Source of the DNA: Minutocellus sp. GHC0000111
Lineage: Eukaryota
Length of the DNA: 64,000 nucleotides
Assembly: GCA_977018835.1 (NCBI GenBank)
Contig: OZ361261.1
Coordinates: forward strand, 1,550,001-1,614,000
Direction of reading: 5' to 3'
A program made the translations under genes and the position numbers. The notes below the pieces were generated by a model. That model was given only the letters and a program-made list of their open reading frames with translations. It ran no database searches and was not told the origin of the DNA. How positions within the stretch are numbered: position 1 is the first letter of the stretch; the number at the start of each line of letters is the position of its first letter. Of the stretch, positions 1 to 64,000 are shown piece by piece.

Positions 1-1444
1 ACGGGCGTCAACGAACGATTGCATCGAGCCCTTCACGCCGAGGCCGAAAGACGAAAGGTTCTACACAACAAGCTCGAAGACCTCAAGGGACGAATCCGGG
101 TCTACGTTCGTATACGTCCCCTGAGCTCCACCGAGATGGATCGCCAATGCCAAACAATATTGTGCAAGGAAGACAAGAGGACATGCGTCATGTCTGTCGA
201 CCCCAACAAGGCTGGTGGTGGCGCGACAGATCCCAAGAGCTGGGAATTCGACCAAATCTTTTGTGGCTCCTCCGACGACGGCAACTCCCAAGACGTCTTT
301 CGCGATACCAGCCTCCTCGTAACTTCGGCCGTCGATGGTTTCAATGTCTGCATCTTTGCCTACGGCCAGACTGGCAGCGGAAAAACCTATACAATGTTTG
401 TGAGTTTATTGGTATTGAGTGGTATCGGCATGGCATTGCAGGGAGTGGTCTTTTGTGCTTGATTTCAATCATTCGTCATTCCCCTCTCTCACACTCCCTC
501 AATTCTTCATCTCCTACTCACCAACTCCCAACTATACTACACAGGGACCGGGCGCCATTGGCAGTGAAATGAGAGAGGACGGTACCCTCGACGGAGACTG
601 CGGTCTTGCACCAAGAGCGGCCGAAGAATTGTTCCGTGTCCTTGGCGAACGGGAGGCAAGCCAGCACATTGATGTCCAAGTATCCATGTTTGAGCTGTAC
701 AATGACTCGATACGCGATCTGCTCATGTCCTGTAGAGACCTGGAAGACGAAGAGTTTGCTCCACCACCACTGAAGATCAAGCTTGCCAAGCATAGCGAGA
801 CCGGCATGGTGAAGGTCGATGGGGCCGTTACAGCAAACGCCACCGATGCGGCAGAACTTTTGTCGCTGTTTGCTCGAGGATCGCAGTTCCGCACCACCGC
901 CAGTACCAACATGAACGCCGATTCCAGTCGAAGCCATTTGATTGCGTCGATCGTAACTACCCTCACCAACAAGAGGACCGGCCGTAAGGTTCGAGGCAAG
1001 CTAACACTCGTCGATCTGGCCGGCTGCGAGCGCGTATCAAAGAGTGGAGCCACCGGACAGCAACTCAAGGAGGCTCAGAGCATCAACAAGTCCCTTTCTG
1101 CCCTGGGCGATGTTATCAGCGCACTGACCTCTGGTAGCAGTCATGTGCCGTACCGCAACCATCCGCTCACGATGCTAATGTCCGATTCTCTCGGAGGATC
1201 TGCCAAAACTCTCATGTTCGTGTGCGCTTCTCCTGCCGACTACAATCGAGGGGAATCATCCAATGCCCTCGATTTTGCTCGACGCTGCAAGAACGTGACG
1301 AATAATGTCAATGCATCCGGAGCGGCTGGTGACCAGGCCGCTCAAATTAGGGCATTACGGAACGAATTGAGTCGAATGAAGAAGGACAAGGTAGGCAGTG
1401 CTCGACGTGTGGGTGCATCGGCAAGGAGGCCTGGATTCAGCTGA
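1..1444 (+). CDS. Kinesin-14-type (C-terminal motor) kinesin, 5'-partial; intron 400-544
   Basis: Neck RRKVLHNKLEDLKGRIRVYVRIRP, P-loop GQTGSGKT, switch I NADSSRSH, switch II DLAGCER and HVPYRN. GTGAGT donor at 400 and ACAG acceptor at 544 join TYTMF to GPGA in frame. Confidence 0.93.
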
Positions 1445-1503
1445 TAATCGGCAAGCTGAATTCATTATAGAAAATTTATGTAGATACTCGTTATTGCTCT
1501 ATG

Positions 1504-3185
1504 CTACCTCTGTTGCAGAAATCGCTCGGGTATTCTTTCATGCCGCTGACCTCCGGCATCATCGACGATGGTGTAAACGTACAAATTATCTTGACTTGGA
1601 TATATTCCCACTTCTAGCACGCGCCCCAAAATGTCACTTTTGCCTGAGGAGGGGCGGTAAGTCACCGTAGACTGTGGTGGGTACTTAGCAGTTGTTGCTT
1701 GATATGGCGGCAACACAATGAGATCATTTGTGAGAGGGACCGTGTCCGAGATGAATGATTTGTTTGTTGTTTCATCCTCTACAGCTGGTGTAGGATTTCC
1801 CCCGGGGTCTGAAGCTGCCCACTTGATTTCTGAAGAAGAAATTATTGACAAGTCAAATTTCCCTTTGCTTATTGGATATGAAAGCCGCTTTGAGAGCTGC
1901 GCCGGTGTTCGATCCAATGAGTGAGTCTCTTTCACCCTGCGCCAAAGTCCATTTCGTAGCTTTCCATGATCACGCAATTCTTTTGCTGCTTCTTTGATAA
2001 TTATTTCATCTTCCTCAGCCGTAGATGCCCCACCGTGGGTGGTATTGGCTTTGCACTTGTCATTAAATGCAGTCGCTGACTGGTCGACATTCTTCAAAAT
2101 GTACCAGCGCTTTGAGAGCTGCTTGGCGTCCCGTCGCATTGAATGTGCTTGTATGACACTTGGCCAGAATCCGAACGGAAGTTTATCTGAACCACATTCT
2201 TTTTGCTGCCGCATTACTGCACTTCGTATGATCGAATCTTCAGCATCTGTAAAGGGTCCATTGCTGATGCCCCTCGTTACATTTGTCTCTTCTTATACGA
2301 GTAGTGATCTTGTAGCTGCTTTGTGGAAAGGCCACGGTTGGTGAAGTGATCTTCCAACACCTTCGCCCAGAAGCCATGCCGAACCCGAATTCTTGTGCCT
2401 TTTGACTTGTCTATCTCTTTCTGAATAAGCTCCGCTATTACTTCGAAGTCAGCGTGTGTGAGTTTCCCCCCAGAATGGGCATCAGGACCAAAATCGGCAG
2501 TCTGTCTTGTAGAGCCTTCAGGAGACCCACTTTCCTTTTTTGGATTTTGTTTCTTTCTAGCCAGCTGATTTTTCCGCCGATCTGTTACCATTTTGACTGT
2601 AAATCCTCGGCCAGCGAAATATTCTTTATGGATCTCCTCCCAGAAACCTCTTCGGACCATTCTATTGCCACTCTCCTCAAGATCCTTCGCAACAAGTTCC
2701 TCTACAAGCCTATCGTCCTCCTCAGTGAAGTTGGACCTGGATGTATTGATGCCTGCCCTCTCTAAATTTGCATCAATAATCTTCATCAGGAGGCTTGCTG
2801 CTGGGTAAGTGATTTTGTAGTGCGCAACGATGCCTTCCCTTAACATTCTTTTGCGCGTCGGTGGAGGTGTCGGTGGCTCACCTGCTTCGTCATCGCTACT
2901 ATCGTATGCCTCAAGCTGCCGCTGGTACTCTTCATCAGCCCCAAAGCCACATGCCTTGAGCTCGGCTCGAACAATGCCCTCCCACTCGTCGGGAAGCTTG
3001 GAGGTATCGATTTCGTTGGGAATAACGAGAGCCGAAGATACGGGTACCGAGGACGGTGCAGCATCTTCTGCTGGTCGTGCCTTTTTACTTTTGCCACTTG
3101 CAGTCTCACCGCCTTCACCCGTACCTTCACCCACGCCCGAGGGCAAAGATTCCCCTTCGGTGCTCTTGCGCTTCACGCTGACCAT
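1504..3185 (-). CDS. Protein with four Myb/SANT-like repeats, split by a 1-nt frameshift near 2282
   Basis: Repeats FTEEDDRLV..FW, LTHADFEVI..FW, GPFTDAEDSII..FW and STAEEDEII..LW run across ORFs 2277-3212 and 1504-2214. One extra A in CAAAT would fuse them. Confidence 0.7.
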
Positions 3186-3381
3186 AACACCGACGGTTAT
3201 TCTTATTAGCACATCATGTGTTGGATTTGAGAAAGTTGGCGAGAAAGTTGCAAGAGGTGTTCTGCCCCCTATTATTCTACATCTGGGAGACCCCTAAATG
3301 TAATTGACGTATGGCGGACAGACATCCCACATCGTCAGATCGTCAACTCGTCAACGTCACTTTGCTTTTCATTTCTCGGTC

Positions 3382-4908
3382 ATGGCCATGGCCGTCGAAT
3401 GTAGCACAGCCGGCGCCAGGAGCATGGCAGCAAAGACGGGGGCGCCACGCCGTTCACGGAGAGCATGTCTCATCATCCTCTTTTCATTAGTATCAACAAT
3501 TTCCGCCAAGGGCACATCGTCACATTATCATGGCGTCCACCCGCGAGCATCACGCCAACTTCACGGTGTCATGGCCAGCCAACACGTCCGTCAGCGGCCA
3601 TCGATGACAACATTGAATCTGCTCCGAGGCGGCGGTGTTGGGCGAAGCAGCAAAAATAATGAGGTTGCCGCCAAATCTGCAACTGCAACAGCATCGGCAG
3701 AGCAGGCATCGCAGCCCTCGCTTGTTCCACTCCTCACCTCTACACTGCTACTCATGATCTCCCTATCAATTGTCTCGCTGTCACCCACACCGATACTGAT
3801 CGATCAATTTGGGCCCTCCCGAGCGACCCACATCCTTTCTACAATTGCCGCCGTTGCTGCGGCATCGGAGATAATCCTCAGCCCGATATTGGGAGCGCTG
3901 CTCGACTCCATGGGACGGAAACCGGCGCTGCTGGCCTCCATATCGTCGGTGGCAATCATGCATGCACTGGTATCTACCAACACCAATGCCCTACCTGTGT
4001 GCATTGCGCGGTATTTGTGCTATGTGGCGCTCCCTCAATTCTTCGTGGCGTCGCAGGCTGTGGCGGGAGATGTACTGGCGTCGACGCCCGATAAGATGGG
4101 ATCACTGCTCGGTATTCAGAGCGCGTTAATCAGTGGAGGTTTCATCGGAGGAGTAAAAATCGCTGCACTTCTCGGAGAACGCGGACCAAAGGTTGCATAT
4201 GGCGCATCATCCCTCCTGGCCGTTGTATCAGGCATGATATTAGCGTTCGGTCAAAGAGAAACCTTGGACGAGACACATAAGGTGCCATTTGATGTCAAGG
4301 AGACGAAGCGCAAAGTGATTCAAGCGCCTATTGCTGCAGGACACCTCCTTGTTGGAAGAGGTCGAAAGATTGGCTTACTGGCACTGCTCTTTTCGCTACA
4401 ATCGATGCCTACATTCATTGGTGATGTGTTTCAGGTCTTCTGTCGAGACGTTTGGGGTCTTGGACAAAGTGCTGTTGGCGATGTTATCGCCGTGTTTGGT
4501 CTGTCGGGCATTATTGCCTCAGTTGTTGGAAGCATCCTCGTTGGAAGACTTGGCGTCCAAAATTTTACGTCACTCGCGATTTTATCGTCGTCGTTCTTTC
4601 CCATTGCGGCGATGCGCTCATACAAGGCTTCTCTATTTGCCCTGGCTCTAGGATTTCTTGGTTCTTGTCAAACAATCGGTGTCGTCGCCGAGCTGACTGC
4701 TCAAGTATCCGTATCTGGGGCTCGACAAGGTGAAATTGCCGGTGAACGGGGGGCTCTTCTTGCCATCACAAAGATGGTCGCCCCTCTCATGTACGGAGGC
4801 CTTTACATCGTTGGATCATCGCTGGGTTTCCCACAGCTGATCTTTGCATTCAATATCGTTTTGGCCTTGAGTTGTTTCGTACTTTCTCGTCAGGATGTTT
4901 GGCGATAG
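3382..4908 (+). CDS. Major facilitator superfamily transporter (TetA/DHA1-like)
   Basis: About 12 hydrophobic segments and MFS motif A GALLDSMGRKP; N-terminal signal-like peptide followed by LRGG. Confidence 0.85.
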   Translation: MAMAVECSTAGARSMAAKTGAPRRSRRACLIILFSLVSTISAKGTSSHYHGVHPRASRQLHGVMASQHVRQRPSMTTLNLLRGGGVGRSSKNNEVAAKSATATASAEQASQPSLVPLLTSTLLLMISLSIVSLSPTPILIDQFGPSRATHILSTIAAVAAASEIILSPILGALLDSMGRKPALLASISSVAIMHALVSTNTNALPVCIARYLCYVALPQFFVASQAVAGDVLASTPDKMGSLLGIQSALISGGFIGGVKIAALLGERGPKVAYGASSLLAVVSGMILAFGQRETLDETHKVPFDVKETKRKVIQAPIAAGHLLVGRGRKIGLLALLFSLQSMPTFIGDVFQVFCRDVWGLGQSAVGDVIAVFGLSGIIASVVGSILVGRLGVQNFTSLAILSSSFFPIAAMRSYKASLFALALGFLGSCQTIGVVAELTAQVSVSGARQGEIAGERGALLAITKMVAPLMYGGLYIVGSSLGFPQLIFAFNIVLALSCFVLSRQDVWR

Positions 4909-5043
4909 ATGTTCGCCCCTCTCATGTACGGAGGCCTTTACATCGTTGGATCATCGCTGGGTTTCCCACAGCTGATCTTTGCATTCAATATCGTTTTGGC
5001 CTTGAGTTGTTTCGTACTTTCTCGTCAGGATGTTTGGCGATAG
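4774..5043 (+). repeat. 135-bp tandem duplication of the MFS gene 3' end, including its stop codon
   Basis: 4774-4908 and 4909-5043 are identical except G4777/T4912. Confidence 0.95.
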
Positions 5044-5185
5044 AAATGGGCAGAGATATTAGCATTCAAAATTGTCTACCTATCTATTATTTGCTTATCA
5101 AAATACACATGCCTGTCGGCCAAGTACTCGTCTAGGATACTCGTAAGCACTTTATTGCGGCGGCCGAAATTTCTTTTCAACTCTT

Positions 5186-6236
5186 TCAACTTGGCAACAA
5201 TGAAGTTGATTTGATGTTTTGTATAAGTTGGCTTGTAACTCTTATCTCGACGAACCGCGGAAGAGCGGTTGTGGATGGTATGGTGCCATATCTCTTTCGT
5301 TCTGTTGTATTCAGAAGGGAAATCAAGGAATCTCGCAATGTCTGATAATAAGCGAGGGCCACTTTTTCATTAACCAAATCATCAAATTTGGCAATGAACA
5401 ATGTATCAGACCGATTGAATCGTTCAACCCAATACGAAAAATGATTTGTCCAGTATGATTGAATCGTTCAACCCAATACGAAAAATGATTTGTCCAGTAC
5501 TCTGTTTGATTTCGAACATTTCCCCCCCCGCGCCACTGGATCCAGTCCTCTTCTGGTGCTTGCTTCTGATGTTGCAAAGCCTTGGAACCTTTCTTATGAA
5601 ACGTATTGAACCAATTGTAGTAGGACGGTATTGCAGTGAATGGCGACCGTAGCATCAGTACAGCTCGCTTGGCAAACTCTACCGTGGGCTGCCCTTCCCA
5701 TGGGCCGTGAGATTTAATCGCAACAACATCTTGGGTAGTCATCTCTCCACAGAATGGATGTGGCATTGACGTGTACAGAGATTCGTCACCATAAATACTG
5801 CCAGTCCATACTCCTGTCGTCATCTCGATGAGCAATCGGGTAATGGTAGAGCCGCTGCCGGGATAAGAAGCCAACACAGTTGGTATGCACGATGAATTGA
5901 ATGCTGGCCGAGCATGTTCGCGTTTATAGTTGGTGCAAATGAGAGACTTGCGCCCTATCCGCACACCGGGCCTTGCACGACGAGTATGGGAGTGACCAAG
6001 CGACAACTGAACTATCAACGTAACGATCACTACGCAAAGGAGAACACACAATGTTTGCAGTTGCCATTCCAAGGTATCATCCGATGAGCTGCTGTATCGC
6101 CTCTTGAAACGAGGGTCCCTCTGGTAGGCCTTCTAATGGGAGTACGCGAGCTCCCGGTGCCGGCGGCAAGCGGGGTGGTGCTTCGTTGGTTCCTTCGAGA
6201 GCCGCGCGCCAGAGGTCGGAGCTCAGCTTCTTGCAT
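5186..6236 (-). pseudogene. Type II membrane sulfotransferase-like protein (WSCD-like PAPS fold), disrupted
   Basis: TM segment, LASYPGSGSTITRLLIE (5'-PSB-like), IKSH and LMLRSPFTAIPSYYN. A 44-bp tandem duplication (5413-5500) shifts the frame; the C-terminus is in ORF 5186-5401. The 5' ATG is out of frame or uncertain. Confidence 0.7.
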
Positions 6237-6633
6237 CCTGGCGGAGCATGGGCGGCGGCTGTGATGCATGCATGGCACCGGCGTGGGCTACCTAGCTACT
6301 ACTAGCTAGAGCTAGCTAGGCTAAGCAATGAGCCGAGCGAGCGAGCAACTGACGACGAACAGACGAGTGAGACACACTGCACTAACTTTTCGCGCAAAAA
6401 GCTCCCCCACCAAAGCGCGAGCGGCTTGGAGAGGTGGAGAGGTTTGCGGGAAGGCTTCGCATCGAGCGCTTTCGACGACGTTCGACCACCAGATGCACTG
6501 CTGCTCTACCCGGCTCTTTTCATCCCGTCATAAAATACCACCAAGCTACTGAACGAAACATTATCTTCTAATCTATCACCCATCAACATAAAAAGCACAC
6601 AATCGAAATCACTCTTTCTAGAAAATTGTCACG

Positions 6634-8668
6634 ATGAAATCAAGTCTGCTCGCATCTACTTTGGCCACCCTCCTTGCCCTCTTCATTGTTCTGCACCCGT
6701 AATCCGTTGCCGCTGCTACGGCTTCGATTTCACCACCCGAAACTACTACCGATAGAGAACGCAAGCATCTGCGCACTCGAGTTTTCCCTTCCCCGCCGCG
6801 CATTCTTGCCTCAGAGCAGGTGTTGTATTTCAACGACTTTGAGAATCCAAACTCGCCTCTCGCTTACAACGATGGTTGCGGCGGCGTGTACGATTCCAAG
6901 TGGAGACCACTGGAGCGACTCTACAATACTCCTGGGTTTGAATTTAACAACCGACACGCTTTGCTTGGCCTGGCCAAGGTGCCCTCTCCTTACAGAACAA
7001 TGTCTACGCAAATCCCCAGAAAATTGGAGGTCAATATGCTGCTGCAATTAGCAGTTTTGGGGATATCTACCTAACATTTGATGCCATGGGCTTCGACGTT
7101 ATCAATATTGGTATGCATGTTTCTCCAACCGATATGAAAGGTGACGGAGATTGCGCCAGAAATCTTTTGCCAAAACACGACAGCGGAACTGTGCCGAAAA
7201 TCCAGGTAATTCTTTACAATGGTAAAGCGCCCCCCACTCAGGCGGGTTATTTTGACTACCAAAAGCTCGACGAGAAACACATTGAAGGCATATCCTCTAA
7301 AGACTCCTTCACCTTCTCGTGGACATACGTAAGTGTAAGCCTTGATGCTTCATCTGCATCTGATGGCTTTGTGACACTTCGAATAAGGAGCACATCTGAG
7401 GTCTTCGGCCATTACGACGCAATCGATAATCTCAAGATTGTCGGTTCAGACAAACCAATTGCCCTCAGTGCTCCAGTTCCCGATAGCCCACCTACAGGGG
7501 ACGTTGGCAACGGTTACTGCGGACGCCCTTACGAACCAAGCTGTGTTGCATTTCCAGGCATGCCAAATAGGCACATATGTACATTTTGCAGTCCAGACTG
7601 TCCCGGAGAATAAATATACAACGGTAACACAATGACATGGAGAGACCACGCAACTGAAGCCGCCATGGTGTGGGGTTCTTCGCTAGTCGAAGTAACAGAT
7701 CATCATAAAAATAGGTGCGTCAAGGCACTTATGAGGCGATACAACGACGGTCAGGCCTCAGGATCGTATCTAGGAGGCAAGGGGCGGGATGGCTACTACC
7801 ACTGGAGAAACGCTGGTCGAATTCCTCTCATCGGCCAAAGTGGATATCAGAACTGGGTTCAGTCTCCTCAGCAACCTGATTGCTACTATAGCAACTGCCT
7901 TCCCACTGACAGGGACCAGTGTCTCTGGGTTTGGTGGGAAGGTCAGTGGGATGACACTGATTGCAACAGCGAGCACTTTGGCATTTATGTTAGGAGTCCA
8001 CCGAGCAATGGGCAGCAGCCGCAGCCTCAGCCTCAGCCCCAGCCCCAGCCATACCCTCAACCTCAACCCACTATTTCGTTTACGAAACTCAAGAAAACTG
8101 CATGCGGCTTCGACGGTACCGCCAAAGAAGATCGTGAATATGGACGCTGGGAAGGTATGAGTAGATCTGAATGCGAAGAAAAGTGCCTCAAGAAGATCAA
8201 GAACGGTAAGATGTGCTTCGGCTACGACTACAACGAGCAGAAGGATAAGCGGTGCCGTGTCTTCTACGTTTACCCATTCGACCAGAAATCCCACGATGAA
8301 GTAGATTGCTGGCTTGCAACCGGTACATCTAGTATCACCTATCCAACTCCAAGTGGTTCTGTGAATAAAGCCGACGACTCTCCTTATGATAAGCACGCGC
8401 CAGAACAGCCTACAATTTCGTTTACCAAACTCAAGAAAACTGCTTGCGGCTTCGACGGTACTGCTAAAGAAGATATCGCGAATACGGGCGCTGGGAAGGT
8501 ATTAGCAGGTCAGATTGCGAAGAAAAGTGCCTCAAGAAGATTAAAAATGGCAAGAAATGCTTCGGCTACGACTACAATGAGCAGAAGGACAGGCGCTGCA
8601 GGGTGTTTTATGAGTATCCATTTGACCAGAAGTCTCACGATGAAGTAGATTGCTGGCTGACTGATTGA
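6634..8668 (+). pseudogene. Secreted multidomain lectin-like protein: signal peptide, beta-rich domain, C-type lectin domain, (QP)n linker, two PAN/apple-like Cys domains
   Basis: MKSSLLASTLATLLALFIVLHP followed by an in-frame TAA; frameshift near 6990; in-frame TAA at 7611-7613; CTLD motifs YLGG..W..YQNW..QPD..C..WDDTDC; the second PAN-like copy is frameshifted near 8474. Confidence 0.75.
8064..8659 (+). repeat. Two diverged ~250-bp direct repeats encoding the PAN-like domains (8064-8315 and 8406-8659)
   Basis: QPTISFTKLKKTACGFDGTAKED...HDEVDCWL occurs twice with mostly synonymous differences. Confidence 0.9.
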
Positions 8669-9011
8669 AAAGGATGAAAACAAAATGGAATTGAGATGAA
8701 ACTATACGTCAAAGTGTTATCGCCGAGGGGCGGATGGAATTTATTTCACATCGTTTGAGTATTCATATACTCTTGCCTATTGATATGTCAGAAAAGCAGA
8801 ACTCAACTTCAGCACTGAGAGCGATCGTAAATTAATTAGAGAATATGCGATCATAGGAATACGAGTGTAAGTGTACAATGCCATGGCAGTCTGGTCTGCT
8901 AGAGCTAGAGTACATAACTTAATTTTGCAGTATTATCCCCCTTCTATTACCTACCTGGCACGCCGATCGAAGCGCCCCCTGGAATATCATAACATACGCT
9001 TGCATCCCCAT

Positions 9012-10181
9012 TCAACCAACCACTTGATGGTGAGACACCGATGAGTCTGAAGATGATTTGTCTGACGCTACCGCTAGGTTTTGGCTGCTTGGCTTCTCAT
9101 CCTTAGCTTCATTTGAACCCCTGTCACGGATTTCATCATCAACATGCAGGCTCTCGGCCGGAAACGGCTCAGTATCGAGATCGGGCGCAGCATATTTCTG
9201 GTCCTCCTTCTCTCGTCGACTTTCGATCCATTTCTTATGCGCATCCAAGAGAAGTTTATTCTTTGTGTTGTCGATGGGTAAAACCGATGAGGGAACGCCA
9301 ACAGCTTTCAACTTTTCTTGACTTTCAACATGATCACCAATGATGACTCGAAGTCGGATCCGAAGATATTTTGATATCATGAAAGAGAAGGCATCCACGA
9401 CGGTCATCCAAGCGCCCTCATCAAGGCAGACGAAGAAGCTGGCAAACCGCAGTGGAATGGCGCGAAAACTTCGACTGACACGCCGAGATTTTTCATAATC
9501 AAAGCTATGTTCCACCCACCCTCCAACATTGTAGACCACATTTACGACTCCTAATTTCTGAACGTCTTCATCTTCAGATATGACATTGGAAACATACCAA
9601 AGTACCTTCAAAATATTTTCTCTGCGCTTATAGCAATCACTGATGGCTCTGTAGTAAAATAGAACCTTGCGATTGTTGGTATCAGGTTGTTGGAGGACTT
9701 GAAGATATCCCATGTTCAACGTGTCCAAGTCATCTTCATCCAAATCAGACAGCAATATTTCTCGCCCAAGAAGGTCCTCGCCGAACAGTTCGAGCTTCTC
9801 CTCGAAATGTAGAACGAGTCGACTAGCGGCAAGAGCCGCATCAAATTTCTCAGCTCGCAGGAATTTCAGGCGAAACTTTTTGTCTAAAACATACTCTCGC
9901 TTCGACTTCAGCACCTTGTTGTACGCCTGTTTCCTATGGAAATTAATTCGCAACAATTCCAAGTCCAATTTGAGCAGAGACTCATCGATCAGAGAGGGAG
10001 GCTCAAATTCACGAGCGAATGCGCTCGGCTCCTTCCCTCGAATGAACAGACGACCTTTGGCCTCAGTCCCAGACAGATCGCGCCACACCTGCTTCTGCTC
10101 TGTTTCGGGCAGCTGTGAATACTCCCGAAGCGCCGTCTTTAGAGAATGGCAGTATGTGAGAATGTTTTGTACCAAGCTCAT
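9012..10181 (-). CDS. CRAL-TRIO/Sec14-like lipid-binding protein (diatom-expanded type)
   Basis: FRLKFLRAEKFDAALAASRL, KLELFG, LSDLDEDD, EDEDVQKLGVV and IPLRFASF. Confidence 0.75.
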   Translation of the reverse strand: MSLVQNILTYCHSLKTALREYSQLPETEQKQVWRDLSGTEAKGRLFIRGKEPSAFAREFEPPSLIDESLLKLDLELLRINFHRKQAYNKVLKSKREYVLDKKFRLKFLRAEKFDAALAASRLVLHFEEKLELFGEDLLGREILLSDLDEDDLDTLNMGYLQVLQQPDTNNRKVLFYYRAISDCYKRRENILKVLWYVSNVISEDEDVQKLGVVNVVYNVGGWVEHSFDYEKSRRVSRSFRAIPLRFASFFVCLDEGAWMTVVDAFSFMISKYLRIRLRVIIGDHVESQEKLKAVGVPSSVLPIDNTKNKLLLDAHKKWIESRREKEDQKYAAPDLDTEPFPAESLHVDDEIRDRGSNEAKDEKPSSQNLAVASDKSSSDSSVSHHQVVG

Positions 10182-10437
10182 TATTGTGTGCTACTAGCTA
10201 CGTAGTATGCCATGGAGCGTTTGTGCTTTTGTTATTATGCCATCAGTCATCATGGTCATCATGCCATGGCTGGTCGTGCTTCTTATCTATCTTCTTGGTG
10301 CCTTGCTGCTTGACGCCGCCGCGCCATCATCACATCATCACCATCGTCGGCGAAGTCGAAAGTCGCCGAGAGCCACATTTGACTGACTCACTCGACTCGA
10401 CTCAATCCCAACGCGCGAGGGCCGAGTCGAGTGAGTC

Positions 10438-13383
10438 TACGTCCAGCACGTTAATCCCGTCTCACGTAGGTGCTAGTGCTAGCTACGTTGCACCCCACCG
10501 AAGCCGGCCAAAACCCTTTTTTGCCAGAAGTAGCAGGGCAATTTGATCATTTTTGCCCCCCGTTTGATGAGTTTCGACCGCGTAAAAAGTTAGCCATCAA
10601 ATGACTTCCGGGGCCGTTTTAAGGCCCCTCTGTGTTCTCTCTTGACACACAGATCGACGAGGAACAAGCACGAACTCGAGCGGCAAAAACGCAAAAACAA
10701 CCATGGCTCGCACTGCTCTAGCTAGAGCTAGCACCGATGTTAGCAGCAGCGCGGCACGCGGGAGGCCGCGCCGCACCCTCCCCCCCACAACATTGAAACA
10801 GGGCGTTGAAGAAGGAGCGAAGCTCTCTTTCGTTCCCCCTTTCCCCCCCGGCATCAGCAATGTGAGAGAAAGTGAAGGGTTGGAAATTCGACCCCAAGCA
10901 ATTGCTTTGACTCTCAAAACGTGTAGAGGACTCCGGCATGCAGATCTAAAGGCAGGTAAAATAGATTTAATTTATTGCCGCAGCTCTCTCTCTGTGTGCA
11001 TGCACATGTGTGTGTGCACATGTACACATGTGTGCATGCAAATAGGTAATGGCAATGGTAGTGGTAATGGTAACAATAACAGGGGGTTTATGTTTTTAAG
11101 TTTTTCGTGCTCCTCCCTGCTAGCTAGCTAGGAAACTCCTGAACAACAATGACGGATCCATCGGCAAAGGTCTTAAAACACAACAGTCCGTTGTTCAATA
11201 ATTACATTCAATTGAATAGGTAGCCTCATTTGCATCAGTAAGAACGAACATCAATACGATCATCGCAACACACAAACAAAAATCACAATTGCAGATTAGA
11301 AGATGACTGACGTGTGTCACTTTTTACCACCATCATGTGTCGCATCTTGCCCAAGAGCCACTAGCACCACCACCACCACCACCACCAACTTCACCACATT
11401 CTCGAGAAGTGCATCCTCCATAGCTCAATGAGTTTCTCGAATTGTTCTTCATGCGATACATGGAATTCATCGGGAGGGCGAGAGGAGGCCAAATCAGGTG
11501 TTTTTGTCGCGTGCGTATCTCGTTTACGTTCGGTTTGATCAAATAGTGACGTCATACCCCTACTACCTTCTTACGTAGTACGTGCGTGCGAGGAACTCGT
11601 TGGAAATCGGGACCAAAATACTTATGCCCCCACTTGTTTAAACCCGCTCTTTTTCATCACGGCGAAAGTATGGGCTCAACCATGGTCACCGCCGCCGCAG
11701 ATATCTCCACCACCAACACCGAGTAACTCACAGTCTGCATTCGGAACGGCCCTTCGATACCTCTTCGGCACATGTGCACCGAGACTGTGACTTACTTGCA
11801 TGTAATTCTTGAGAAATAATATCCCAAACACAACACATGTTCCGACTTCGTCCCGATTCGACGGCACCACCCCACCAGGAGGCGCCCATGAATGCATTGT
11901 CTACCACCCATTTGCTCGGAGTCTGCGTTTGCATTGTCCATTCAATATATGTTGAGGCCGCATGAACCGAGACTCCGAGCAACGGGGGCTTCTATTCATT
12001 CGAATTTCCACCACGAAGATACCCCAAAATCGACATTTCCGGCTTCGTCGTGGAGCTCCGCACCGGACAAAGAACGTGACCCCATGTGCCCTGTAGCCCG
12101 TTTCTTCCGCCAGTATTCAACAGATGATCCCTCATTGATATCAACAAGCGATTTTTAGGATCATTTTTGTATCCGAGGGGTGTTCACAACGTGCAATTCT
12201 ACTGCTTTTGTTTGTGCTCTGATTGGGCTGGCGCTGGTGGTGGTTGGGGAAGGATAGCAGCACGAACGCCCATTGTGCTGTATCCTTCGCTCAGATGATA
12301 GCTATACAGACCAAGTAGGGTGAAGTTAAGCGCTATAGTGTCTCAGTGGGGCTTTATCTCTTTATTTTATATGTATCGTGCTCTTGCTTATGTTATGGTT
12401 CGACTTTGCTCCATTCCCAGTGATTCAGACATCTGCCGAATGGGCAAGAGAAACGGTCCATCGTCCCCACCCACCATATTTGAGTACTTTCATATCACAT
12501 GTGAGCGAGAATACCCGCTACTGCGGCCAATCAGCGCTCAGTGCCCCATATCATAAGCATCTCTAGAGTTGGATAATTCCACCCCAAATCTTGAACCATT
12601 TGAAAATCACAAATGTCCAATGTTTCCCGACAAATGAGGACCCGTTGGCCGCAGAAATGAAATCGATATCCACTATATATACACACCAGCCTGTGACTGG
12701 ACTGGATGGCCGCCAAGTGGGGTGGTTGTATTCTCTGCAGGTAAAGTGAGAAGCAAAGGAATAGTTGAGGAGAAAGTAAAAAATCTGCTTTCACTTGTCC
12801 ATGTGTGTGAATAGAATGATACCTCTGACCGGAGACCACAATCAACGGCTGCCCAACCCACCTCATATATATATATTGGCCACCAAAGCCAAGCATCGGC
12901 CAGTTTCGGTCGTACATGAGGATTTGAGTCCCCTCTTCTGGCTGCAGCCACCTCCAAATCATCGATTTTCAGCAAGAATTTGACCGAAATGTTGGAAAAC
13001 GATTTTTCCCCAGCCTTCTCCACCTCAAATATCGCTATCAATCCATCCCATAACATCATGAAGACGATATACCATCGTTTCGCAGCAAGCGGTGGTGTAC
13101 TTCCTGCTCTTTTTGAGTGCAAGCAAGCTCCAATTCCGCGCGGTAACGAGGGGCGGAACGACGTGCAAGTGAGCAGCAATAAATTCATGCTCTACGGCGT
13201 CAGTGACGAGCTTCTGCGGTCAAGACGCGCTCATAACATCCTAATGCAGGTATGTGTTGCATGTGGCTGCGTCTCATGGAGTGTATCGCCCAGCGTAGCA
13301 GCTTTTAAGCTGTCAACAGGGGGTTTTCCCCCGGGAAACGAGATGATCCCTCCTGGTACAAGTTGAAAAACGTGCTGGACGTA
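10438..13383. mobile_element. Putative non-autonomous TIR DNA element (2.95 kb) inserted in a GAGTC microsatellite
   Basis: Perfect inverted repeat TACGTCCAGCACGTT (10438-10452) / AACGTGCTGGACGTA (13369-13383). Identical GAGTCGAGTGAGTC flanks at 10424-10437 and 13384-13397. No convincing gene inside. Confidence 0.65.
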
Positions 13384-13445
13384 GAGTCGAGTGAGTCGAG
13401 TCGAGTCGAGTCGAGTCGAGTGAGTCGAGTGAGTCGAGTCGAGTC
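13384..13445 (+). repeat. (GAGTC)n/(GAGT) microsatellite
   Basis: About 13 units; related units on both strands at 10381-10437. Confidence 0.9.
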
Positions 13446-13746
13446 AAGAGAGCGCAGCAGCCAGCCTTACCAGTAGATCTCTACATGTAGGATTCCTACC
13501 ACCGTAGTCTCGAGCTAGCTACATAGCTAGCTAGATCTAATCTAGTGTAGTTCTCAAATCTTAAGACAAAATACATGTAAAGCTATTCCTACTAGACAAA
13601 TCTGATTTTAGTGATCAAGTTTCCATCTCAAGGTTCGACTGGCACCAAAGGAAGCCCGTTGATGTCCATCATCACCTCTCGCCCTCCCTTCTCCGGAAGC
13701 AACTGAGGTAAAGCTCGCTCTCATCCGTTCTTGTTCCAGTTCAATG

Positions 13747-16111
13747 TCACTCATGCCCACAGATCGATCGACCCTTACCTCTCATTTCTTCCTGATAATC
13801 GAAGATATCGCGAGTGCTGCGCTCAGGGATACCGATGCTGCGATCTCCGGAACCTAACGTATTCATTTCGGCAGTTCCTCCCTCGCTGACGATATCATCA
13901 TTCGCTCTGGCTCTTCTTTCCATGACTCGGTCAACAAATAGAACAACGCCAATCCCCAATAAGAAGCAAATGGATCCAATGACGGCCCAGATGGCATTCG
14001 ATGATGTTGTAGGAGCTACCAGCGACCTTGGTGAAGCATTTATCGGGGCACCCATTCTTGATTCTACAGGAGAAAGGTCATTTTCGGAGTCACCGCTGCC
14101 GAAGAGGTTGCTCACACTTGAAACGAAGCTGTCCGTGATGCTCTGGCTACTAGAACTACTTCTCTCGGCAGTGCCAAATAAGCTGACCCCGGTGTCCGTT
14201 GAATCCAATCCGCCTCCACCGACGCATCCGTCGTGCTCTGCAAAACCAATGCGTCCCTCATCTACATCGAAGAGAATCTCATGGCCCTGGAAGATGTTGG
14301 ATCCCAGACGACTGATCCCAGAAGGGTCCACGATGCTCACAAAGAACTTTATGCTGAAACGGTCGGTGTCGTGGTCATATTTTAGGTAGTGAGAGGGAGG
14401 AATAGCAATCACTGCATCAAATGGATGGTGAGTGTCGAGATTGCGATAGGCAGCCAAACCGGGTATTGTTGATGGGTCGACTCCAGTTTGTTCGGCATTA
14501 TCAGCTTCAAGCTGAAGCAGCACCGTGGGTAACGTACGGACTTCCTCGTTTGTAAGCTCCATGCCTAGATAGCTAAACTTTTGCCCGGACATATCTTCAA
14601 ATGCGCCAATAAAGTCCTTTTCCAGGGCACGGTCGAAGTACGTGTAGGAAAGTTCCGTGTCGACTGACACGCCGGGTAGACTTCCGTTGACACCTCCATT
14701 TATTCGATCGTAGTCGACTTGATCAAGTGCATAGACGGTAGCATCTTCGCCGTAGTCATTGCCGATGGAAGCCAGGGACGGAACAGGCCCATCGCCGATA
14801 GAGGCTGCACTCTCGATGTCACCTTGTCGGAGGTAGACTTTGCGAAGGCGGACGGCGTAGCTCGCTGTGGTAGTTGTTTCTTTATTGTTTTGAATTTCCT
14901 TTTTCAAGGCAGAATTCCGAGCAAACACGAGAGGGGTGATATGATGCGCTCGGTTGACATCACCCAAAGATACGACGTTGTCATTTCTCCCCACTCGACC
15001 ATCAACGATATCATTTGCTTCCCTTTCCTCGTCGCTTAGTACTACCCCAAAGCTCATCTTATCGAAACACAGTCCAAATCGACGATTAGATATGATTCCC
15101 TCCTCAACCAAAATACCAAGGAACGACGTTGGTGCTGCACTCATGCCCACCAGCCCCGCACCCCTCCATCGGGCGTCGTCCTTCTCATCACCATCTCCAT
15201 CGACATCACCGTATGCACCCAGGTTTTGGGCCGCAAATCCCTCGGCCTGAGAGAGGCAGTCAATGGCAAGAGGCAAGAGGCAAGGTCACACTGTCCTTTT
15301 TTCCTACTTTGCGTGTAGTTGAGCGGCTGTTAAACTGTTGTCAGCCTGATTGAAGAGTAGAGTTGCGATGTCCGTGACTGCCATGGCAGTGTAGGTACCA
15401 TCCTGGACAAATCCCAACTCATTGGTGATGGTCGAGCCAATCGTTGAGGTGGAAAGGCACATGCCGCCGGTGTTGGCACCACACTGATATTGGTGTAATG
15501 GATGCAGGGATGATGGACAGGTCGAGCATTCGGTGAATACGGCAGTGTCGCTGGCAGCTGGATCGTAGCACGCGCGCAAATCATCCACATCATCAATCTT
15601 GCCGGCAAAGTCGGCATCAGTGGCCTCGGGACATGCGTTGCATCCGTTGCATCTCGCGCATGGGAGGAGGAGGGGGACATCCAGACCAGTGCTGATAGCA
15701 AAGGTGTGAGGAGATTGGTTCGAGCCAAGCAAAAGCTCGAGGGTGTGTCTGTCGATGAGGAGTAGATGTAACGATGTTGCCGATTGTGGGTGCTTCGGTG
15801 TCTTCATCATCGTCGGCAAGGATTCTACCCTTGCTCTTCTTCCCCCTTTGCAGTCGCTTTGTAGTAGATTGTTTCATTGTAGTAGCGCTAGCGGAGAGTT
15901 CGCGAATGATCCCACCGTCCGAAGATGACCCAGCGAAGAGAAGATACGCTCCGACCAGGCAAGTGCTCCCCGCGATTATGGCCACATCCCGTCTCATACG
16001 CCTCTGCCGTCGTGACTGTTGTTGTCTTTTTCTCTCGCCACTAGATCTACAAGCAGCATTCTGGGATCTGGCCGAAAAGAACGGTGACTTCTTCATCTTG
16101 TCGCCATGCAT
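13747..16111 (-). pseudogene. Membrane-anchored A1 (pepsin/plasmepsin V-like) aspartic protease homologue with degenerate catalytic motifs; frameshifted
   Basis: TLELLLGSNQSPHTFAISTG..PC (DTG is STG), RRFGLCF, YAVRLRKVYL, VSVDTELSYTYF (DSG is DTE), LGSNIFQGHEILFDVDEGRIGFA..C and a C-terminal TM. Frame break near 15745; stops and a 7-nt duplication at 15270-15306. Confidence 0.7.
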
Positions 16112-16679
16112 ATCTTGTGCTTGTTTGTTCGGGAGAGATTGTGAAAGCAAGATATCGAGTGCAGATAGATTACTCCTGTTCTAATGAGCTATTGCTGCCA
16201 ATCGTTGGGTATCAACGAGGATGCAATGTATTGTCGCTACGTACAAGATAGACGTTATCTGAGTGGCGGCTTTGAAGGCAGGGTGGGTCATGGTGCCTTG
16301 CGTTGGCATTTTATGGGAAAAGTTGGCATGTGGATCAGTCATTCACGGTCATGTGGATCATGACACGTCACACAGAAGCTCACAACCTCTACAATCTTCA
16401 CAAAGCATGGCAGGCTTGCTCACAATGAAAATTGTTGGTTTCCGAATGATGATTGTGGAGGACCCACAACCCGTTCGTCCAACGCACGCCCAACGCATGC
16501 CCCCACTCCTCTCACTTCCGCTCCGTCGGAGCCATGGGACTCCCTCCTCCACACCTCATCTTCCTGAGGACAACCACCAATCAAACCTCCCATGTCCTTT
16601 GCATGTTGGTCTGAGCAACGTGTCTTGCGCTCTGCTGATCAAGCAAAGCCCACCACCCAAAGGCAGCACACACGTCGCC

Positions 16680-18180
16680 GAGTTGGTCCCACTTTAGGTG
16701 AGGCGCTTCAGGACGTTGGAGACTTTGCTAACTTCGCTCGCGTTGTCGGACGACGGAAAGACCGACGTCCGTCCATTTTTTCTCCCGAACGAAGCTCATC
16801 ATGGTGACCCCCGCTCCTGGCCGCTGCGCGTTTGCAAGGCAAGACATGGGCGAGTTGGTCCAGCTTCAGGTGAGCCGCTCGACCCAAAAGCTGGACGCTC
16901 GTCTTTCCGTCGTCCGCGTTTCCAACGCGGCGAAGCACGGGAAAAGTCGCAACTTCCTGCCGGACCAACTTTTCCCCCTGAAGCATGGCAAAAAGACTTG
17001 GTCGAGCCGGCCTGCCTCGCTTGCGTCCCCACTCCAGACACGTTCAAGGTTGGGGACGTCGAAGGTCCGGCTCGAAAGCTCCGCACACAGGCTGAGCTGT
17101 CGAGGGGGAAGAGTCACGCACAAAAAGCGACAACGACGCACGAAGACTTGCTCTCGTTGGCGGCCGACTCGGGGGCGGATGCGAACAAAAACCACAACAA
17201 CCAACCATGCAAGCACTTTCGTGCATGTGTCTTGGGCGTGTGTCTCTGCACTTCTGGGTGGGTTGGGCGGCTGTGGCTCTCACGGCGCCACTTCTCATCC
17301 GCGGCCCTTTTTCGCGAGCTCGAACGCAGGTTGGTTGTTTTGACTCACGTCTTCTCATGCAACAGCGCCAACCAAGCTGAAGCTTTTGCACGCGCAGCGC
17401 AGTGGTGTCGGCCAGCCTCGGGAGTGCCCACGTCTTGCCTTGCGAGCGTGCAGCTAGCAGCGGCCAGGAGCGGGGGCCACCATGGTGAGCTTCGCTCGGG
17501 AGAGAAAGTGGAGGGACGTCGGCCTCTCCGTCGTCCGACAACGCAAGCGAAGCCAGCAAAGTCTCCAACGTCCTGAAGTGCCTCACCTAAAGTGGGACCA
17601 ACTCGGGCACTCCCGAGGCTGGCCGACACCACTGCGCTGCGCGTGCGAGAGCTTCAGCTTGGTTGGCGCGCTGTTGCACGAGAGAGCACAAGCCAAAGCA
17701 ACCAACCTGTGCTCGAGCGCGCGAAAAAGGGCCGCGGATGAGAGGTGGCGCCGTGAGAGCCACAGCCGCCCAGCCCACCCAGAGGTGCAGAGACACACGC
17801 CCAAGACGCGTGTGAGAGCGCTTGCGTGGTTGGCTGTTGTGGTCTTCGTTCGCACCCGCCCCCGAGTCGGCCGCCAATGAGAGCAAGCTCTCGTGCGTCG
17901 TCGTCGCTTTTTGTGCGTGACCTCTCCCCCTCGACAGCTCAGCCTGCGCGGAGCTTTCGAGCCGGACCTTCGACGTCCCCAACCTTGAGCGCGTCCAGAG
18001 TGGGGGCGCAAGCGAGGCAGGCCGGCTCGACCAAGTCTCTTTGCCACGCTTCAGGGGGAAAAGTTGGTCCGGCAGGAAGCTGCGACTTTTCCCACGCTTC
18101 GCCGCGCTGGAGGCGCGGACGACGGAGAGGCGAGCGTCCAGCTTTTGGGTCGAGCGGCTCACCTGAAGCTGGACCAACTC
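16680..18180. repeat. Interleaved inverted repeats A-B-A'-B' with GAGTTGGTCC termini
   Basis: A 16680-16851 pairs with A' 17426-17604; B 16852-17429 pairs with B' 17605-18180. Both A and B begin GAGTTGGTCC..TT(T/C)AGGTGAG. Confidence 0.9.
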
Positions 18181-19085
18181 CGCCCTGACTTGTCGCTGAG
18201 TGGACTGTTTGAGGAGGAAGTTGAAAGAGGGGCTGCCAAGAAAGCGGTCACTCCACGCTGGGTTGGTGGGTGGGGGCAGCCTGCTTGCCCAGCCACCCAC
18301 GACTGCGCAAGAGCGACTTTGCCAGCGCGCAGACAACCCTGGAAGGCACCACCACCTCCTCGCCGCACCAAGAAGGACAAGTGGATCCAAGACTGACTTC
18401 AATGGCTTCGTCAACAGCCTGGACTGTCCCAAGTCGGTCAAGGCTGCGCGCGCTCGGGGGTCAGAGAGAGAGAGCCAAAGAAGCGCCAACGCGAGCCAAC
18501 AGCTGAAGGCGAAGAGCGCTTCGACTGCGAGGCTCGTGGTGACGTGGACGACGAGACAAGGGGCACTCTCACCCTGGCAAAAACCAACGCCCAGGGAAGC
18601 GATCCAGAGCTCAACGTTGATGACTTCAAGTTTGGTCGGGGCCTGACTTGCGACTGGGGAGCAAGAGCTTTCCCAGAGAGGGACGAAGTGCCAGAAGGTG
18701 GCACCTGGCTGCAGGACCAGAGAAGCAAGCAAAGGACAGCAACCAGTGGGAGCCACTCACCACTCAAGTTGACGGGGAGCACGTGAAAGTTGATGTGTCA
18801 ATGGTGAAAGGAGACCAACAAGAAGCGCTCCTCACCGTGATGAGCAAAGTCAAAGAGTGGGTGGAGCGTGCAACATCAGCTGACCCAAACAAGGCACGGA
18901 CGTTCAAGCCACTCTGCCTGACAGTGCAGGGGTGTGCCGGGTCTGGGAAAAGCTTCTTTGCAAAGTGCCTGGTCAACACAGTGAGAGAGATGTTTGGCTG
19001 TGAAAACGTTGCACGTGTGGTGGGACCAACAGGAGCAGCAGCCTGGTCAGTTGGAGGTCAAGCAGCGCGCCGCAAGCTTGCAGCT
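18181..19085 (+). pseudogene. Fragment of a PIF1-family helicase, probably Helitron-derived
   Basis: PLCLTVQGCAGSGKSF (Walker A) and VVGPTGAAAWSVGGQAAR (motif Ia/Ib; consensus APTGxAA..GGxTIH). Upstream frames are broken, and the fragment is truncated before motif II. Confidence 0.8.
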
Positions 19086-19839
19086 AGCCCACGCTCTCCC
19101 TCACTGAGCCCCAGCCTGCTTGCCACGCTGTTGGCCCATCGCATTGCCCACCCTCTCTCTGATTCATCCAGCCCATGTCTTTTTTGTTTGAGGGCGCTCA
19201 CCCACCAATTTGCCCACGTCCTTTGCACGTTGGTCTGAGGCACAAAACGTCCCACCAAAGTGCGCCTGGTCCGTCTGTGCCCGCTCCTCCCACCCAGCTC
19301 AACCTTGGAAACGGGCAGGGCAATCTTCCATCTGACTTTGTTTTGAGCAGCAGGGACCTTGGTCGCCTCAACCCTGGCCTCTCTGAGTCTTGCAACTTCA
19401 ATTTTTTTTGCAAGCGTCTCCTTCCCATTTTCAAGGCTCACTGTCACCGTCGTCGCAGCAGCCCCTTGTTTGCTTCTTCACATGTGTGTCAAGCTCTGCA
19501 GAGAGCAAAAAACAAATGGTCAGAAACACCACGCCATCAATCCCCCAGACTTGTGCGCCAATTTGGGAGCTTTGGCAGCACCTCTCAAATGGACTCCTGT
19601 TCGAGTGGCCAAGACTGCAGTCAGAGCGCTTTCACGAAGAGCGCTTTGGGCTTTTCTGAGCTCTCCCCTGTGCAATTGGTCAGGCAGTCATGCCAAGAGA
19701 AGATGGAAGAAAGGCAATCCTTCCCAGCCAAGTGTCTGCTGTGCTGGCAATTGAGTCTGATCCAAGTCGGTCTCACGCTGGACACTTTCACAACCACTTT
19801 GCATCAGCTCTTGGTCACTCTGCAAACGTGACACAGCAA

Positions 19840-22620
19840 TTGATTGGCAGTTGAAGTCTCTGGTGAACGTGCTGAAGTTGGTGGAGTCTAACTTTGGAAA
19901 GCCCACAGGAGGCACACCACTTGATGATGCAGAGCGCTCACTGGAGCTTCTTCATCAGGAACTGATCACGTTGGAGCTTCTTGTGTCTGGGAGCGGCAAC
20001 CTCCAGGACAAGCCCACGCAGCAGGTCAGGGAGCATTGGGAGATGCTCAAGTGTGCCTGTCAAGTTGAGCTTGGCTGGCGGCCATTCCAAGAGGACAGGC
20101 TTGATGGGCAGATGGAACACAAGATGCACCTCTTTCCAGATGCAATTGGAGGAGTTGTTCGATTTGACCGATTGCTTCCACGTTGCGTTGGAGACCCTTG
20201 CGATGCAACTAGTGGAGAAGAGAGAGTGGTGATGAAAGTGTTGCGTCTGCACACCCTTCTGCAAGCAGTGAACAGATCTGCACGTTTCATTCATTTTTTT
20301 CAGTGACATCTTGTTCTAGTCCATTGTTGCACTCCTGCACAGTTTCTGCAAACTCTCCTCCATCACTTTCTGTGTCTTCCAATGGGTGGGGCACAGTCTC
20401 CTCAGGATCTGGGCAGGGCACAGTTTCCTCAGAGTCATCACTGCCACATCCTTCAAAATTGCTTTCCACCTCTCCATCACTTCCATTCTCTCCATCCCCA
20501 TTTCCTCCCTGGTGGTCCTCAATTGCTTCCACTGGAGGAGCCACAACATGAGGGGTGTGCTGACTGACTGACAAGATCCCACCCTTCATTGTGCAAGCTG
20601 TCCAGGCCATGCATTTCATTCCATGCCACTCTGGCTGCTGCCTTTAAGAAACCACAGTGTGGTGTGAGAGTGATGGTGCCTCTCATGGACTCTCCAATTT
20701 TGCTAGCCATGTCACACATTTCCTTCAAGCTGCACTCTCTCTTCTCCAAGTTCAGAGTGCGGAGTCCTCCACACATGACCAGAGCTGTGGTGATCCTTTC
20801 TGCATGGGAAAGAAATGTCCTTCTGTCCTGTAGAGTCCTCCCTTCAAAGCTGGTGGCATGGCAATGACAGCACACAGTGTCAAAGTCTTCTCCAATCTTC
20901 ATGTGCTGGTTGTGGCTCCAGCCCCGGCAACAGCAATGAGAGAAGGCATGCCATTCGTTCTGCACAAGGTCATGGTGGCCTTCTCCAATGTGCTCCTCAA
21001 CTAGTCTCTCTCAAAGGCACGCCTAAGAGAACCCTCCCTCAAGGCCTTGGGGAAGATGAGGCAGAACTCACCAGAGGAAATGTCCATGAGCCCATCCACG
21101 ATGTTCCTGTTGTCCCTGCTGAGCCACCAAGTCATGTGCCTTCCAAGCCCTCTCATGATCCACTCTCTCAGTCCCTCAGGATTTGTCCTGAGCACACAGA
21201 AGGCAAATTGATCTGTTGCATAATTCAAATTAATGACAATCTCACACCTGCCAACCAAGTTGCCTGAGGGGTTGGGAGTTGACTTCTTCTGCTGAGGGGA
21301 AAGGGAGCTTCTCTCAAGGAAGAGTGGAGCTGTGTTGCTCCCTGAGCAGCAAAAACATGGACTGAGACCCAGGTGCCAGATCTTAGCAACATTGTTTGCA
21401 AGTCAACTTTAGTTTTCAATGACACTCAAATTGCATTGAGGGACCACATGCATTTGGGATCCTCGATGTCAGATCCAGTGAACATGTCATGAAGAGGAGT
21501 TGGCAGGTTCCAGAAGGGATCAAAAGACTTGCCCTCAGTCTCTTCCGAGAAACTCACGTCACAAAAATCCACCAACGCATGTGTTGAAATGAACATGCAT
21601 GTGTCTCAATGCCCCCTCCCCTCCAATGGGGAAGGGAGTCATGCCACCAGAAAGAGGCGATGCACACCATTCGGCACTCATTCTCGTCCTGAAATGATCA
21701 TTGACACAGTCCTGCTGCAAAACACTGGCTAGATGATGAAAGAGAGACCAATTGTCTGTGCTCATGTGCTGCTGAACAGACAAGGCAGACACCATTCTTG
21801 GCTGGGAAGGACAGTCAGATCCTGTTGGTTGGTCATCTTCATTTTGTAGAGACAGAGCTCCTTGGCCAGAGTGGGCGACGTTGTCCTTCATGTTGGCTGC
21901 CAAGCCATCTTTCAAGCCACATTTCTCGCGCCAACCACTGCGCTCTGGGCCATTGGATTGATGGCAGAGGCATCCACCTTGCCAGCACCATGGGAGGCAG
22001 AGACAGCAGACAGTGCTTGAAAAGCAGAGTCATCACCTGTTGCAGAGGCACCATGCTTAGCTGCTTCAATTGCAGCCATGTGGTCGTGAGGAACGAACTG
22101 CTGCCCTGGCCATGGAGCCAGTGCAACAACTAGCAGCTGCAGCCTTGGCCTGAGACAAACTTTGCTTCATCGTCTCCTTGCCCTTGAAATCTAAAGGCAT
22201 GTCACCAGGAATCACCATGGAGCGTTGTTTGGTCCTCTTGGATGGACCACAGTTGTCAGTCCAGGATGAGGGAGCACTTGCACTGGATGTTGCCTGAGCT
22301 TGGGAAGAGGCATGAGCGCTGATCGATCTGCTGCCGGAGCTTGATGAGTGGACAGGTTGGGAGGTGCTGGGATTGCCTGCCACAGGAGCAGGGACAGTGA
22401 GGCGGAAACCCACAGCTAAAGGGTGGCCCACGTTGAGAGAAAGAGGGAGGACAGTTTGGAAGATTTGTGGCCTGGATGGATTGGCCATGCCAAGAGAGGA
22501 GCTCAACGCTTGACAAGATCAGCTGCCTTTTTGGCAACCTCCTCAGCGTCAGCCTTGGACGCACAGATGAGTCACCTGGCTGCTTTTGCCCATTGCTTTG
22601 GTTGGACACAACTCCTGGAA
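19840..22620 (-). pseudogene. Degraded coding sequence of unknown function inside the TIR element
   Basis: Chain of overlapping minus-strand ORFs (22609 to 19938) with an acidic tract and almost no Tyr; no recognisable domain. Confidence 0.35.
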
Positions 22621-23556
22621 CAGTGCAGGGATGGGCAAAGCGATGGCCAATTGCATGGAAGCAGGCAGGCTGGGATGACGCGTGCTGCCTTTGGATGGTG
22701 GGCTTTGCTTGATCAATCGTCAGCAGAGCGCAGGGTGCGTCGCTCGCTCAATCAAGTGTGCAAAGGACATGGGCAATTTGGTTGGTGGGCGTCCTCAGGA
22801 AGATGAGATGTGGGCTGGATGGATCAGAGAGAGGATGGGCAACGCGATGGGCCAACAGCAGGGCAAGCAGGCTCTGGGACGACGCGCGCGCTGCCTTTGG
22901 ATGGTGGTGGGCCTTGCTTGTTGATCAGCAGAGCGCAAAAGATGTGTCGCTCAGTCAGACCAACATGCAAAGGACATGGGAGGTTTGATTGGTGGTTGTG
23001 TCCTCAGGAAGATGAGACATGGAGGAGGGAGTCCCATGGCTCCGACGGAGCGGAAGTGAGGAGTGGGCGTGCGTTGGGCGTGTGTTGGACGAACGGGTTG
23101 TGGGTCCTCCACAATCATCTTTTGGTCATTCGGAAACCAACAATTTTCATTGTGAGCAAGCCTGCCAGCCATGCTTTATGTCGCTGTGAGTCACAGAGAG
23201 TCACAGCGAACGTTGCCGCCCACAGGCTCGTCACAAGCAAACGAACAATTTTCATTGTGACAAGCCTGCCATGCTTTGTGAAGATTGTAGAGGTTGTGAG
23301 CTTCTGTGTGACGTGTCTTGATCCACATGACCCCAAGACTGAAATGACTGATCCACATGCCAACTTTTCCCGCTTTTTATTGTGCCACGATGACTACGTA
23401 CGACGAACGACGTACGTACGATCGTTCAGCAAAATCGCTCATTTCTCGAGTGGCACGATGATGATACTCGTAAGCAGAAGGCGCAAGTCAGCTCGCAAGC
23501 TTGCCGCCGCTGAATAATACCGCACAACGCAACGTAGGAACTGGTGGGCGCGCACC

Positions 23557-25345
23557 ATGCCGCAAAAGTTCCGGACGGACACCACGTCCTCCAAACGACA
23601 GGCCAAGTACCAGTACAGTCCCTACGAGCCGGCGTCGGGTTCGGCATCGGTCAAGTCGCATTACAGCGGTCCATCGGGACCGGCCTCCGTATCCAATGGC
23701 GGGCCACAGCATCCCCAGGCATTGCGAAAGGGCGGTGTGCCCGGCGGATCTCCTCCCAACGCATCCAACAGTGCGACAAGGTCGGCCTCCAGCAGCGGCA
23801 GCAGCGGCGCCGGCAATCGAGCCCTGACCCTGCTCGTCGTCCTAGGTGGCATGCTCTACCTGTTATTGCAGCTCATTGCCCTTCGGCAGTCGGAATTTCG
23901 CTACTCCGTGGCGGAATCACGCTTCATCGCCTCCCATCGGCACGGCCATGCTGGCGGCGGCGGCGGTGGGCTCCACTCCCACCGCAAGATCCACGATCAC
24001 AACCTGCACGTCGAAGATGGCACGGGCAACGTCGACGTCCTCGTCGATGGGGCCGTGTCGAACATGGACCTGGGGAACACCTACGGCAACGCCGCCGGTG
24101 GGCACGAGGGGAGGGGCGAGCTGCGCGTCAGATTGCCCAATGGGAGGGGGGAGATGCTGCGGCCGGCGCCGCACTTGGCTCTCAATGTCGGTGGGGAGGC
24201 ATGGGACGAGGATCGACGGAGGGATCACGACAACAACAATAACGAGAATGGTGGGTTGAGGGGTAATGACGGGGATGGCGATGGCGATGGGGATGGGGAT
24301 GGATGGGAGCCCGAACCACCGCCCGATGAAGCCATAATATTAGACGGCGAGGGAGGCGATGGCACCGAGGGCGGTGGTGCCCCGTTGAATGCCGATGCCG
24401 CCATTGCCCGGTCCAAGCAGTCGCAGAGAGATGCCGATCGGGAGAAACACAATACCAACGGCCGGCGCAAACGCAAGGGGGGTGGGGGAGACGCGGCAGG
24501 CGGTGATGGACGACTCAAGAAGGTCCGGGCCGAGGCCATGGGGCACTTCAAGGCGCACGAGGTCGACGCCGACGTCAATCGGCCCGCTTCCCTCACCGAC
24601 CTGGTTCACAAGATGATGCCAGATAATTTAGAATATGCATCGGATGTGTCGACGAGGCCGGACCCGGAAAATCCCGACGTGCCAATTTACTGGGACATAC
24701 CCGCGAGCGGATCGGACCTGATGGCAACGATTGCCAAGGAATGTCTCCATTTGGGCACGGTCACCAATTTGCAACGTGCCAAGGAGGGGTGGGGACCTAA
24801 CGCCGGACATATGGAACGCAATCGATTACTTGGATGGGATCAATCACGGGCGATTGTTTGGGCTGTTCCTCCACCCTGTTCATCGGGCAGTCCGGATGTT
24901 GGCCGAGCAGAAGGAAGAGGATCCTGTGGGCATTGGGCGATTAGGGACGCTCGAGGAATATGCGCGGAGTAAGTACCACGAGCCCAACTGGATGGTAAGG
25001 CATCTGGCCGGAGTCCCAAGCAGTGATAAACCGACGGCCAATGATCTGGCCGTCGCCAAGGAAGTAATGAGGACGAAATTTATCGTTGGGATTCTACCAT
25101 ATAATGACGGATCATTGAAGAGATTTGAAGAATATTTCGGTTGGATTTATCCAGCAAAGGGAGGTGTGCAGTGTCGACAAAGAGCAATTGCCGATGCCAC
25201 TGCGGCCGAAAAGAGCAATGTGAAGGAGGGCAGTCCTGGTTGGGTCGCTTTATCCAAGGCTAATGACTTGGACATTAAGCTCTACGAGTATGCCAATCAC
25301 TTGTTCTTTGCTCAAAAGGATATGTTTGACCGAGGCAATACATAG
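23557..25345 (+). CDS. Type II membrane sulfotransferase-like protein (diatom-expanded family); frameshift near 24790
   Basis: TM LTLLVVLGGMLYLLLQLIAL, then PIYWDIPASGS, GRLFGLFLHPVHRAV, NWMVRHL, KFIVGI, SLKRFEEYFGW and NDLDIKLYEYA, split over two frames at a G-rich run. Confidence 0.72.
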
Positions 25346-25432
25346 GGGATGGGGATATAAGTCAATTGTAGCCAAAGATTATTGAGACTCCAGTTTATAG
25401 TACACACATAGCTAGCTTAAGTAAAATGAAAA

Positions 25433-28400
25433 TCAATGCTCCTTGTCTTGCATGTCAGGCGGAACAGTGCTCGCCTTGTCTTGCAACGATTCCTCCTTTA
25501 ATTTGTGCATCTTTTCCTTGCGCTTCTTTTCCCTCTGCTCCTTGGCCATACGCAATCTCTTTGCAAATTCATCGGGCTTCACTTTAATCGTCATCGACTT
25601 GTCTCCTCGTATGATCTTGAAGTCGATTGGGGTGCCCACCTCGGCGCTGTCAATCAGTTTATATGCTTCAGCTGCTTTGCTGACTTTCTTGTTTCCGATT
25701 TGAGTGATAACATCGGCTCGTCGTAATCCCGCAGCTGAAGCCGGAGTGTCATCGTAAATGTGCAAAACAATAACGCCATTCGCCTCGGGGATTACCCCGT
25801 AGTTGGAGTTGGGATCCGCATTTTTCTCTCGCGCAAATTCTGGTGTGAGCGTAGCGGTATAAATGCCAACATAGCCGTGACTAATCTGTTTGCCCTCGGC
25901 TAAATCATGCATGATACTCTTGACCTTATTGGTTGGCACCGCGAAAGATGTGCCTTCCATATTATAGCGCATGCAAGTGTTGATCCCAATGACTCTTCCA
26001 GATAGGACGTCGACAAGTGGACCACCGGAGTTACCCATGTTGATTGCCGCATCGGTTTGAATGAATTCTACCTTCTTGTCATAGAGTCCAACCTCTTCGC
26101 TTGATCGCTTGAGTCCACTGACGATGCCCATAGTTACGGTATTGTCCAGCCCACCCGGACTGCCAATTGCAACTACAAAGTTCCCGACTTCAAGACTATC
26201 ACTATCGGCAAGCTCAGCAACAGGTAGCTTTCCGTTGAATTCATCTTTTGTTGATGCAGTCTTTTTGCCCTTTGCCGCAGTAGTGCCCTCATCGTTACGA
26301 ATAATTTTCAGCACTGCAATATCAACGATTTCATCAGTTCCTTTTACTTCTGCAGGAAAGCGTCGGCCATCAGTCAGCGTTACATATACTCTGGTTGCGC
26401 CCTCTATCACATGTGCATTGGTGCAGATGAGCCCGTCCTCAGAAATGATTATTCCAGAACCTTGACCTTGCTGAACATACTGCCATCGTTGGGGCTTCAT
26501 CGGACTTGGTACGCCCCCAAATACTTCATCACCATCTTCTCCTTCCGCCTCATCGCCATCGTTTTGTCCATCAACACGAGGACCTACGTGCACTGCTCTT
26601 TCGATTTCAGTTTCAGTATCCACCCGAACGGTAGCTGGACCAACCTTATGGACAGCTGCCGAAACACTGCTCATAGCATTGACCTGCTCAGTTTGCGTTT
26701 CTACTGCAGGGGTTTCCATGACGGCAGTTGAGCCGCCCACGATCGGTCTTGTCGCCAACGCATTTTTCAGCGCCTCTTCAGCGGCCCATCCATTCTGCTT
26801 ACCCTTCCTCCCTGAATCTTCATTTTCTTGAAGACCTTCGTCATTACTCTTATGTTCATCTGCAGTGGACTTATCCTCAACGGCCAGGCCATCTTCTTTC
26901 GCATGGGCTTCAGCTCTAGCTCCATCCTTCTCCTCGCCGCCGTCGTTACCCTCCTTAGCCATGACCTCCAGTTCATCAGAGCCTTCGCCTTCTACTTCGA
27001 CATGTTCTGATTGAGTCACGTCAACTTCATCATCTGTCTGATCAATGGAATTATCTTGAATGCCTGCACCGCTTGCAGTCTCATCAAGGATCACTACTGA
27101 GGGATCATTACTATCGACAGATGTCTCCGTATCATCAATGGGCGTAGTACTCGATGTGACAGAGAGATCGACTTCGTCTACCTCTGTAGCACTGCTACGA
27201 GCATCCCATGCTTCTCGTGCCCTCCCAGCGGCAGATAGCGCATTTACCAGCCCCTTCTTACCGCCAGCTGCCCCACGAGCAGCGACTTCTCTAACACCGT
27301 CCCACAATTCGTCGCCCCTCGGAAGACCGGCAACCGCCACACCCGTGATGCCGCCTGCGTCATCCTCTACGACCTCAAGATATGGCAATGTAGCAATCGC
27401 TAGGACTGCGAATGCAATCAGTTTGGACCTTTCCTTTGCCCCCATGAGAATCTTTGTTATTCGCGTTCGATTCTTCGTTTCCACAACGACGGCCAGTCCC
27501 TCCTCTTCCGTGGCCTTCGTTTCATTTGCGGGCACGGCAGTATCGTTGGTTTCGGAGACGAAATTTGTTGAACTATCGGGGGCAACATCCCCTTCCAAAG
27601 CTGGATTTTCCTCTTCATTTCCGCTTTCCTCAATGTTGGCGTCCTCTTCTACAGTTGCATTTACATCTGGTTTGACTGGAATTTCTTCAACGATCTCTGT
27701 TGTTTCCGAGACCGGCTCCATTGCAGCATCAGACTTGGATGCGTCGGCGGGTGAATCTTCATCCTCGATGGTGTCTTTTTCACCGCCCACAACATAATCT
27801 GCATCTTCGTTGACTTTTGTTTGATTGGTACTGGCCGTATGCTTGACACGCCTTCGGCCAAAGAATCGCGAAAAGACGGAAGGACGCTCACCTTCGCTCT
27901 CTTCTTCGCCTTGTGTAGCACCGATTGGCTCCAGAACCTTTCCATTTTCTAGTTCTTTGTCCTCATCACTAAATGCAGAATTTGAATCAGATTTAGTCTC
28001 CGCCAATATTTCCGAGGCAGGACTGTCTGCTTCCGCAGTATCATTTGAAGGCTTGACCGCCTCGATGATATCAGGTTGCGCTTGGGCATCCTCAACCTCT
28101 TCTACATCATCGACCTCATTCGGATCAATTTCAGAGCCGACTTCATCAATATTTGCGGTAGTATTTGCTTGTTTCTTGTCCAGATCGTTGGCCTCGGTTT
28201 GCCGGTATCTACTAACGGTGTCTTGCGCCACAGCCGACATCCCCACAACGTTCGCGCTTGCCTGCACAACGCCTCCCTCGAGACCAGCAGGAGCAGAAGC
28301 ATTCGCAGAATTTTCAAGGCCACCACCTTCACCTCCACCACCCTCCTCAAGTAGGGCATCTTCTGCCACGTCGTAAAGGTGAACCATTTTCTTCGCACCG

Positions 28401-29035
28401 TATCGAGCGGCGGACTTGGCAGTCCGAAACGCGAAGCGAAGGGTGGAACCCAGTGCCCGAAGGGCCATCTTCCTCTTTCGTCCCGTCACTGGTGGTTGGA
28501 GTCTGCCTTCTTCGCCCGACACTGGAAGAGAAATACTCGCTTCTGCGGCGACAATTTCCGTTGTGTTTTTACCTTTTGGTGCCTCCCATTCCTTATCATC
28601 GGGCTGGCCAACATGGCCATCACTTTGGTCGTCATCGCCATCATCCTCGGCATGATTGCGACGACGCGCATGATGTCGCGGCAGCGCCGTCCGCGGTTTC
28701 CCCGCGGGTATACTGGCCATATTAAAATCCCACACTGGCGCATCCTCTACATTATGTCGAGATGTACGAGGTGAAACCCCTCCGCCAACAGTGAAGGCAT
28801 GACACGCCCATGCTGATGCACCCGCATCCAGCTGGCGGTTGCGGGAGCCGCCATGGTCAGCAGGGTGGGAAAGGCTGATACTCGGAGGGCCATCAAGGCC
28901 CAGTAGCGCCAGGATTAGGACCAGCGCGAACATGTGGTGGATTACTGAGGTCGCAATAAAGCGATGGGGTGGAGGCAGTCGCCGGTAGCAGCAGCAGCGG
29001 CAATGGGTACCGCTCGCCCCTGTACGGCATGTCAT
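25433..29035 (-). CDS. DegP/HtrA-family serine protease (trypsin-like + PDZ) with a very long acidic N-terminal extension
   Basis: GQGSGII, TNAHV (His), DIAVLK (Asp), IQTDAAINMGNSGGPL (Ser) and PDZ HGYVGI..TPASAAGLRRADVI. The true start may be MFALVLIL near 28933. Confidence 0.9.
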   Translation of the reverse strand: MTCRTGASGTHCRCCCYRRLPPPHRFIATSVIHHMFALVLILALLGLDGPPSISLSHPADHGGSRNRQLDAGASAWACHAFTVGGGVSPRTSRHNVEDAPVWDFNMASIPAGKPRTALPRHHARRRNHAEDDGDDDQSDGHVGQPDDKEWEAPKGKNTTEIVAAEASISLPVSGEEGRLQPPVTGRKRKMALRALGSTLRFAFRTAKSAARYGAKKMVHLYDVAEDALLEEGGGGEGGGLENSANASAPAGLEGGVVQASANVVGMSAVAQDTVSRYRQTEANDLDKKQANTTANIDEVGSEIDPNEVDDVEEVEDAQAQPDIIEAVKPSNDTAEADSPASEILAETKSDSNSAFSDEDKELENGKVLEPIGATQGEEESEGERPSVFSRFFGRRRVKHTASTNQTKVNEDADYVVGGEKDTIEDEDSPADASKSDAAMEPVSETTEIVEEIPVKPDVNATVEEDANIEESGNEEENPALEGDVAPDSSTNFVSETNDTAVPANETKATEEEGLAVVVETKNRTRITKILMGAKERSKLIAFAVLAIATLPYLEVVEDDAGGITGVAVAGLPRGDELWDGVREVAARGAAGGKKGLVNALSAAGRAREAWDARSSATEVDEVDLSVTSSTTPIDDTETSVDSNDPSVVILDETASGAGIQDNSIDQTDDEVDVTQSEHVEVEGEGSDELEVMAKEGNDGGEEKDGARAEAHAKEDGLAVEDKSTADEHKSNDEGLQENEDSGRKGKQNGWAAEEALKNALATRPIVGGSTAVMETPAVETQTEQVNAMSSVSAAVHKVGPATVRVDTETEIERAVHVGPRVDGQNDGDEAEGEDGDEVFGGVPSPMKPQRWQYVQQGQGSGIIISEDGLICTNAHVIEGATRVYVTLTDGRRFPAEVKGTDEIVDIAVLKIIRNDEGTTAAKGKKTASTKDEFNGKLPVAELADSDSLEVGNFVVAIGSPGGLDNTVTMGIVSGLKRSSEEVGLYDKKVEFIQTDAAINMGNSGGPLVDVLSGRVIGINTCMRYNMEGTSFAVPTNKVKSIMHDLAEGKQISHGYVGIYTATLTPEFAREKNADPNSNYGVIPEANGVIVLHIYDDTPASAAGLRRADVITQIGNKKVSKAAEAYKLIDSAEVGTPIDFKIIRGDKSMTIKVKPDEFAKRLRMAKEQREKKRKEKMHKLKEESLQDKASTVPPDMQDKEH

Positions 29036-29197
29036 CGCCTCGAGTTGCCATGATGTGCTCTCTTGTAACCTTTTTTTTGTTTTCCGCCTTTTCCCTTTTG
29101 TTTATCCTCATTGCCAAGGGCCGATAGCTACCCATTCAATGCCCTTGCTATGTGCTCTCGCCCTTGCCGGTAATATATTATTCCCTAACTTTAAAAA

Positions 29198-30709
29198 TTA
29201 CCCACACCCCTGACTTGAGCAATATTCATTGCATGCTCTGTTCTCGAATACGCTGTATCCCTCGGTAATAACGTCATTCCTTTTGCAAAAAGGGTGCAAG
29301 CGAATCCGTTGAACGGGCGGAGCACTGGCCAGGCACTCAGGACTCCACATGTTTTCTCGCCCCAGCTTTTCGCTCCAATGGTCACCACCGCTTTGATTCC
29401 TCATTTCCTTTTGAAGACTGGATTCGCTCATAATTATGCGCCCGTCCATGATCTGCTCAGGCATGTAGCTTTGATTGTACGGACTCAGCGCCCACGCAAG
29501 ATGGAAGGACCAGAAACTCACATCGTAGGCGGAAACAGCCGAACGTTGTGCTAGATTCTTGAGACTACGTGCGATAGCATCTCGTATCACAGGATGACGC
29601 CGCTCATAGATCATCGCCCATTGGTGGGCGCATCCATTAGGCAGCCACTTTATCTCACCACAAGCTTTCCCTGTGGCTACGCTTCGATTGTCTAAGCCCC
29701 ACGTTCGAAATGGCAATGTCCTGCCCTCGTCCTTCTTAAACTGTGCGTCCATGTCGAAATATATGCCCCCAAATACATAGACTATGCACAGTCTCCAAAA
29801 GTCAGCCTTTGCCGCACCTACCATCAAACATCGGTATGATTCTAGTATTCTCTCGCCGAACTCTTTCCCGATGAAGCTTTCAATCGCTCTGTCATCAAAC
29901 AAAAAGTAATCATACTCTGGATTGATATCGGACCATGCCGTCGCAGCACTGCACAGAGAAGGAGAGGGATCCAATGTTTCCCATGTCTGGAAGATGAACC
30001 GCGATATTCGCCCACTTTCAGCTTGATACGAGTTACATTCCTTGCAAGGTATCCACCCTATACTCGTCGTAGTATTTGCCTGACACCCTGGTCCATCTGT
30101 TCGTGGTATGCTGTACCGCTCAGCAATTTCTTCTGCAGTTTCAGGAAGCTTGGAGTCTTGTGACAACCAGTTCCTTTCCGCAGATTCAAAATCAGAGAGC
30201 AAATCTTGAAAGTTTCCGTTTGTGTTGATCTTTGGTAGCGATAATTTTCCAGCGATGGGACCTCGAGAAGATTTCTTTGGAAGGACATTACCAGCGATGG
30301 GTGTGTTAGGCTCGTCATTTCTGCTGTTTCTTTCGCTTTTCCTCGCATCACCACCAGCATTGCCATGGCCCTGCAATAATAGCTGGCCTGAAGTGTTCAA
30401 AGCCAACGTGGTTCTACTAGTTCGGCCAATTGTAACATTGAGCGCTGGTGATGTATCCGCATCCCTCGCTCCCATTTTGTCCTCTAGATTTCCACCCCCT
30501 CTTCTAACCCTTAGACCTGCAGTGCCATCATCACCATATATTGCGTGTGTGATGTACAATGTCGCGGCAAAAGCCGTCCAAGCCACGGACTTGATTGCCG
30601 TCTTCCGATGCCGGGGAAAAAGCGACCTGGTGCTGATGCTGTCATATGTGTGTAGATCTGTATGCAGTGCATCGTCAGCAAGCGAATGCTTCTCACGACG
30701 CTTCATCAC
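29198..30709 (-). CDS. Glycosyltransferase family 32 (DXD sugar-binding, OCH1/SUR1-like), type II membrane
   Basis: IFQTW, NPEYDYFLFDD, GAAKADFWRLCIVYVFGGIYFDMD and HPVI; N-terminal TM. Confidence 0.85.
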   Translation of the reverse strand: MMKRREKHSLADDALHTDLHTYDSISTRSLFPRHRKTAIKSVAWTAFAATLYITHAIYGDDGTAGLRVRRGGGNLEDKMGARDADTSPALNVTIGRTSRTTLALNTSGQLLLQGHGNAGGDARKSERNSRNDEPNTPIAGNVLPKKSSRGPIAGKLSLPKINTNGNFQDLLSDFESAERNWLSQDSKLPETAEEIAERYSIPRTDGPGCQANTTTSIGWIPCKECNSYQAESGRISRFIFQTWETLDPSPSLCSAATAWSDINPEYDYFLFDDRAIESFIGKEFGERILESYRCLMVGAAKADFWRLCIVYVFGGIYFDMDAQFKKDEGRTLPFRTWGLDNRSVATGKACGEIKWLPNGCAHQWAMIYERRHPVIRDAIARSLKNLAQRSAVSAYDVSFWSFHLAWALSPYNQSYMPEQIMDGRIIMSESSLQKEMRNQSGGDHWSEKLGRENMWSPECLASAPPVQRIRLHPFCKRNDVITEGYSVFENRACNEYCSSQGCG

Positions 30710-31133
30710 CGCCGCTGCTTCGTATTTATTATCATACTACGGAGCTGGAGCCGGTAGCGAACTCATTGTCTTCATCCCAGAAGTGGTCTCGAACTTTCGA
30801 ACCCTTTTTAAAAAAAAATGAATGCTCGAGCCGACGAAAGATGAACGAATCTTCGATGAAAGCCAATAATTATGCCCCGCTCCCTTTTACACTCTTCTCT
30901 TCCCCCTTTGGTTCGCATTCGATGCTAGTGCGTCTGTCCGTCACCAACATTCCCTCAGCCGCAAGTGAAAACTTGCAAAGTGGCGCCTTCATTTTGACGA
31001 CTTGACGACCCGGCCAACCCAGCCGACGATGATGACGGCACCACAACCGCTAGCAGCGCCAGCGCTAGTAGTGAAGCAATCGCAACGAAGCAAGCAACTG
31101 GCCCCACTTCTTCATTTAAAATCCCAGCCGACG

Positions 31134-32663
31134 ATGACGGCACTACAGCCGCTAGCAGCGCCAGCGTTATGCTGGCCAGCGTTGATTCAGGTGTGCTCTT
31201 TAGTAATACTTTGCATCGCTCGCCAGACAGCAGCCTTCTCACCCACAGTAAAAACAGCGCAGACCACTGTTCTGCGCACTTCTCCACCACCACTGTTTGC
31301 AGGTAAAGGATTTGGCAAGGCAGGAGCTGCATCGTCATCCTCCCCGCGAGATGAAGCCCTTGAAAAACTGCTATCCTGGTCAGACGATAGCTCAGTGGTT
31401 CGAGGGAAGGGCATATCCATCGCTGCCAACTCAAACAATGTCGGCGGAGGAGTCGGCGTTCGAATCAACCGCTCTGCCAAGGCTGGCGACGAAATCATGT
31501 CAATCCCTCGCAATGTAATTGTGTCATCTCAAGATGCCCAGGCATCCCTGACCAAGGAGGAAGTGGACATTGTGATTACCACCCTGAGGCCCGGCGGCTT
31601 GGACGCGTACGCAGGGGAATTCTTTCTAATGCTTCGACTTTTGCAGGAGGTGGCAGCATGCAAGGATGGGAGTGGTCAAAATAGTTGCAGTCTCAGTCCG
31701 TGGTTGGAATCACTTCCCACAGATTTCGACATGGGGATATACTTCGACGAATTAGAGCGCAGCTATTTGTCGCAATTGGCATCCAAGTTGCTGGACCTGC
31801 AAGAACGTCAGTTGGCAGCATTTCGCATGGCATGTGATGCGCTGGTAGATTACGACGGAAAGCATGCATCCCTGTTTGAGTCCGAGGGCAGAAAATATGC
31901 CGATGGCGACATTGTCAAGTGGGCATTCAGCGTCGTCTTCTCGCGGTCATGGCGCTCTCCGTCCAACCCAGATGATGCTCGTATCGTCCCCGTGGCAGAT
32001 ACCTTCAATCATGGAGAAGATGCAAATGTGATCGTGGAGGAGCCGGAGGGAGAAAACGGCGTGACACAGGTAGTTCTGAAGACCGACGTGGAAAGAGATA
32101 CTGAGCTGAAGCTTTCATATGGTCCTGGCTACGATCCATCTCGATTTCTTATCATTTTTGGCTTCTTCGATGATACTGTGAGGGAAGTGTTTTGTGGCGT
32201 TGCCTTTACCGATCCATCAGAAGAGCTAATCAATCTTGGCGCAGCGGATCGAAGCGCGATGATTTATCGCGACGATGGGGCCATATCTAATGCAGTCTGG
32301 GACTCAACGCTCTATGTTACGCTCGCACAAAAGCCGGATGAGCAGAAGGCCTTCTACGAAGCGAGAATAAACGACGACGCCGAAACGTTCCAAGAACTTC
32401 ATAGAAAATATAGGCTTGAAATTGCCTTAAGCCTCAAGAATCATTCGGAAGCCGTACTGCAAACCGAATATCTTGTGCCTACCGACCAGGAGCTGTCCAA
32501 GATCAATGTGAAGGAGCACCCAAGGCTGTCGATGATTTTGAGACACAATCGTTTCATGAGAAAGGTATTTAGTAATGTAAAGGATCGACTCGAGAAGCAA
32601 GTATTGCTTGAAGTCGAGAAACGAAGGGCAGAGTTGAAAGAGGAGGTCGAGAAGAAGGCTTAG
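31134..32663 (+). CDS. SET-domain protein lysine methyltransferase (Rubisco LSMT/SETD3-like), plastid-targeted
   Basis: GGGVGV, WLESLP, WAFSVVFSRSW, PVADTFNHG and LSYG; presequence ...QTAAFSP. Start uncertain (ORF opens at 31002). Confidence 0.85.
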   Translation: MTALQPLAAPALCWPALIQVCSLVILCIARQTAAFSPTVKTAQTTVLRTSPPPLFAGKGFGKAGAASSSSPRDEALEKLLSWSDDSSVVRGKGISIAANSNNVGGGVGVRINRSAKAGDEIMSIPRNVIVSSQDAQASLTKEEVDIVITTLRPGGLDAYAGEFFLMLRLLQEVAACKDGSGQNSCSLSPWLESLPTDFDMGIYFDELERSYLSQLASKLLDLQERQLAAFRMACDALVDYDGKHASLFESEGRKYADGDIVKWAFSVVFSRSWRSPSNPDDARIVPVADTFNHGEDANVIVEEPEGENGVTQVVLKTDVERDTELKLSYGPGYDPSRFLIIFGFFDDTVREVFCGVAFTDPSEELINLGAADRSAMIYRDDGAISNAVWDSTLYVTLAQKPDEQKAFYEARINDDAETFQELHRKYRLEIALSLKNHSEAVLQTEYLVPTDQELSKINVKEHPRLSMILRHNRFMRKVFSNVKDRLEKQVLLEVEKRRAELKEEVEKKA

Positions 32664-32808
32664 AGAGGTATTCCTTACATGTACTTTAAGTTTTTCTTCA
32701 AGTAAAATTTATCGCATAGTAGTGCCCTCAACGCCAACGCATAGATGCCAGATTTGAAATACTTCAATAACAATAAATTGCCGTAAAGCTTTCCACGTGC
32801 AATAGAAA

Positions 32809-33081
32809 TCAGATTTCGTGACCCTCAGGCTGGGCGACGAAGTCCTTGATTATCTTTACAGCACCGGGGCACGAGTCATAAACGGTGGAGGTATTCGCAT
32901 CCTCGACGGCGTTGATCTTGATCACGAGAGCAAAAGCATCGGCCTGATCCTGCTTCTTGGTCTTCTTGCCGGCAATCGCTTCCACATCGACTACGATTTT
33001 GCGCTTCCTGCCTTTGTTATCCTTCTTTCTCGATTGTTGTGGCTGCAGAAGAATGGTGACTTGTCGAGCAGTGAATACCAT
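32809..33081 (-). pseudogene. Short ORF, possible truncated gene fragment
   Basis: Coding-like basic/helical sequence ending VYDSCPGAVKIIKDFV, cut off abruptly. Confidence 0.3.
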
Positions 33082-33306
33082 TGGAAAAGTAACGGTTGAA
33101 TTTCCTAAAAAAAGTGGCCGTTTCTACCGACTGCCAACAGCACTTGTACTGGTCTTTGCAGGCAAACCGGCAACGGTCCTTCTCTTTGGGACTTTCCGGT
33201 GAAGATGTGTGTGAATCTGTGCCAGTCCCTCTAAGCACCAACGGAACACTCCCCAATGAGCATTCAGATCACCACCCCAAGTCCGTTCATTTATACCGAT
33301 CGTTCC

Positions 33307-34176
33307 TTACACCAAATCTTTCTCTACATTTGCCATTTCTACCATCTCGGCCCTTCGTCGACGGTACTCTGGATCACTAGCCCAGCGCTCATAGTCGCTT
33401 GCCAAACCCTTCATAAAGGATCTGAGGAGGATATTGAGACTCAGTTTCATTGCCTTGTCACCCGTTGCCTCGATTGCTCGCTTTGGTATCGCACTGAACG
33501 GCCTGGGTACATCAACATCAACCTTTATCCGCGATCGGGCGTAGATTGTGCTCTCGCTTTCATCTTGTTGGTTACTTATGCCCTCATCATTGCTAATTTC
33601 TGTATCTTTAACTTTGTCAAGTGTGTCATCCCACGTAAGCTCCGACCATACGTTGAAAGAGAAGCGCTCATTCAATTTGACTTTGGCAATAAAAGGCGAT
33701 CCCTTGAGGGTACACCTGTCTCCGGTAATGGCCACCTTGTTTTCCTCCAATACAACAAAGGCATGAACGACGGGTTGGACCTGCAACCAAAGGAATCGGA
33801 CCGGTGGGACTACCAGTTCAAAATCCGATGTCGACCCTCCGGCCAGACGCGATAGTGTGGAATTAAGAGGCATCGGCACCAAGGCATACTGCTCGACGGG
33901 AAGTCTCATGTAGTTGCTCAGCCGCACCGCATCATCTTGAATGGCGAGCCGATTGGAAACCGGCACGCTGCACGTGCTCCGAACTTTCACTTTTGTGTCG
34001 AGGTTGAAGGCGAAGGATCCAATTGGTGTGGTACATGATGCGACCAGAATTATTGTCAAAAGAAGCACGTGTGCAGGGGGATTGTAGGTAAGCAGTGATC
34101 TCCTTGAGATGTATGCTCTGTGGAAGTCAGTGTTGCACCGACGGTTTGGCATGTTGCCGCCGCTCCTTTCCGACAT
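33307..34176 (-). CDS. DUF1997-family protein, probably plastid-targeted
   Basis: LSNYMRLPVEQYAL, VDVDVPRPF and LASDYERWA; signal-like segment followed by SFAF. Confidence 0.8.
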   Translation of the reverse strand: MSERSGGNMPNRRCNTDFHRAYISRRSLLTYNPPAHVLLLTIILVASCTTPIGSFAFNLDTKVKVRSTCSVPVSNRLAIQDDAVRLSNYMRLPVEQYALVPMPLNSTLSRLAGGSTSDFELVVPPVRFLWLQVQPVVHAFVVLEENKVAITGDRCTLKGSPFIAKVKLNERFSFNVWSELTWDDTLDKVKDTEISNDEGISNQQDESESTIYARSRIKVDVDVPRPFSAIPKRAIEATGDKAMKLSLNILLRSFMKGLASDYERWASDPEYRRRRAEMVEMANVEKDLV

Positions 34177-34331
34177 CTTCGTGATGGGAAAATGGATCTT
34201 CTGCACTTTTGCCCGACGACGGGAAGACCTACCTATCTTCTACCTAATCTTTTGCTTGCGAACTCCTCGTCGACACCACAATCGCACGAGATAAAGTCTC
34301 AGCTTCAACTTGGGCTCAAATTTCTGCAACG

Positions 34332-36150
34332 ATGAGCTCCCAACGCCCTCTGAACGCCGTGGCTACGGCCCTTGCCATGGCAAGCAGTGCCGCAGCATTC
34401 GCCCCCTCATCCCAAATTGCATCCATATCCTCTGTCGCATCTCGGACGTCGGTAGTTTCCAATCTGGCCATCGACCCAACCTCTCTCGTCGATGCCATCG
34501 ATACCACCTCATCGGTCCTTTCCGCCGGAGGAGCTAATGCCGAGGGCATCATCGACGGAGTTACCACCACCCTTTCGTCGGCTGCCGCCTCGGTCTCTGC
34601 CTCGTCGACCAATCTCCTCTCCTTTGCCGACCAGGGCCAAAACCTCGCCGGAATCTTCTTCCAGGCGTCTCTTCTGCCGTATCTGACCTTTCTGTACTTT
34701 CTGTCCTTCCGTGGCAATCGAATCCCGGCCTTGGGCAACTTTGGCTGGCAATTTTTGCTCCTCTTCGTGCTTTCGACCATTCCCGGTGGTATCATTAGCA
34801 AAAGCGTCTACGGCACCAGTTTGGCCGATTGCGATTGGCTTCATGGCAGTGCCGAGGCTCTGCTGACCATCACCAACGTGTTGATTGTAAGTTTGATGTG
34901 TTTGAATGCACATGTTATCCTGATGTGTTCATGTTGGGAGCATAGAAGGTATTCCGTTGAATTGTGTCTTTATATGGTTTTCCCAACTTACTATACATGT
35001 TATCTATTTGCACTTTCGGATAAAGGCTCTTGGATTCAAGAGTGCCATGACGCAGGAGGAGCCGATCCCCGTCGGCAAGCCCCGTCTTTTGGCTCTGGGC
35101 GCCTTCGGTCTTTGGGTAGCAGCCGCCGCCGCTGGTCCTCAGATTGGCTTCGAGGGTCATTCCGCCTTTCTCTTTGGTGCCGGCGATCTCCCCGCCGACG
35201 CTGTCGCCGCTTTGCCATGGGCGTCGCACGCCGAGCCCGTCAATGCCCTCTCCATCCCCACGTGGGCCATTCACTTTTCCAGCGTATTCGAATTCCTCTT
35301 TGCCATGAGCCTCATTTGGGACTTTGCCGAGGCCACCGGTAACGAGAAGTGGAAGGGACTGACGTGGGGTATGCTGCCCCTTCATGCATCGGGCATCGCA
35401 GCCTGCACGTACCACTTTTTTTACAACCCGTCCTCGCTTCAGTTCTTGGTCAGTACTCAGGCTGGTCTGACACTGCTGGGAAATATCACCGTTGCCATTG
35501 CCGCCTATCGCATTGCCGTTAGCAACGGATGGACCCTGCGCGAGCTGAACCCCTTCTCCAAGACGGAAACCAGCCCCAAGGGACTTGCCATTGACGAGGC
35601 TGCCGCCATGCCGTTGCAATTGACCGAGGCCAAGGAGTCCAATGCCGTCCTTGTTGCGAAGCTCTCGGCGGTGACCCTGCTGACGTCGTACATTGTCAAG
35701 TATGGTGAGCTTGGACTGGATCTGCCCTTCAACCCCAACCCCATTGCCGGAGCTGCCATCGTCCTTGGAATTCCCGCCATCACTGGTGTTCAGTACTACC
35801 AAAAGTCGCAGGCAGAGGGTGGAGAGATGCGTCTGTTTGGTGGCGAGGGTGGAAACCCGCTGAGCATGGACGACGTGAAGAAATTTGGTGTTGCCGGAAC
35901 TGTGGCATATGTGTTGACCGAGCTTGCCTTCTGCGCGGTCGCATTCCCCGTGGCATCGACCTTGTTCTATCAGTCGGTTGGGCATTGGCCGGATGTCATC
36001 AATGACGGTGGTGATCGGGCAGCTGTTCTTGCGAGTGTCTTTGCCGGTGCTAATATCGCTCGATTGCTCGTACCACTTCGTTTTGGCGCTGCTCTTGCAT
36101 TGGCACCGTGGGTCGATGAGAATCTCATCAACAGGGAGCAAAACGCATGA
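34332..36150 (+). CDS. Ycf49-like membrane protein (DUF3593 + DUF2499) with an additional C-terminal membrane domain; intron 34887-35025
   Basis: AAAFAP presequence, FFQASLLPYLTFLYFL, DWLHGSAE, NALSIPTWAIHFSSVFE and GMLPLHASG..ACTYHFF. GTAAGT...AAAG splice is in frame. Confidence 0.85.
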
Positions 36151-36670
36151 GAAGATGGGTGGTGGTAGACTAACAGATTTACCAGTACCGGTACGACCGA
36201 AATGAAGTGGAGGGCTCTCAGATCAGCATTTCCCTGGTGATGCCCAACCACCGGCACATACCGGTACATACAGCTGCAGCTGTATGCTAACATGCTAAAA
36301 CGCAATTCCACAACCAATCGAATAGAAATACAATGCCTGTCTCATTACGCAATCTACTAATACCGGTATGACTGTACTGGTGGCCAAGCGTGCGAGGGAA
36401 GCGAAGTGGCGACGACGAGAAGGACAAAAAAATTCCAGCACAAACGCGGAGAAGAGCTTTTTCCATGCGCTGACGTATTTTCACTGACGATGCATGGCGA
36501 CCGACAAAAAGTCGTCATCAACCCCGAGACCATCGATCCCAACTCGGCCGGACGTGCCTCTTTCACAATTTGTGGCTGGAGCAGCGCCTCCACCTCCCAA
36601 ACACGCACCGTCTTTCATTCTACTTGCTCTCATAGATTTACAATTCTGTATATAATCGCGACAACAAAAT

Positions 36671-37621
36671 ATGTCCGCTGCTACCGTGCAACAAACAATG
36701 GAGGCCGCTCTTGCCGGCGAGCCGGAGGCCGTCATGGCATTGCTCTCGGCTGTCTTTGCCATGGCTCTCGCCGTCGCATTCAAGGGCCTCGTCCTGGGAG
36801 CTCCCAAGTCGGCCATGAAGGCCGACGAGTTCCAGGACTTTAAGCTCGTCAAGAAGGAGATCGTCAGCCACAACACTCGTCGGTTTACCTTTGCATTGCA
36901 AAACCCCACCACGCGACTGGGATTGCCCATCGGACAGCACATTACCCTCCGCTTTACGGATGCCAATGGGAAGAAGCACCAGCGCAGCTACACTCCCGTG
37001 ACCGGAGACGAGACCCTCGGCTTGGTCACCTTTGTGATCAAGATTTACAAGGCCGGCGTCCACCCCAAGTTCCCCGAGGGTGGCAAGATGAGTCAGCACC
37101 TCGATTCGCTCAGCATTGGGGACAGCATTGAGATGAAGGGTCCCAAGGGCCACCTGACCTACCTCGGACGGGGCACCTTCACGGTCAAGCAGATGCGCAA
37201 GCCGCTCCAGACCCGCACCGCCAAGCACTTCGGCCTGATCGCAGGCGGTACCGGCATCAGGCCCTGCCTGCAGATTATCCATGCCGTCCTTTCCGATCCC
37301 AAGGACAGCACCACCACGCTCAGCCTGCTGTATGCCAATGTGAGCGAGGACGACATTCTGCTGCGGGAGGAGCTGGATGAGACGGCCAAGAAGTATCCCG
37401 GTCGGTTCAAGGTCCATTACACACTGGACAAGGCACCCAAGGGATGGGCCTACTCGGAGGGATTCATCAACAAGGATATGATTGAGAAGCACCTCCCGGC
37501 TCATGCCAAGGATGGATCGTCCCAGGTACTCATGTGCGGTCCGCCGCCGATGCTCAAGTTTGCTTGCATTCCCGCACTTACCGAGCTGGGTTTCACCGAG
37601 GATGATTACTTTTCCTTCTAA
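36671..37621 (+). CDS. NADH-cytochrome b5 reductase
   Basis: N-terminal anchor, LGLPIGQHI, RSYTPVT, GGKMSQHL, KGPKG, IAGGTGI and MCGPPPM. Confidence 0.95.
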   Translation: MSAATVQQTMEAALAGEPEAVMALLSAVFAMALAVAFKGLVLGAPKSAMKADEFQDFKLVKKEIVSHNTRRFTFALQNPTTRLGLPIGQHITLRFTDANGKKHQRSYTPVTGDETLGLVTFVIKIYKAGVHPKFPEGGKMSQHLDSLSIGDSIEMKGPKGHLTYLGRGTFTVKQMRKPLQTRTAKHFGLIAGGTGIRPCLQIIHAVLSDPKDSTTTLSLLYANVSEDDILLREELDETAKKYPGRFKVHYTLDKAPKGWAYSEGFINKDMIEKHLPAHAKDGSSQVLMCGPPPMLKFACIPALTELGFTEDDYFSF

Positions 37622-37820
37622 GCTAAAAATATTGTCTTGTTGAAAGTTGAGCGAAGCGAAATGGAATGATTTTGTACATGTAGTGACTGCAACTTCGCCC
37701 TCTACTATTATACGTAGCAAGTGATGGCCTGAACTACCGTATTCTACATGCCGTGGTACGAAATTTGCTTTCTGCTAGCGATATTGCGCATGAATCCCTC
37801 CGATTCTCTCCAATACTGAA

Positions 37821-38543
37821 TTAGCGCTCCATGGCCTCCGTCTGTGGAGCCTGCTGCTTTTCACGAAGGTCAATCTCGTGGTTGACCTGGGCAGACATAC
37901 AACCGCTTACGCAGCAAAAGGTCACATCAGCAATGCCATTGACGATGCTGATACAGGCCCTCTCTCCATCCCAATCGAAGCAAATGCCAATGCAGCTGAG
38001 AATTACGGCAAAGCACATCAAACAGTTGGAACAGCGGATGAGACGGACATCGTCCCCGTCGAGACCGAGGCCGTATTTGTCGCGGATCAGCATGGAGTTG
38101 GTGCTGGCAGCAAGGCCTGGGCATATGCACGCCTCCAGACACATGCAAGAGACAGGGCAGGCGCTATCACCACACTTTCCAGGCTGCAAGCAACAGCAAC
38201 CACCAAAGTACCCCTGACAACATTTATAGTTGCTCCATCCAGATCCGGGCTCAATGTGATTCAGTGCCTTCTTCCGCAGGTGAGTCTGTGCACACGGAAA
38301 GCAAATCATACTGGAGATCCAACAAGGACAGGCCTTGAATGGCGCCTGGCACATCGTGATGGCAAACTTGTTGCTGTTGCCAGCGTATGGGCCAAATGCT
38401 GCCCCATACTTGCCTGGTATGGTACGAGCGTTAGAACAAAAGATCGAATGCCAGGTGAGAACGTTATATTGCCAGCAAGGAAATCGGACCAAGTCGTCGA
38501 ACGCATCATCGTGGCCACACAATATATCGTATGGTGTCGACAT
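37821..38543 (-). CDS. PLAC8-like Cys-rich membrane protein
   Basis: CFPCAQTHLRKKAL, YKCCQGY, CMCLEACICPG, IRDKYGL and CMSAQVNHEI. Confidence 0.75.
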   Translation of the reverse strand: MSTPYDILCGHDDAFDDLVRFPCWQYNVLTWHSIFCSNARTIPGKYGAAFGPYAGNSNKFAITMCQAPFKACPCWISSMICFPCAQTHLRKKALNHIEPGSGWSNYKCCQGYFGGCCCLQPGKCGDSACPVSCMCLEACICPGLAASTNSMLIRDKYGLGLDGDDVRLIRCSNCLMCFAVILSCIGICFDWDGERACISIVNGIADVTFCCVSGCMSAQVNHEIDLREKQQAPQTEAMER

Positions 38544-39053
38544 TCCATATATATCTAAATAGGCGTATTGTAGCCGAGGAACAGTAACCAGAAGAACAAC
38601 GGCAAGAACAACCCACCTTTCGCCTCGTCCGGAGAAAGTGGCTCACCGGAAAAGCAAAAGAGGCACATTTTGTGAATGGTTTGCTGTGATTTGAATGAAC
38701 TCTAAAAGAAGGAGAGGGAGTCGAGTCACCACGGCAATAAGTGACGAGATCGAGATGCGGGCGGCGGGTTGGCGGTGCATGGTGCATGGCGGTTTCGGAG
38801 AATTGTACGAGGTCTATTTTAAGATATCTCGCAGAACCACATGATAAGATCAATGTAAAAATTCGTTAAAGATCAAGTTCGAATATATTTATCACTCTAT
38901 CGAGCTCGCACATGGAGGGCTTTTTCTCCCGCCAAAGAATTACAGCATCGATCGAATCTCCAAAATTCAATCGACGGAGCGACATCGCATCGAAGCATCA
39001 ACGCAACGATCACCACCAATAACTGATAGCACAACATAAGTAACATACAGACA

Positions 39054-39842
39054 ATGGGCCAAGGAACATCCAAACTTCGTGCTGATGCCGGCCTGGCTGA
39101 TCCCACAACCACAATCGACGGAGCCGCGCCTACATCAGAGGCTGGCGCCTACACCGTGAGCCGAGGCAATTCCGAAGTCGAGTATCAGCTCTCCAAAGCA
39201 GGCGGGGCCGATTCAACCGCTGAGATATCTTCCGTGGCATTCGATGATCTGCCTCTGGGATTCGATGTGCTGTCGGTCCATAACACATCCACACCAAGTA
39301 TCTACGCATCGGTTACTCAAAACGACGGGTTGATGGACGACGGAACTCCTTCCCTCGTGGCCAGAGTCGCTGCGGATGAATCACGTAGAAAATGGACTGT
39401 GTTTTGGGTTGATAAGCCCACTTATCCGTCTCAGGCCGAGGATACCGAAGCTTCCAAGGCATCTAGCTCCAAGCTGTACCGAAAGTGTGAGATTGAAGTG
39501 TCAGAAGGACGATATTCAGCCGTTGTCAAGCGATACGAAGTTCATTCCAGCCCTAAGGAAGACGTTGGTGTCCTATCGTCCAATGTCCTTCTCAAATTGG
39601 AGAAACCTATTGGTATGGGTGAACTTTTCGCGACTCATTATTATACCCTGCTGGATGGTGAATCGTCCGAGACCAGTAGCCCCATCGCAGCATGGAAATG
39701 GGCTCATCCAATGGCCAACAAGATGGATTTTGCCATCGCCAAGGGAGCTGATCTCACCCTTCATTTTATCCTGTTGGTGGTGATGAACATTGTCCAGAAG
39801 GACAAAATGCTTGGTGTCACTCAGACTGGCGATGTTGTTTAG
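39054..39842 (+). CDS. Hypothetical protein with a predicted N-myristoylation motif (MGQGTSK)
   Basis: 262-aa ORF with coding-like bias. Beta-rich body plus C-terminal IAKGADLTLHFILLVV helix, reminiscent of tubby/LURP folds (inference). Confidence 0.6.
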   Translation: MGQGTSKLRADAGLADPTTTIDGAAPTSEAGAYTVSRGNSEVEYQLSKAGGADSTAEISSVAFDDLPLGFDVLSVHNTSTPSIYASVTQNDGLMDDGTPSLVARVAADESRRKWTVFWVDKPTYPSQAEDTEASKASSSKLYRKCEIEVSEGRYSAVVKRYEVHSSPKEDVGVLSSNVLLKLEKPIGMGELFATHYYTLLDGESSETSSPIAAWKWAHPMANKMDFAIAKGADLTLHFILLVVMNIVQKDKMLGVTQTGDVV

Positions 39843-40366
39843 ATTGGTATATATATTCACTGAGTACCATGCCGCAGAGATTAAAGGCAGCACTAGCATG
39901 TACCTCTGCACCGCTATCTCGCTCATCGCGAAAGATCATGTGGCATAATCAATACGAGAGTCATATGGCTACGGTTAACTAAACGAAATATGTAAAAGCA
40001 AATCGAGCATACTTCCAGAAGATTCAACATTTGTGTAGATACGGCAAAGCATATTTAGTTAAGTAGCCCATCAAGTTTCCAATACGGGTACCGAAGTACG
40101 AGGATCGGCGGCAGCACAATCGAAGCAACTGAAGGCATCCTCAGCCGTACAACTCAGCCGCCATCTCCGACCACGAAGCCCCGCATACATGTATCCGTTC
40201 GCAGGATGTTCTCTCACCCCATGCAAAACAATCCACGTTTCTCATTCTTTTTCCAAGCACAATCCAAGTTCCATTTCTCTTTCGAAAGCCCCCTTCCATT
40301 CCAGTACCTTTGCGCGCCAAAAATATGCATTCTTTTCCGTTCTATTTTCTTGTTTCGTCAGAATGT

Positions 40367-41351
40367 TTATTTCTTGGCAGCGGCAAGTTCCTCGCGCATG
40401 GCATCGATGGTCTCCTTGTAGGCCTCGACGGTGCGGGGCTCCTTCAGAATGGCACTTCCAGCAACGAACATGTCGACACCGGCCTCGCAGACCTCCTTGA
40501 TGTTGTCGACCTTGACACCTCCGTCGATCTCGAGACGGCAGTCAATGCAGGCCTCGTCGATGAGCTTGCGAGCCTCGCGGGCCTTGTCGAGGGTGGCGGG
40601 GATGAAGGCCTGTCCACCGAAGCCGGGGTTGACGCTCATGAGGAGGATGATGTCGAGCTTGTCGAGGACGAAGTTGGCGTAGTCGAGGGAGGTGGCGGGG
40701 TTGAAGACGAGGCCGGCCTTGCAGCCGCCGTTCTTGATGAGCTGGAGGGAGCGGTCGACGTGGTTGGTGGCCTCGGGGTGGAAGGTGATGTAGGAGGCAC
40801 CGGCGTCGATGAAGTCGGAGATGGCGGCGTCGACGGGGCTGACCATGAGGTGGACGTCGATGGGGGCGGTAACGCCGTGGTCGCGGAGGGCCTTGCAGAC
40901 CATGGGGCCGATGGTGAGGTTGGGGACGTAGTGGTTGTCCATGACGTCGAAGTGGACGACGTCGGCGCCGGCCTCGAGGACGTTGTCGACCTCCTCGCCG
41001 AGCTTGGCAAAGTCGGCGGAAAGGATGGAGGGGGCGATGAGGTAGTCCTTGTCTCCCCAAACGTTGAGGGAGGTGGAGGCGCGGGCGGGTCCCTGGGAGA
41101 CCTGTTGCGTCATCAACCGATTGATAGATCAAAGGAAGTGTGTTAGTTCACAAGATGATGGGATGTATCGGAGATTCATTCATACCAATTTGTATTATAG
41201 ATGCAGCATTTCTCGCTACCACGGAACAATGCAGTCGACCGATTGACAATTCCATCCCGAACATATTTTGTGTCACTTATTCCAGCATAAAACTTACGGG
41301 AGCGAAAGCGGCGGCCGAAGTGGCGAGGAGGGCGGCGATAGCGAGCTTCAT
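40367..41351 (-). CDS. rpe: Plastid ribulose-phosphate 3-epimerase; intron 41102-41297
   Basis: Exon 1 [59 protein letters not shown] and FVAGSA. Confidence 0.97.
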
Positions 41352-41631
41352 CTTGGTTGTATTGGGGGTTTGGATTGAGATACGAGGACAAAAAGAATGG
41401 TGGTACCGATGGCAAGGCGGAGAAAATCGTCACATACATACGTGTTTTGATCGCATACTCCTGAAAAGTTAGTCGCATGCTCAAAATGCGGCTCTCAGGT
41501 GACGGCCAGACGAAAGGTGGAGGTGAGCGAGCAAACCGAACTGCATGAACAACCCGCATCAACCAATCATCGACTTCAACACCCAGTCAACCAATCACAA
41601 TACCGCCAGCAGTCAAATAATAGAGCCGACC

Positions 41632-42501
41632 ATGCTAGGAACCACATTTGCCGCCGGCACTACGCCAATGAAGTCATCTCCCTTGATCCGCCGTCACTCC
41701 ACGATGCCCGCTGACCTCTCCCCCGAAACTGAAAAGTGGCACCTGCTTCTCAAATCCGTATCCGTCTTCAACTTGCTTCTTTGGCTCGCCACGGCCTCAC
41801 TTGCCCCCATCCACACGCCGGCTGCTCGTGCCCATCGAGCGCTGTCGGCAATTTATGCAGCGGTGTGCGCATTCCGATCCTTCTACCCTCGGGTCGACCT
41901 GGAGCGAGTCATGCTGGTAGATCACTGGCTATCCAACATTGCCCTTGGCCGCACGTCGGCCACAATTGCGGAAATGGCGTTTATCATCCAATGTGGTCTC
42001 AGTCTCAAGGGCCTGGCCGAGACGACTGGGGTCTCAAATGCCGAAACAATTGGCTTCATTATCGTCCCGATTATATTCATTGCTCAGTGCTGCTGCTGGC
42101 TCGGGGTGCTTACGACGAATCATTTGTATCACGCCCTTGAAGAAAGTTTGTGGACAATCATGATTGCGCTTGTAGGTGCAGCGCTTGTTGAGATTTGGCC
42201 CCACACATCAGGCATGGCCATCGCCTATTTTTTACCACTGGCATTGTTGGGGTGTGTCTTGGGATTCTATGTGATTGCGATCTGCGACGTTCCAATGTAT
42301 GTTGAACGATATCGCGAGGGTCATTCCAATGGAACTAACAACTTCATGAGTATTAGGGAGGGGATGAAAGATTCTTCAACCAAGATGGTGGCAACTGGTG
42401 ATTGGAAAACTTGGAAACACGAAGTTGGCTGGATGACGCCGTACTTCTCCCTCGGAGTGTGGTTGTCAATTGCAATGGTTTGGTTGCACACTCATTATTG
42501 A
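41632..42501 (+). CDS. Multi-pass membrane protein of unknown function
   Basis: About 7 hydrophobic segments with FRSFYPRVD, RTSATIAE, HALEESLW, DVPMY and YFSLGVW. The ORF opens at 41545. Confidence 0.7.
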   Translation: MLGTTFAAGTTPMKSSPLIRRHSTMPADLSPETEKWHLLLKSVSVFNLLLWLATASLAPIHTPAARAHRALSAIYAAVCAFRSFYPRVDLERVMLVDHWLSNIALGRTSATIAEMAFIIQCGLSLKGLAETTGVSNAETIGFIIVPIIFIAQCCCWLGVLTTNHLYHALEESLWTIMIALVGAALVEIWPHTSGMAIAYFLPLALLGCVLGFYVIAICDVPMYVERYREGHSNGTNNFMSIREGMKDSSTKMVATGDWKTWKHEVGWMTPYFSLGVWLSIAMVWLHTHY

Positions 42502-42883
42502 TGAATTGTCAAGGCGGTAGGTGGAAACTTGAATCGCTTCAGTTTTGGAGCTGAAAGAAAAATAATTGGTGTAGTAGATAGCTCAAATTTACCGTGTGCC
42601 TCGCGCGTGTCCACCTCGGTCTATCAACGGTGAGCATGTACATGTAGTACGAGGACGCCAATTGAGCTCTTCGATGGATGACAAAGGTTCCCCACCCCGA
42701 CCGACCGACTGATGTTCGCAATCAATCCTCCGACTCAAAATGACATAACTTTCGGTTGTATCGAACGCCGCTTTGAGGGAGAGGAACGACCCCTGAGCAT
42801 TCCAGGAGCACCTATCAACCAAAATAAAGGCATAGTGTCGTGATGCATTCAGGATGCAAAAGAATGGCGGAGAAAAGGTTACA

Positions 42884-42954
42884 TGCGCCAGCCGAGAATC
42901 GAACTCGGGGCTCAACGATGGCAACGTTGAATTTTACCACTAAACCACTGGCAC
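42884..42954 (-). tRNA. tRNA-Gly(GCC)
   Basis: GTGCCAG/CTGGCGC acceptor stem, TGGTTTAGTGG A-box, TCAACG-TT-GCC-AT-CGTTGA anticodon arm, GAGTTCGATTC B-box and a downstream T4; 71 nt. Confidence 0.95.
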
Positions 42955-43228
42955 ACAACTCATGAGGACGCGCCACATCAAAATATATCTATAATACACA
43001 ATTGGCTCTTTACCGGTACACGCCTCTTTTTTTGCTTTCTTCTCTGCACTCTTACGCAGGAATGTGACAGCACCAGTATGAAAGACCGCCGCATTCGGCT
43101 CGATAACATTGTTCTCCAACCTTATAATATTGTTCTCCAACCTTTCATGCGCTGCTCGGGATGCAACAGACTCGGCAAGGATATGCTGCTTTGTGGCGCA
43201 TGCAAGTCGGTCACATATTGTACATGTA

Positions 43229-43508
43229 CAGTCCGTCCCCGATAATAAGGATATCCATTTGGGACCTGAGGTCTGAAAATCCTTATCACGAAGCGAACTC
43301 TGAGGTCTCAACTGAGGATATTCTTATTTTAGTGATGACGTGGCAACACCAAGAAGCAAAAATAAGGTCTGACTGTTACGTCTGATGGCCTGCCATGAGA
43401 GAAAAATAAGGATGTTGGCAAATCTGAGGTCTGACTATCCTTATAAGTGGCAAGAATTTGAGGTCTCAAACCATGATATGAAATATCCTTATTATCGGGG
43501 ACGGACTG
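43229..43508. mobile_element. Tc1/mariner (pogo-like) MITE, 280 bp
   Basis: Perfect 26-bp TIR CAGTCCGTCCCCGATAATAAGGATAT; TA on both sides (43227-43228 and 43509-43510); internal GAGGTCT and CCTTAT/ATAAGG subrepeats. Confidence 0.93.
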
Positions 43509-43842
43509 TAGCAGCGAGGATTGTCAGAAGGACCACTGGGTCGATATCCATCGAGAGCAATGCCAAAAGACAGCGTTCAATTGGCTGCTACAAAAGACCC
43601 CTGTATAAATCAACAACACCTACTATTTCAGTTACGAACTACAATCGTAATAAAATATAATAATAAAGTACAGGTACATGTAGTGTACATGTAATCACAA
43701 TTACACATGTATAACTTTGTAGATCAAGTTTTGGTACTGACACCTTTAGTGGATCTACCAGCAAACACATAGGCAAATACATTTATTTTGATATTTTTTT
43801 GCATAGAATCAATCATATACATACACTCACACCTACATAAAA

Positions 43843-44724
43843 TTACAAGATGCAAGGGAAGCAGAAGGATATTCCACAGCATCCAACTTTTGTAAGATTT
43901 GGTTTCTCATCGAGGGTGGGAGCATCGCGCATCGGGATGACAAATGTCTGGTGGTCTGGGAGGTAATATTTGAAGAGCAGGTGTTTGATAGGTGGTGGCA
44001 TCGAAGCAAGGAACTGCTCATAAAATTCCTTCGTCGCCCATTCCTGAATTGCCAGGACAACGGCCGGGAGGAATACCTTCGCCATGGTCAGCCCACCGGC
44101 CTGAAGAATTTTCTCGACAATGGCGCCCTCCTCCTCTTGGGTGAAGTTTTCCCTCAAAATCGCCGGCATGGCCTGCTCCTCTTCCTTTAGGTGCTGTCTC
44201 ATGTCGGTGTTGAAGGCGGGGATCTTCTCTTTGAGGCTGGATATTTCCTCGGCACAATTTGTACCCTTCTTGTTCAAAATCTTCTCGCAAACATCTTTGA
44301 TGGTTGTCATGGCGGCAACGAGTTCCTCGTGGGACTTGGAGAATTCCTTCTCGGGATACTCTGCCTTCTCCTTGATCCAAGGGAAGTAGATTTTCTCTTC
44401 AGCATCGTGGTGTTCTTCGACGGTGTCGTAGAAATAGTCGCAATACCACTCGGCGAACAGAGTGGCCTTCCAAGCGGAATCATCCGTTGGATCGTCAGGC
44501 ATGGCGGCAACGCTATCGACCATGGCCGTCATTTGCCTTCGGATTGCCTCATGAGGAATGAGAAGGCCGACATCCGCCCAGTCCATGGGTGGGAAATCGT
44601 CACTGAATACATCGCTCGTCAGCTTGTTTGCAATGGCAGGAGAACCACTCTTCTTGAAGTCGATGCCAGAAAGATTGTAGGACCCTCGCCTGCTGGAACG
44701 GTTGGATACGTCGAGAGTCTGCAT
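43843..44724 (-). CDS. Hemerythrin/HHE cation-binding domain protein
   Basis: PHEAIRR, HHDAEE, SHEEL and HLKEEE metal-ligand pattern. Confidence 0.85.
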   Translation of the reverse strand: MQTLDVSNRSSRRGSYNLSGIDFKKSGSPAIANKLTSDVFSDDFPPMDWADVGLLIPHEAIRRQMTAMVDSVAAMPDDPTDDSAWKATLFAEWYCDYFYDTVEEHHDAEEKIYFPWIKEKAEYPEKEFSKSHEELVAAMTTIKDVCEKILNKKGTNCAEEISSLKEKIPAFNTDMRQHLKEEEQAMPAILRENFTQEEEGAIVEKILQAGGLTMAKVFLPAVVLAIQEWATKEFYEQFLASMPPPIKHLLFKYYLPDHQTFVIPMRDAPTLDEKPNLTKVGCCGISFCFPCIL

Positions 44725-45259
44725 GTTTCAATGTGGTGCGAGCAAGAAAGTAGAAAGTTTGCACGTGACGTATCGTAGTTCTCCGTCAATTTGCAATCTA
44801 GCTAGGCCTAGCGGCGTAGGAGCGTAGCTACCTACTAGACTAGCTAGAAGATAGTATGTGGCGCCTCGATAAGTGGCCCCAGTGTTCTTTGTGCTGAGCT
44901 TGCTTCTTTCTTCTTTCTTGCGAGCGCTCTTGGCGATGGCGCGCTTTTCTACACTCGCGCCTTGTGACAGCACCGGAGCTCCCGGTAGAAAGATCTGTTA
45001 CCGGTAGTACTACGTAGTAGACTTATACATGTACATGTAAAGGATGAACGCTAAAATAACGTTGTCACTCTTTGCCAACTCTTCTTTATATATAGAGACG
45101 GTTTAGAAGAAGTACCGGAACTGACCGCACATCGTCTGGACCAGCCAACAAAAGGCGCGGTTTCAACTGCTGCTATATACAATCCCACGCTGGAGTGAAA
45201 CTGTATTTCCGAATAAGATCTAATTCTAAGTTAGTTATGTTTCGTACGGACGGCTTTAC

Positions 45260-46477
45260 CTATGCCCAAACCCACCACCATTCTTCCGACTTGCGTTCGC
45301 GGTCAGCAGCTGTCCCATTTATTTCGAATTCGTCGCCCGACTGTGATGTCATACGGTTACTGCTCCTGACAGAATCAGGATTTAGAGATTCCGTATCCTC
45401 CCTTGCAATTTCTTTTTTGATCTCCTTTCTCGCAAAGTAGATCGTTACAATAATGGCAAGAAGCCCGCACGCCCCGGTGACGGAGAGCCAAACTATGTTC
45501 GACAATGTCCAGTCCTCCGCAATGGAGCTGTTCTTGAGCGAACCGGCCGTGGCACCAAAGAGCACGGTGAGGAGCTGTGACGGTATGATGCCAATCATTG
45601 AGTTCACAAAGCTAGACAATTGCACACCCGTCACCCCACCGATATAATTAAGCGCAGAAAATGGAATGATCGAGCACAATCTGAGCAGCAACATGACCTT
45701 GAATCCCGATCGCTTCAGAGCCTTATCCACTGCGCCGATGATCGGATACCGTTTCGCAAACAGTTTGACAAGATCACGGGTCATGTAACGAGCTCTGGCA
45801 AAGGCAATGATACCTCCGATGCAACTGCCTAGAAAGCACGTCACCATAGCCAGCGCCATTCCATATGCAAAACCGTAAACCTCCACAAAGACAAATCCAG
45901 CCCCAAAAGTCATTAGGAATGGAGGAACAAACATGAGCGTCGTCAGGATGAACATGCCGACGAATGCAAAGGACGCGGCGATGCTGTTTTGGTCCATCCA
46001 TTTGAGGAACAGCTCCAAACCGGCGTGGATCTTGCTGTCCTCCCAGAACAGTCCAAATAGATCGGCGTACACGACGCATGCCACCACAAAAAAGGCGGCG
46101 GTAATCAACTTCTTCTGCCACGATCGGTTTCGGTACCAGGCGATGAGTTCCATGATGAAATGCTTGTTGATGTGCGGCGTTGTGTCGGGCGCTGCTGCAG
46201 CTGCTCCCGTGGTTGTTGCAGCGTCGCCAGTTTCCGGATCAACGTCCGACGATGACGACGGAGGAACCACAGTGAGCAGTCGCGGCGGTGCCATTGGGAT
46301 GTGCTGGTGCTGGTGGTGACGACGATTTATGTGTAACGCCTCTCGTCGTGTTGGCGATTCGTCAGTATCTCCACTGGCAACTTGCTCCATGCTTCTCATC
46401 AGGGCATTGTCCGCCGCCGCGGCCTCGGGAGATGGGAGAGAATGGTATCCATTGGGATCGTCCGTATCGCGGTCCAT
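45260..46477 (-). CDS. VTT/SNARE-associated (DedA/TVP38/TMEM64) membrane protein
   Basis: FVPPFLMTFGAGFVF, GSCIGGIIAF..ARY, LLLRLCSIIPFSALNY and GIIP. Confidence 0.9.
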   Translation of the reverse strand: MDRDTDDPNGYHSLPSPEAAAADNALMRSMEQVASGDTDESPTRREALHINRRHHQHQHIPMAPPRLLTVVPPSSSSDVDPETGDAATTTGAAAAAPDTTPHINKHFIMELIAWYRNRSWQKKLITAAFFVVACVVYADLFGLFWEDSKIHAGLELFLKWMDQNSIAASFAFVGMFILTTLMFVPPFLMTFGAGFVFVEVYGFAYGMALAMVTCFLGSCIGGIIAFARARYMTRDLVKLFAKRYPIIGAVDKALKRSGFKVMLLLRLCSIIPFSALNYIGGVTGVQLSSFVNSMIGIIPSQLLTVLFGATAGSLKNSSIAEDWTLSNIVWLSVTGACGLLAIIVTIYFARKEIKKEIAREDTESLNPDSVRSSNRMTSQSGDEFEINGTAADRERKSEEWWWVWA

Positions 46478-47527
46478 TTGGAGGAGGAGCGGCTGCTGCA
46501 GGATCTGGCCGAGCAGGCGGAGGGCATGGTTCCCATGCCATGCGTCTACGAGGTGGCAGCATCGTGGTTACCAGATCACATATTTGAGTACTGCAAGCTC
46601 CGCACTCATGCTCAGCTTTAAATGAAGGCTACTAACATAAAGAAATGGAGCAGAACCGGACTGCTGAACACATGCTTTGAGCTGGACATGAGATTGAAAG
46701 GTCCCTCTCTCTCGTGACTTTATTTTGCATTCGTTCGCTTTCAAGGAATTCCTCCGGGTTATTTTGGTCATAATAATAATTTTTTGCCGCCATGTCGCCA
46801 TGTCGCAACAGCAACAAACGGCACAAAAAGGCACATGCTGATGCCAAGCCCTCCATGCTCCTACGTAGCTACGCTGGAAACAGAATAAAACTCACTGTCT
46901 TGTGCTAGTAATAAAATCATGCACACTCAACCTCAGAAAACCACCGACATACCAACCGATAGAGCACTCTGAGAGGGTTCTCCTGATGCATTTTGAGCCG
47001 ACGATGCAATCAATCGAGTTGGTGACAGCAATTAGTTGCCTTGAACATGACCCTTTTTCGCTAACTTCGCCTGCGTGAAAAATGGCCACGTCACGGAGAA
47101 AGCGAACATAAAATTTATCAGGTTGGAGAAAATTTTATGTTTCAGAAAATTGGCGAGAAAAAAAGACACTAACAACCGCCTAGTAAAAAAAAACAGAAAA
47201 AAGGTTAATTGCCCCACCAAGGCAGACAGAGCAATTCTGGAAAAACTTTACTATGAATTGTTTTCTTAAGGAACAGTCCTGTCGTTGCGACAAGAAAAAA
47301 ATCGTTTCTTTGCCGATTTCGAAAAAATACCCCCCCCCAAAAAGACCGCTTTCCGGCCATTTCCAGACTTTGTCGCAACGACCAATCGAAAGAACGCATG
47401 AATTTACCTGGGGTAACTCTGTTCGACGACTTGTGCCGTATCTCTAACCGTTCGGGGGGCAAAGAGGGTGTCCCACCTCGTCAGTTTCATTCTCGTTCCA
47501 GCGTAGCTACGTAGCAACCAAACAGAC

Positions 47528-49666
47528 ATGATGACGTCCTCGCTCCGCCAAGGAGGCGATGGCGGCGGCAACAGCAGCGATGATGTCGCCTTCGCCTCGC
47601 CTTCGCGGCAAGGGACACAACAAATGCAACTGCTGGACCACGGAAAGACGCCTCGCGTCACCAATGCCGGCGGCACCAGTGCAGAGGACGATGGGGGCGT
47701 GGCCGTCGATGGTCTCACCGCCTCTCTGCTGGGCATCCATTTCCTTCCCTTCACTCCCCTGCCCGGTGATAGTGGTGACGGCGCTGCTGCCTTGCCTGAT
47801 AGCCGCGCGCTGCAGCAGCACCGCCATTGGCAGCACGAATACTCGCACCTCCTGCCCGCTCTGCCGGCCATGACGACCAGCCCCCAGCAGGCCACCAGAG
47901 GCCATCGCAGCACCCACAATGACACCAACGGCGATGCCAACTTGTGCTTTTCGGATCTGGGGGACAATTCCACCCTCACGGAGGATCCGGCCGATGTCGT
48001 GGGCCGATCGAAGCGCGGTAGTAGCGGCATCGGCGGCAGCAAAGTCGGGAAGAGCAGCCGGAAGCGGATCAAGGGGGCCTTCAAGTCCATCAAGAAGAGC
48101 ATCGTGCGGGGGAGCAAGTCGAAGAAGGCGAGCGTCGGCATCGCTGCCGATGCCGATGTCCTCGGTCGGGGGACCAATACCACCTCCATCTCGTCCAGCC
48201 CCGTCAGCGGTGGGGGGCAGTCGGCCATATTAATGTCCTCGTCGTCGGCCGCCGACCTGTCGCGTCTTCAAAGCAGCGCCGACGAGGCCACCCGCCGAGC
48301 CAAGGCGTTGACCGAACGGATCGAGTCCAAGACGGAGGAAATCACGGCACTGGAACGGAAGCTGGCGTCGTGCCGCGAGGCATTGGCCCGGGACGTGGCC
48401 GACCTCGACTCGCTGCGGGAGGACATTGACGCCCTGCAGCGCCGACGGAGGGAGGTGGAAAAGAGCAATGCCGATTCTAGTAGTGGTGCCTCCTCCCGGC
48501 CGAATGCGCAGACTGCTGTGCCGGTATCATCACAGCAACAGCAGTTGAAGCCGAAGCCGGAGGCGGTGAGGCGTCTGTCCTCCTTCATTCGTATCCATGA
48601 TCTCGATTTGGCCCAAGATGCCGGCACTGCAGCGGCGCCTGGCCAGGGATTGCCGCCTTCCAGTGCCGCTGACAGCAGCGTGGATGGAAGCAGCAACAAA
48701 ATCAATCTCAACCGGGCCTATTCGCTCTCTGTTGAGGTGAGCGAGGTCCAGACGGGATCGACGAGGCCGGACCTGGCCGACGTACACGGGAGCACGATTG
48801 CACCCGCCATCGTCGAAGCTCTGGCCAGGATGGCCTACGATGCTGCCACGGACGATGCGACGGATCGGTGGACTCCCTCCGCCGATACGAAGAAGGCCCT
48901 GGGCAAGCAGACCGATCTTGTCGTTGCTGCTGGATCTCACAATGCTTCGGTACTAGTAAGTGCGGGGGGAGCGCCGTGGATCCACGTACCTCCCAAGGAA
49001 GTCTTTGTGTGGCATGGCAAATTCGAGCACGGCGGCTTTGGTTCGGACTTGCCCGTCGTCAAGGCACGGGGCCTCGTGTTCTGCTCGGCGCAGGAGCTGG
49101 TAAGTCTCCTCCTTGACAGTACCCGCACCAAGGAATACAACAAAATGTCCATCGGGCGGACTGACGAGCATTACTTCCATCGCAATGCCCTGCCTGGTGT
49201 TACCGATGAAATGCCAGGAGGTGCTGCCTGTGGCAACGAGACCAACACTGAGGATGACACCTGCTGGGATGAGCTGCCGGGCGAAACGAGGATATTGCGT
49301 TCGCTGTCCAAGCCGCCGATGGTAAAGCCCGTCGAACTATTGACGCTGTACCACGCTCGAGAATTGGATGCGACAGCAGGCCAGATCGATGGATACCTCA
49401 TCGTATCCAGAAGCATCTGGGAAACCGAATGCGGTGTCCCCACCGAGGGTGGAGGAGGCAAGAAGAGTGACTCCTCCGCTACACGAACAGAAATGCTCCT
49501 GGGCGCTCAGCTTGTCCGGTCTGTCGATAACGCGGACCGGCCTCAATGCGAGCTGACGACCATCAACCACCTCAGCTCCAAGAGTATACCCATGATGATG
49601 GCAAAAAAGGTTGGACTTATGACTGCTGCAAGCTTCATTAGAGATATCCAGGGCGTCTTTGAGTAG
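47528..49666 (+). CDS. START/SRPBCC-like lipid-binding domain protein with an N-terminal coiled coil
   Basis: Heptad region, then LPVVKARG, LLLDSTRTKEYNKMSIGRTD, YLIVSRS, RTEMLLG and CELTTINH. Confidence 0.75.
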   Translation: MMTSSLRQGGDGGGNSSDDVAFASPSRQGTQQMQLLDHGKTPRVTNAGGTSAEDDGGVAVDGLTASLLGIHFLPFTPLPGDSGDGAAALPDSRALQQHRHWQHEYSHLLPALPAMTTSPQQATRGHRSTHNDTNGDANLCFSDLGDNSTLTEDPADVVGRSKRGSSGIGGSKVGKSSRKRIKGAFKSIKKSIVRGSKSKKASVGIAADADVLGRGTNTTSISSSPVSGGGQSAILMSSSSAADLSRLQSSADEATRRAKALTERIESKTEEITALERKLASCREALARDVADLDSLREDIDALQRRRREVEKSNADSSSGASSRPNAQTAVPVSSQQQQLKPKPEAVRRLSSFIRIHDLDLAQDAGTAAAPGQGLPPSSAADSSVDGSSNKINLNRAYSLSVEVSEVQTGSTRPDLADVHGSTIAPAIVEALARMAYDAATDDATDRWTPSADTKKALGKQTDLVVAAGSHNASVLVSAGGAPWIHVPPKEVFVWHGKFEHGGFGSDLPVVKARGLVFCSAQELVSLLLDSTRTKEYNKMSIGRTDEHYFHRNALPGVTDEMPGGAACGNETNTEDDTCWDELPGETRILRSLSKPPMVKPVELLTLYHARELDATAGQIDGYLIVSRSIWETECGVPTEGGGGKKSDSSATRTEMLLGAQLVRSVDNADRPQCELTTINHLSSKSIPMMMAKKVGLMTAASFIRDIQGVFE

Positions 49667-49945
49667 GTCTGCTAAGGAGGAAAGAGAAATATACTACGTA
49701 GTACCGTGCATACCGATGATCTAATGGCACTCTAATCGCTAACTTACTATTGTACAAAGGAAAAGGTATGAAATATAATACAATGTGTACATGTAGCTAT
49801 TCAATTTCTCTCAATTGGTGTGGACGTGCACACACACACGTGAACGCGAACGAGACGGAAATAAAGAAATATGCATTTACAAAGTGTACATAAATCGACT
49901 TTAATACATGTGTTGTTGTAGTAAACCTCATTTGCAGATTGCCCA

Positions 49946-50458
49946 TCACTGCATGGCATCGAGGGCGGCCTGAGAATAGGCGCGCTCCATGTCCTCTTTT
50001 GACAATGCCTGCGAGAGCATCGAGAGCCTGGCGTGCTTTGAACCACCTTGACTACATGTGCCTTGTGTTGCAGGCTTGTTCTGCTCGTCGAGGATAGCTT
50101 GGATGTGCCTCTTGTTGTTGGACATTCGTGCCTGGAAGGTAGCCGGCGTCTTGAGATGTTCTAGGCCTCGGGCGCAAACGCACATCGCCGTCGATGACGG
50201 GTAAGCTCTGATGCTGCTGCTGGTGGAGGCGGCGCATAATAGCTACAGTCCTCTGAAGATTGGACATGATTCTGCCCCTATCATCTTCGGAGAACCACTT
50301 CATTTCAATTTCCGATGACGACATGCTGTTGAGGCTTTGAACGGGGATGCATTTAACTTCTTTCGCGAAGAGACAGAAGCGGTGTTGTTGCACATGTAAG
50401 AAGGTGTCGCCATGGGACTGTGGAAGGGAGCCAGACTACCGATACCGGTGCAACACAT
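49946..50458 (-). pseudogene. Small diatom-specific protein, paralogue of 52109-52591, with two 1-nt frameshifts
   Basis: ASVS/FAKEV..MSSSEIEMKWFS..C.RGLEHLK..HIQAILDEQ aligns with PSVSFAE..FSDAEIDAVWIT..CFRGLESLK..HVDAILDEQ. Confidence 0.7.
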
Positions 50459-50805
50459 GTTCGAGATCGTAGGGTTTGTGAACGCGAATCTCGTGTTTTA
50501 TTTTTGGAGTTTTGTTCTGCATACTGATGCTTGGGTGACCTTTTCGAGAAGATGAGGCCAATGATAAGAGGAAGTGGGATGACAAAAAGTGATCAATTCG
50601 GCGAAGTTTTCCGTGGATCTATCTCTATAAAAAGCCTGAGCACGCGTTGAATGCGTGTGTAGTGCTGATGCGGTGGTGCTAGTGGCTAACGCACACTCAG
50701 GGGGTGGGTTCCCATCTGCGCGCAGAAAAGCGAGCCTTGTTTCGGCACACGTAAAAAGGCCGAGTGAAGAGTTTTGCGCAACAGCAGATGGCCCGGGCGC
50801 CCCGA

Positions 50806-51003
50806 TGAGATTAATGCGATCAGAAAATTATTTTTAAAGAAAAGCATGTCAGTCAAGGGTCGGTTGGAGGAGGAAGAAGGAGCTCTGACTTCAGTTAGGA
50901 GCAAGCAGTGAGATTAAGCGATCAGAAAATTTAAAGAAAAGCGTGTCAAGGGTTGTTGTTGGTTGGAGGAAGGAGCTCTGACTTCAGTTAGGAGGAGTGA
51001 GCA
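50806..51003 (+). repeat. Diverged ~100-bp tandem duplication
   Basis: TGAGATTAA(T)GCGATCAGAAAATT...GAAGGAGCTCTGACTTCAGTTAGGAG occurs twice. Confidence 0.85.
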
Positions 51004-51633
51004 GGTGTGTAGATAGAGACAAGGAGGTCTCTCACAATTCTGCCGCCAACAACCAAGAGAGCTAACCTTGATTGAGAGAGCAAGCCGCCAAGTTACAGGC
51101 CCACTTTTGATTGCCCCACTTCACAGTGTGCTCAAGCAGTCACCACACTAGCCTTGTGGGCCTGTGTCTGCAACACACTTTTGTTCACACATGTGCGTGC
51201 CTCTCACACACACTCTGTGGAGAGATGAGGTGGTCTGGCTTCTGCTTGGGAAAATGCACTGCACTTCGTGCTAGTCTGTTTGTGTCTCTTCTTGTGTGTT
51301 TGAAGTGTTGTCTTTTCTTTGGCGCGACTAGGGAGGACAAGAGAGAGGCCAGCAGCAAGTTGCGTGCGCGAGCGAGCCGAGAAAATTCGCAGCAAGCCAG
51401 CCGCGAAGGCGAGCACAACGTGTGCGCGCATGCATGCCTGCAAAAATTTTGTGTTGCTGTCACCATGGGAAAAAGCACGCCTCGCCAAAATCGAGTGACA
51501 TGTGAATGTTCGTCGACCTATAAAATTATAACTAAAAAAAACACACGACCTCTTATTGCTAGATTGGCCACGCCCACCCTCCAAGTGGCGACGTGCTAGT
51601 GGCATGCCTTAGAGGGCGCCCGGGCCCATCTGC

Positions 51634-51854
51634 TGACGTCAACCACACGTAAAACGTCGAATGAATCGGCGAAGAAGGTCGACTCTGTCGGCGAAGAAGG
51701 TCGTGAATTTTTCTATCTGCTGACGTCAGTTTCCCGGTTTCCCGTTTCAATGCCACTTTTTGGTCGATTTCAACTTGAAGGAATCTGATCATTAGACGTC
51801 ACACCCATTGACTTTCCACATAAGATATTCGAATATGCCCGTTTTATGACGTCA
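51634..51854. promoter_or_regulatory. Cluster of CRE/bZIP (aureochrome-type TGACGT) sites upstream of gene 52109
   Basis: TGACGTCA at 51634, 51721 and 51847, and AGACGTCA at 51794. Confidence 0.55.
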
Positions 51855-52108
51855 TATCATCGAGAAACTGCCCCCGCCCCAAGCCCGCGGGAAAGCAGAA
51901 ACAGCTGCCCCACAATTTTTGTGCACGCACACGATTTGTTCATGCACAATACTACTGACTCAATGCGTTTAGGCCTGCCTATCCCACAACATAACACAAG
52001 CATTCAAAGCAGGCCAGATTGCAGAGCTACATCCCGCAAACATAAACTTCTTGAGCTGCCTACATATCCCGCAAACACAAAAGAAGTCTTCCAACTACAG
52101 CCCTCTAC

Positions 52109-52591
52109 ATGCCATCCAACATGAGCACCAGCACCATCACCGCCGCCACATCCAAGAAGCAGAGACCATCAGTGAGCTTCGCCGAGCGAACTCGCATCTA
52201 CCTCGTCGAACGCCTATCTGACTTCTCCGACGCCGAGATTGATGCAGTCTGGATCACGCCGGAAGAAAACAAGGCAAGTCTCGCCGATGTTGCCAAGAAC
52301 GTCCAAGCCATGCGAAGGAACGCCACTGAAGACCACTCCCACGGCCTCTGCTTCCGTGGTCTCGAATCACTGAAAAGCGCTTCCATAGTCCAGGCAACGA
52401 AAATCAACAAAGAGAAACACGTCGACGCCATTCTCGACGAACAAGACCGGCAGTGGAAATACGCTGAAATCAGCCACGACAAAATTGCCAAGCTATCACA
52501 GAGCTCATCCGAACAGGCGAGGCAAAATGCCGTCGCCAAAGGTCTTCACGACAGCATTGTTGCCACTGTTGCAGCAATCGATGCAAAATAA
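52109..52591 (+). CDS. Small diatom-specific hypothetical protein (VSF..W..C.RGLE..V.AILDEQ family)
   Basis: Intact 160-aa ORF with motifs shared with the neighbouring divergent paralogue. Confidence 0.75.
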   Translation: MPSNMSTSTITAATSKKQRPSVSFAERTRIYLVERLSDFSDAEIDAVWITPEENKASLADVAKNVQAMRRNATEDHSHGLCFRGLESLKSASIVQATKINKEKHVDAILDEQDRQWKYAEISHDKIAKLSQSSSEQARQNAVAKGLHDSIVATVAAIDAK

Positions 52592-53628
52592 ATTGTCTAA
52601 TACGCATATTTTGCACATTTTTATATCAGCAAAGGCTGCCTTGCGTACATGTACAATAAATTAATCGAAAAGATCAATTGAACTCTCGCGCTATACATAA
52701 CATACATATTACAAATCAGCAAAGAATGTCATACATGTAGCTACATGCACTCTAACATACATATAACGTAATTCAATCAACAGTTACGTAGAATATAATT
52801 GCACAGACAAATATCTTTCGAATTGATACAGTCCAAACCAGCTGGCCGGCGAATATGGAGAAATTTTTGGAATTGGAACCTGCTCGGTTTTGGGAGATCC
52901 CGAACGTCAGCCCAAAACCGCCGCCAACACCAAGGAACAACGCCGGCCCTACTGTGCAGGAATTGACGATGCGCGAATTTTCTCGGCCTGCCGTGCTTAT
53001 CACCGCTGAAGTATGCCACACTTTTGTTGCAGTTGCAAATTTCTCCATGGCCCAACCTTCACCCAGTGCTTTCTTGTTCAAACCAACGATGTCTTCATCA
53101 CAGCGCCGTTTACTGCTAATGATGTCAAAGTAGCCGTTGACGATTTGCCTTCCCCTTCACGTTAGAGCGTCGAATGTACTATCATGCCCCCAATAACAAG
53201 TGCTCTTACAAAAGCCACAGTGTCATCTGAAATAGAAATATATTGGTAGAGGAAGACGCAGAAGTGTCCGTGTGCCAAAGAGACGCACCAGGAGCAGAAC
53301 AACCAGACCAAACCTCACAGCTATCTTCGAAGGCTTCGTACTAGCCAATAATACTGATGCTAGGAGAGATTGAGACTTGTAAGGTGTTCTGATTGCTTTA
53401 CAACATTTTGTATTTATTTGTTAATATATGAAAATATGATGACTGTCCATACTAATGCAAACACAGATGCTATTTTCGGACAGAGTTCTACCATGAAGCC
53501 CTGGTTCTACCAAGTAACTTGGTATTAGCTACACTCAGCTGGACGACACCGCCACACAGATACAAGATGTTGAAATAAATCATACAGCGCAAAACCAAAG
53601 TTCCTCCACTAGCTACTAGTCGAACTAG

Positions 53629-56600
53629 CTAATCGAATCTAGTCTTTCGGCTCGGTACCATTGGTTTGTACTCACTCACATCGACCTCGCTAAAACGAAT
53701 GTCGGCATGGGTCTTCAATAGTCTTTGGAGGTATCGCTGGCGTTCCATACTGGCCCAAAAGGGGATCTTATCAAATTCAAAAAAGGGGACGCGAACGACT
53801 GTCCAGCCTTGACGTTTGAGCATCCTATACTTGAGAACGGTATGGCCAAGAGCCCGTGGTTTAAGGCACCCTACAGAGCGTGTGAAATGATTTGGTCCAT
53901 CAAATTCAACTGCAACTTTGTGGTGTGACTCTCTGTGATCTCCACGTTCGGCCGTATGGGTCCAGGAACTTTCATCTTTCAGAATAATGGCAACGTCAAT
54001 GTCTTCGTCGTGCTCATTGAAGTGCGCAACACCCATTAGATCCAACGTTTGGCTCAAAGATTTGTGCCGAGCGCTGCTCGTCTTTTGCCTCGATTTCTCT
54101 TTATTCCAAGTACGTTCAAGATAGTCACGAAAGCCCGGGGTAACATCGGAAACAGCGCTGGGATAGTCTTCTTTCGCCAGATAATAAGATTGCCAAAGTT
54201 GATGCGCATTTTCCAGTCGTATGAAGGCACCTGATCTATACGATGAAGTTGCCGAGAGAAAGATGTGACGCAGAAGTTCTTCTGCGTCCTCGGAGGAGTT
54301 ATCTTGAAGAACGGTGAGGGACCATGCGATATTGGCTTGCTCTTGAGGGCCTAGTCCAACGGAGTCAAGTGACACAAAGTCATTCCCGCGGTCCGAAGAG
54401 CACTCGACCCTCCGAAGAATTGTTTTCGGGACAGCTTCTGCAAAGATACGAAAGACATCGTCTTCCTTTGAGGTGAGGTATAGATTGGCCTGAACCCAAA
54501 GCATTATTGATAGCTCCCATGCCTGCCATCGACGTTGCCTCTTTCGGTCCCCTCGTGCATGGCGAACATTACCACCCGTCTTCTTGTCATTTACTTCGCC
54601 GCTAGATCTATCCTCCATATCCTCACTGACAAGTATGATGTGAAGCGCTTCGTTGTAAATTTCAGAGAGTAAGCTAACATCATCGATTCGTCCGTGAGAG
54701 AGTGCGACAGAAAGCTGCACGAGGTCAGCGGGCTGCCAGTTCTCAAAGGGGCGACGATGGGCGTCGTAGTGCTTGTCTACACCAAGACCGATCCAATGGC
54801 GGTTGATTGCACCAACCAATTCTACTAGCGAGTCGCCCATGCGATGATTGTCCGATTGCAAAACAGCCACAGCCCAAGCTAGTTGTGAGACGTCCCGGGG
54901 TAGAAATCGTGACGTGCGATCATTGTTGTCACCAACCTTTCTCCAACCATTCTTCTGCACACCATAGTTGCCATTGCTGCCATTGGCTCTCCGGCCGTCG
55001 TTGGAGGCGCCTCTAGGAGTTTTATCGAGGTGTTTACTGGCTTCTTGGACTGCCGCATCAATCAAGTATTCGGTCGACTTGGAATCAAAATGCCCTCGAT
55101 TTGCGTAAGACCAGACAATTGTTGACAAATCTTTCCAAGGGCACTGTTGTAACATTGTTGTCATTTCGTGATCAGTGCTGTGGCTCTCCTCAACGTCGGC
55201 TACTTCCCCGTCCGAGCCATTCACGTGAGGTCTACGCTCTTTGCACAAGACATTGGAGACGGCGTCGAATAGATCGTCCACAATGATATCTGACCGAGAT
55301 TGTGCTCTCTTTTGCTTTCGATGGCTGACGGTAGATGTGTCTATCTCATCCAATCTCTCAAATATCACCACATCGTCCATGGGACCATCAAAAATACTAT
55401 CCGCTTGAGCCTTGACCGCATCAGCCCCTCCGGAGATATCATTTCCCGGGGCACCTCCGATCGCCGCGGCACTCACAAGGGCTGTGGCAACATCGCTGTT
55501 ATTAGAGCCACTGTCACTGGCACCGGCATCGTCAGGCACCCGGCCAACCCTCGGTGGTAGCTCCCATCCCGGTGGGACCTCGCGAGGCCGCGTCGACGCG
55601 TACGCCCAGCACGCCATGGTAAGCTCCCCAACCTTGACGACGTTGTCTTCGCTCTCACCACCACCACCCTCCTCCTCCTCCTCCTCCTGCCGATCCAAAA
55701 CGCTCGTAAGCCGAAGGGCAATCTCGTCCATGGTTTGGGCCAGCTCTTCCTGTAGTTTTCTGTCGTTCTCCTTGCCGAGGTCATTGCTACCGTCACCGCT
55801 GCTGCCGTTGTCAACGTCGTCGCCAATATTCCATCGCTCTCGCATCCCAAGCTCAATGCCGGCACCGTGACCCGGGAGGATGGAATCATCGTAGGCATGA
55901 TGCTTGCCAACGGCCCAGGCCGAGTTGCAAAGCTGTCGGGGGCTGAGCAGATCGGCCTCGACTAGCCGGCCCAGTATCGCAAATACCTCGTTGCGCAGTG
56001 TGCGGAACTGTTGTGCCAGAGGATCCTCTTCCTTGCCGTTTTTGGTAACTCTGGCCACGGTGGGAAGTTTCGATACCAGCTTGGCGCTGAGCGTGAGGGA
56101 GCACACCAGATTGGCCGCATTGCACTGCTCCGGCGGAGTTTCGAGGAGCGTCGTCAGAACGTCAACGGCCAGCTGCATCGGCGGCACCCTCTGCCTCGTT
56201 GGATCGCCTCGGCCCCTCCCTCTTCCTTGGCCTCGGCCTCGGCCCGTGCCTCTTCCCCTGCCGCCGCGGCCCTGACCACGCCCACGCCCGCGGCCGCGGC
56301 CACGCCCTCCGCTGATATTTCTATTGTTGCCGTTGCCGTTGCGGTTGTTGCGATCGTCCTGGCCACCGGCCGCCTTGATGCGTCGCTGGGTGGCCATGGA
56401 CGTTCGATAGCCTGTCTCCCAGGCCTTGTTGTTGCTTGGTCCGCTTGCAGGTGGTGATGGCGTGGCAGTTTGCAAAGCACCGGATTGCTGTTCCGTGTTT
56501 TCTGCTGCAGCTGATAATATTCTACTGCGATGGTGACGCCTGTTGCGATTCAATGTCGTTGTTGAAGTTACGCAAGACGACGAAGACGACGAAATGCAGG

Positions 56601-56784
56601 AAGTTGCTGATGTGCCACCACCCGCTGTGAGAGGACCAAAGCGAGTGTACGGAGAAGATACCGCCGGCAATGCCAAGGGCGGGGGAGAGAATGCCTCCGC
56701 ACAGCCAATAGGTGCATTGTTGTAGGATGATCGACGCTCCGCCGCCAGCAGGACGACGCTCAACGCTACGGTGCCGATCCTCAT
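53629..56784 (-). CDS. Plastid-targeted RAP-domain/OPR-like RNA-binding protein with an RGG tract
   Basis: AEAFSP presequence; PRQLCNSAWA, PRDVSQLAWA and PQEQANIAWS repeats; RAP domain VAVEFDGPNHF..LKYRMLKRQGWTVVRVPFFEF. Confidence 0.88.
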   Translation of the reverse strand: MRIGTVALSVVLLAAERRSSYNNAPIGCAEAFSPPPLALPAVSSPYTRFGPLTAGGGTSATSCISSSSSSCVTSTTTLNRNRRHHRSRILSAAAENTEQQSGALQTATPSPPASGPSNNKAWETGYRTSMATQRRIKAAGGQDDRNNRNGNGNNRNISGGRGRGRGRGRGQGRGGRGRGTGRGRGQGRGRGRGDPTRQRVPPMQLAVDVLTTLLETPPEQCNAANLVCSLTLSAKLVSKLPTVARVTKNGKEEDPLAQQFRTLRNEVFAILGRLVEADLLSPRQLCNSAWAVGKHHAYDDSILPGHGAGIELGMRERWNIGDDVDNGSSGDGSNDLGKENDRKLQEELAQTMDEIALRLTSVLDRQEEEEEEGGGGESEDNVVKVGELTMACWAYASTRPREVPPGWELPPRVGRVPDDAGASDSGSNNSDVATALVSAAAIGGAPGNDISGGADAVKAQADSIFDGPMDDVVIFERLDEIDTSTVSHRKQKRAQSRSDIIVDDLFDAVSNVLCKERRPHVNGSDGEVADVEESHSTDHEMTTMLQQCPWKDLSTIVWSYANRGHFDSKSTEYLIDAAVQEASKHLDKTPRGASNDGRRANGSNGNYGVQKNGWRKVGDNNDRTSRFLPRDVSQLAWAVAVLQSDNHRMGDSLVELVGAINRHWIGLGVDKHYDAHRRPFENWQPADLVQLSVALSHGRIDDVSLLSEIYNEALHIILVSEDMEDRSSGEVNDKKTGGNVRHARGDRKRQRRWQAWELSIMLWVQANLYLTSKEDDVFRIFAEAVPKTILRRVECSSDRGNDFVSLDSVGLGPQEQANIAWSLTVLQDNSSEDAEELLRHIFLSATSSYRSGAFIRLENAHQLWQSYYLAKEDYPSAVSDVTPGFRDYLERTWNKEKSRQKTSSARHKSLSQTLDLMGVAHFNEHDEDIDVAIILKDESSWTHTAERGDHRESHHKVAVEFDGPNHFTRSVGCLKPRALGHTVLKYRMLKRQGWTVVRVPFFEFDKIPFWASMERQRYLQRLLKTHADIRFSEVDVSEYKPMVPSRKTRFD

Positions 56785-56847
56785 GGTTGCTCTCGTCGGC
56801 CGTCAACTTCGTGCGTTTTTCGACAAGCAAAATGAAGAAGGCGCGAA

Positions 56848-58401
56848 ATGCCTGCAAGTAGCACAAAACCTGGTCGCATGATCAACGTATCTTTCATCAA
56901 ACCTCAAGCCGTCGTGCGTTGCAAGCGGGTTGTGCCGTCGAAGTGTCCTTTTTCTTATTCCTGGGTAGGCTTTTCCTTATTCAAAAATCATTTGGTGTCA
57001 AGACCAAACCGGAAGCGACATTTCCACCCCTGGAGGGACGGACACAACAAAGATAACAATACGAAGATGCCGTGCCCCTCCTGTCACAGCCAGGTGCCTC
57101 CGCCCTGCCCTCAATCCCCATCTACGGAGAGCGGCTATAGTTCGGCTTCCACAATGAGACATTGCAGCTCTGGAAGGATACGATCATTTCACGACATGTC
57201 GACACAGCAACAACGACAGCGCCACCCAAACCGCCGGAAAAGGCATTCTTTTTTCCATCATCCTCAAGTGATGGCGGTGGTCGTGATGTGCTCGTTTCTT
57301 CTCTACCATGTCCCATTCCTTTCGTCCTCGCCAGCATTGGTTTCAGCATTTGTCCTAGAAAGGATACGGCCGTCTGCTACACGTACGAATCATCGTCACA
57401 ATATCCGCAGAAACAACGAGAACTCGCTCGTGCTGCCTTCGACCGTCGTCCCATCGTCGGATCAGTCGCCCCTATCAGCACCGCCACAACTCGACAACGG
57501 CGGAGACGTCGAGGTGGACCCGTCCAACCTCCCCTCCATAGCCCGCCACATTTTCCACCACACGCGCAATTTGGACGATCTGTACGACAAATCCTCCAAG
57601 CTGCGTTGTCCCTTCCTCCGACGACGGGCGGCCGACGCCATCGACGGAATGGCCATGGTCCTGCGCTTCCTGGTCATACGGCACAAGTCGCTGGGAATCT
57701 TTGACCCGCTCAAGACCCTCCCCTTTTTGGACGATGACGGCGTCGACGGCGGCAGCAGCAGCGGTGGCCGTCGCGGTAGCAGCGGCGAGCAGCTCCTCCA
57801 GTCCACCGTACGACCGCCGGGGTGGAAGGCCGTGGGCAAACACGTGCGGAAAAACGCCGACGGGACCGTGTGCAAGAACCGCAACCTGCCCCTGTTCACC
57901 ATCGCCCAAACCATCGAGAGGGACTGGCTGTGCGGACCCCAGCAGGCCAAGGGATACTACCTGACGGGACGGCTCAATTCCACCATCTACCGCGACGACT
58001 GTCTGTTCAATGGTCCGGATCCCGACATGCCCGTCAAGGGGCTGCGGAAGTACCTGAGCGCGGTGTCGCACCTGTTCGAGAGGGAGAGCAGCTTCGCCCA
58101 GCTCCTCGATCTGCGGGCCGAGGAGGGGGGAGGTCGGCTGGGACGGGGCGCCGTCGTCGTTCGGTGGAGGCTGGGCGGGACGCTCATGCTGCCCTGGAGG
58201 CCGGCGGTCTGGCCTTGGACGAAAACGACGACGTACCATCTCGACGAGGAGGGCCTCGTCTACCTTCACGAGGAGGAGTGGGACGTCACCGTCCTGGAGG
58301 CGTTCGTCTGCACCGTCTTTCCCAAGCTTGGTGAGAGGATGTGGCCGAGGGCGGCGGCGGCGGATACGGCAACGTCCGTGCAGTTGGAGAGAAATGAGTG
58401 A
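56848..58401 (+). CDS. DUF2358 (NTF2/SnoaL-like) protein, likely plastid-targeted; true start probably downstream (57067-57271)
   Basis: KGYYLTGRL..IYRDDCLFNGPDPDMPVKGLRKY, WRLGG.LMLPWRP, TTYHLD and HEEEW; VSAF motif. Confidence 0.82.
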   Translation: MPASSTKPGRMINVSFIKPQAVVRCKRVVPSKCPFSYSWVGFSLFKNHLVSRPNRKRHFHPWRDGHNKDNNTKMPCPSCHSQVPPPCPQSPSTESGYSSASTMRHCSSGRIRSFHDMSTQQQRQRHPNRRKRHSFFHHPQVMAVVVMCSFLLYHVPFLSSSPALVSAFVLERIRPSATRTNHRHNIRRNNENSLVLPSTVVPSSDQSPLSAPPQLDNGGDVEVDPSNLPSIARHIFHHTRNLDDLYDKSSKLRCPFLRRRAADAIDGMAMVLRFLVIRHKSLGIFDPLKTLPFLDDDGVDGGSSSGGRRGSSGEQLLQSTVRPPGWKAVGKHVRKNADGTVCKNRNLPLFTIAQTIERDWLCGPQQAKGYYLTGRLNSTIYRDDCLFNGPDPDMPVKGLRKYLSAVSHLFERESSFAQLLDLRAEEGGGRLGRGAVVVRWRLGGTLMLPWRPAVWPWTKTTTYHLDEEGLVYLHEEEWDVTVLEAFVCTVFPKLGERMWPRAAAADTATSVQLERNE

Positions 58402-58599
58402 TTGTTATGGATTATTGAGCCCAGCACGCGCGCGCTAAAAATAGGCATGTGTATTACATGTATTTCTGTGTCTGACATGCCGCACGGCAACATGTACATG
58501 TATTTTTGAAACTTGCAATGAAAGGTAAGCAAAATTCACCACATCAAGCTACTGTGTTGCGACATAGAGAAATGTTTTGCTCCTGGAAATTTCGCAGAA

Positions 58600-59400
58600 G
58601 TTGGCTAGGGGTCGCCGATTAGAGGGTGCCCCCCCAGCACCCCCCAATTTTCGAGCTCGGAGGCCAAAAGGATCCGGAGGTGTTGACCATCAAAGACGTG
58701 ACTGAGGCCAGGATTTGCTGGCTGACCAGGTCAGTTGAAGCAGACACACACACGCTTTGTCAGAACTGATGAGTGAGAGTCAGCGATGGCGATTCATCTC
58801 GTTCTCGGCTTTTGCCGCCTGTGAAACATCGCGCGCATGTGCTCGTTTCTCATCAATGTCGAGCTCCGTTAGCGAAAAAGTCTTTCTCTGCTCTCTCTTT
58901 TCGCGCGTGCGTCACGACACCTGTGCTGCCTTGACACCTTCTTAGTGTCCTTCGCAGACGCCACGTTGCTACATGTAGCAGCAGTGCGTTCTGCACAGAA
59001 AAAAGAGCTCGTGTTCACACAGAGCCGACACGCACACTTCCCAGAAAAAATGGACGAGTGTCGGTCTTTCCATGCGCCGTCCGACAACGAGAGCGAAGTT
59101 AGTGAAAATCCGAATGTTTTGCTGAGTGGCTCACCTCTAAAATGGGACCAACTCAAGGAGGAGCTGCTGACATGTTTTTGTTTTTCACTCAACTGACGAC
59201 TTCAACTGCAACAACGGGCGAAAAGCAACTAACGCAATTTAAACATGCATGTAACACTAAAGTGCTGTCATGAAACCAACCACCAAAATGCTGCACCCGG
59301 GACCGAGTTTTTCTTTTGTGTGCTTTGCTTGCTTTGTGGCCTCTGACTCATTGCCCTGTCCCGCTTGGTCGTGCCTGCCGTGGTCGTGAAGAAAACCTGC
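58600..59400. mobile_element. TA-depleted repeat remnant sharing the GAGTTGGTCC terminal motif
   Basis: 59130-59154 reverse-complements to GAGTTGGTCCCATTTTAGAGGTGAG, similar to the termini at 16680 and 16852. Surviving TA are mostly TTAG/CTAA/CTAG. Confidence 0.55.
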
Positions 59401-60322
59401 GCATGCAAGAAAGAAGAGCCAGACTTGGCAATAAAAGTCACATTTTAACCCATATGTCAGAGTTTCATGTTTCATGTTTGTCCTACTAACTACAGAGTTT
59501 CATGTTTCATGTTTGTCCTACGAGCTACTAGTAGTCACAGTGTCAGAACAATGGGGTCTCGAAAATGTCTCATTTCTGCCAAGCATCGCATTTTGTTGTC
59601 CCACCTTTCTGCATCATCATGACGACACGTCTGGAGAAACAACTTCAAGTTACTTTAATGGCATAAATGTTTGTGTCAATAAATGTGTATTTCCTTTTTG
59701 GAAGGCCACTCTATACAGCCACATCTCGTGAGTTTCTTGCTTCTCGTTCTCCAATGTTTCATCTCCTCCCCAGTGTGGCTCCCGCCGGCCGTTTCTCAAC
59801 TCTCTCTCAGGCCTCAAGTCACACAACTGCACAGTAGCACAGTAGCGGCGTTCATTTTTAACATTTGCTCAAGGTGAGCACGATGGCCGAGCTCTTGCAA
59901 GCGGAGTACATATGTTCGCTGGGCTAGGGGACACACACATTTGCATCTGTGGAGGAGCCCGGTCCCTTTCGCGAATGGAAAGTTTCCTTTTCTTTTTATT
60001 CAGCACATGAAAGCAACTTGGTAGAATTTGGTGATCGAGGCAGTTGTGGGGACAAAATCGCAGTTCATCTTCAACTGCCCCGGGAGAAGAAGAAGAATAT
60101 TCGATTAGCTGTTGCATTTCACACCTTAGCATACTGCTGCCTTTGATGATCTGATCTCATCATTTGGCTTCGTCTCCTCTTTTATTGTCTTCGACTTTTC
60201 CTCATAGGCATCGATCTCAACGTCGCTCGTTGGCCCTCCGCACACAACAAACTTCGCGAGGTCTTTTCCCATACACAATTAAACACCACCACCACTTCCT
60301 CCCAGTAATAATACCACACACC

Positions 60323-61630
60323 ATGCCCGGATCTCCTGCGCTCAAGAAGCGATGTCGCAAAGACGAGTCGCTCAGTGCTCAAGAGTCGGTCATCGAAGCA
60401 GCGAGTGCCTTGGCAGTTTTGGCACAATCTCCTCCGGCGAGTCCTCACGCTTCCGGTTCTGATGACGCGGGTGAATCGTCCGACAGCGAGGCATCGTCAG
60501 ATGCCCACGAAGACGAAGCAGCAACCAAGACCGGTGCAAGCACTCTCGCCTCCTCGGTGAAGGATAAATCAACTGTATCATTCCCAGAAAAGCTCATGGA
60601 AATCCTCACCATCTTAGAATCCGAATCTTCTGACGGGACAATGTCAGATCAGCCCATTTCGTGGCTGCCCAGAGGCGATGGGTTCCTCATCAGCGACCCG
60701 AACGAATTCACCCTCAAGGCCCTCCCTCGCTTCTTCTCTCAACGCTTTGAGTTTTCGTCCTTCACCCGCAAGCTGTACTGGTGGGGATTTCGCAAGGTAA
60801 CGCGCGGGGCTGGTACCGACGCCTTCCATCATGATTGCTTCCTCAGGGCAGATCCTGCTCTTTGCCGCAAGATCAAGGGCAAGCCTAGGAGGAAGCCCGC
60901 CAAGAGCTTGAGCAGACAAGCCATTGCTCAGTCCCAGTCTAAATCATCCAATACAGCATCAGCGATGAATGTCCCTCAACCTCAACGACAGTCCCAATCG
61001 CAGGGGGTGTCGTCGCTTCCACCTGCAGGGACACCTGTCTCTGCGAGTAACGCCTTGCCCGTCCACAAGAACCTCGCCTTTGGGGCCGTCGCCAGCCCCA
61101 CAGGACAGGCAAATGCTGCTGCAACCAATCTACTGCTCAATAATTCCTCCCCCCTCATCGCTGCCGCAGCTTTGCGCCTGCAGCAGCAACAGCAGCAGCA
61201 GAATGCCCAAGCCGCGGCGACTCAGGCTGCCATCCAGCAACTCGTCCTGAACCACGCCTCGGTTACCAACCAAGCCCTCGCCGTAGCTGGCGCTGGTGTA
61301 CAGCAGCCACAGTTTCAGCAACCGACGCAGCAGCTCAATGTTGCCGCCTATCTCGCCAGTCTTCAGCGAGGGGGTGCCCCGTTGCTTGCCCAACCCGGTA
61401 TCGCCCCGGTAGCACCACAGCAGCAGATGAACATGTCCCCACCACAGCAGATCCAGGGCATGCCATTGGTCGCTGCTGCTCCCGTCCCATCGATTCAACT
61501 ACCGGTAGCAGCGGCTGCCCCTGTCGCCGCTCCTGCTCCTGGATCTCAAATTGTCATCCACATCCATCACATGCCTGATGGTAGTGTGAGATTTACGCAG
61601 GGGAATGCCTCCAACGCCAACAGCGCTTGA
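60323..61630 (+). CDS. Heat-shock-factor (HSF) DNA-binding domain transcription factor with a Q/A/P-rich tail
   Basis: FPEKLMEIL, ISWLPRGDGFLI, LPRFF, FSSFTRKLYWWGFRKV and FHHDCFLR. Confidence 0.92.
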   Translation: MPGSPALKKRCRKDESLSAQESVIEAASALAVLAQSPPASPHASGSDDAGESSDSEASSDAHEDEAATKTGASTLASSVKDKSTVSFPEKLMEILTILESESSDGTMSDQPISWLPRGDGFLISDPNEFTLKALPRFFSQRFEFSSFTRKLYWWGFRKVTRGAGTDAFHHDCFLRADPALCRKIKGKPRRKPAKSLSRQAIAQSQSKSSNTASAMNVPQPQRQSQSQGVSSLPPAGTPVSASNALPVHKNLAFGAVASPTGQANAAATNLLLNNSSPLIAAAALRLQQQQQQQNAQAAATQAAIQQLVLNHASVTNQALAVAGAGVQQPQFQQPTQQLNVAAYLASLQRGGAPLLAQPGIAPVAPQQQMNMSPPQQIQGMPLVAAAPVPSIQLPVAAAAPVAAPAPGSQIVIHIHHMPDGSVRFTQGNASNANSA

Positions 61631-61811
61631 GGCAACGGTTGGTTTTAATGTAAATATATTATATACATAAGCTGAACATATGTATTCCATATATAATTCT
61701 TTTGTCTATTGGCGCTTTTCTGCGTGCCGGTGTTTCTTTTGTGTAGACGACATTTCAAATGAATCTAAGTTATACAACTTCTGGCAAGGGCAAAAAGAAC
61801 CTGCAAATCCA

Positions 61812-63214
61812 TCACTGACTCTCCTCTTCTTCGTCTTCAGTGTAGACACCACACAAAGGGAAGTTCTTTGGCTCGTCCTCCTCGAGCTGTTCCAAAAGGC
61901 ACGGGTTCTTCGAAAGGCTTTCGTATACCTCATCGTAATTTTCAATGTACTCGCTCAGATCATCCGAACCGCGCTTGTACGACACGCTCTCCTCGCTGAG
62001 CTTTTGCAACGATTCCTCGTCGATGGGAGATCCAAGGAACTCGCCGAGATCCCGCATTTCTCCAACAATATCTTCAAAATAGGATGTGGCATAGGGATAT
62101 GGAAGGAGTGAGTTATACTGTGAGATTTCGAATCGTTCACAAAACGCATGAAGAAACGAACAATATTTCATAGGCCTACATGAATACGAGTGCCGTAACA
62201 TGCGGAAGACTAATCCTTCTCACCTTGCTGCATGCTCTCATACGACAGGCAGAATATTCTTCCGTCACCGAACTTGTTGGCTAGCTCTCCTGCTGCCTCG
62301 GTTACGATCGCCCTCTTCATTTCGGACTCGTGTATTTTGCTCCATAGCTCGGTGACATTGAGATTGATGGTCTTGGGCAAATTCTTGATGCAGTCCTCCC
62401 CACCTGTGAGTTTCTTCCTCCCGCACAGGGCCAGCTGCTTGTGACTGGCGATCGCTGATATGGCCCGCTTCACAGAGTTGGTCCGCACCAAGACGCCCAT
62501 GGCGAGGTTGGGATCGGCACCAAAGATGTCCCCCCATTCCTCGTCGGATAGGTCGGGAGTTTCGACGTGACTCTCGTGTGGGTTGAGGGTGGCAATCGTC
62601 ACGCCGATGTTGTCGGCATCCTCCCCCGCGTTCTGCAAGCACTCGCTCTGCATCCCCCCCTCGCTGCGGGGCACGTGGCGGTTGGGTTCGTTGATCAGCT
62701 TGCCGTCCGTTTCATGTCCAAAGTATTCCTTGAGCCATTCGACGGTGCCCGCCGCAGTGGCCGTCTTGGTCGTTTCGTCGCGGTCCTTGTCGCATTTGGT
62801 GGCCTCGTGCGTCCACACCATGTTCTTGCCGCTGGCGAGCTTGACGGTATTCCCCGTCCATGCCAGCCAAGTGGATCCGGTGCGGCTGTATTTGAAGATG
62901 AGGAGCGGTCTCTCCTTGAGGTCCTTGGGGTTGCCCCGAGCGCATTGCGAATGAACCGCACCTTGGTCCTTCTCCTTGACGTCGTCGACTTCGTCCATGA
63001 GTCGCCGGCGGCCACGACGTGCGGTCATTTGTGCCACCGGAGAAGAAGAGGAAGACGTCATTACATTCGAGCCGTCATAGTCTGCGGCAAACGCACGCAT
63101 ACTTATAGAGTGGTTGTTGGAAAGAGCCACATAGGTACAAATTAGACCGGCAATTGTTGCAACCACCGCAAGACTGGTCGAGGCCGTCCGATTTGCTTGA
63201 GAACGATGTTCCAT
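61812..63214 (-). CDS. Type II membrane sulfotransferase-like protein (Stf0-like P-loop); intron 62072-62223
   Basis: TM segment, LIFKYSRTGSTWL, LVRTNSVKRAIS, LSYESMQQ|DIVGEMRDLGEFLG and LSEYIENYDEV. GTGAG...GAAG splice is in frame. Confidence 0.75.
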
Positions 63215-63564
63215 TTTGCTTCTTGTTATATTGTGTGAAGGTATCGAGGCCCGTGGTGAAGTTGCCGTACAATAAGAGACTTGCTCGTTGGAATTTGACT
63301 GGAGCTGGTAGTCACTTTGCGCCAGAGCTCGGCAATAAGAAGAAGGCCGAGAGCAAGTAAGTGAGCAAGTGGCGCATCCGCCATGCATGGCGTGTTCGAA
63401 CGATTTTGCGCCCCCAGCCAGAGCAGACTTTCTCAAATTTTGGAGTGGCTTTGCGGGAATAGATTGAAAGATATCGGGACTACTTTGTATTTGCATCGAT
63501 TGGCGAATTCACAAATCACAACATCACAACATCGATCCGATCCGTCCATTTCAAGCAAGCAACC

Positions 63565-63991
63565 ATGATGGTCCGGAGAATCGCCGACGTTCTGATCCTG
63601 CTCCCCCTCATCGTCCGATGCCAAGATGATGAGCCAGCATTGTCCGAGGGCGACGACAACAGTACCATCGTTGACTCCACACCAATGACTTCCTGCAACT
63701 GCACGGGGTGTCCCAACTCCGACCGTGTTTCGGTCGGCCTTCACAAGAACCTTATCTCTGAGATCTGCCCCGAGGGTTCGGTCGCTACGGTGACCACCCT
63801 TCGAACGACCAACACAAAAGGTGGACTCTCCAACTACGATCTGTTAACTTGGAATGAGGTAAGATGCATTAAATGATTTCATGCCTTGTGAATACATGTT
63901 GTGCCTTGTTCAGGTTGGATCGTGGGAGACAAAAGCCCTCTCTGATTCTCACCAAGAAGAATACAATCACATCGCCCATACATACATTTAG
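63565..63991 (+). CDS. Small secreted Cys-containing hypothetical protein; probable intron 63859-63913
   Basis: Signal-like MMVRRIADVLILLPLIVRC and CNCTGC; GTAAGA donor and TTCAG acceptor. The 3' end is uncertain. Confidence 0.45.
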
Positions 63992-64000
63992 GGAGCCTTA

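Follow-up and report, generated by a model that had tools for sequence, protein, structure and literature searches.

A-to-G rewriting of a dead 7-kb transposon, on both strands and at nearly every TA step, in a probable diatom

The window (the whole stretch of DNA analysed, 64,000 nucleotides long) carries at 16315-23371 a dead 7-kb transposon in which nearly every TA step, and many other adenines on either strand, have been changed from A to G. The host is likely a diatom. The element is a Mutator-like shell enclosing a rearranged Helitron piece and a decayed gene. Its parts are the following:

16306-16314, no strand: left target-site duplication, 9 bp, 8 of 9 letters as in the right copy, its own TAT retained
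16315-16677, plus strand: left terminal inverted repeat (TIR) of a Mutator-like non-autonomous element, 86-92% identical to the right TIR, 1 TA
16678-16851, minus strand: copy, in inverted orientation, of the distal end of the Helitron 3' non-coding region, 90% identical to L002 2670-2791
16851-17606, plus strand: arm A, hypermutated Helitron 3' non-coding region, 83.5% identical to L002
17605-18192, minus strand: arm B, inverted duplicate of arm A, 89.7% identical to it
17590-19084, no strand: stretch of about 1.5 kb devoid of TA and poor in ApT
18166-19110, plus strand: Helitron PIF1 helicase gene fragment, frameshifted; its relatives L007-L009 carry Helitron_like_N and PIF1
19113-19239, plus strand: inner TIR segment, an internal copy inverted relative to 22747-22873
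19240-22700, no strand: inner body without TAY, YTAR retained in part, CpG depleted except RCGY
20338-21392, minus strand: decayed gene of unknown family; homologues P0012 and P0013 are about 60% identical, with no Pfam match
22880-23371, minus strand: right TIR, containing a short internal duplication, 2 TA
23372-23380, no strand: right target-site duplication, TAT retained

The TIRs (about 360 bp, 86-92% identical) fit the long terminal inverted repeats of Mutator-like elements, and the target-site duplication (9 bp, 8/9 matching) falls within their 9-11 bp range. Pack-MULE-type non-autonomous Mutator-like elements have long TIRs, a 9-bp target-site duplication and passenger fragments. The present element shares long TIRs, a 9-bp duplication and passenger DNA with them. 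It differs in its passenger, a rearranged Helitron piece, and in that no Mutator transposase was detected: its six frames gave no Pfam match to a MULE DDE transposase, hypermutation lowering the sensitivity of this search, and yielded two weak AAA-type matches and nothing else. The intact relative P0001 of the PIF1 fragment carries PF05970 (E 8e-12) and is 86% identical over the query. The Helitron_like_N (Rep) domain, expected upstream of PIF1, is present in L007-L009 but is undetected by Pfam in six frames of the hypermutated fragment. No homologue was found for the ORF at 21562-22029 among 151 candidates, nor by the homologue search for that at 19941-20315; an Rfam scan and a search of the TIRs against viral contigs returned no match.

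The initial annotation, made from the letters of the window, had estimated about 26 TA dinucleotides in 7 kb, with a TA-free run from about 17590 to 19084. The run lies exactly there, and 16315-23371 holds exactly 26 TA, against 2069 in the other 56.9 kb. With 256 expected (Poisson p 5e-76), the TA frequency of the element is 10% of the flank rate. The survivors are CTAG (8), CTAA (6), TTAG (4), GTAG (3), TTAA (2), CTAC, ATAA and TTAT (1 each). The proposed rule that YTAR survives is borne out, this context accounting for 20 of the 26 survivors versus 14.5% in the flanks (p 2e-12). By class, observed over expected survivors are 0/84 for RTAY, 2/69 for YTAY, 4/66 for RTAR and 20/37 for YTAR; since the YTAR count is itself halved, this is a slow class rather than an immune one. 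ApT is likewise depleted in 16680-19100 (AAT and GAT o/e 0.10-0.40) and CpG in 19100-22700, while the GC content of the element is 55% versus 51%. In six-frame translation Tyr is, as annotated, nearly absent (0.04% versus 2.0-2.4% in the flanks); the accompanying excess of Cys (4.2% versus 3.5-3.7%) and His (4.0% versus 3.5%) is present but mild. The loss ends at the TIRs, where its edges had already been placed, and the flanking genes are normal, so that the signature is restricted to transposon DNA; the outermost flanking TAs (16312 on the left, 23378 on the right) are both within the target-site duplication. Base-precise targeting does not follow from these sharp edges: an element mutated first and moved later would look identical.

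Intact relatives give the direction of change. The initial annotation had left room for a family TA-poor throughout and for changes running mostly from C to T; neither is seen. TA o/e is 0.43 in the intact Helitron relative L001, with RTAY present, and the polarised changes run from A:T to G:C. Second-codon positions compared with P0001 changed from A/T to G/C in 32 of 166 cases and from G/C to A/T in 1 of 91. In the codon test against P0001, from which 4 'other' codons were dropped and in which Arg and Ser were unscored, ApY codons changed at the A in 6/6 Tyr, 6/7 His, 4/23 Asp and 1/8 Asn, while the figures for ApR codons are 0/12 Gln, 0/21 Glu and 1/21 Lys (ApY versus ApR p 2e-6). In the decayed inner gene, the Tyr codons common to P0012 and P0013 are now TGY or CAY in 5/5. 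Against L001 and L002, none of the aligned ancestral TA survives (0/19, 0/22 and 0/19); these are relatives at 76-84% identity and not the true ancestor, which dilutes the rates and means that some of the apparent upward change may instead have been a downward change in L001 or L002. Control comparisons between intact sequences lack such a skew. Both strands are affected, as had been claimed, and equally so (70/276 A and 50/175 T in PIF1).

The A:T to G:C process recurred after the internal duplication. Arm A shows 71 polarised A>G/T>C changes versus 8 G>A/C>T, and arm B 34 further private A>G/T>C changes; since the duplication the arms have accumulated 44 upward changes, 4 downward changes and 1 transversion, with 4 three-way columns ambiguous. 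Outside TA fall 37 of 41 post-duplication changes, TA being nearly exhausted by then. Other members of the family have escaped. Same-run family contigs of X1 carry A/T at 240 of the 280 transition places where the window has G/C. The family contigs lie at 5.9-8.8 times the depth of the window copy in three runs, a ratio that is no copy number but suggests that both belong to the same genome. The copy-number trigger implied by the term 'reverse RIP' is therefore unsupported, because these deeper-covered members retain the A/T state in the same runs. Compared with intact references, 18 other PIF1 proteins show no strong upward skew, so there is no second saturated copy among these 18.

The letters themselves recur in other studies, as the initial annotation had hoped of independent reads. 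Study P2 (X5, Illumina 2018) supplies contigs that are identical to 18131-19328 and differ by 1 letter over 19869-22653, and study P4 (X10) supplies contigs identical to 15843-16376, a segment spanning the left end, and to 22624-22984. X1 and X3 do not count as independent evidence and are possibly the source sample itself; as two studies other than the possible source give near-identical letters, assembly error is excluded for the parts covered. Contigs from RNA libraries also cover the element, with letters identical to the DNA. The X5 contigs give no cover at 15000-15950 though they cover the element, a difference that says nothing about expression, which contigs cannot show. No empty-site joint appears among the contig matches listed, and contigs cannot show absence.

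The target sites form a graded series headed by TAY, with the remaining ApY sites and AA sites next, and CAR and GAR spared. On the 5' side T ranks far above A, and A above C and G; on the 3' side pyrimidine ranks above purine. Relative to L001/L002, changes affect 28/46 TAY, 10/37 TAR, 114/311 VAY and 39/393 VAR sites (p 1e-17), and by 3' class ApT most (83/170), ApC reaching 59/187. AA sites changed in 15/114 cases, versus 0/172 for CAR/GAR (p 6e-7), and CAY/GAY in 15/122. Among the least affected is GAA (4/64 in the DNA test against L001/L002, 0/42 in a second count); TAG is slow (4/22) and CAC changed in 18/57. A preference for G at +2 was tested and none was seen (37/94 versus 36/87, 45/97 and 24/79). 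The conversion of TAY to TGY proposed initially thus stands as an asymmetry of TAY over TAR, but not as the sole target, the motif reaching sites outside TA. Because a TA is lost by change on either strand, RTAY goes first and YTAR persists longest. A two-rate model, in which the fit has TAY changing about 9 times as fast as TAR, predicts 0.3 RTAY survivors; 0 are seen. In the CpG-poor body, RCGY occurs 35 times versus 10-12 for each other NCGN class.

A literature search for A-to-G or TpA-depleting hypermutation in diatom or algal transposons found no precedent beyond Bigelowiella natans, in which integrated viral DNA undergoes TpA>TpG/CpA hypermutation (Mettrop et al., bioRxiv 10.64898/2026.01.13.699255). 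In Bigelowiella lines, pure TpA>TpG/CpA transitions were seen arising, 230 of 231 changes being A>G or T>C; the process is active in only a subset of lines, at roughly 1000 times the base rate, and transposon domains occur among the TpA-poor genes (10.64898/2026.01.13.699255). ADAT2 is the candidate there, the enzyme being unproven. The initial annotation knew of no characterised system of this kind; a precedent exists, although no enzyme is shown in it either. Both cases share A>G/T>C changes on both strands, TpA as the prime target, confinement to foreign or mobile DNA and a direction against the usual AT bias. They differ in that Bigelowiella is a rhizarian with viral inserts, whereas here DNA transposons of a likely diatom, a stramenopile, are concerned. 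Moreover, the present element is near saturation, with a 3' pyrimidine preference and many non-TA changes (the VAY sites and the 37 of 41 changes given above), whereas the preprint reports TpA only. Saturation may expose lower motif tiers missed by a short experiment. The words diatom, trinucleotide and pyrimidine are absent from the main text of the preprint, whose mutation table may be informative on the 3' context.

The repeated A:T to G:C transitions on both strands are likely the work of a DNA adenine deaminase of the host, one that is probably directed to silenced mobile DNA (probability about 0.55). Adenine would be deaminated to inosine and then copied as G by an enzyme possibly of the TadA/ADAT fold, which chromatin or RNA may guide and which could serve in defence against mobile DNA. 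This process may be identical to that of Bigelowiella. The element presumably is or was CG-methylated, and A>G changes would make new CpG, as the RCGY excess suggests, possibly methylated in turn. Deamination to inosine by TadA, ADAT2-3 and the TadA base editors would likewise give pure A>G, but the whole motif is matched by no known deaminase. Wild-type TadA reads UACG (PMC10586758, PMC12027372, PMC10354150), in contrast to the lack of a +2 G preference here. TadA8.20 prefers UA, UAU most, and edits UAG well and CAC poorly (PMC12027372), whereas in the element TAG is slow and CAC affected. Amphioxus ADAT2 can deaminate A in DNA but prefers GAA (PMC10354150), which the element spares. Among the 29 ORFs of the window no deaminase family was detected; a loose HxE-PCxxC pattern was matched twice in the six frames, and both matches were judged to be chance.

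The main rival to a deaminase, which we consider unlikely, is error-prone patch repair resembling the second phase of antibody hypermutation: methylated CpG would decay to a T:G mismatch, and a Y-family polymerase (eta or iota type) resynthesising the patch would put G opposite T at nearby TA and AA. Transversions make up roughly half of antibody A/T mutagenesis. CpG is indeed depleted within the same element, DNMT5 methylates diatom transposons (PMC9998398), and the 5' order T > A > C/G is that of the WA hotspot of somatic hypermutation, whose polymerase eta also shares regional targeting (PMC6423074). The effect on AA but not on CAR/GAR is likewise the WA pattern of polymerase eta, and counts against a deaminase. 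However, the polymerase eta route follows AID-made C>U and includes transversions (PMC6423074), whereas transitions are nearly pure in the element (1 transversion versus 44 upward transitions after duplication) and CAY and GAY are clearly targeted. Furthermore, L001 is CpG-poor (o/e 0.52) but has retained TA (0.43), and the 230 of 231 changes in Bigelowiella came without a matching C>T load (10.64898/2026.01.13.699255).

A miscoding base modification on silenced DNA, either oxidised thymine at RTA pairing with G or N6-methyladenine deaminated later, seems improbable. TAY reads RTA on the other strand, so the lesion-carrying base is undecidable from sequence, and the most affected 3' class, ApT, is the usual eukaryotic context of 6mA; but ApC and TA are targeted too, ApT methylation marks active genes in eukaryotes, and we know of no modified thymine in diatoms. 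GC-biased gene conversion among repeat copies, with no special mutator, would agree with the raised GC and with a site of repeated DNA with long inverted arms. It is nevertheless very improbable: it gives no reason for a trinucleotide hierarchy, transversion avoidance or the loss of every RTAY in 7 kb, it should homogenise arms that differ by 10%, and its abundant potential donors have A/T. Just as little credence goes to A-to-I editing of element dsRNA written back to DNA. Long inverted repeats would yield dsRNA, the element is covered by RNA-library contigs, and the 5' preference of ADAR (U > A > C > G) fits the observed order, but ADAR prefers a 3' G, opposite to the pattern seen; the strands are equally affected, beyond the hairpin too, TIRs and a target-site duplication mark the element as a DNA transposon, and the RNA-library contigs are letter-identical to DNA. 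Errors of assembly or sequencing, and equally an element family that is TA-poor by nature, are hardly credible even if X1 and X3 are the source sample, given the same letters in two other studies for the covered parts and intact relatives with ordinary TA and RTAY for the Helitron part.

Known eukaryotic mutational genome defences (RIP, APOBEC, CpG decay) change C to T. RIP of ascomycetes, which is tied to the enzyme RID/DNMT4 and set off by homology during the sexual cycle, makes C>T changes and creates TpA. Like RIP, the process seen here densely mutated both strands of transposon DNA by context-specific transitions and killed reading frames; unlike it, the direction is opposite, TpA being erased, and abundant same-run copies retain A/T, whereas RIP hits duplicated copies. 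More tentatively than the deaminase itself, it may be proposed that diatoms carry a dedicated natural DNA adenine deaminase of motif (T>A>C/G)-A-(Y>R), recruited to silenced transposons, where it wrecks genes and seeds CpG for methylation. It would be the A-to-G counterpart of RIP and APOBEC and, being shared with Rhizaria, possibly ancient in the SAR lineage.

To our knowledge, all DNA adenine deaminases used in base editing were evolved from TadA; a natural one, if true, would matter for that field. Diatoms are a group with knock-out tools, and the quantitative motif (5' T > A > C/G, 3' pyrimidine) is usable to screen candidate enzymes. The process itself has precedent; what is new here is that intact relatives polarise the change and that the motif has tiers outside TA. 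With an A-to-G system seen once before, in the Bigelowiella preprint and without an enzyme, the locus extends the range to likely-diatom transposons. Through such a process transposons would escape annotation and be misdated, and the GC content of diatom genomes would be biased. A second copy of the inner body is present in the contigs, matching 19306-19898 with 51 differing letters.

The interval 16315-23371 is a single element with terminal inverted repeats (TIRs) of about 360 bp; its target-site duplication is 9 bp long, and the two copies agree at 8 positions. Its shell is Mutator-like; six-frame Pfam and homologue searches with two inner ORFs detected no transposase for it. Internal to the left TIR there is a rearranged piece of a Helitron, with a frameshifted PIF1 fragment (86% identity to the intact protein P0001). 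Its 3' non-coding region, aligned to the related locus L002, is present as two inverted arms, A (16851-17606, plus strand) and B (17605-18192, minus strand). The relatives L007-L009 bear the Helitron Rep domain. The 3' segment 16680-17535 is covered at tens of times single-copy depth in DNA runs and likely derives from an abundant short non-autonomous family. The decayed gene of the inner body (20338-21392; homologues P0012 and P0013) belongs to no known family. Its own family comprises seven sequences in two clusters, small proteins without Pfam match that have a core rich in Cys, His and Tyr and an acidic tail. On both sides the DNA is eukaryotic and dense in genes, among them kinesin, HSF, RAP, ribulose-phosphate epimerase, DUF2499 and DUF3593, and it encodes two ASAFAP-like presequences, a motif that marks ochrophyte plastid proteins. 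Samples containing window sequence are marine and sponge, and the host is likely a diatom.

The element retains 26 TA where 256 are expected, while the remaining 56.9 kb hold 2069. Survivors, observed against expected, are RTAY 0/84, YTAY 2/69, RTAR 4/66 and YTAR 20/37. The hand tally of the initial annotation (about 26, about 20 of them YTAR, no RTAY) is thus exact, and its asymmetry between TAY and YTAR holds in full counts. The TA-free run 17590-19084 is borne out, as are the edges at the TIR ends: the closest outer TAs, 16312 and 23378, each lie in one copy of the target-site duplication. When one TAY and one TAR rate are modelled for each strand, their ratio comes to about 9, and 0.3 RTAY would be expected to survive. 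Among the six survivors outside YTAR, one aligns to a conserved Asp and is likely a young TA created by transversion. ApT is also depleted (16680-19100), and CpG is depleted in 19100-22700. Both TIRs retain one TAC at corresponding positions near the end (16390 and 23288), perhaps a constrained transposase-binding site or the result of recent homogenisation.

Codons, family contigs and rooted arms agree on A:T to G:C, which upholds the proposed A-to-G direction on both strands. Compared with P0001 at second codon positions in gap-free columns (four codons with other changes dropped; Arg and Ser unscored), A/T became G/C at 32 of 166 places and G/C became A/T at 1 of 91. It is the window copy that is derived, since its changes replace conserved PIF1 residues (Cys for Tyr, Arg for His, Ala for Val). 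All five Tyr of the inner gene that both homologues share read TGT, CAT or CAC, so both strands were hit. Family contigs carry A/T against G/C in the window at 240/280 transition places in run X1, 208/244 in X3, 222/258 in X10 and 110/122 in X5. When the arms are rooted with L002, 47 upward changes (A>G or T>C) are shared, and later ones number 34 in arm B alone and 10 in arm A alone; the process therefore acted before and after the duplication. There are also 4 downward changes, 1 private transversion and 4 columns without resolution; 19 transversions common to both arms reflect distance to L002. Sibling contigs have ATAT at a TIR position where the left TIR shows T>C twice and the right TIR A>G once, and the TIRs were therefore hit separately. 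Intact Helitron relatives, whose TA content the initial annotation had wished to see checked, are not TA-poor: 9/9 fetched loci retain TA (o/e 0.36-0.68) and RTAY.

Among 18 listed runs, 14 (from 4 studies) contain part of the window, and four runs (X1, X3, X5, X10) were compared with it. Because X1 and X3 may represent the source sample itself, they were not counted as independent evidence for the letters. Contigs of X5 (study P2, Illumina) match over 1198 bases with no mismatch and 2785 with one; two of X10 (study P4) match over 534 and 361 bases without mismatch, one crossing the left end. The hypermutated letters recur in independent sequence, and an assembly or sequencing artefact is ruled out for the contig-covered parts. 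As regards contig sequence identity only, RNA-library contigs (X5) agree letter for letter with the hypermutated copy in 18131-22984. All four runs contain a diverged second copy of the inner body (19306-19898, 20143-20763). X1, X3 and X10 contain a version missing 1753 bases (joint 20763-22517), where 4/31 letters differ from the window, all A/T against G/C.

Compared with loci L001 and L002 (PIF1 and arm A pooled), change affected TAY 28/46, TAR 10/37, VAY 114/311 and VAR 39/393; intact-versus-intact controls were flat. Without DNA alignment, codons show the same ApY/ApR split: Tyr 6/6, His 6/7, Asp 4/23 and Asn 1/8 were converted, against Gln 0/12, Glu 0/21 and Lys 1/21. Hits after duplication, with TA nearly exhausted, fell on AAY 7/38, CAY and GAY 15/122, AAR 15/114, and CAR and GAR 0/172. 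Together these counts therefore rank the 5' neighbour as T far above A, and A above C and G, with a 3' pyrimidine favouring change in every class; the +2 position has no effect on the rate. In the inner body the hits belong mostly to the top tier; in the Helitron piece every tier is represented. The suggested TAY to TGY rule thus stands for TAY as strongest, with TAR slower and both strands hit, but not as a restriction to TA. Where the body is poor in CpG, RCGY outnumbers each of the other NCGN classes threefold (35 versus 12, 12 and 10), as expected if A>G keeps creating CpG while methyl-CpG decay removes it. From CpG decay, and by analogy with diatom transposons, described in the available part of PMC9998398 as methylated by DNMT5, we infer that the element is probably methylated.

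Adenine deamination in DNA is the best fit (probability about 0.55), because the changes are nearly pure transitions, affect both strands, came in repeated rounds and follow a neighbour hierarchy; adenines of the element would have been deaminated repeatedly, on both strands, in that order of preference. Counting against it, the analysis turned up no enzyme, and we know of no characterised deaminase with this motif. In the accessible excerpts, amphioxus ADAT2 prefers GAA (PMC10354150), the TadA target is UACG (PMC10586758), and TadA8.20 favours UA and UAU, with UAG likewise among its favoured sites and CAC a disfavoured one (PMC12027372). Error-prone patch repair is a clearly less probable but live rival: the preference for AA over CA/GA fits polymerase eta as described in the available text of PMC6423074, though neither the near-absence of transversions nor the CAY/GAY hits fit. 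A lesion on the paired T instead of on A would read alike in sequence, and we consider it quite improbable; neither gene conversion nor RNA editing explains the pattern well.

The phenomenon is real, and the kind of process was barely known before. The initial annotation's statement that it knew of no characterised system doing such conversion must be qualified: as far as the available text goes, Mettrop et al. (bioRxiv 10.64898/2026.01.13.699255) observed how viral DNA integrated in Bigelowiella natans underwent TpA>TpG/CpA hypermutation, and put forward ADAT2 as a candidate enzyme. The present locus works like that system, but it is hit outside TpA as well, and concerns a DNA transposon in another lineage. 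A literature search, with subscription journals largely outside its scope, found no paper on a diatom case.

Within the compared runs, Helitron contigs of higher coverage retain A/T. In three runs the ratio of their depth to that of the window copy is 5.9-8.8; such a steady ratio suggests one genome, although depth is not equal to copy number. Repetition alone is therefore insufficient, whereas in fungal RIP being repeated suffices, and a reverse RIP triggered by repeats is not supported. Either precise targeting or a transposition that followed mutation may account for the sharp edges. Elsewhere in the window, three small non-genic islands show a weaker form of the signature, and two MITE-like elements lie outside the TA-poor tracts.

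Islands and MITE-like elements in the window
50521-51825, island with short direct repeat; RTAY 0 over 1304 bases (15.6 expected), YTAR 17/35 TA
58500-59452, island; RTAY 0 over 952 bases (11.4 expected), YTAR 10/17 TA
10205-11022, island; RTAY 0 over 817 bases (9.8 expected), YTAR 11/24 TA
46861-47514, MITE-like element with inverted ends; arms 35 nt, 584 apart
43227-43510, MITE-like element with inverted ends; arms 28 nt, 228 apart

In island 58500-59452 a segment of 110 bp (59043-59154) shows relatedness to the Helitron end, and 10205-11022 adjoins GAGTC and CA/TG micro-repeats.

What the first reader, a model, noticed from the sequence alone, without database searches (positions are those of the whole stretch)
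18181..19085. PIF1/Helitron helicase fossil gives the direction of mutation (AT->GC)
Seen: motif Ib reads GGA GGT CAA GCA GCG CGC (GGQAAR). Established: the PIF1 consensus is GGxTIH. Inference: ACA->GCA, ATA->GCG and CAC->CGC need only A->G/T->C changes. The upstream QPACPATHDCARATL also looks like a Tyr/Val-containing motif turned to Cys/Ala. This is internal evidence that A:T pairs were the ones lost, and in contexts beyond TA.
Basis: partly seen in the sequence, partly recalled or inferred. Interest (0 to 1): 0.75.

Follow-up and report, generated by a model that had tools for sequence, protein, structure and literature searches.

The report
Context-specific A-to-G hypermutation of diatom transposons
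A broken piece of a jumping-gene helicase in a likely diatom genome differs from its intact sister copies almost only by A-to-G and T-to-C changes, mostly at adenines followed by C or T, which likely marks a host enzyme that edits transposon DNA in place.

Summary
Confirmed, with one correction. 18181-19103 is an internal piece of a Helitron PIF1 helicase gene inside a 7-kb, almost TA-free transposon nest (16315-23371) in a probable diatom. Intact homologues read GGQT(M/L)H and QPTYPVTHDYARMTL, so the ancestral residue is Met, not Ile; none reads A/A/R. Against high-depth intact contigs of one run, 75 of 78 differences are A:T to G:C in the window, with no transversions; outgroups confirm the direction (79 vs 15; control lineage 18 vs 28). 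Both strands are hit alike, with no sign of selection. Only 15 of 60 mapped changes are at TpA. The rule is adenine before a pyrimidine (51/164 vs 9/216), strongest at TAY (11/13). It predicts which TAs survive: 20 of 26 are YTAR (flanks 15%). Dose depends on position: the two arms of one split MITE differ. Closest known: TpA-only hypermutation of viral DNA in Bigelowiella natans. This scan has noted TpA erasure in other diatom genomes before; the non-TpA context, 3'-pyrimidine rule and gradient appeared in none of the notes or papers I saw. A TadA/ADAT-like DNA adenine deaminase is the likeliest cause, but no enzyme was seen.

The parts
16315..23371 (.). Outer element with long terminal inverted repeats (GGG...CCC termini) and a 9-bp flanking duplication with 1 mismatch; Mutator-like by anatomy (label recalled, no transposase found). 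The whole element is TA-depleted.
   Evidence: rho TA 0.00-0.26 per segment vs 0.59-0.65 in the flanks
16315..16679 (+). Left terminal inverted repeat; pairs with 22880-23371
16680..18180 (-). Older copy of a ~750-bp high-copy MITE (GAG...CTC termini, apparent 4-bp duplication), split by the nested copy into a lightly hit short arm (16680-16851) and a heavily hit long arm (17609-18180)
   Evidence: many different junctions at 18180 and high contig depth
16852..17604 (+). Nested second copy of the same MITE in the opposite orientation, with a 4-bp target duplication; makes a ~580-bp inverted repeat with the long arm
18181..19103 (+). Internal fragment of a Helitron RepHel helicase exon (linker, Walker A, motifs Ia and Ib), hypermutated A:T to G:C, with five 2-4 nt insertions that read as tandem duplications
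18277..18321 (+). QPACPATHDCARATL, from ancestral QPTYPVTHDYARMTL
   Evidence: loose end
19053..19070 (+). Motif GGQAAR, from ancestral GGQTMH (four A:T to G:C changes)
20395..21392 (-). Decayed ORF of unknown family inside the outer element; in its main block 6 of 6 aligned Tyr of each homologue are His or Cys in the window; strong CpG loss, little AT loss
22880..23371 (-). Right terminal inverted repeat

Best explanation
This Helitron helicase fragment and the transposon DNA around it have had adenines on both strands turned into guanines, mainly where a pyrimidine follows and most of all in TAY, likely in place in the chromosome and likely by a host DNA adenine deaminase of the TadA/ADAT kind aimed at silenced repeat loci. 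Shown: the direction, the transition-only spectrum, strand symmetry, the context ranking (TAY > other ApY and TAR >> other ApR), no sign of selection, and a dose that depends on position and peaks near 17400-18640. Inferred: adenine is deaminated to hypoxanthine and copied as G; TpA is exhausted first and ApT/ApC are hit where the dose is high; targeting follows the locus (chromatin state or the nested inverted repeat), not the family sequence, because the high-depth sister sequence is intact. CpG loss in 20300-22600 is likely a separate 5-methylcytosine decay.
For: Run X3: 75 of 78 places have G/C in the window and A/T in high-depth contigs, 3 the reverse, 0 transversions; X7 48 of 51; X11 61 of 65; one search adds 25 of 25. 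A/T sites changed 60/380, G/C sites 2/377, both of these at CpG (p=8e-17). Three-way polarity with relatives L001 and L004: window-private 79 AT>GC, 15 GC>AT, 14 transversions; L001-private control 18, 28, 16. Strands: A 40/239, T 20/141 (p=0.56). Nonsynonymous 43/60, the neutral expectation (p=0.78). Context: 3' pyrimidine 51/164 vs purine 9/216 (p=5e-13); TAY 11/13, TAR 4/14, non-T ApY 40/151, non-T ApR 5/202. 13 of 13 ancestral TpA and 22 of 31 ApT are lost. Independent repeat in the MITE copies against L002: TAY 38/54, non-T ApY 81/244, TAR 9/36, non-T ApR 30/330. Surviving TA in the island: 20 of 26 YTAR and 0 RTAY, against 301 of 2069 YTAR in the flanks (p=3e-12) and 67 of 294 in intact relatives. 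Gradient: the G/C state lies in the older MITE copy at 40 of 50 transitions in its long arm but at 3 of 15 in its short arm (p=4e-5). An engineered TadA variant shows YAY > YAR (PMC12528748, passages).
Against: No enzyme was seen: no genome is held for this window. The 5' ranking is T > A >= C > G (AAY 16/42, CAY 17/60, GAY 7/49), not the YA preference of the engineered TadA variants. B. natans hypermutation is strictly TpA, so this may be two overlaid processes. The reference is a high-depth contig path, not a single ancestor: L001 supports its state at 48 of 60 sites, has the window's state at 8 and another base at 4. One upstream Tyr is already Cys in that path (loose ends), so TpA hits may be undercounted. 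It is one locus, and the gradient rests on one nest. The five small insertions are not explained by deamination, and sister copies with little A-to-G load carry small insertions too.
Confidence: 0.55

Rival explanations
1. Same footprint, but thymine is the damaged base: a T-modifying enzyme (TET/JBP-type oxidation to hydroxymethyl- or formyluracil, recalled chemistry) marks repeats, and the modified T pairs with G, giving T to C after a purine (RT, best in RTA).
For: Sequence alone cannot tell A-to-G from T-to-C on the other strand (strand symmetry). The spectrum is transition-only. Transposon-linked TET/JBP genes are reported in fungi (PMC12730594, search listing and start of abstract only).
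Against: I have no evidence for such a base in diatoms. The TAY > TAR ranking has a direct parallel in a TadA-derived DNA deaminase.
Confidence: 0.14
2. An error-prone repair polymerase (Y-family, T:G misinsertion) fills gaps at nicked, silenced repeats, giving A:T to G:C changes and short tandem duplications together.
For: Five 2-4 nt insertions that read as tandem duplications in 923 nt, and a local dose gradient. Small tandem duplications are linked to repair of DNA breaks (PMC8355091, search listing and start of abstract only).
Against: 0 transversions among 78 places in X3. Adenine before a purine is nearly spared, whereas the recalled Pol eta hotspot includes AA with many transversions. 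Sister copies have insertions without the substitution load.
Confidence: 0.12
3. Two overlaid processes: a B. natans-type TpA-only editor over the whole island, plus a separate ApT/ApC-directed process (for example deamination of methylated adenine at ApT) near the inverted repeat.
For: TA loss covers the whole island, while AT loss is confined to about 16700-19600 (rho AT 0.12-0.24 in the core, 0.86-1.05 in 20301-23371).
Against: The 3'-pyrimidine rule holds for both classes: TAY > TAR, non-T ApY > ApR, and YTAR survivors across the whole island, also where AT is intact. ApC is hit as well (16/92). One enzyme at different doses is simpler.
Confidence: 0.13
4. No special mutator: the direction is reversed (sister copies decayed by C to T), or GC-biased gene conversion, or an assembly artefact.
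For: Many derived states lie in CpG (48 CG vs 32 in L001); 8 of 60 sites share the window's state with L001.
Against: The A/T states encode conserved residues (Tyr, Met, His, Ile) in relatives 68-86% identical. The control lineage shows no such bias. Gene conversion would not spare transversions or follow an ApY rule. The allele is read exactly in four runs of three studies.
Confidence: 0.04

Closest known systems
TpA hypermutation of integrated NCLDV and virophage DNA in Bigelowiella natans (bioRxiv 10.64898/2026.01.13.699255; parts 1-3 of 5 read plus term search, supplements closed)
   Same: Nearly exclusive A:T to G:C transitions on both strands, local to invading DNA, TpA loss; an ADAT2-like deaminase is proposed there without test.
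   Different: There all such mutations fall on TpA and the measured targets are viral; here 45 of 60 are outside TpA, a 3'-pyrimidine rule applies, the targets are DNA transposons in a probable diatom, and the dose is graded. The main text does not contain 'diatom', 'stramenopile' or 'pyrimidine'; its mutation table, which I could not see, may hold a 3' bias.
TadA-derived adenine base editors ABE3.1 and ABE8e-YA (PMC12528748, passages)
   Same: A-to-G on DNA with a YAY > YAR ranking.
   Different: Engineered and Cas9-guided; here AAY is hit at least as often as CAY, and no enzyme is identified.
Fungal repeat-induced point mutation (RIP; features recalled and as summarised in the B. natans preprint)
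   Same: Heritable, transition-only, context-specific mutation of repeats.
   Different: Opposite direction (C to T). Here the high-depth sister sequence is intact, so repetition alone does not seem to be the trigger.
Helitron RepHel (PF14214 Helitron_like_N + PF05970 PIF1)
   Same: The fragment is 86% identical to a PIF1 protein whose more distant relatives carry the Rep domain upstream.
   Different: Only 923 nt of the helicase exon are present; no Rep domain and no element ends.

Membership tests
Helitron RepHel | PIF1-family helicase domain | tested here: met
   12 homologues of the window piece carry PF05970; 4 of 4 rescanned pass the Pfam cut-off. The mutated piece alone did not hit PF05970.
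Helitron RepHel | Rep (Helitron_like_N) domain upstream of the helicase | tested here: met
   Met for relatives only: 3 of 3 loci with upstream DNA that were scanned (L007-L009, 38-51% identical to P0002) carry PF14214 and DUF6570. Absent from the window.
Helitron RepHel | Element termini and 3' hairpin | not tested
   The window holds an internal fragment only; no full element was retrieved.
B. natans-type TpA hypermutation | Almost only A:T to G:C transitions | tested here: met
   75 of 78 places in X3; 60 of 62 mapped sites.
B. natans-type TpA hypermutation | Both strands (TpA to TpG and to CpA) | tested here: met
   TA became TG 8 times, CA 4 times, CG once.
B. natans-type TpA hypermutation | Restricted to TpA | tested here: not met
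   45 of 60 changes are outside TpA; 38 of these 45 are backed by at least one outgroup.
B. natans-type TpA hypermutation | Confined to foreign or repeated DNA, genes spared | tested here: met
   By composition only: rho TA 0.00-0.26 in the island, 0.59-0.65 in the gene-rich flanks.
B. natans-type TpA hypermutation | About 1000-fold raised de novo rate, active in only some lines | not testable with these tools
   Needs mutation-accumulation lines.
TadA/ADAT-type DNA adenine deamination | YAY > YAR context ranking | tested here: inconclusive
   The 3' part is met (TAY 11/13 vs TAR 4/14; YTAR survivors); the 5' part is met for T but not for C (CAY 17/60 vs AAY 16/42).
TadA/ADAT-type DNA adenine deamination | A deaminase gene and DNA inosine | not testable with these tools
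   No genome is held for this window.
Fungal RIP | C:G to T:A transitions | tested here: not met
   2 of 377 G/C sites changed, both at CpG.
Mutator-like element (outer element) | Long TIRs with a 9-bp target duplication | tested here: met
   the duplication has one mismatch. The family label is recalled.
Mutator-like element (outer element) | MULE transposase | tested here: inconclusive
   No Pfam hit for 7 interior ORF pieces or for the 2 intact homologues of the interior ORF.

The most novel reading that the evidence does not exclude
Diatoms carry a natural genomic adenine base editor: a host DNA deaminase recruited to silenced or inverted-repeat loci, which spreads along the chromosome with a falling dose and rewrites adenines before pyrimidines (TAY first) on both strands. 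TpA erasure in diatoms and in Bigelowiella would be the low-dose face of one SAR-wide defence.
Probability: 0.4. Interest if true: 0.88.

Novelty: new variant of a known kind. Interest (0 to 1): 0.66.

Why it matters
It gives a polarised, site-by-site target code for an A-to-G genome-rewriting process reported in print, as far as my searches reached, only as TpA-specific in one rhizarian alga. The code (ApY, TAY first, YTAR spared) can be tested at once on any algal assembly by counting surviving TA contexts, and against candidate enzymes in vitro. It would also narrow the search for a natural DNA adenine deaminase. It means that transposon ages and GC content in diatoms can be distorted by locus-specific mutation that runs against the usual GC-to-AT drift.

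Tried and rejected
No whole genome is held, so there was no genome-wide spectrum and no deaminase search. Pfam on the mutated piece gave only weak AAA hits. Rfam found nothing in 16000-23600. RNA editing with reverse transcription was rejected: both strands are hit alike and three unrelated DNA elements share the signature. Damage to a Helitron single-stranded intermediate was rejected for the same reason. Age as the cause of uneven load was rejected because the two arms of one MITE copy differ. The idea that sister copies show an early TpA-first stage was tested at protein level and not supported: 25 of 26 conserved Tyr positions are kept across 8 close proteins. Linking the small insertions to the editor is unsupported, since 6 of those 8 proteins carry small insertions, some at frameshifts and possibly sequencing errors. 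The RNA runs were contigs and do not show transcription. In one search the MITE ends were cut a few bases off; searches use corrected ends. Literature searches for a diatom report found none relevant: 0 papers; 0; 19 of 22 listed, none on this by title or abstract start; 1, unrelated; 2: the B. natans preprint and a Rhizoctonia paper, listing only. Scan notes: none for this genome, none by sequence, none for 'beyond TpA' words.

Full report
Observation. The stretch lies in an island of near-total TA loss from about 16400 to 23170, with sharp edges. The window's allele is real: pieces of it lie with no differences in four of four runs laid, from three studies. One of these runs may be the window's source.

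What the piece is. The 104-residue helicase part found 12 other proteins, 68-87% identical, all annotated PF05970, and four of four rescanned pass the PIF1 cut-off. Three more distant loci with upstream DNA (L007-L009) carry Helitron_like_N and DUF6570 before the helicase, so this is a Helitron RepHel family. The window has only 18181-19103, an internal piece with frameshifts; intact contigs leave it at both ends and continue in the helicase frame. A host HSF gene has a 59%-identical homologue whose cluster holds a protein of the diatom Arcocellulus cornucervis, so the host is probably a diatom. That rests on one gene.

Anatomy. An outer element at 16315-23371 has long inverted ends and a 9-bp flanking duplication with one mismatch; 'Mutator-like' is a recalled label and no transposase was found. 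Inside its left end sit a ~750-bp MITE (16680-18180) split by a second, inverted copy (16852-17604), then the Helitron piece. The outer element resumes at 19110 and carries a decayed unnamed ORF at 20395-21392.

Direction. 10 of 12 homologues read T-M-H or T-L-H at the motif, two are frameshifted there, and none reads A-A-R; the upstream motif is QPTYPVTHDYARMTL. The ancestral middle codon is ATG, not ATA. In run X3, contigs at depth 459-739 (the window's own allele is at 84-89) differ at 78 places over 18100-19300: 48 G to A and 27 C to T from window to contig, 3 the reverse, and no transversion. X7 gives 48 of 51 and X11 61 of 65; X1 shows 5 places, 4 in that direction. Independently of copy number, sites where L001 and L004 agree against the window are 79 AT>GC, 15 GC>AT and 14 transversions, while the same count for L001 as control is 18, 28 and 16. 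Changes private to each MITE copy against L002 are 18 vs 4 and 33 vs 1, plus one transversion.

Site table. I mapped 62 places inside the piece: 37 of the 40 rows shown (3 rows lay in the MITE; 40 more were not shown) and 25 of 25. I left out 18181-18199, 18272-18380 and 19074-19103, where the tables were incomplete; up to three places inside the counted ranges may be unlisted. A/T sites changed at 60 of 380 and G/C sites at 2 of 377, both at CpG. The strands are alike (40/239 and 20/141). 43 of 60 changes are nonsynonymous, as expected without selection. L001 supports the contig state at 48 of 60 sites, shares the window's state at 8 and has another base at 4.

Context. All 13 ancestral TpA and 22 of 31 ApT are gone, but only 15 of 60 changed adenines follow a T; 38 of the other 45 are backed by an outgroup. 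The main rule is the 3' base: 51/164 before a pyrimidine and 9/216 before a purine. TAY is 11/13, TAR 4/14, other ApY 40/151 and other ApR 5/202. The MITE copies repeat this against L002: 38/54, 9/36, 81/244 and 30/330 (L002 is another organism, so some of these differences are ordinary divergence). The rule makes a prediction that needs no alignment: a TA should survive when both of its adenines are followed by a purine (YTAR). 20 of the 26 surviving TAs in the island are YTAR and none is RTAY, against 301 of 2069 YTAR in the flanks and 67 of 294 in intact relatives. Transitions do not change purine or pyrimidine class, so the process cannot create this pattern by altering neighbours.

Dose. 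TA loss spans the island, whereas AT loss peaks at about 17500-18500. The older MITE copy holds the G/C state at 40 of 50 transitions in its long arm but at 3 of 15 in its short arm. Non-TpA hits fall from 27/156 to 18/197 along the Helitron piece (p=0.025). Position, not age, sets the load. The high-depth sister sequence is intact, and close sister proteins keep 25 of 26 conserved Tyr positions, so the process does not hit every copy of a family.

Mechanism. Shown: a heritable, strand-symmetric, transition-only A:T to G:C process that is local to a transposon nest, follows an ApY code and is graded in space. Inferred: a host DNA adenine deaminase of the TadA/ADAT kind acting in place (0.55). 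An engineered TadA variant has a YAY > YAR ranking (PMC12528748, passages), and an ADAT2-like candidate was proposed for B. natans. Against this, AAY is hit at least as often as CAY and no enzyme could be sought. The rivals are thymine oxidation, an error-prone polymerase (which would also explain the five short insertions) and two overlaid processes. Reversed direction, gene conversion and artefact are ruled unlikely.

Comparison and novelty. The closest system is TpA-only hypermutation of viral DNA in Bigelowiella natans (bioRxiv 10.64898/2026.01.13.699255; parts 1-3 of 5 read; term search; supplements closed and may hold the 3' context). This case works like it but fails its TpA-only feature, so I do not file it as a plain member. 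Searches for a diatom report found none; the library lacks most subscription papers. Four notes of this scan describe TpA erasure in other diatom-like genomes. I saw only their short summaries, did not check them and do not count them as support; the first led me to the preprint. None of those summaries mentions non-TpA targets, a 3' rule or a gradient. Verdict: a real feature and a new variant of a known kind, interest 0.66, limited by being one locus with no enzyme in hand.

Noticed in passing
window 50660-51330 and 58600-59450: Two smaller TA-poor stretches whose surviving TAs are mostly YTAR (12 of 18 and 10 of 14, no RTAY; ranges picked by eye). The second holds a remnant of the same MITE end at 59043-59154.
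   Followed up: partly
window 18332, 18373, 18391, 18456, 18719: Five 2-4 nt insertions that read as tandem duplications; none of the 12 of 14 indel rows shown is a deletion in the window against X3. Small insertions also mark the right terminal repeat and sister helicase proteins P0016-P0021. Cause unexplained.
   Followed up: partly
L002 2095-2790: A metagenome contig carries the same MITE family inserted in the same Helitron helicase gene at another place, not TA-depleted (25 TA in 750 nt); this MITE may favour that Helitron as a target.
   Followed up: partly
window 20301-22600: Strong CpG loss (rho 0.07-0.29) together with TA loss but little AT loss; consistent with CG methylation of diatom transposons (PMC9998398, passages).
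   Followed up: partly
window 16676-19110: The MITE pair and the Helitron piece sit inside the left sub-terminal repeat of the outer element, whose sequence resumes at 19110 (loose ends): a captured gene fragment in a TIR element.
   Followed up: partly
window 20395-21392 (-): Decayed ORF of an unnamed family (P0045, P0046, about 60% identical; no Pfam hit) with a Cys-rich block.
   Followed up: partly
window 8064-8658 and 4772-5041: Tandem duplications (342-344 nt spacing, 84-90% identical; 135 nt x2, 99%) inside ORFs, not TA-depleted.
   Followed up: no
window 46861-47514: 35-nt inverted repeat pair, 584 nt apart, that keeps TA-rich ends; a possible small element not hit by the process.
   Followed up: no
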